From the human T2T-CHM13v2.0 reference genome, Homo sapiens, in NCBI RefSeq assembly GCF_009914755.1, contig NC_060939.1: 64,000 nt of DNA; one strand, 5' to 3'. Below, piece after piece: positions 1-64,000 of the stretch. The notes below the pieces were generated by a model that was not told the DNA's origin, did not search any database, and worked only from the letters and a program-made list of their open reading frames with translations. The first letter of the stretch is position 1. The number at the start of each line of letters is the position of its first letter. The position numbers and the translations under genes are program-made.

Positions 1-1110
1 GGTTTTCTTTCAACTATGAAGGCTCTTTCTTCTCAGTCTCCTTCCTTGGTTCTTGGTTCTTGATTTCTGGCATCTGGTTCTTCCTTCTCTGGCCCAGGGC
101 TTCATTCTGAACCCCATACATTTCCCCATGTGCACATCTTCCCTAGATAATCTCATCCAATCACAGGGCTTTATGTATCTCCTGTATACTAATGCTAATC
201 AAAGGATGGCTTCTGCTCAAATTCTCCCCAAAACTTCAGACTCACAGTTCCAGCTGCCATCTTGATGTTTTTTCCTAGAAGTTGGTAGGCATTACATACT
301 TGACAAGTCCAAAACTAAGCTCTCGATATCCACCACTGAATCTGCTTTTCCCACAGAGTTCTCCATTTCATAAATGGCATCATTATTTACCTATTTGCTT
401 ATGTTATAGAAGAAAAGCCAGAAAAAATTCTTGATTTCTCTTTCCTCTTTTCCTGCATCACAAGTTCGCTGAACTCTACCTCTGCATTCTAGTCAAAGTC
501 AGTCCACCGTGTCTATATCTATTTCCTCTGCAGTCATTGTAATCCAAGCCACTGTCATACCTCACTACTACAATAGCCTTAAAACTGGTTTCTCTACTTT
601 CTCTTCCTTCTCTTATGCCCTCGTAATTCTTTCTCAAAACAGCCACCAGAGTAAATCAGATCAGTTACTCCTCTGCTTAAACCATTCCGTGGCTTATATC
701 AAATACAACCAAAACTATTTACTGCAACTTTCAAACTTCAACATACATTCTCCTCTGGTACTCCTCTTTTTCCCTCTTTTATTTAATTTTAATTTTAATT
801 TTATTTTATAGAGATGGGGTCTTGCTATGTTGACTAGGCTGGTCTCAAACTCCTGGTCTCAAGAGATCCTCCTGCCTCAACCTCCCAAAGTGTTGGGATA
901 ATTTTTCCCCTTAGAATGTAAGCTCCATGAGGGCATAGACCACGCAATGACTACAGTGTCCCTGTGCCTATGATAGTGCCTGATACAGTCTAGGTGCTTG
1001 ATGGATGAAGAAATTGAGGCTCAAACAAATAAAATGACTTACCCCAAATCATCGACTTGGTGAGAGATGAAGCCAGAATTTGAATGCAAGTCTTTGAATC
1101 TTGGAGTCCT
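1..1110 (+). mobile_element. L2 fragments with FLAM/Alu monomer (about 778-900, -) and MIR (about 1005-1110)
   Basis: L2 motifs (caagtccaaaactaagctc; tagaatgtaagctccatgagggca) and MIR core (gatgaagaaattgaggctca). Confidence 0.65.
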
Positions 1111-1359
1111 TCTTTTTCATTACCATTCATGTAATATGTGTTCAGCAGATAATTATTTTAATTATCTGAGTTATGGAAAAAGGCCCCTGACCTTCTGTTA
1201 TTCATAAGCCTTATTTAAAAATTGCTAAAATAGTTTTTTTCTTTTTTATTGCTTTATAAAGTATTATTACTGTTACACACAGAAAAATCGTACTTTAAAT
1301 GAATACTCTATCTGGAAAATATTTTTGTTTTAGTAAAATAGGCTTTGCCTTGGCTATTC

Positions 1360-1665
1360 TTTTATTTGTTTATTTGTTTGTTTTTGAGACAGGATCTCAC
1401 TCTGTTGCTTATACTGGAGTACAGTGGCATGATCATAGCTCACTGCAGCTTCAAACTGCCAGGCTTAAGTGAGCCTCCTGCCTCAGCCTCCTGAGTAAGT
1501 GGGACTACAGGCCTGCATCACCATGACTGGATAATTATTTTATTTTGTAGAGATGGGGGTCTCACTATGCTGCCCAGGCTTGTCTTGAACTCCTGGCCTC
1601 AGGCGATCCTCCTGTCTTGGCCTCCTATTGGGTTTACAGGCATAAGCCACTGCACCCAGCTGGCT
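1360..1665 (-). mobile_element. AluJ
   Basis: Dimeric antisense Alu with J-type features. Confidence 0.85.
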
Positions 1666-2066
1666 ATTCTATTTTTAATGGGCTCAAACTGAACTTAAAA
1701 GTCATCTTCTGATTTTGTTTGGTCAGAAAGTTATTAAAATATATTTGGAACAATTTGCTATGCAGTCAATGAGTTTATGTTCTTTTGAACAAAATTAGTT
1801 TTTAAATTAGTCTTTAGTCCTCTAAAAAAGGCTTCATAATGCCATTCTAAAGTGGAAGAATTGTGGTTTGCTAACCACACTTTTTGAATTGTCTCCAAAA
1901 CAGAAATACAGAAATTATGTCCTGGGAATAAAGGCAGTAAGACTCTTAAAGAAATAACCAGAAGAATTTCAAAATAATAGGTACAAGTACTTTTAAAATA
2001 TTCTATAATTTATTTCTCCTAACTCTGGATTAAAAAAAAAAATTGGCTCTAAGAAATACACGTACT

Positions 2067-2377
2067 GACCAGGTGTGATGGCTCTTGCCTGTAATCCTAG
2101 CACTTTGGGAGACCGAGGTGGGCGATCACCTGAGGTTGGGAGTTCAAGACCAGCCTGACCAACATGAAGAAACCCCGTCTCTACTTCTCTACTAAAAATA
2201 CAAAATTAGCCAGGCGTGGTGGCGCATGCCTGTAATCCCAGCTACTGGGAGGCTGAGGCAGGAGAATCGCTTGAACCCAGGAGGCAGAGGTTGCGGTGAA
2301 CCGAGATTGCGCCACTGTACTCCAGCGTGGGCAACAAGAGCGAAACTCTGTCTCAAAAACACCCAAACAAACAAACA
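2067..2377 (+). mobile_element. AluS (Sq/Sp-like)
   Basis: Full Alu; TSD aagaaatacacgtact (2051-2066) / aagaaatacatgtact (2378-2393). Confidence 0.9.
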
Positions 2378-2814
2378 AAGAAATACATGTACTCAGTTTA
2401 TAAAATCAAACTTGCTTATACTGATGTTTCTTCATCTTTTACTGTTAGACATTATCTAGTCACTTCCTACTAAGGAAGGTGAGGATTTAGTTCTCCAACA
2501 CGCCTCGACATACCTCTGCCACATACACTTCCCCCCTAAGCTTCTCAATAGAGTGACATAGCAATCTTTCATTAAACCAACACTCAGTAACATATTTACA
2601 TTATAACTATTGTTCACAGCTGAGTCAAGTATGATTGAACACATTTCTTTTAACTCTTAGCATTAAGCATTGCCTTTTCTTGGGCTATTAGTTTTTTATG
2701 CACATATCACTGGTTCATCTATAAGCTTTCTGACAGAACTGTAATTCCCTTCGCTAAGATCAAACATATCAGACAATCTGTTTCTGTTTCTTTCTCCCAT
2801 TTGCCTGGGAGTGA

Positions 2815-4060
<1,246 letters not shown>

Positions 4061-4155
4061 AGTCCTCTACTTAATCCAATCTGCAGTGATTGCTCTCCAT
4101 CAGACCTGCTTGACATCACTCTGGGGCTTTTCTTAGTCCTGAGAATTCTTTTTGA

Positions 4156-4156
<1 letters not shown>

Positions 4157-4186
<30 letters not shown>

Positions 4187-4660
4187 TTGAGACAGAGTCT
4201 TACTATGTTGCCCAGGCTGGTCTCAAATTCCTGGGCTCAAGTGCTTCTCAGGCCTCAGCCTCCCCAGTAGCTGGGATTATAGGCACCTGCCATGGTTCCT
4301 TTCATATTACCTTGAGGTGCATCTTCTACTACCTAGATCCATGTCTACTCCTTTTTTTTTTTTTTTTTTTTTTTTTTTGAGATAGTGTCTCACTCTGTCA
4401 CCCAGGGTGGAATGCAGTGGTACAATCTCGGCTCATTGCAACTTCTGCCTCCCAAATTCAAGCTATTCTCATGCCTCAACCTCCCAAGTAGCTGGAATTA
4501 GAGGCGCAGGCCACCATGCCAAGCTAATTTTTGTATTTTTAGTAGAGATGGGGTTTTGCCATGTTGGCCAGGCTGATCTCGAACTCCTGAGCACAAGTGA
4601 TCTGCCTGCCTCCGCCTCTGAAAGTGCTGGGATTACAGGCGTGAGCCACCACACCCTTCC
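4157..4660 (-). mobile_element. FLAM monomer with (TTA)n tail (4157-4292) and AluS (4351-4660)
   Basis: Alu sequence; the AluS is flanked by a tctactccttttt TSD. Confidence 0.85.
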
Positions 4661-4689
4661 CATCTACTCCTTTTTGATCTACTTTCTCA

Positions 4690-5100
4690 TACCTAGAAAA
4701 TATTTCTCAGTGGATTCCTGAGAAAGGGTGCATATGAGGTACATTGTTGTGAACTGAAATACATGAAAATATTTTATTCTGCTCTCAGCCTTGATGGATA
4801 GTTTAGCTGGGTGTAGAATTCTTGAATGGAAATAAGTTTCCCTCAGGATTTTAAAGGTACTATTCTTTCTTCAACTGCTAATATTGGGAAAACTGATGTT
4901 ATTCGGATTCCTAATTCTTTGTATGTGATATTTAGTGCCTGGAAAATTTTGGATTTTGTTTTTATCTTTGTGTTCTGAAATTTCAAAGTCAGTTGTCTTG
5001 GTATGAATCTTTTTTTCGTTTACTTTGCCAGGTTTCTGGTAGTTCTGTTCAATCTAGATACTCATGTCCTTTCATTATAAGAAATTTTCTTCTACAACTT
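4690..5100 (-). mobile_element. Old L1M (L1ME-like) fragment
   Basis: gatagtttagctgggtgtagaattcttg...tttccctcaggattttaaagg, a typical antisense L1M motif. Confidence 0.6.
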
Positions 5101-5928
5101 GTGCAACTTTAGGAGTTTTACTCTGAGCACCCTTATTGGTCATCCTGTCCTTCTGTATTGCCTATTAAAAAAATCTGTGTTGAAGATTTTTTAAAGTTTT
5201 ACTTAGAATTGTTCCTCTCTAAACTTAATAAAAGGAAAGCTGATATCTCCTGTGGAAGTGTTCCTACATATACCACTATTATCTCCCCTTGGAAAAAGGG
5301 TTGACTCTTGCTTGGAAAAACAAGAGTCAAATTGATTATGTTAAAGTTAGTATTAGGTATATTTGGGCTTTAAACTTACAATGAATTAGCAATAACTTTG
5401 CATATATCACTGGGATTTATTTTAAAAAGAATGTTTTGACTTTTAAGTACTGTAATTAGAAAATTTTATCTCCATGTGTAAAATAAAATAGTTGAATCAG
5501 TATCAATTAGACCTTTATTTTTCTCTCTGGATTTGGGATAAAATAAGCCAGGGAAATTTAAGCCCTAATTTCTGATGTAATAGATGTAGGCAGAAGTCCT
5601 AGTTAGGAATAGGTGCACTCCTGATGCTGAGAACAGGGCAGGCAGGTGGCGAAGAGTCTTAGAGGGTTGAGTCCAGGCCAGGTAGTAGGACTAGGGAGGT
5701 GTGAGTCTTCTTTGTTCTGGGTATGCTTTGTAATTTTACTTTACCATTCATGAGAATAAACCAAAACAATAAAAAAGAAAAATAAACTAAACAGCTGAAA
5801 GCAAGGGCCAGATAATTGTCTGGTGGTGGTGATCACGGACTCCTCAGCCATTGCCAGCCACATTTATCCTCAGAGATTTTCACTGGGAGAAAGAATGATT
5901 TCAACCAGCAGGGGGATGGGGAGGATAG

Positions 5929-6285
<357 letters not shown>

Positions 6286-6759
6286 TTCCCCTTTTTAAGG
6301 GCTTCATTTGGTACCTAATTTGGTTCAGTCATGTCAGTGGGGCAGGAAGGATTCAGATAAATACAAAGTAGAAACCACACTGTGACAATGTCACTCATTG
6401 CTTTAGAAGAAGAGAGACCTTGGAATTTGTGTTAGGTACACCCCAAAATGATGCAGGAGATTAGGAGCTGCATGTACATTTGACTATGACGTTGAAAACT
6501 ACATGTAAGGAAAAGAGATGGTTTGAGTGTGGCTGGGACCAGAAGGATTCTTAGAATTGTTCCAAACCAAGCAATAGCAGTAATATTATATGGAATGAGT
6601 TAACCAGATTAATTAACAAACTCTGTCTCCCTGTGTAGGACATAATAGTTGAACCAATATTAATTAAATCTTTACTCTTCTGACTGAGTCTTGGGGGACA
6701 TTAGTAAATAAATGTGTATGTTAAACATAATAAATAATATAAATAATAACTAAGATGTT

Positions 6760-7470
<711 letters not shown>

Positions 7471-8289
7471 TTCCAGCACCTTTAAAGTATGAATCCCCTT
7501 AAGGGGAGAAAGAAAATGTCAATTTTATTATTTATGTTTCCCAGGGGAAGAAAAAGCTGTTTCCTGAGTCTACAGTGATGAAAACCTACTACGTGACTAT
7601 GTGGGGCTCCAGTGCCTGGTAGAGAATCCTGCAACCCTTTCACATTGCCTTGGGAAACCTGTGTGTGTGCATGAAAATGATTTAAGTGTATTCAAATATG
7701 GGAGGGAAAACAAAGACGATTATACCTATTTATCTCTTTAAAAACAACTGCATAATATTAATTTATCTTACTTTGTTATTTTTCTTTTTTCTTTAATTTT
7801 ATTTTACTTTAAGTACAGGCTATGTATTGTCTATTAATTACAATTTTTAAACACTGCATCACTCTATATGCCTTTACCTGGCAGGCATGTACTCATAAAG
7901 CGCTCGTTTCAGTTTAATTAATTAAGAAGATGCTCAAATCCCAAAACATGTTTGGCTCTGTGTATTTTAAACTAACAATTATTTGATTGGATTTATCTGG
8001 GTAAGTACACGAATCTTCACTCCTTTGCTAGTGCAGACCTGAGGTGAAGGTGTAAGAAATCAGAGATAATGTTAAAATTAATTTGCTCCCTCAAAATAAA
8101 TTTTTATAAGTTACTATTCACATTCTTTGATATGTGCTGTCCTTGGGGAAGACAGGGGAATGAAAACAACATTTATTTAGTTCTCACTGTGCCATACACT
8201 TTACCTACTGAAGTTTGTAAGGCATTTTTCCTCCTCAGTCTCATTTGGTTTTTATGCGGCAATCTTGCACCTGGTACCTACAAGGCACA

Positions 8290-8978
<689 letters not shown>

Positions 8979-9574
8979 CTATTTTAGGATTTCTGGCCAC
9001 AAACTCTTTGTAGAAAGACTTCTTTATTTCAGATTTCACTCTTGAAAGTGTTATGTTGAGGGCTCACTTGTATGCTATATAAATACACCCTGAGGCTGAA
9101 CTTTCCCTGTTATGTACAACTGCAATTATCTAAGTTAAGACGTAAACATTATTAAAAGGATCTTCTCAATATTTTGTGCTTTCTCTGCTGGTTGTACTTT
9201 AGGCATAACTACTTCAAAAACATTATTGCGAGATGGATTAGCCACCAATGAATTCATAAGCAAAACATAATATTTGAGAGAATGAGCCTATACATGAAGA
9301 AAAATTACTAGCAAAAACAACAGAGCCAATTGTAGTTTATTCAAAACGTATGAAAAATCTATAATTTCTATAAATAAAAGAGGAAAAAAGGAATTTTCTT
9401 AATTCTATTTTACTATTAGCAACAAAGAAACCGATAAAGAACAGCCATAAAGAGTGACGTATTGTGTTAATTGGTTATTAACCCAAGTTTTTAGTTGGTT
9501 ATTCACAGAATAACGTCCCAAGGTCTGAACCCCACCTTTGTTCAATGTAAGATTTCTCTTATTCGGTGAAACAT

Positions 9575-9885
9575 TTTATTTTTGAGACATAATACCTTTG
9601 GGACCTTTTGAGTCTCACTCTGTCACCCAGGCTGAAGTACAGTGGCGCGATCTAGGCTCACTACACCCTCTGCCTCCCAGGTTTGAAAAATTCTCGTGTC
9701 TCAGTGTCCCGAGTAGCTGGGATTACAGGCACCTGCCACCATGCCCGGCTAGCTTTTGCATTTTTAGTAGAGACGGGTTTCGCCATGTTGGCCAGGCTGG
9801 TCTTGAACTCCTAGCCTCAAGCTATCTGCCCATCTAGGCCTCCCAAAGTGCTGGGATTACAGGTGTGAGGCACCGTAACTGGCCC
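9575..9885 (-). mobile_element. AluS
   Basis: Alu with tgaaacatttt TSD. Confidence 0.85.
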
Positions 9886-10735
9886 GATGAAACATTTTTG
9901 AAAAGGAAAATGGATATGGCAATAATGAAAGGAATGGTAGAATTTAGATTGAGTTACTCAGTGCAAAACGATGCATTGTGCTCTCCTTGTCTGCAGCCCT
10001 ACAACTGTATATAAATATGCAGAGACTATTTTCCCTTATCTTAAAAACATCCACTGGCCACTACAGATCTCTATGGATATTATTTCTCACCTTCTTTACA
10101 CTGCCGAACTTCTCTAAAGAGTGACCTACACCTTTCTTGCATTTCTACAGCATCCAGTCTTTTCTTAACCCACAGCAATCTGATAACTAAAAAACACTCC
10201 TGAGGGTCACCAGTGACTTTCTATTCACTAAATTTTCTTGGCTTTCTGCAGGACTTGTCCCCTGGAAACTTTCTGCCCTTGAGCCTTCTCATCTGTGTCT
10301 TCTCTGACACTGTCCTCACTCTTACATCTCTGGGTCTTCCTCATTGCTCCCTGTGGGAACCTTCTTTCTCCTGCTGGTTCCTACATATGACTGTTCCTTG
10401 TGGTCAAATTCTTTGGCACTCTATTATTGAGAATGAACAACGTGTAACACTCCTCCCAATGGATCTCGACAAACCACGGTTGAGAATTGCTGAGGACAAA
10501 ACAAAGTGCTAACTCTTTATCCATCTGAAACTCACCACAGCCTTGGCCCAACTGCTTTCCAGCCTTCTTATAAACACCACGTTGACCTACACAAGCCCTT
10601 GACCTCTACCTACCTAGAGGAGCCTACTTACTATCCTTATAGATGTCGTGTGTATCTCATCTTCATGACTAATGGCAGTGCAGAGACAAAAGTAGAACCA
10701 GAGCTCAGCCGTGGAATAAATCACTTAAACAATTT

Positions 10736-11384
<649 letters not shown>

Positions 11385-13599
11385 CTAGCATAATATACTG
11401 AACAAATTATTTGTATTTAAATAACTGCTTTGTAAATAGTATTACAGCCATCAAGTATATAGAATTGTTCTCTTTGATAATTTTTTTGGTAATCCTTGCA
11501 GCATAAAATAATTTGTGATAAATCATGGCTTTTTAATTGAAGTAATGCAAGAAAATCTCCATCTCCTGTAATGAGTTACAATCAAAGTGATTCTGGAAAA
11601 AATGGATATTTCGTTGCAATTTAGCCTACAAAAATAGGGAAAGAGTTGGAAAGAAACTAGTGTAGGCTTAATCATTGTGCATTAAATTTTGTCCCCTTGG
11701 GATTCAAAACAAATCACTTAAGAAAAAAGATAAATAAGAAGTGGGAAGTCATGGGCCTGATTCAAGACCACTTTGAAAGCCCGGTTCTTACTGAGAAATT
11801 CATGTTTTGAAATAATTATTAATACAATTATTTGTCTTATTTGCTAACTGTTATGATTTTTAAAAAGGAAATGAAAGTCAGCCTAAATAGAAGGTGCCTA
11901 CATATGGCAAGAGCCCCTCACCTTCCAGGTCCTCTCCTTCCCTACCTTTGAGAGTGAGGGAGTCTTGCAGCAAATGAAAAATCAAAGTTCAGTTTTGATG
12001 GCCAGAAGTAAGAAGGCACTTCCTCTGTTTTATAGGTGTTCCATTCTGAGGAATATTAGGATCTACTATCACTCTCCTAGGAAGCCAGGAAGGGGTGCCT
12101 TGAGGCTCTGGCACCTCAAGTAGTAGAGGGAGTAGGGTCAGTATTGGGGTGGGCGGGGAAAGGGTAGAGTAATAAGAAGAGGAAGAAACAAGACAGAGGG
12201 GACGTTATGTGTCCATCTGAGATGCTCTCCATATGCACTGAAAGGCACCCCGATGGAGACAGGCAAGAAATATTTTGAACCTTTTTCTAGACTCTTGGTG
12301 ATGGACTCTAGGTTTGAATGGGTACTTTCTGCTAACACATGCACACCTTTCCAGATGTTGTGGCCAGTTACAGCCAGAAGGTCACTGGGAAGCAGAGTGA
12401 CAGTGTCATCACCATGACATAGGATCCAATTCAATATGTATTTACCTAGTACATACCATGCACCAGGCAGTGGGAATCTAACCGAGAAAGGAAAGAATAA
12501 TCATTGAGCTTTTGCAGCACTAAAGAGATGCTGTTATACCAGATCTACACATCACAAGACTCAAGGCCATTACTCTCCTGGTCACAACGGCAGTGTTAAC
12601 ATGTGTCTGTGATTATTTGATGAATGCTCGTCAGGCTCTAAGCTCTGTGGGATCAGAAAGTGATGTGTCTCTTTTTCATCTTCACCATTGTGTCTCAGGG
12701 CTAAGCATAGTTTCTAGCACTTGGCAGCCATCCAATAGATACTGTTGGCTGAATGAATGTTACAGATGCGTTAGCGCTTTGTGGAAGGTATTAGCCCGTT
12801 TTACTGGTGAGGAAACAGTCGCAGAATACCCACAAATATTTCAAAGATCACACACAAATAACAGTCCTTAATACTAATAGCCCCTAAATAATAATGCTGC
12901 CGGAGAGAGAATTCCAAAACCGCTCAGCCGAATCCACAGTTCGGGCTCTTCTACCATGTCGGGCTCCTTCCCCTGGGTTGGAAGGGCTCAGGCTGGGGCG
13001 GGGTGGGGGAGACAGACAGGAGCCCCTGTGCTGGGTAAGTACCAGTATCTGCGAAGGAGGCACGAACCAGATGAGGCAAAGGTCGTGTCCCCCGCAACTC
13101 CGCTGAAATCCTGCCCACCGAGAGGAAGCACAATTATGAGTGAATGGGCTTGTGCGTCCTGATGAGAATCCAAAATCGAGAGGAAGGTGGAAAGAGCCAG
13201 GACGCGCTGGGAGGGGATGAAGCTGACGGGAGAAGAAAGGGCTGGGAAGAGGAGGGGTGTTCGGGGTTCTTCTTCTCGTCGTGTCTGCTGCGATGAGACA
13301 CGATCCTGGGTCCCAACTGCAGGTGTCAAGGCGATTCAGTAAATGACACATGGCAGCCCCGGAGGGTTCGTTCACCTGCACAGGTGGGGCGTCACCGTGG
13401 CCTAATCAAATAACTTCTCCCCAATTTGAGGTGGGGCGGGGGAGAGAACTATTTTTGTGGGAAAGCGGTTTAGTAAATAAGGTATATTGGGGCTCTAGAG
13501 AGAATTGCAGTGCCACCACCATGGCTATGATCTCCGTCAGGCACCATTTCAACACCTCTCCAAATCAACCATCCCTACAACAGGATTTATTTTCCAATG

Positions 13600-14350
13600 A
13601 GCGAAATCCCCGCCCGCCAACTCCAAGGCGCTTGGATGCGAGCTCTGTGGGAAACAGCAGCGACGAGCAGAGGCTATTTTGGGTGTGGGAACGAGGAGGG
13701 AGGAGGGGCGGCGCCGCCAGGCTGGGCGCGGGTGCGCGGGGAAAGCCTCCAGCTCGGGCTGCCACGGCAACCGCGTCCAGGCAACGCGCCCGGAAGCGGC
13801 TCCGGCGGCGCGCGGCGGCTCGCGCCCCCCGGGAGCCGCGAACCCGGCCGGGCCGCGCGCCGGGCCAGGCGGCAGGCGCGCGCTGATTGGACGGCGCTCC
13901 CCGCGGCGCGGGCCCGCAGCCGGGCGCCCTGCTCAGCCAGCGCCAGCGGCCGCCGCACCCAGCCGCGCCGGCGAGGACATGGGCAGCCGCGGCGCGCCCA
14001 CCCCCCGCGCCGGTGAGTGCCGCGCTCTGGGAACCCCGGCCGGGCGGCCTCTGGGGCTGGGCGGCGGGAGCTCTCTGGGACGGCCGGTGACCTTGGGGCA
14101 GCCTCTCAGGAGATAGGCGTGGGGTAGAGAGAGCTGCGCGTGGCCCATGTGACATGCCGCGGGCGAGAGGGTTAACTGCATGTGACGCGAAGGGCTGAAG
14201 TTGGGCACAGAGCGCAACTGGCGTTGCATTTTCGCGGGGGCTGCATGCTAGCGAACCAACCGACGCCCGGAGGGACTGTTTGGGGGAGCTGGGGTGGTGC
14301 ACGGATTGCCAGGGGTAAAGGCGAGTCAGCCGACCCACTACTCAGAGTGA
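13600..14350. promoter_or_regulatory. FAM81A: CpG island / FAM81A promoter
   Basis: Very GC- and CpG-rich stretch (core about 13690-14280) in otherwise CpG-poor DNA. Contains a reverse CCAAT (CTGATTGG 13883-13890), an ETS core (CCGGAAG about 13790), GC-box-like motifs (about 13433 and 13705) and X-box-like motifs (13758-13785); a GTGAGT donor lies at 14013. Confidence 0.9.
13915..14012 (+). other. FAM81A: FAM81A exon 1 (5' UTR; start coordinate is an estimate)
   Basis: Consensus donor CCG|GTGAGT at 14012/14013 inside the CpG island, just downstream of the CCAAT box. The TSS cannot be fixed from sequence alone. Confidence 0.75.
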
Positions 14351-14824
14351 GTGACCTTGGGTAGGTTAACCATCTGCTCTTCCGCCCCTTCGCTTTTTCT
14401 CATCTTTCAAACGAGAGGCTAGGGGGTCTTTGCAGTTCCAGAATGCTGTTGTGCCATCCTACTGCGAGCTGAGAAAGAGCCCTAAAGTACGGTTCTGCAG
14501 GTACCGGAGATGCAAAGCTTAACCATGTTTATTCTAGGAGGGGTTTCCATTAATTGGCTCCTAAAGTGGTAAGAAATGTTATCGTTGTCTGGAAGATTAT
14601 GGAGCAAGCAGTCGGTGGTCCGGAGAATGGCTTCTTAAGATGCACAGGTTAAAACCTCTTTGGTGCCCTAAAGACATGAACAAAATCAGGATTAATGCTC
14701 CTAAGTTCTTCTTTCCTGTAGTTAATCTAATAGGAAACTTTGTATTTGAACAGGTAAAATCAAAACCCAATCGTGGCAGGCAGCAGCAAATTAAGTGAGT
14801 CATTTCTTCAATGTGCACGAGGTT

Positions 14825-14875
14825 TATGTGTGTGTGTGCGCGCGTGTGTGTGTGTGTGCGTGTGTGCGCGTGCGC
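14825..14875. repeat. (TG)n/(CG)n mixed microsatellite
   Basis: 51 bp of uninterrupted pyrimidine-purine alternation. Confidence 0.95.
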
Positions 14876-15107
14876 TCTCGTCCTCAGCTCAAAGTCTGCG
14901 TACGGCAGTGTTGGAAATTATTTCATAGGAGTAACCAGAAATAATGCTAGAATGATTCGAATCCACAAAAGTGCAGCTCTCTCAGAAGCAAGGGCAAACA
15001 TTTGCAACTTGCTTTTAAAATAAGAGGTTTGTAGAGTAAATATATTCTTTATTGAGAACCATCCCCAGATTTGCACATTGTATCTGCCTTCTGGGCCCTG
15101 TCACTGA

Positions 15108-15139
15108 ATGCGCGTGTGTGTATGTGTGTGTGTGTGTGT
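15108..15139. repeat. (TG)n microsatellite
   Basis: 32 bp alternating tract followed by ggggggggcggg. Confidence 0.9.
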
Positions 15140-15901
15140 TGGGGGGGGCGGGTTCCTTGGCACTTATAATATTTTTAGCGTTGACTGGTACTAAAAAGGA
15201 CACTTAGGCCCCCTTCCATATCCACTGTCTATAAACTTCCCTCTTCCACGGAGGGGAATGGAGGACGTACCCTCTCACAGGTACCCCTGGTTGCCCCTTC
15301 TGACTTTCTACTTAAAGCTACCCTTGATTTTCATTCGAATCTGATTTCATCTGTATAAGAACGTGGGTTGGGAAGACACAGTTTCCAATGCTAATGAATA
15401 AGCTTCTGCAAGCTTGTTTACCTGAGGGCTTAATAACCTTTAATGTGTTACATGTTAGAAATCTGATAGCATACGGATAGAAAAATACTCAGTGTCCAGG
15501 AATTCAACCATGAAGCCCTACCAACCATTTAATGAGCCACACTACATGGTGCTTGGAAACCTTATTAGCGCATTATTCAGCCTCCTCTCTCTGCAGGCCA
15601 CTAGGCTGTGTCACTCCGACCTGGCTTTAAATGTCTTGTTTCTTGTATCCTGCAGCCACACTCTTGCATTTTCATTTTTTCTGTAGCTGAACCCACCTTC
15701 TCTCCCGAGCACCAGAGCCTGAGTGAACAACTTGCCGCAGAAGAGCCTTCTCTAGTGTCCTCCACCGTCTCACCAGAGTAGGGATGCTCTTCCGCTTCTC
15801 CTTAGTGCTGCCTCCAAACCAATGCACCATCACCAACCAAGTCTCCTCTCGGAAGGTAGTGCTATCTGCTTGTGCCCCTACCCTCCTTCTTATCTTCTGG
15901 T

Positions 15902-16010
15902 CCAGTGCTTCCCAAACCTGGGGGCTCCTCAGAATCACCTGGGACATTTTGAAAAACTTGGTCTTTAGACTCTCTCAGATATACCAAATTAGAATCATTG
16001 GGGGCTGGGG
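15902..16010. mobile_element. MER5-type hAT MITE fragment
   Basis: cagtgcttcccaaac...cagaatcacctggga motif. Confidence 0.55.
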
Positions 16011-17024
16011 CAGGGTGGGGGAGTAAGACCTAAAAATCCCTACTTTAAAAACAAACCCCAAAAGGAGGAGCAGCAGGAGACGATGAAGAGAAGGAACAGA
16101 ACTCTCTGGGCAATTCTGATGTACACCCAGGTACAGTGGGGATCTCTTCACTTGATGCCCCAAAAAAGGGATAAACAAACAAAAAACGTGAGCAGCCAGC
16201 TTCATTCTCTTCTCTGCTTTGTCTCTTGCCAGTGACTTTGGGTTTTGTGTTGAAGCTCTCTTAATTCTTTGACCTTGAAGTTCCTCAACATCTATCCCAG
16301 TAGCCTCAGTTTCCACTTTGCTTCAACTAACATCTTGGACTTGTTCAGTCTTGAACAAGACTAAACCTTTGAGATCTTGAACTCGGACTTCAGCCTACTT
16401 AGCTGATACTACCCACATACTGCTCTGGATTTTAACCATCGCTGAGGACCCTGGTCCCTTAAGCACTTGCTGTTCCAATCCTTCAGCCCCTCTGTGACTC
16501 TGTTTCTCCACTTGGGGCATGTAAGTTGCTGGCCATTTCCATTCTGTCTGGGATCCCAGAATCCTTTGTTTCAATGTGTTGGGCTTCTTATATTTCAGTC
16601 CTCAATCCAAAATCACCCCCGCTTGCCTGCTTATTCTTCTCCCAGCCTGCCACATTATCTAGGAGGAAGTCACAAAGACCTTTGGACAGGTTCCATTGAA
16701 AATTTACGTTGGCTCTAATTTCACCAGATAAATTCCCACTTTACCTTCCTCAAGGCCCCCAAGCATCTTTCTCTTCCTCTCTTTGTCCTTCTTTATTTCG
16801 TCTTTCTCAAAGGAAGAAAATGTCTACAAGTCCCTTCCCCAAGGTTAATCCACATGCAATCCACACTCTTCATTCTCTGGACTTGATTCCTTCCTTCTCA
16901 CCTCTTTTGGGAACTGGCTGCATTTGTTATTCCTCTTCTCCAGTGTCTTTGGTCCTTCCCTACTCTGCCCCAACCCTTACTCCACCATATGGGTCATCCT
17001 TCCCATAAGAAACTCTGGTGGGGT

Positions 17025-17242
17025 CCTCGCTCTGTCCAGTAGAATTTTCTGCGGTGAGAAAAATATTTTATATCTGCACTGTCCCGTATGGTAGTCACTG
17101 CCCACATGTGGCTCTTAAGCACACGAAGTGTGGCTAGTATGACTGAGGAACCAAGTTTTCCATTTTAGTAAATTCTAAACTAACTTAAATCCAATTGAAG
17201 TAGTCACATAGGGCCAATGGCTATCGTATGGGGTAGCACTGT
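17025..17242. mobile_element. MER3 hAT-Charlie MITE
   Basis: ctgtccagtagaattttctgc...tatctgcactgtcc...gtggctagtatgactgaggaac...ggctatcgtatggggtagcactg. Confidence 0.7.
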
Positions 17243-17999
17243 TTTTGACCCTGCTACTCTGTTGAACTGTCCTCAGGTTCTCTTCTTTGTCCACTCACCT
17301 ATTCTGGTTTCACCCTCATCTTTCTGTTGAAACTGCTTCCTCAGAGGGCTCTGGCATAGGTGTCCTGGCTGCAGATCTGAGGCCTTTGCCCTGGCTTTCC
17401 CTTCCTTGGTCCCTGCCCTGCGTCTCCTGGCAGCAGTCAGCCCTTTGCGCCTCTGTATCTCCCTGTCTCCATGACACTGGTTGTCCAGGCCCACTCGAAC
17501 CTCATTTGTTTCCTTTTTCTTCCTGGCATGTAGACACGGGGATGCTGTGAGATCCTGTCCTTGGTCTTTCCTTTCCTTTTCCTCCTCCCTTCCCCCTGCC
17601 CCAGCCTCACCTCTGAGCCCGCAGTAGTATTTAAAGAGCACTGGGCACTTTCCCCGCGCCTCACTGGGCGCCCTCGCCCACTTGTACTACTTCCTCTAAT
17701 CCTCACTCCAACTCTGTGAGGCAGAGACTCTGATTACTCCCGTTATGTAGGTGCAGAAATTGAAATGGAGGGAGATTTGAATAACTTAAAGAAAACACTG
17801 CTTTCAAGGAGCAGACCTGGGAAAGGGACTCCACCAGTCTGACCTTAGAGCCCCACTTTTAACCCTGTTTACCCAGGGCCCCCAGGTACTTCAAATCTAT
17901 ATTTTGGGCCCTGAGCTGTTGCCCACATTTCACTCAGAATGTAATACTCAGAAGCCTGACTGCTTTGTCTCTACCTTGTCTTCCTGGCTTCTGTAATCA

Positions 18000-19330
<1,331 letters not shown>

Positions 19331-19339
19331 GTGTCCCTT

Positions 19340-19930
19340 TCAGTGCATTCCTTGATGACGTTAGTGCCATCATCCTCTTCTCTGTAACCAGAGCTTGAAC
19401 ACCTGGGGTTATTCTGACTTTCTGTTCCTTGCACTCCCACATCCAGACAGTCATTGAGTCAAGTTGAGGTGTCCCCTGCACAGTCTCCCTCCATTCGTCC
19501 TTTCCTTTCTGTGCCTACTGTCTCTCTCCTGTTTGGGGCAGTTATGGAGTGAAGGCCTGTGCACACTGGCCTCAATCGACTGTTCCAGCCTAATTGGCCG
19601 CTGCTTAGCAACAGGAACCCAAGGGTCCCATAGTCCTCACCAATCAGCATTTCCTCTGCTTTGCCCCGTCTCCACCCCTTCTCATGCTGCTCTGAATTCA
19701 CATCATTTACCCCTTTGAATATCAGACTCAAATGCCTGCTCCTCAAGTGCTTTTCCTGATGGCCCAGTTCAAACTGATCCTGCCTTCTGCCCAGTGGCAC
19801 TGACCAGCCCCTCCATTCTTGCACGGTGGCTTGCTAGTGTTATTTCCCTGCGTAATGGGAGTTCCTGCAGCGCGGGGGCTGTGTCTTGTTCAGCACTGTA
19901 GAGGCTCAATGAATATTTGTTGACTGGACT
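19340..19930 (+). mobile_element. L2 fragment
   Basis: Degenerate L2 3' region ending aggctcaatgaatatttgttga. Confidence 0.55.
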
Positions 19931-22900
19931 AAATTATTTGATGAAATCATTAAGCAAGTGCACAGAATAACCGTGGAGCTGTCTGCTAGCACGTGGTGTG
20001 CGATGGTGGATGTGAGACCCATGCCTTACCCGAAGAGTCAGGTGGGTGTTGGCTCAAAATAGGATCTTTTTAGTAAAACCGTGGATAATTTGAGAAGGCA
20101 TTTTCATGTTGTAAGTGGAAAAAATGATTCTTCCCTGATGACATCTTAACGTCGTGTGTATGTGTCAAGACAAAGAAAGAGCATATTTGATTTTTCAAAA
20201 AAAGAGTAGAGAAACTAACATAGCATATTAAAAATGGCCCATCTAGTTCTTCACACGCCAAATGAGCAGCTGAATGTGAGAGGAGTAGTTTCTCCAGCTC
20301 CCTTCCTCCCTGGGAGACCTGGAGCCACCTGCCTCCTCTGGCTGTCTGGCCTCCTCTCTCTCCTCTGCTGTCCTTCAGCACTGCCTCCCCACTCTACTCA
20401 CTGTTTCTCTCCTCCCGTATTTCACTCTTTCTGTCTGTTACTCTCTCTTAGTAACTCTTCTACTGTCCTCCCTCTCCCTATTGACTGTTTTATTTTATTT
20501 TTTGACTTATTGGATGTGGTTTTATGTTCCATGAGTTTTTCCATATAAAAGCAGGTGATTTTTGCAAAAAGAGAAAACCCAATTGCTTTTTATGCCTTGG
20601 TGGTCTTTTGTCGACTCCTTCCATAGCTCAGTGGTTCTTGTTATTTTAAAAATGTAGCTATCAGTGATAATAAAATGGTTTATCGGAAGGAACATAATTA
20701 CCTCTTTCTGGTCCACCAGGAAAATTACTAGGAATGTGCTGGTTGATAAATATCAAAAAGCCTAAAATTTTCAGTTGCTACCAAGGGAACATTGGTACTT
20801 GAGGTTGAAAGTCAGATTTCAGTGTGGTGAAAACTCAGATTTCCGGGTGGCGAGCTGCTGAGCTTACTGGGAACTTCAGTCTTCCTCCCTGAAGGTGTCT
20901 GCGTTTGCTGACTGGTTGTCACCCCCTGCCCCACTTCAGAACGCGTTTGTGAAGAAGACATTCTCTCTGGATGAAGCAACTACAGAAGTGCAGGCAAGAC
21001 ATTGTGCTGCCGTCGCTGAGTGTGGCTTAAATAAAAAGCATGTTTATGTGGGAGAGAATGTGTGGGGGTTGCTTTCGCATTATGGAATTCTTAAAATTGT
21101 TGAACCGGGAAGATGTTATTCAGAAACCCCTGGTGGCTTCAGCTTGCTTTTTGTGTATTTCAGGTTTCTTTTTTCCCCCATTTTTAATTATCTCTGGAAA
21201 AACTCAAGAGTCCTCCCCTGCTCCTAAAATAGTTATAAAATTAATGTGCTGTACTCAAGTCGTTACTCCACGTAAAAGAGTAAAAGACTCCCATATTAAG
21301 CAGAGAAGTCCAGCCTCCTCTCTCTGAGTGTGTGAAAAAGGGCATAGACTGGAGACTGGATCTTTCTTCTAAGCCTAAATTCTTAGCTTTTCAGCCAGCG
21401 ATTTATAGATGGTAGAACCAAAAGTCACCACCAGCATTCTGTCTGTATGAGAGCACACAGAATCGTGCTTTCCCCTGCTAGTTTAGTAGGTAGAGAGTTT
21501 ACATGGGCTTTTAATAATATTTTTTCTCTTCTAGCTGTTGCACTTGGCAGGTTCCTTTTTTAACATTTGGTAATGTATCTTTTCTAATGCTAGAAAGAAA
21601 AGTTGCCAAATATTGCTGTTGATCATAATAAAACACCCTAAAAGTAATGACTTCTTTTTGGGTGTGAGTGCCCGGGCCCACTGCAGGGTGACCTCCAGCC
21701 TTCCGCCGAGCTCACAGCTGGAAGGGCACCTTCAGTCAGCAATCGATATGTCATTTGGGTAGAGCAACTCAACAATGAAAACAGTGGGTCTTCCCAAATT
21801 AGAAAAACAAAAAGGTGAATGAACAAATATGTATGAGTGTCCGTGAAGAGGCGTCGTGTTAGGCTTCGTGGAGATTACAGGTTCATGTAGGATGTGGTTT
21901 CCGCTGCCCTACGGCAGCTCAGCTGGGGAGACATAATCCAGAAAGGTTCAAATAACAATAGAAGATTTAAATAGCATTTCAAAATAGCTGTTATTAATAG
22001 AGGAGAACAAAAACCAATCTGTTTTTGCAAGGGTTCTCCTAAAAATGTTAACATCATTCTAAGCTGTGGAGAGTGGATTGAACATCAGAGACCAGTCATT
22101 GGGTTCTAGAGGTCTGTCTGTAAATCTGTCTGGATCTGACAGAGGCCATGTGTGTATTGCAGATTGGCCGCCTCCCTTCAGTTATGCAGAAATCTCTGCA
22201 CTGGCTGGAAGAGCACTGTCAAATGTTGTAAGCATTCTAAAGTTCACCTTTGTGGGTCAGAAACACATCACCCCTCACCCTTCTACCTCCAACAGAATTC
22301 CCTTTATGAATGTGATAGAATGGAGGGGAAAGAATGCAAGTCTTGCTAAGTGGACTCAAGGCCATTTTCACAAAGAGCACTGAAAATATCTGCTCTGGGA
22401 CCCCATGGAGGGACTTGCAGTTTTCCTGGAACCTCGAGTTTTTGGAATACTGTGCTGGCATCACTCCAGAATCACTGGACCTGTACAACATGCTGATTCC
22501 CTGATGCACAGGCGATCCAGGCTTCATTCCCAGCTTTGATGAGAGCACCAGCCTCAAGCCTTGTTCTGTGCCCACAAGGAAATGAAAGTAAAAATTGATA
22601 GCAAACTTCTTTTAACTAAACCATAGTCTTTAAAGCCCAGAATCAGGCTTGTTTCTTGGTTTTGGTAGCTGTAAATGAGCAATTTATGCTTTTTGTTGTT
22701 ATTGTCATTCACTGGTTCATTCTTTTCTTCAAGAAGGTTTTATTTAAATTTGTGTAATTGTGAAAATAGCACACTTGTTAAAGTATTTTGAAAATAAGGA
22801 AAAGCAGAATAAAAATGTACCCAGTGCCACTATTTACATTTCAGTTTATTTCTTTCCACTGTTTTAAAAGATATGACTATACTAATACTTCTAGTCCTAG

Positions 22901-23825
22901 AATCCTTGCCTCACCCTCTCCAAGATGGTTGTAGGATTTCTGGGTTGCTGAGGTAATGTACAGTTGAAAAAATGTCAAGATGTGTCAGGTAAGCTATATC
23001 TGCTGTTGGCCTAAGGACAGATATTTTGGTGTAAGGATGCCTAATGTCTTAGAGACCGTGTAAGACCTCGATGACTTACCCAGCTTTCCCCAGATCGGCC
23101 TCACAACCATAATGCCATGTGCGTTCCTCAATGTGCTAGCCCAGTATATTTCTTCCAAGGACTGCTCAGCTGTTCTAAAAAATTCTGGTCAGGGGTGGTG
23201 AGAGATGAGCTGCCTATGAAGGAGACAGAGTGTGCTTATTTGCACTGTTTTCATTTCCTTTGCACATAATTTGGAGGCACTTCCTCAATTGGGACAGTGT
23301 GGTTAATTTGTGGAAAGCTCCTGCTATTAGCATTGGTCTTTCCTTTGGCCTTGTCAATCTAGATACATTGGCTTGGGAAATTAGGCATGCTGACCTCAGT
23401 TGCACAGCCCTCTTCCTCCTTCTTTTACCAAAGCACATGATTTAGCCAGATAACAACTATCCACACCACAGAGATAATTCCAGCAATTTGGCAGGGGGAA
23501 AGTTGGTAGGAGGATGAGTGAAGGGAGGGGAGGGGAAAACAGCATTAAAGGTAGCCTCAAGACCATGGAGGCATCTAGGCATGAAGGGAGGAGGCCTCAG
23601 ATACAGGAGCGAAGGAAGGCAGATAATTGGTGGCCTGGGCACTCAGCAGGGCAGTGGTTGCCTTCTCCTTGACTTTGAGTCTCCTGCCTCATCCATCTTT
23701 GCTGGCCCATGGTCAAGCAGTCTTCTCACTGTGGGGAGAAAGGGAAGAGGAAGGAGCAAGAGGAGTAGGATGTGGTAATGGTGGCAGTGGTAGTGGTAGT
23801 AGATAACTTCAACATTTGCAGGGTT

Positions 23826-24698
<873 letters not shown>

Positions 24699-24999
24699 GC
24701 TATTGATATTCTTTTGAGTGGATGTGCTGTGTTCTAACTAACTGCTCTTCTATTGTTGGACATTTATCCAATAGCCATTTATAGAAATGTTGCTATCTAG
24801 TTAAGATCACATAGTATTAAGTATGGATAAAATGCTTTAAGAGTAGAGATTTCATGGAGATTAGTTACTTTTGCCATGGAATTCCAATTTCATGGTCCTA
24901 GAATGCTTAGGGCAAGAGTGAGTTCTGTACATGCCCTGGAGAGTCTAACAATTTGACTCCCCTTTGAACTCTTGGTTTACATATTTTTTTTAAGTGGGG

Positions 25000-26345
<1,346 letters not shown>

Positions 26346-26599
26346 GGATTTTATCTCTTATGGCAAATTAGATTTATTTTATAATTTGCTTCCATTGTCC
26401 AGAACAGAGCCAATGTTGCATATATTAAGAACAACAACAACAAAACTTATTCAAGTTCTTACCCTTCAATATTCTTTTAAGATTTGCCAAGCAAGACAGC
26501 CACTTGGAAATCCATTTAGACTTAAAACTTAGATTATAAAATAAATATTCTATTTCCAGTGAACAGAATTACACCCTATGTAGTTTGGTATTAGAACCC

Positions 26600-26785
26600 C
26601 AGCTGACTCCAACTGCCCACTGAGTACACGTGACTGTCAGTTGGCTGGTCTCTGGATGCTGTATTCTCTTGGTTAGAAGCAAGTCACAGGTCCCACCCAC
26701 ACTCAAAGGGAGAGGACCATGCAAGGTGTGAACACCAAGAGACAAGGATGGTGTTGGGGGGGCACCCTATGAGTCTGTCCACCAC
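26600..26785. mobile_element. MLT1-type MaLR LTR fragment
   Basis: ttggttagaagcaagtcacaggtcccacccacactcaaagggagagg...ctgtccaccaca. Confidence 0.6.
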
Positions 26786-27183
26786 AGCAGGGACCATGTT
26801 TTGATCATCATGTTTCAGCATCATGGGTTCCAGTGTCATGGGTTTAGATCAGCATTGTTAGGGTGATCAGAGATTATCAGGGGGCTGACTTACCTAGTCT
26901 GGTTCCCATCAGAGGTGAAATTCCAATATATTAATTCACACCAAGAAAAGTAGCTGGCAGATAGACTTGGGCTTGTGTTTGCCGATTCCTGTGTACTCTC
27001 CTTTTATGCACAGCTATATGGGAAGCTAAAAGATGTGGTTGGTGAGTATGGACTCAGGGCAAGGAGTGAATAGGATTATCTTTACGGCTAATGTCACTGG
27101 ACCATGGGAGCCTAATGCATCCCCCTCTATTATAGAGCTTTTCCTGCTGCCCTGGATTCCTAGGTCCTTGAAAACACCAATAA

Positions 27184-28804
<1,621 letters not shown>

Positions 28805-28939
28805 TAAAAAATAGATATGTATTCTATCAGATGTTCATAAAGGGACATTAGCCAGGGAAGGGAAAGGAACCAACCCTTACTGGAAGCTTATCCAGTGTGC
28901 TAAGGCCAGACACTGTTCTGGATATTCCATAGCCTCCTG

Positions 28940-29170
28940 TGGCTAATGCCTGGTGATGCAGAGGCTGAGGTTCTAGGTCCAAATCTCTGCTCTACTGCTT
29001 CTTGGCCACGTGATGTTGGGCCAGTTGCTGAACATTTCTAAGTCTCTGTTTCCTCTGGTTCAATGTTGATAATAAGAGTATAATACTTTACAAATGATTG
29101 TGAGGATGAATTAAACTAATGCACATAAATGTGCTTCATGAGTACCGGCCCTTCTCAAGTAAGCAGTTAC
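28940..29170 (+). mobile_element. MIR
   Basis: ggtccaaatctctgctctactgctt...ctctgtttcctc...ttgtgaggatgaattaa. Confidence 0.65.
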
Positions 29171-29344
29171 TCGTTACGTTACGTGTGAGCAGCTGTTAGT
29201 TATGTGACCCCCAACTCAACCAACTAAGGTGGGCCCGCTGAGATCATACAGATAGTGGGGAAGCCAGGATTCAAGCAAGAGCCTTTCTTATCCTACCACC
29301 ATGTTTTCTATGAGAGAAAAATATGTTGGACTGTAGCTGTGCAA

Positions 29345-29565
29345 AGGGAGAGTGAGAGAAAGAGGGATGAGAGAGACAGTAGAAGAAGGAAAACAGGCAG
29401 TAAAAATGGGAAGTTAAGAGAAAGGGCAAAGGAAAATGAAGAGGACTCAATGGTGGGGAAAGCAAAAAAAAAAAATTTGGAAGAGAGGAGGCAGGGAGAA
29501 GGTAAGGGAGAAGAGCTGGAAGAGGGTAGGGAGGGAGGCAAGAGAAGAGAGAGGAATGAGAAGTG
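29345..29565. repeat. GA-rich low-complexity tract
   Basis: About 220 nt strongly purine-biased on the + strand. Confidence 0.8.
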
Positions 29566-30313
29566 CTAGGTGAATCTCGATACCTCTCCTGCTACTCCAG
29601 CCAGATCCCATCTCTGGGCTGCCTGAATTCCCAGTCTAGTCACCAGGGCCTTGGGCCTGCATGCACCACTGTGACTCCCCATCTCCTCTGACTCCTGCCT
29701 GCCTGGGAGGCCCTTGCCTTCTGCCATCCCACAACTTCCTATCACTCCTCAGGGCCTGGGGATCAAGTCCAAAGGCCTGAGGGTGCTGTTGGAGGTGAGT
29801 TAGAGAACAACATCCAGCTGTCTTTCCAGACAAACCTTCCACTGTTCCTGCCCTCTATCCTTTCACTCTGTTTTTAGCTATAAGGAAATAGGGTTTTTTG
29901 TTTTACCATCATATTACAACCACTTTATTCATAAATGCTTTGCCTATTTTTTATTCTGATGGTTGGGCATAATGTATCAATCCTATATTTTAATAGTGAA
30001 ATGAAAAATTAACTGTTTTTACATGATTGGTATTCAACTCTTTAGTAAAAATTATCATTTTAATTTATTAAATTCATTTACCATTTTACATTAAAATGGT
30101 ATGGCAGGTTTTTCTACTCAGTGTCACATCACTTATAAAACTATAATAATTGGTTGGCATTAATGTCTTCTTTTTCATTAAAATTTTAAAATATTCATCT
30201 CTATGTATATCTACTTCCTTTTTTGTTTCTCCCTTCACAGAATCCTCATAATCACAAATAATCATTTTGATTTAGATAATAGCATTTCACTTTACTCTTC
30301 TGTGAACTTCTGA

Positions 30314-30923
<610 letters not shown>

Positions 30924-31679
30924 CCAGAGTTTATTTTTTCTTACTTCTTTCCATTCTTTTCTTCTTGCTTTACCTACCTGTCCCTTCCCCCAACTTCCCC
31001 CAATTTTAAAACTTTATAAAGTGGAGATTGTTTAATATATTGTTTAATATAGTGGAATCACTGCACAATCAAAACAGCATGAAACCCAGACCTGTGTGAT
31101 AAGGTTGTAGACAGACCTGTGGTATCAGTGATCAGATTTATAAACGTACAGGAGATGATAACCTCAGGCAGGTAAGCCAGAATTAACAACGGGAAGATCT
31201 GGAAACAATGCTTGAGATGTTATTTAATCCTGTGACTTATTCATTATCAATCTTTATTCATCTGCAATATAGATTCCACGTTCTGGCAAAGAATCGTGAT
31301 GCTAACAAACCAAGCGACCTGCCAGATATGCAGATCCTCACCACATTCATAAAGGGCACCCATTCTGAATAATGTGTCTTGTGAGCTCATGCCTTATGAA
31401 ATTTCTTGTCATAGAGCTGCATAGCGCTTAGGAGGGTTTGCTTCTGAAAAGCCATCTCCGATAATCAGTGGTGTGGCTTGACTTTTGTGGCTCTGTTCAG
31501 GTAGATGAAATGGCCTTCAGAGAAGGGGATGCCAAAGTCCCCATTCTTTCAGATACTTATTGAGTGTCTAATATTTGGGATTCAGTCTTGGTAAATAATT
31601 ATACTTTTTAACTAAAGTATATTGTCTTATATCTTTATTGCTGCAGTTTCTGATCTGGAAGTGCTGGGCATTCACTCAT

Positions 31680-32606
31680 TCATTAACAAACATATATGGA
31701 TACTTCTAGGTCAGCCCTGTGTTTATTAAGATTTGAAACATGCCTGTAAGGAGCGTGTCATTTAGTAGGGGAGCTAGACTATTAAACAACTAAAAAGAAT
31801 AGAGCACAATAAATAGTATACAAACAGATAAAGAGCTGGAGAAATGCAAGAGAGAGAGCCACTTTATAGACTGGAGGGGCTAGTGGGGCTTTAAAGAGTG
31901 CATGAATTTTCTAGGCTGGCAGGGGTGGGAAGGGCATTTCCCATAGAGCGCACGCACAGAGGTGTGATGGCAGGAGTGTGCAGGACATATCCAAGGACGG
32001 TGGTGGATGGGGTGGCGAGGGCGGGGGTTCCCGGTGACTGGAGCAGGTGATTGTGGTAGGGAGTGGCCAAATATGAGGGCGGAAGAACAGGTTAGGCAGG
32101 CCAGAGCATGTTCAGAAGAAAGGAAGTAGAGGTTGGAGTGTTGAAGAGAAGCTGTGGAACAATCTCTCCATCCCCTATTTTGGGAAAGCCTATTCATTCT
32201 CATCAGTTCTTCCTGACCTAGCTGCTACCCAGGAAAAATCGACCCCTCTCCTGTTTTCCCTCCCCATGTGCTTTTTTTCACAGGGTTAGCCACTTAACCC
32301 ATTGTTTTTGTTTGTTTGTATTTGAGACAGAGTCTCCTCTATTGCCCAGGCTGGAGTGCAGTGGCGCTATCATGGCTCACTGTAGCCTCAGCCTCCCTGG
32401 GCTCAGGTGATCCTCCTGAGTAGCCTCCAGAGTAGCTTGGACTACAGGTGTGCATCAATACGCCTGGCTAATTTTTGTATTTTTTGTAGAGATGGGATTT
32501 CGCCATGTTGCCCAGCTGGCCTCGAAATTCTGGGCTTGAACTCCTGGGCTCAAGCAATCCTCCCACTTTGGCCTCCCAAAGTGCTGGGATTACAGGCATG
32601 AGCCAC
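31680..32606 (-). mobile_element. L2 fragment (about 31680-32160) and AluJ (32305-32606)
   Basis: L2 tail cattcactcattcattaacaaac; Alu TSD aacccattgtttt. Confidence 0.75.
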
Positions 32607-32830
32607 AACCCATTGTTTTCTGGTTGGTTTAGATGACTTCTGCTGAGGGAAGGGATTTTAGTTTTTCCTAGTTAGGTTACTTAATTACCTAATAGATGCC
32701 AAATACATGTTTCTTAAGTTAGGCTATTCTGTAGATTAATATCTCAACTGAGATGTCTTACAACTTTAAAACTGTAAAGATTCTATGATTCTAAATAACA
32801 GCATTTCCCACACTGGCCTGATTTTATTTA

Positions 32831-33296
32831 CGGTAGTCCCCCCTTATCGATGGTTTCACTTTCCACATTATCCAAGGTCAACCATGGTCAAAAATATTAA
32901 ATAAAAAATTCTAGAAATAAACAATTCATAAGTTTTAAATTGTGTGCTGTTCTGAAATAGTGTGATGAAATCTTGTGCGATCCTGCTCCCTCCTGCCCAG
33001 AACGGGAATCATCCTCTTGTCCAGCATATCCATACCATGTATACCTGGCCCTGTGAGTCACTTAATAGCCATCTCTGTTATCAGATTGACTATTGGGGTA
33101 TTGCAGTGCTTGTGACCAAGTAACCCTTATTTTACTTCATAATAGCCCCAAAGTGCAAGAGCACTGTGCCTAATTTATGAATTAAACTTAATCATGAGTA
33201 TGTATGTGTAGAAAAGAATAGTATATATAGGCTTCGGTTTCAGGCATCCACTGGGGGTCTTGGAATGTACCCCTGACAGATGAGGGAGGGCTACTG
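32831..33296. mobile_element. MER44 (Tigger-derived) DNA element
   Basis: TIRs c(g)gtagtccccccttatc / gatgagggagggctactg with flanking TA. Confidence 0.8.
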
Positions 33297-34299
33297 TAGT
33301 CTATATGGCAGAAATGCTTCTCTTTGACACTGAAGAACTCTTTGGGCACCATAGCTTGTTTGGCATGAATGACTTTTTTTTCCTTAAATGTAATTTGTTT
33401 AAAGTTCTTTGTCTAAGAAAATGAAATGTGCACATTTTGAAACTCCAAAAATAAAACACTAGAGAGATGACGCCAAAACAGTGATTTCAATCAGAAATGC
33501 TTTCTGAATCCAGCATCTAAATGAGAATTAATTATGGAATCAGATCATAGTTAGTAGGCATTCATTGTTTTAAGGCAATTGATAGCAGTATTGAGGAACC
33601 TAAATAATAAAGTATTTTAAACATCCTCTAGTGTTTTTCACATTTCTAATGAGTTGTGGGGACCAAATGTTCCTTATATGCAAGATGAAATATGAATGAT
33701 TGTATCTTATTATAAAGTTTTCAAGTTCTAATGAGGAATATCTTTCTCACTCCCTTGGTGGATAGATATCTTCCCACAAATCAGATCACATTGATCATGT
33801 GCTGTTTTATTTGAGATTAATTTAGAAATAAGTGCTCTTCATTTACCATGGAATTAGTAGTAAAAGTTTTCTGAGATCAAATTTACTGAGGTAGTTTCCT
33901 GCAAAATTCTACAGAGAAGTATAAGATTGGATAAGCCTATTAAACACTCTAGTTTCTGTTAAAAGTGGTTTCTCAAGCTTGAGATGCAGATTTGGAGTGA
34001 GGAAACTTCAGGAAACTCCATTGTACAGTCCCTGTTGGTCTGTCTTGCAAGGCTTAGCAATATTAATTTCAGAAGAGCTTTGATTTTGCTTGATTGCTTT
34101 TCTTCTTATTTGGAAACATATGCTGTTTATTTCATATATAAGATACAAAACATTTAATAATATAACTTATCAGTGTTTCAACATAATTTATGATCCACTT
34201 AGCAACTTAATAATAAGCTTTTGAGGTTAAGTTCTAGATATAAACTGTTAAATAATTTAGTGCTTATTTTTTCAACAGATGTGAATTATTAAAAAGAAA

Positions 34300-34374
34300 A
34301 TGGCCCAACGGAGCACTGTATTTCCTTCTCGTGTCACCAAGGAAAGGTATAATATATGGAAAATATGCATCTAA
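34300..34374 (+). other. Overlapping uORF, MAQRSTVFPSRVTKERYNIWKICI* (or alternative CDS start)
   Basis: AAA ATG G (strong Kozak); 24 codons, out of frame with ATG 34356, stop TAA 34372-34374. Confidence 0.75.
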
Positions 34375-34375
34375 G
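34356..34375 (+). CDS. FAM81A: FAM81A CDS start, MENMHL(R)
   Basis: ATG GAA AAT ATG CAT CTA AG| ends in phase 2 and joins G CGA GTG AGA of exon 3, giving MENMHLRRVRTM, the FAM81A N-terminus as I recall it. Confidence 0.88.
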
Positions 34376-34656
34376 GTATACTTTTCCTTTCCACTCATCC
34401 CATGGGGGCTGCTAGTGGGTGTGATAGTTACAAATCAAAGCTTGGGCTGTTACATTATCAGAGAATGGTTTTGTTCAAGGGCAAGAGAAGCACTATTGTG
34501 TCCTCTAGCTTTCAATTTATAGGATACTGTGGACCACTCAGTGACCCCAAGAAGTAGAGATTTCACAGTAGTCCTACAGTAGACTTGAATTTCCTGTTGA
34601 GAGTGAAATATAACTCCGGGGGCTTCAGGCTAACATCCCTGTTAAGCTTTTTAAAT

Positions 34657-35312
<656 letters not shown>

Positions 35313-35566
35313 TTTCAGAGAGGGAGGAGGAGGAGAGCATGTTAGGAGACTTTGTTAATGCACTTGATCTTGATAACATAGATTATATTGGGGAGACATC
35401 TCGGTGTACCCAACTCTGCCAGCCTCTTGCTCTTGGAAGTCATGGAGACCGCTTCTAAAACACTGAAGTCTGTGGGCATGATTATTTAAAGATCTTTCCC
35501 GGCTTGTGAAGAAAACTTTTTTAGGCAGAAATCCTGCCTCAAACCCTATTTAGCTTGTAGTTATAG

Positions 35567-36109
<543 letters not shown>

Positions 36110-36734
36110 TAAATTTATTCCAGTGTTTGATAACAGTTACTGTTAGTGTTATGTTTAATCTAAATTTACCTTGCTGATTATTAAATGATTTTATTTTGTT
36201 TGGCTCTTAATGAAGAGAGAGAAGAACTAGTCGAATAGTTTCACTCTATAATCTTTCATATCTTTGAAGACAGCTATTAAGTCAATTACTAAGGTCAGAC
36301 TCTGTTGCTTCAGATTAAATGTTTCTAGGTCATAATGATTATATGTAATACAGTTTATTACTCAAACAATTTAGGCATTTGGATTGCTCCTCAGACTCCC
36401 CTTTTTACTGCTGTAGTTTTCTTTGAAATGAGACCAATAAAAGGCCAATATTGTCTATTTTTAGAATTGGTAGATTTACTGCTATTTATTGAGCAATCAC
36501 AGGGACCACACAGTTTAGTTCAGAAAGCTTCAGATCATTTAGGGCTTGGGTTTCCCTCACTACGCAATGTTCATATCTTTCACATGTAATGACTGAATAT
36601 ATGAATACTAATAGATATATGGCTAGATTAAGGAAAACTTTTGCTTCCTGTGATGGAGATTATATCTGAATTATGCTTCCTAAAATTAAACCTCATTTCT
36701 TTTTTTTCCATTGTCAGATTTGTATGTATGTATT

Positions 36735-41380
<4,646 letters not shown>

Positions 41381-41400
41381 AGTGCAGAGAACTTCCTTTT

Positions 41401-46551
<5,151 letters not shown>

Positions 46552-48490
46552 TTTTTTTTCTTTTTTTGAGACAGGGTCTGTCTGTCACCTAGGCTGGTAT
46601 AGTGCAGTGGCTCTATTACAGCTCACTGCAGCCTCAACCTCCTGGGCTCAGGTGATTCTTCCATCTCAGCCTCCTGAGTAGCTGGAACTACAGGTGCATG
46701 CCACCACATCCAGCTAATTTTTTGTAGAGACAAGGTTTTGCCATGTTGCCCAGGTTGGTCTTGAACTTCTGGGCTCAAGTGATCCTCCTGCCTCAGCTTC
46801 TCAAAGTGGTAGGATTACAGACATGAGTCACCACACTTGGCTGAGAACATACTTTGTATATTTTTAACCTCTTTACATTTTTTGAGACTTGTTTGGTGGC
46901 CTTCTGTATTCTTACTGATTTTCTTTCTTGTTCTATTAGTTATTGAAATATCCAACTCTTATTGCTGAATTGTCTGTTTCTTCTTCCAGTTTTGTCAGTT
47001 TTTGCTTCCTGTATTTGGGCACTGTTGTTAGGCTCATATACATTTATAATTGCATATATCTACCTGATGCATTGACCCTTTTGCCATAGAAAGTCTCTCT
47101 GTGTCTCTTGTAATGTTTCTTCTCTTAAAGTCTGTTTTGTCTGGTATCAGTACAGGTATTCCATCTCCTTTGTGACTACTGTTTGCATAATTCATGTTCT
47201 TTTTTTTCTGGAGAGACAAAACCTCTGTTACCCAGGCTGGAGTGCAGTGGTGCAATCATAACTCACTGCAGCGTCAAACTCCTGGGCTCAAGTGATCCTC
47301 CCACTTCAGCCTCTAAGTAGCTGGGACTACAGACACATGCTACCATGCCCTGCTAATTTTTCTTATTTTTTTTTTTTTGTAGAGATGAGGTCTTGCTTTG
47401 TTGCCCAGCCTCTGCCTCTGCCTCCCAAAGTGCTGGGATTATAGGTATGAGCCACTGTACCTGGTCTCCTTTTTTTGATAATTCTCACCAAGCTTGTGCC
47501 TCTTGGCTCTGGCCTACATACATAGTTATCAAATTTCACTGTTCTTTGAGATTCTCACATGTTTACTAAGGACAAGGATTCACTCAGAATTATATCCTAA
47601 TTGAAGTGCATTTGTCTTCAGGGTTCTAAGAGTTCTAGTGGATACTTCTTATGATGGTTAAAGAAAATGACTGTGTGTTTGTTAGTAAGACAGTGCAATG
47701 GGTCTGTGTTGCTTTGGTGCCTTATGGTATCCATTCCAGATTTCTTTTGGTCACAGCAATTTGATTTCTTTTTGGATTTACCTTTCTTTCATTGAATACA
47801 AACTGGGATGGCTAATAATCAGGTTGCCTTATCCCCTTTTTAGCTAAAGGGGGTTGGGGCCCATAACTCAGGCTAGAGCACTGAGACCCTCCCTTCCTGG
47901 AATTTAAAACCTGAGCAGGCTGGGCTGGGCGCGGTGGCTCATACCTGTAATCCCAGTGCTTTGGGAGGCCGAGGTGGGAGGAATCGTTGAACCTCGGAGG
48001 TTGCTGCAGTGAGCCGTAGTCATGCCGGGGTACTCCAGCATGGGTAACAGAGGGAGATGCTACATTCAAAACTAAAACCAAACCAAACCAAACCAAAACA
48101 TAACGAAAACCTGAGCAGGCTAATTCAAAGACTGGAAATGGCCATAGTACCTTCCTTGCAGCCACTTTGCCTGCGGGATACTGGCTAGTAGTTCCTGCTG
48201 CTTGGACCTCAGGAAATACTCTTTGTGTCTTCTTCTCAACCTGCATAACCCAGCTTCCCTGTTGATTATGTGTTCCTTTCCCCATTCCTTTTTTTTTTTT
48301 TAAATGTTTTCTGGAGACGGGGTCTGGCTGTGCAGTGGTATGATCATAGCTCACTGTAGCCTCTAACTCCTGGGTTCAGGTGATCCTCCCACCTCAGCCT
48401 CCTGAGGAGCTGAGACTACAGGCACAGGCCACCATGCCCAGCTAATTATTTTATTTTTTGTAGAGACAGGAGTCTTGGTATGTTGTCCAA
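46552..48490. mobile_element. AluJ - (46552-46842), L1M fragment, AluJ - (47200-47465), monomer-length Alu + (47920-48105), partial AluJ - (48290-48490)
   Basis: Alu sequence; the 47920 element is flanked by TSD aaaacctgagcaggct. Confidence 0.8.
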
Positions 48491-48886
48491 TCATTTCCAT
48501 TAACCCCCTTAAGTTAGTCAGGTCCAATTACCTGCAACTAAAGAAGTGCAATGACCTCAGAGGAACGTAGAAAGTTTACAAAATTGCTGTAAATAATATA
48601 CTTGTCTTTGGATGCTGGTATCTATATTAAGAATGATCTTTTCAGTTTTATTTTTGGGTGCTGAGTCAGTTTTATCCCAGACGCTAAAAACTAAGCAACC
48701 CTAAGTTGACAACTGTACAAAATCGAAGAACCCCAACTCGAACATTTCAATTTTGAAAGGGATTTCAGATTTATCAAGAGACTGATAGCTCTGCTGCACC
48801 TAAATCTAACGACAGGTAAAATCCAAGTGATGGGGATCAATAAGAATTCTCAGGTTCCCATCCCCTCAACCACTGGCAAAGAAGTA

Positions 48887-49234
48887 CAGTAGGCCCCTTT
48901 ATCTGTGGCTTCACTCTCCGCAATTTCAGTTATCTGTGGCCAACCATGATCTGGAAATATTAAATGGAAAAATCCATAAATAAGCAATTGATAAGTTTTA
49001 AATTGTGTGCCATTCTGAGTAGCATGATGAAATCTTTCACCACCCGGCCTGGGTGGGACGTGAATCACTACTTTGTCCACACTGTATATGCTACCTGCCC
49101 GTTAGTCACTTAGTAGATGTCTTGATTATCAGATCAAAAAAACATAGTATATGTAGGGTTTGGTACTATCTGCAGTGTCAGGCATCCACAGGAAGTCTTG
49201 GAACGTGTCCCCTGCAGATAAGAGGGTGCCAGGG
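48887..49234. mobile_element. MER44A-like Tigger MITE
   Basis: ta-cagtaggcccctttatc...caggcatccacaggaagtcttggaacgtgtcccctgcagataag; clearly homologous to 32831-33296. Confidence 0.8.
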
Positions 49235-49564
49235 TATGTTACAAAAAATACAAACTTTTCCCATGTTTCACATTAGAAAATACTGTTACTTCCCCATTCT
49301 TAGAATACCCAGCACTTTCCTGTGGGAACTCAGCTCTGTTCCCTTTGCTTACGGGGGTGGGGGAAGACTAGAGATGGGAGTCAGTCTATTCTGACATTAC
49401 CGTCCCCTCCAGGTAAAAGCACAGTATAACTATACCCTTAAGAAATCCTGGTCTTAATTTTTTCTGTCAACGTAAGAGGTGATAGTGTTTTAGCTGCAAC
49501 TGTCAGATCCAGGGAATAATTTTCTATTTGGTAGCTGCCACGTACTACTCCAGTGGCCAGAACC

Positions 49565-51174
<1,610 letters not shown>

Positions 51175-51633
51175 AAACATGTTTCTTTAAGATGATTTTT
51201 GAAAAATTTACAATGCAGTGAGAAAGTAATTTCAATTTTGCTGTTTTCCCAACGTCCGAAACACATTTTATGTAATGGTTATTCTTGCCTTAACCAGACA
51301 GCACTCTTTTATATTTACATGTATTTTTGGAGTGTGCAATTTTGCAAGTGATGATTTCCGTGATAGACAGGGAAAACTGAGTAAAATCTAAATTTGGCAA
51401 AAAATTTAGTTTGTATTTGAGTGTTTACTTTTTTTGTAACTGGTAGTAACTATATATAATGACAAAGTAACAACAAGGAAGTTTAAAAATTTAAGACTCC
51501 AATGTGAAACACTAATTATATTGATTTATATGTATTATGAACTTAAGCATGTCTACCTAAACATGTTAGGATGCTTGATGACAGATCAGAATTGCTGTCT
51601 TATAGCCAAACTTCATTAAAATGAAATCATGAT

Positions 51634-52158
51634 TGTCTTAGTTTAGGCTGCTATGACAAATTACCATAGACTGGGTAGCTTAAACAACAGAAATTTCTTT
51701 TTCATGATTCTGGAGACTGGGAAGTCCAAGATCAAAATGCTGGCAGATCCAGTGTCTGGTGAGACCCTGCTGCCTGAATTGTAGATGGTCGTCTTTTCGT
51801 ATCCTTGCATGGCAGAAAGTAGAGAGCAGAAGCAAGACCTTCTTTTAAGGTACTAATCCCATTCGTGAAGATTCTACCCTCATGACCTAATCACCTCTTA
51901 TAGGCCCCACCTCCTAATACCATCACATCAAGGGTTAGGAGTTTAACCTACAATTTTTTTTTTTTTTTTAGACTGGGTCTTGCTCTGTCATTCAGGCTGG
52001 AATGCAGTGGTATGATCATGGCTCACTGCAGCCTCAACCTCCTGGGCTCAAGTAATCCTCCTGCCTTGGTCTTCCGAAGTGCTGGGATTACAGGCATGAG
52101 CCACCACGCTTGGTCAACATATGAATTTTTGGAGGACACAAACATTCAGTCCGTAACA
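51634..52158. mobile_element. MLT1A-type MaLR solo LTR with Alu monomer insertion (about 51955-52115)
   Basis: TG...CA ends with perfect 5-bp TSD atgat. Confidence 0.85.
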
Positions 52159-52222
52159 ATGATGTAGAGTAAATTTAAAAAGTACTAAAAGGAAGTCTTC
52201 ATTTATAAGTAATATAAAAATT

Positions 52223-52900
<678 letters not shown>

Positions 52901-54719
52901 TCATACTTGTAGTATCAGTTTTAAAACAGAGGTGTGAAGATATTTAAATTGTATTTCAATGATGTAAAAGGTGTATTTTTTATTTATAGCTTCTTGAAGA
53001 ATATCTTCTGTAAATTGCCTGAGTTTTTATTATTATTATTATTGCTGGTTTATAGCTGTTTTTCAGTTCACGCAGTAAAATTTTACTGGGTTATTTGATT
53101 TTTGAGAATCATCCCTGCAGGTGATTTTATATTACAAAAGTAAAGCTGAAGCCATTCTTAAGATGTGAAACTTACTGCTAGACCCTGATAGAACTAGTCA
53201 AATCGAGATATATTAACACTGTATCTTGGCAAATTTGCCTAGATAAGTCTTTATGATTTTCTGTCATGTGACTCTGAACAGTTATACACTGGAAAAAAAG
53301 TAAAATATGTTTTCAAACCATTACCCTATGTGATCCTCAAGAGCTAGAACAGAGTCTTAATATTTCTATTTTCAACACCTACCAATGTCTAAGACATAGT
53401 AGGAGCTCAATAAATGTTTCATAATCAAGAGCTCTGGGTCTCCTTGCCCCTTCCAGAACCCTATAATTATTGCTTATATTCTTTCAGCAGATACCAGTGT
53501 CAAAACAGATGACTCTTGTATACTAATACACAGTAAGTGCTTGATAAATGTTGAATGGAAGAATTTATTGTTTTAATACATCTCCATCCACAGTGTCTGT
53601 TAGCGGTTTGCCTTGTGATATGGAGAAGCTTATCAATTATTTATTCCTCAGAAACTTTCCACCAATGATCATCATCATTATAAATTTAGAGGAAGTAATA
53701 TAGTCAACTATGAATTATACATGTCTGGGTTATCCATACTGTCTTTGGTTTAAGCCGTTATCGGTCCCTGGAAGCCGAGCCCTGGTGAGCAGTCCGTGGT
53801 CCTTTTATTGGTGGTAAGCTTTCCTTTCCATGCCAGTTTGATGGCTGGGGGTAGTAGTTTGGACCCCCATGTCTTTTTATGGCTTTAGCTGTGTCTCTGG
53901 CCTTTGGGAACCATGCAGTGGGGTCTGCCACCTGGCTGGTTAGAATCTGCGGACCTACTTTAGTTCCCATGTGCTCAACTTCATGATGTCCTTCTGGCTT
54001 GGAATGTTGGCTTTAACCTAGTTGGGTTATGGGAAACTGTATCAAGCCCTCATCTAATTGAATATATCATACGTAGTTTGCTAGTTTAATAATTTGCAAA
54101 AGGACTACTGGAGTTTTTGAACTTGAGCGATGAGTGCAGCATTGGGCTTTACTAACATGGGAAAGCAGGGGCGTAGACAGTGATGTTAACATGTAGTCGG
54201 ACTAACATACAGGACCTTGGTTCAGTGTGCTTCCAGTACTGCCAATGAGGAAAGAGTTTTGGCTACTGGACTTCATGCATTTTACTGAAAAAGGGAATTT
54301 CAGCCTGCAGCTCTGTGATCTGGTTCTATTGAAACAGGTATATCAGCGGAGGGGTTTTGGTGATTATCATCCAAATTCATTTTGTTTTCATTCTACCCAC
54401 TAGATGTGGCGTGTTGTATGCCTTGACTTCGGGGGAGAAGACAGTAAATTGAATGGAATTCGAATATTTATTCAGTTCTGTTGACAGGTTTTTCAATGTA
54501 AATGAATAAATTAGTGTTCTGGTGTCTGCTCTGTCTCCAGTACATTTTAGCTTGTCTGAGTCCTCTTTGAGGACCTGATCATGTCTGGGAACCAGAGATT
54601 GATAACAGCTCAAATCAAAGGGATTGATAACAGCTTAAACCAAAGACAGGATGGACAGCTAGAGATAGTCTCTAAGCCTTCAACTCAGAAGACCAGATCC
54701 TAGAACATGGAGCTAAATT

Positions 54720-55850
<1,131 letters not shown>

Positions 55851-56719
55851 AGACTTCTATCAAATGGTGGAAATGCCAAGAAGGCAATTTGATATATGAG
55901 GCTGGAACTGTGGTAAAAAGCCCTGTAGGGGAATACTACCTTATAATTCGCTGCTCTGCTGTAGTTGGGCCTTTCTCTAGGTGATTTGAAATTATACTTC
56001 CTCATTTCCAAACCCTTCCCAATCTAGGAAGAGTTGGAGAAGGAGGAACATGGAGAGCTGTTTCTTTCCTGGTTCCTGGCAACGCTGGCCTGTCTGGGGG
56101 GCTTAGATGTCCCAGGGGATTGGTTGTCATCACCTTTGCATAAACTGCATTATACAGCACATTGAGGCTCCCACAGAAGTCCCTATTCCAAGCCGTTTTG
56201 GGAAGGGAGGTTTTTTAAAGATAGGCCGTATCTTTGAAAAAATAAATGAGGACTTGGGACATCACTTTTTCAAGGTGGCTAGCTTCTGCTCCGTGCTTGT
56301 GTGAAGCATGTTTATTGTGTGCACCTGGACAATGCACTTTCCACCCTTTAGTTTTTCTTGCTGCAAGAAAAGCAAGAAAGCTCCCTGAGGGTATGCCTGA
56401 TGCTCAGCACACAGTAGGTGTGCAAAAACAAGTTTCTTGAATTGAATTGAAAATAATGGAGAAGCAATGCCATATATAACGATATAATCTTTTTAAAAAT
56501 AAATGCATCATGATGATATATTGTTCCAAAATGACAAATTCAGGAACATTATTGACTTTACAAAGGAATTACTTTTCTAAGTTTTCATTCTAGAATGTAT
56601 TTAAGTAATAAGCCGTCTAACACCTTCTGTTTTCATATTACTTTCTAGTAACATGAATACTTTGTTAATGTCAGGTAGGATTCTTTCCTGTATTCTTCAA
56701 AGCACTTCTTTCTTAAATT

Positions 56720-59062
<2,343 letters not shown>

Positions 59063-60009
59063 GTGAAATTTTCCTTTTTACTGTCAGTGCCTCAAGCAGG
59101 TTTCCACTGAGGGAAACACAGAATATTTACATTCCTAATTTCTTTTTTTTTACTAAGAAGTTTGAAAATCCTGAAAAAAATACACAAGTATTTTCTTTAT
59201 GTATGTTATACTTCAAAAAAGAAAAGAAAATAGAGTTAAGAAGAGGGAGCACAAAAACAAATTATGTAAGCATAATTACATCTCTACTTGGGCTTTCCTA
59301 TTCATTTCCAAATGGGCCTGCAAATTGTCAGTACATCAGAAACCATCAAAATTTCTAGAAATAAGTAGTAACAAGCAGATACCCAGGAATGTAATCTCAA
59401 GAAACCCTTGGATTGGTGCAGAAGGCAAGAGAAGATGGTGGTTTAGTGTGCCTGTCTCTAGTCTGTTCCCAATCCAGGTGCTACCTTCCTGAACAGTTGG
59501 GATAGGCAGGCAGGAAAGCCTGGGGAGCCAGCAGGATCCCATGGTTAGGAGTCTCAGGAGGAGGGTCCAGGCTCACTGCTTCGCACCCTATAACTAAGCC
59601 AGTCTCCTGCCCCATGGAGGGGTGGACAGGTTGTAGGGGCGGGCTCGTTCCCCACTGCCTCTCAGCTGGGAGAGCTGAGGGAATAGGATGTAAAGAGGCA
59701 TCCTCCTGGTACCTCACCTGGAGACAGGCCCTGTGCTTCCCACTGGCTGCACCACCCGTCCACAAGCCCCTTCCACTACTCTCAAGACTACCTACTTAAG
59801 GCACTCCAGTGAGTAGAGAGAGCAAAGTCACATAGCATCTAATGGGGCCCTGCAGCCACAAGGAGGAAGAATAAGTACTGCCCTTAAAACAGGTGCAGAT
59901 GAAATAGAAAACAGGTAGGCCTTGAATAAAAAATAATTCCTACATTTAAGGAGATCCAAGTGTCACATAAAATTTCTTCTTGAACTTAAATTTCTAAAAG
60001 TCAGTAGAT

Positions 60010-64000
<3,991 letters not shown>

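What the first reader, a model, noticed from the sequence alone, without database searches (positions are those of the whole stretch)
34300..34380. Twin splice donors switch one AUG between an inhibitory uORF and an alternative FAM81A N-terminus
Seen: exon 2 has two almost identical donors, AAG|GTATAA (34346/7) and AAG|GTATAC (34375/6), 29 nt apart. With the distal donor, AUG 34300 (AAA ATG G, strong Kozak) opens a 24-aa out-of-frame ORF that runs over both Met1 (34356, T at -3) and Met4 (34365) and stops at 34374. With the proximal donor, Met1/Met4 are removed and the 34300 frame ends in phase 2 (GAA AG|), exactly like the canonical frame, giving [24 protein letters not shown]..., 9 aa longer. 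Inference: one 5' splice-site choice could set both translation efficiency and the N-terminus. The best Kozak context belongs to the 'uORF', so it may be the older or major start. Phase agreement alone has a 1-in-3 chance, and this isoform may already be annotated.
Basis: partly seen in the sequence, partly recalled or inferred. Interest (0 to 1): 0.8.

Follow-up and report, generated by a model that had tools for sequence, protein, structure and literature searches.

The report
FAM81A twin donors hide ancestral start
Two splice sites 29 bases apart in the human synaptic gene FAM81A decide whether the protein begins at its ancient start codon, shared from sharks to mammals, or at a newer start listed only for placental mammals, in which case the old start opens a short overlapping reading frame; the isoforms are already in gene catalogues, so this is a tidy but fairly ordinary case.

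Summary
Exon 2 has two donors, AAG|GTATAA (34346/7) and AAG|GTATAC (34375/6). With the long exon, AUG 34300 opens a 24-codon out-of-frame ORF over Met1 and Met4. With the short exon it reads in frame into exon 3.

New here: AUG 34300 is the ancestral FAM81A start. A 16-residue M...ER N-terminus followed by exon-3 sequence heads 40 of 126 FAM81A protein clusters. These are marsupials, birds, squamates, tuatara, coelacanth and "isoform X1" of 11 placental entries. It also heads 8 of 22 fish, shark and caecilian entries. MENMHLR/MHLR starts (16 of 126) are all placental. So the proximal donor is the old exon boundary, and the RefSeq Select start looks like a placental addition.

That the uORF inhibits, and that donor choice is regulated, remain inference. 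No read, ribosome or peptide data were reachable. The leader also has a strong-context exon-1 uORF ending 7 nt before AUG 34300. A 13-bp pre-mRNA stem pairs the two donors. Human has Arg where 39 of 40 relatives have Leu. Both exon forms are already annotated, and no paper describes the switch.

The parts
13916..14012 (+). Exon 1 of NM_152450.3 (5' leader, 86% G+C), donor CCG|GTGAGT
   Evidence: Hub annotation; sequence
13979..14012 (+). First part of uORF1: AUG 13979 in GAGGAC ATG G (G at -3, G at +4). The ORF has 15 codons and crosses the exon 1/2 junction
34279..34292 (+). Second part of uORF1. Its stop TAA 34290-34292 lies 7 nt before AUG 34300
34279..34284 (+). Start-stop ATG TGA at the first bases of exon 2 (weak context, C at -3, T at +4, when joined to exon 1)
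34279..34346 (+). Exon 2, short form (proximal donor): the ancestral exon boundary
   Evidence: Hub annotation (other transcripts). In some searches all 40 M...ER peptides end at ER, followed by exon-3 sequence in 36 and by another exon or acceptor in 4
34279..34375 (+). Exon 2, long form (distal donor), used by RefSeq Select NM_152450.3
   Evidence: Hub annotation
34300..34346 (+). Ancestral start codon and N-terminal coding segment: 15 codons (MAQRSTVFPSRVTKE) plus AG of a split Arg codon
34300..34374 (+). 24-codon overlapping uORF of the long form (MAQRSTVFPSRVTKERYNIWKICI, stop TAA 34372-34374)
34330..34332 (+). Codon 11, CGT (Arg) in human. Leu in 39 and Val in 1 of 40 relatives
34344..34352 (+). 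Proximal 5' splice site AAG|GTATAA. U1 duplex -5.7 kcal/mol
34347..34375 (+). 29-nt alternative segment carrying Met1 (34356-34358) and Met4 (34365-34367). It encodes MENMHL plus AG of a split Arg codon
   Evidence: MENMHLR or MHLR starts occur only in placental entries
34373..34381 (+). Distal 5' splice site AAG|GTATAC. U1 duplex -5.7 kcal/mol. GTATAC is a palindrome
34339..34351 (+). 5' arm of a 13-bp pre-mRNA stem (AAGGAAAGGTATA). It covers the proximal donor from -8 to +5
34377..34389 (+). 3' arm of the stem (TATACTTTTCCTT). It covers +2 to +14 of the distal donor and is intronic
34381..34392 (+). 12-nt pyrimidine run CTTTTCCTTTCC just after the distal donor
   Evidence: sequence. Any protein binding is inference
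35662..35935 (+). Exon 3, the common acceptor for both donors. It has in-frame AUGs at 35675 (AGAACC ATG C) and 35702 (CTGACC ATG G)

Best explanation
FAM81A exon 2 is an alternative-5'-splice-site exon whose two forms use different start codons. Proximal donor (34346): AUG 34300, in the best initiation context of the leader, reads 15 codons plus a split Arg codon into exon 3. This gives the ancestral, gnathostome-wide N-terminus and a protein 9 residues longer than the RefSeq Select product. Distal donor (34375): 29 more bases enter the mRNA. They bring in Met1 and Met4 (the MENMHL... start seen only in placental entries) and shift the 34300 frame. The ancestral AUG then opens a 24-codon ORF that runs over both new starts and ends 1 nt before the exon junction. 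Shown: the anatomy, the ancestry of the start and of the proximal boundary, and the equal weakness of the two donors. Inferred: in the long form, ribosomes that start at 34300 are lost to Met1 and Met4, so the long form should make less protein per mRNA and may be exposed to NMD. Ribosomes reach Met1/Met4 or the downstream AUGs 35675 and 35702 by leaky scanning, or by reinitiation after the exon-1 uORF, whose stop is too close (7 nt) to 34300 for efficient reinitiation there. Donor choice would thus set both the N-terminus and the translational yield.
For: Anatomy. Annotation: the hub lists both exon forms.

Ancestry: of 126 FAM81A clusters found with exon 3 (92, 34), 40 carry a 16-residue M...ER peptide. 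By the names these are 11 placental, 5 marsupial, 4 bird, 19 squamate or tuatara and 1 coelacanth. All 5 marsupial entries are 377 aa, which is 368 + 9. Marmot has both forms, 384 aa and 375 aa, again differing by 9. The peptide is followed by exon-3 sequence in 36 of the 40 and by another exon or acceptor in 4 (Lagopus P0060, Pogona P0085, P0086, P0088). That places an exon boundary right after ER. Human identity is 14/16 to pig, 12-13/16 to marsupials, 8-9/16 to sauropsids and 6/16 to coelacanth. The same peptide, judged by eye, is in 8 of 22 further FAM81A or FAM81A-like entries: sturgeon, paddlefish, bowfin, bichir, 2 caecilians and 2 sharks. It is in 0 of 20 FAM81B entries. MENMHLR (11) and MHLR (5) starts are all placental, elephant included.

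Donors: both have the same weak U1 complementarity, -5.7 kcal/mol, against -10.5 for exon 1 and -10.1 for exon 3.

Context: the initiation contexts are. Overlapping out-of-frame uORFs in good context lower main-ORF translation in the cases tabulated in PMC3738444 (passages). Deleting residues 1-36 of FAM81A cut condensate number by about 90% in PMC10919877 (passages), so the N-terminus matters.
Against: No RNA-seq junction, ribosome-footprint or peptide evidence for either form in human could be reached.

RefSeq Select uses the distal donor, so the short form may be minor in human.

The human peptide has Arg at position 11, where 39 of 40 relatives have Leu and 1 has Val. It has Lys at position 14, shared only with the shrew. 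This fits relaxed constraint on the old N-terminus in the human lineage.

None of the primate cluster representatives carries the M...ER start. Clustering at 90% identity could hide such isoforms.

FAM81A is absent from the supplements of two Ribo-seq ORF papers (5 files searched, file 3 not read; 7 files).

The claim that the distal form is placental-only rests on what is annotated in other species, not on their DNA.

The regex used fixes or limits columns 1-5 and 15-16, so only columns 6-14 are free evidence of conservation.

The exon-1 uORF (G at -3, G at +4) may divert most ribosomes before they reach 34300, which would weaken the proposed repression.
Confidence: 0.7

Rival explanations
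1. Relic plus constitutive dampener. In human, and perhaps all primates, the distal donor has taken over. The short form is low-level splicing noise, the old N-terminus is decaying, and AUG 34300 now acts only as a fixed overlapping uORF that lowers FAM81A output. There is no regulated switch.
For: RefSeq Select uses the distal donor (hub annotation). Human has Arg at position 11 where 39 of 40 relatives have Leu, and Lys at position 14. No primate representative carries the M...ER start. The two donors have equal weak U1 pairing, so some use of the proximal one is expected even without regulation.
Against: The human ORF is intact, keeps the best initiation context in the leader and stays in phase. 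Both forms are kept side by side in marmot, and the M...ER form is listed in carnivores, pig, shrew and chinchilla, so the two forms coexist widely in placentals. The short exon is annotated in human (hub).
Confidence: 0.3
2. The uORF is largely bypassed. On exon-1 transcripts most ribosomes translate the 15-codon uORF1 and resume scanning. They cannot reinitiate 7 nt later at 34300, so they start at Met1/Met4 in the long form, or at AUG 35675/35702 in the short form. AUG 34300 would then be neither a strong repressor nor a major start. Donor choice would mainly decide between MENMHL-type and N-terminally shorter products.
For: uORF1 AUG 13979 has G at -3 and G at +4, and its stop at 34290-34292 is 7 nt before AUG 34300. 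AUG 35702 has an optimal ACC ATG G context. The need for distance to reacquire ternary complex is the principle behind the ATF4 arrangement (PMC3738444, passages).
Against: This is inference only, since no reinitiation efficiency is known for this leader. If 34300 were rarely used, its conservation as the annotated start in about 48 entries of other species would be hard to explain, at least in those species. Whether uORF1 exists outside human was not testable. Other annotated leader exons have different uAUG sets.
Confidence: 0.2
3. Coincidence. The upstream AUG and the phase match are chance (1 in 3), and the short exon is a cryptic-donor artefact with no coding meaning.
For: The twin 9-mer is not significant on its own (2 found, 1.11 expected, 31 of 100 shuffles with at least 2). 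Phase agreement has a 1-in-3 prior.
Against: The encoded peptide is conserved from sharks to mammals and is the only annotated start in marsupials, birds and most reptiles.
Confidence: 0.02

Closest known systems
Thrombopoietin (TPO/THPO) 5' leader: overlapping uORF 7 and the intron-3 splice-donor mutation of hereditary thrombocythaemia (PMC3738444, passages read)
   Same: A uAUG in good context opens a uORF that extends past the main start and represses it. A change of splicing removes that overlap and fuses an upstream ORF in frame to the coding sequence, giving a novel N-terminus and more efficient translation.
   Different: In TPO the splice change is a pathogenic mutation that skips an exon, and the fused uORF is not the ancestral start. 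In FAM81A both donors are natural and annotated, the shift is 29 nt within one exon, and the ORF that gets fused is the ancestral coding start. Repression is measured for TPO and only inferred here.
ATF4-type two-uORF leader with delayed reinitiation (PMC3738444, passages)
   Same: A short first uORF is followed by a second uORF that overlaps the main start codon in another frame (long form with exon 1).
   Different: Here uORF1 ends only 7 nt before the second uAUG. Reinitiation at the second uORF should therefore be poor under all conditions rather than tuned by eIF2 activity. No stress response was tested.
Alternative 5' splice sites that produce N-terminal proteoforms or change uORF content (a general class; recalled, no single paper read for it)
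   Same: Two competing GT donors share one acceptor. The outcome differs in the start codon used and in 5'-leader ORFs.
   Different: In this case the reference (RefSeq Select) start is the derived one, and the gnathostome-old start survives inside the same transcript as an overlapping uORF.
Hairpins that sequester a 5' splice site, such as the MAPT exon 10 stem-loop (recalled from memory, not checked in any call)
   Same: A local stem covers the -8 to +5 positions of a weak donor.
   Different: Here one 13-bp stem holds both competing donors on opposite strands. No mutational or conservation evidence exists, and the significance is modest.

Membership tests
Alternative 5' splice site (A5SS) exon | Two GT donors in one exon that share the same upstream acceptor and downstream acceptor | tested here: met
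   AAG|GT at 34346/7 and at 34375/6. The hub annotation lists exons 34279-34346 and 34279-34375.
Alternative 5' splice site (A5SS) exon | Both junctions observed in RNA from the organism | not testable with these tools
   No RNA-seq data were reachable. There is only the hub's RefSeq transcript table, and Gnomon isoforms of both kinds in marmot.
Upstream overlapping ORF (uoORF) | AUG upstream of the annotated start, in a different frame, with its stop downstream of the annotated start | tested here: met
   AUG 34300, stop 34372-34374, Met1 34356, Met4 34365, frame offset 56 nt. This holds for the long form only.
Upstream overlapping ORF (uoORF) | Ribosome occupancy or initiation at the uAUG | tested here: inconclusive
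   FAM81A and the peptide string are absent from the supplements of PMC10032668 (5 files; file 3 not read) and PMC11788427 (7 files). The human-brain Ribo-seq paper is not held.
Upstream overlapping ORF (uoORF) | Lowers translation of the main ORF | not testable with these tools
   Inferred from the A at -3 and G at +4 context of 34300 against the T at -3 of Met1, and from the tabulated cases in PMC3738444.
Conserved (ancestral) coding start / N-terminal proteoform | In frame with the downstream coding exons after splicing | tested here: met
   the short form stays open through exon 3 (107 codons read to the end of exon 3).
Conserved (ancestral) coding start / N-terminal proteoform | Encoded peptide conserved across species and annotated as the start in orthologues | tested here: met
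   40 of 126 clusters plus 8 of 22 non-amniote entries. It is the sole form listed for marsupials (5 entries, 377 aa).
Conserved (ancestral) coding start / N-terminal proteoform | Peptide evidence in human | tested here: inconclusive
   No paper in the library holds the tryptic or N-terminal strings.
ATF4-type delayed-reinitiation leader | Second uORF overlaps the main start out of frame | tested here: met
ATF4-type delayed-reinitiation leader | Spacing between uORF1 stop and uORF2 AUG long enough for reinitiation at uORF2 when ternary complex is plentiful | tested here: not met
   Only 7 nt (34293-34299) separate them. It is therefore not filed as a member.
U12-type (minor) intron | 5' splice site RTATCCTT and a TCCTTAAC-like branch site close to the 3' splice site (consensus recalled) | tested here: not met
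   The distal donor GTATACTT has A, not C, at +5. The proximal donor is GTATAATA. The only TTAAC lies about 25 nt before the 3' splice site, which is preceded by a pyrimidine tract and CAG.

The most novel reading that the evidence does not exclude
Placental mammals turned the FAM81A start region into a two-state device. A new donor 29 nt downstream, held in one pre-mRNA stem with the old donor, lets neurons choose between two products. One is the ancestral proteoform. The other is an mRNA in which the 450-million-year-old start codon (age recalled, not from any call) has become an overlapping uORF that throttles a remodelled N-terminus. Because residues 1-36 are needed for FAM81A condensation, donor choice would tune both the amount and the phase-separation behaviour of a postsynaptic-density scaffold. 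The reference start codon used in all functional work so far would then be the derived one.
Probability: 0.2. Interest if true: 0.6.

Novelty: new member of a known kind. Interest (0 to 1): 0.4.

Why it matters
FAM81A is a recently characterised postsynaptic-density protein whose first 36 residues are needed for condensate formation (PMC10919877, passages). That work used a mouse cDNA (NM_029784.2). Its antibodies were raised against residues 86-225 and 262-368, so they cannot tell N-terminal proteoforms apart.

If the ancestral N-terminus is still made, it is an untested variant of a functionally important region. It is 9 residues longer and carries four basic residues against one acidic in human.

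If it is not made, the reference transcript carries a strong-context overlapping uORF. Variant interpretation in the 5' leader should then take that uORF into account.

For annotation, this is a clear example in which the selected start codon is lineage-specific while a much older one lies 56 nt upstream.

Tried and rejected
1. Chance. The twin 9-mer count is not significant, so chance was rejected only on the conservation evidence.

2. U12-type intron. The distal donor looks like RTATCCTT at 8 of 9 positions, but it fails at +5 and the branch-site spacing is wrong (consensus recalled).

3. Tandem duplication as the origin of the second donor. No direct repeat covers the two 29-nt segments. 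One search found only one unrelated 9-nt direct repeat.

4. Processed pseudogene as a fossil of the exon 2/3 junction. Exon 3 matches only itself in the window's own genome.

5. Ribo-seq catalogues. No FAM81A entry in the supplements of PMC10032668 (file 3 unread) or PMC11788427. The Nat Neurosci 2022 brain Ribo-seq paper is not held. There is no mention in the main text of PMC13577902, and its supplements were not tried.

6. Literature. 107 papers mention FAM81A. None of them also holds 'uORF'. Two hold 'splice site', and both only give gene lists or expression changes. No paper holds the peptide strings. One search's top 20 had none with FAM81A.

7. Human or primate database entries with the long N-terminus. 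None is visible among the cluster representatives of 50-2000 aa. Cluster members could not be listed, so this stays open.

8. Whole-exon fold. The 142-nt fold is not more stable than shuffles (z +0.38, 129 of 200 as good). Only the local stem stands out.

9. Cross-species DNA for exon 2, the 29-nt segment and the stem. No vertebrate genome or alignment is reachable with these tools.

Full report
**1. Observation**

- Exon 2 begins after CAG at 34279.
- Two donors, AAG|GTATAATAT (34346/7) and AAG|GTATACTTT (34375/6), lie 29 nt apart.
- AUG 34300 sits in AAGAAA ATG G.
- With the long exon it opens a 24-codon ORF (MAQRSTVFPSRVTKERYNIWKICI). That ORF runs out of frame over Met1 (34356, T at -3) and Met4 (34365, A at -3, C at +4) and stops at TAA 34372-34374.
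- With the short exon it reads 15 codons plus the AG of a split Arg codon, then continues in frame through exon 3. The protein is 9 residues longer than the RefSeq Select product.

The twin 9-mer is not significant as a count: 2 matches in 64 kb, 1.11 expected, and 31 of 100 shuffles give at least 2. Phase agreement is 1 in 3. The hub's annotation lists both exon forms, so the alternative junction is already catalogued.

**2. What it is: the ancestral start**

I searched the protein database with the exon-3 translation. This gave 92 clusters of 161-2000 aa and 34 clusters of 50-160 aa, all FAM81A. Their N-termini were read and classed.
- **M...ER start:** 40 of 126 carry a 16-residue peptide of the form MAQRS.........ER. 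By the names these are 11 placental entries, 5 marsupial, 4 bird, 19 squamate or tuatara, and the coelacanth.
  - The placental entries are marmot, hyena, two bears, fishing cat, mink, chinchilla, pig, panda, fur seal and shrew, mostly "isoform X1". Pig reads MAQRSTVFPSLVTEER.
  - The marsupial entries are all 377 aa, which is 368 + 9, and no other complete marsupial form is listed (P0033 is a 362-aa truncated entry).
  - Birds read MAQRSPIFPTLAPSER. The coelacanth reads MSHRSSILPPLAPFER.
- **MENMHLR or MHLR start:** 16 of 126 (11 and 5). All are placental: primates, horse, elephant, bat, rodents and muntjac.
- **Rest:** 33 begin at the internal MPRH, 2 at MAPYS, 6 at MQNKGG, and 29 are otherwise truncated or are run-through ORFs on genomic contigs (one search shows three of these).

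The marmot has both forms, 384 and 375 aa, again 9 apart.

In 36 of the 40 the peptide is followed by exon-3 sequence. In 4 (one grouse isoform, three bearded-dragon isoforms) it is followed by a different exon or acceptor. This places an exon boundary immediately after ER, which is the human proximal donor.

The regex constrains columns 1-5 and 15-16, so only columns 6-14 are free. Of those, column 8 is F, L or Y, and column 11 is Leu in 39 and Val in 1.

A third search, with the coelacanth protein (159 hits, 120 listed), added 22 named non-amniote FAM81A or FAM81A-like entries. By eye, 8 of them carry the same 16-residue M...ER peptide:
- sturgeon, MSRRSTSFPSPASFER
- paddlefish
- bowfin, MSRQGPHLPPLTVFER
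- bichir
- two caecilians, e.g. MIQRPSLFPSLVPVER
- two sharks, e.g. MLHRGTTLPKLTVTER

The other 14 are partial, truncated or start differently. None of the 20 FAM81B entries has the peptide.

AUG 34300 and the proximal donor are therefore the ancestral start and exon boundary of FAM81A, at least as old as jawed vertebrates. The MENMHL start with the distal donor appears only in placental annotation. "Major" is not supported for human, because RefSeq Select uses the distal donor.

**3. The rest of the leader**

On the RefSeq Select transcript there are two more.
- AUG 13979 in exon 1 (GAGGAC ATG G, G at -3 and G at +4) opens a 15-codon uORF. It crosses the exon 1/2 junction and stops at 34290-34292, 7 nt before AUG 34300.
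- The first six bases of exon 2 are a start-stop, ATG TGA.

Downstream in the main frame there are further AUGs at 35675 (ACC ATG C) and 35702 (ACC ATG G). The sauropsid proteins have no Met at either place (RVRNIPLH......LTAVPL...).

Other annotated leader exons carry many uAUGs of their own.

**4. The donors**

Both donors match the consensus only from -2 to +3. Their best duplex with the U1 5' end is equal: -5.7 kcal/mol each, against -10.5 for the exon 1 donor and -10.1 for the exon 3 donor. Of the 3,541 GT sites on the + strand, 8.8% do as well. This is a crude measure, and the U1 motif was recalled. MaxEntScan and SpliceAI were not available. Two equally weak donors mean that context should decide between them.

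Folding shows a 13-bp stem (12 Watson-Crick pairs and one G-U). It pairs 34339-34351, which is the proximal donor from -8 to +5, with 34377-34389, which is +2 to +14 of the distal donor. The stem loops out 25 nt that hold Met1, Met4 and the uORF stop.
- The 61-nt segment folds at -14.5 kcal/mol, against -7.73 +/- 2.32 for shuffles (z -2.92, 0 of 200 as good). The segment was chosen after I had seen the stem.
- Among 2,994 overlapping windows of the same 64 kb matched for G+C, 1.9% fold as well and 12 have an uninterrupted helix of 13 bp or more.
- The 142-nt exon context as a whole is unremarkable (z +0.38).

The 3' arm is intronic, so the stem can act only on the pre-mRNA. A 12-nt pyrimidine run (34381-34392) follows the distal donor. 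Whether the stem or the run affects donor choice is untested.

**5. How it most likely works**

Shown:
- Donor choice decides which start codons are in the mRNA and what AUG 34300 encodes.
- The proximal form recreates the ancestral protein.

Inferred:
- In the long form, ribosomes that initiate at 34300, the best context in the leader, translate 24 codons past Met1 and Met4 and are lost to them.
- The uORF stop lies upstream of the remaining exon junctions, so it could also expose the mRNA to NMD.
- Met1/Met4 would be reached by leaky scanning, or by ribosomes that translated the exon-1 uORF and resumed scanning. These cannot be expected to reinitiate only 7 nt later at 34300.
- After the 24-codon uORF, reinitiation could occur at 35675 (14 nt on) or 35702 (41 nt on, optimal context).

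I put 0.7 on this overall picture: about 0.9 for the anatomy and ancestry, and about 0.5 for real repression.

Rivals are the following.
- In human the short form is noise, the old N-terminus is decaying, and 34300 is a fixed dampener (0.3). This is supported by Arg at position 11, where 39 of 40 relatives have Leu, by Lys at position 14, and by the RefSeq Select choice.
- The exon-1 uORF shunts ribosomes past 34300, so that it is neither a strong repressor nor a major start (0.2).
- Coincidence (0.02), which refute.

**6. Comparison with what is known**

The closest worked example is the thrombopoietin leader. There, uORF 7 in good context overlaps the main start and represses it. A splice-donor mutation removes that uORF and fuses uORF 5 to the coding sequence, giving a new N-terminus and higher translation (PMC3738444, passages). 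FAM81A would be a natural, annotated version of this in which the fused ORF is the original start.

The long-form leader also resembles ATF4, with a short uORF followed by an overlapping out-of-frame uORF (same paper). It fails the spacing feature (7 nt), so I do not file it there.

A U12-type intron was considered because of GTATAC and rejected.

**7. Novelty and what is in print**

Both exon forms are annotated in human (hub), and the long-N-terminus protein is annotated in many species. The switch and uORF reading, and the point that the reference start is the derived one, were not found in print.
- 107 papers mention FAM81A.
- None of them also holds 'uORF'.
- The two that hold 'splice site' are irrelevant.
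- No paper holds the peptide strings.

The one functional study, PMC10919877 (passages only), used mouse cDNA NM_029784.2. Its antibodies were raised against residues 86-225 and 262-368. It found that deleting residues 1-36 cut condensates by about 90%. Its S5 Fig aligns mammalian, bird and reptile sequences, but it is a PDF that I could not read.

The finding is a new member of a known kind. Interest is moderate (0.4): a neat, testable case with some relevance for FAM81A biology and for start-codon annotation, but not surprising in kind.

**8. Limits**

- No RNA-seq, ribosome-profiling or proteome data were reachable, and no vertebrate DNA other than this genome.
- The placental-only claim and the primate question rest on annotation and on 90%-identity cluster representatives.
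- Supplements of the brain Ribo-seq work could not be seen, and one file was not read.

Noticed in passing
window 34339-34351 and 34377-34389: A 13-bp pre-mRNA stem pairs the proximal donor (-8 to +5) with +2 to +14 of the distal donor and loops out the 29-nt alternative segment. The 61-nt fold is -14.5 kcal/mol (z -2.92, 0 of 200 shuffles as good). 1.9% of 2,994 G+C-matched windows fold as well, and 12 of 2,994 have a helix of 13 bp or more. The distal donor GTATAC is itself a palindrome.
   Followed up: partly
window 13979-14012 joined to 34279-34292; also 34279-34284: Exon 1 carries a uAUG in strong context (GAC ATG G). Its 15-codon uORF crosses the splice junction and stops 7 nt before AUG 34300. 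Exon 2 opens with a start-stop ATGTGA. Conservation was not testable.
   Followed up: partly
proteins P0127-P0171, not in the window: FAM81A-type proteins exist in sharks, rays, chimaera, bichir, sturgeon, gar, bowfin, elopomorph teleosts, coelacanth and caecilians. In a quick ML tree of 33 rows that I chose from the 171 proteins fetched, 21 FAM81A-type and 12 FAM81B rows split with SH-aLRT 100, and cartilaginous fishes (Callorhinchus among them) lie on both sides. The A/B duplication therefore seems to predate jawed vertebrates. PMC10919877 (passages) calls FAM81A higher-vertebrate-specific and dates the duplication to 300-100 Mya. The tree has no outgroup, is midpoint-rooted, and the careful search did not finish.
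   Followed up: partly
window 34330-34332 and 34339-34341: The human ancestral-frame peptide has Arg (CGT) at position 11, where 39 of 40 relatives have Leu and 1 has Val. It has Lys at position 14, where relatives have E, T, S or A and only the shrew shares Lys. The branch on which these changes arose could not be determined.
   Followed up: partly
window 35675-35677 and 35702-35704: The two in-frame AUGs early in exon 3 (MPRH..., MAPY...) are Met in placental and marsupial proteins. They are Ile/Leu/Phe and Val in sauropsids (RVRNIPLH, LTAVPL). Therian mammals thus gained possible downstream starts, and 33 of 126 database entries begin at the first one.
   Followed up: no
window 14007-14360, 14086-14360, 14386-14794, 15687-15855: The other annotated leader exons carry 1 to 10 uAUGs each when joined directly to exon 2. 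These include ORFs of 104-117 codons that run into exon 3 out of frame. How these exons are actually connected is not known to me.
   Followed up: no
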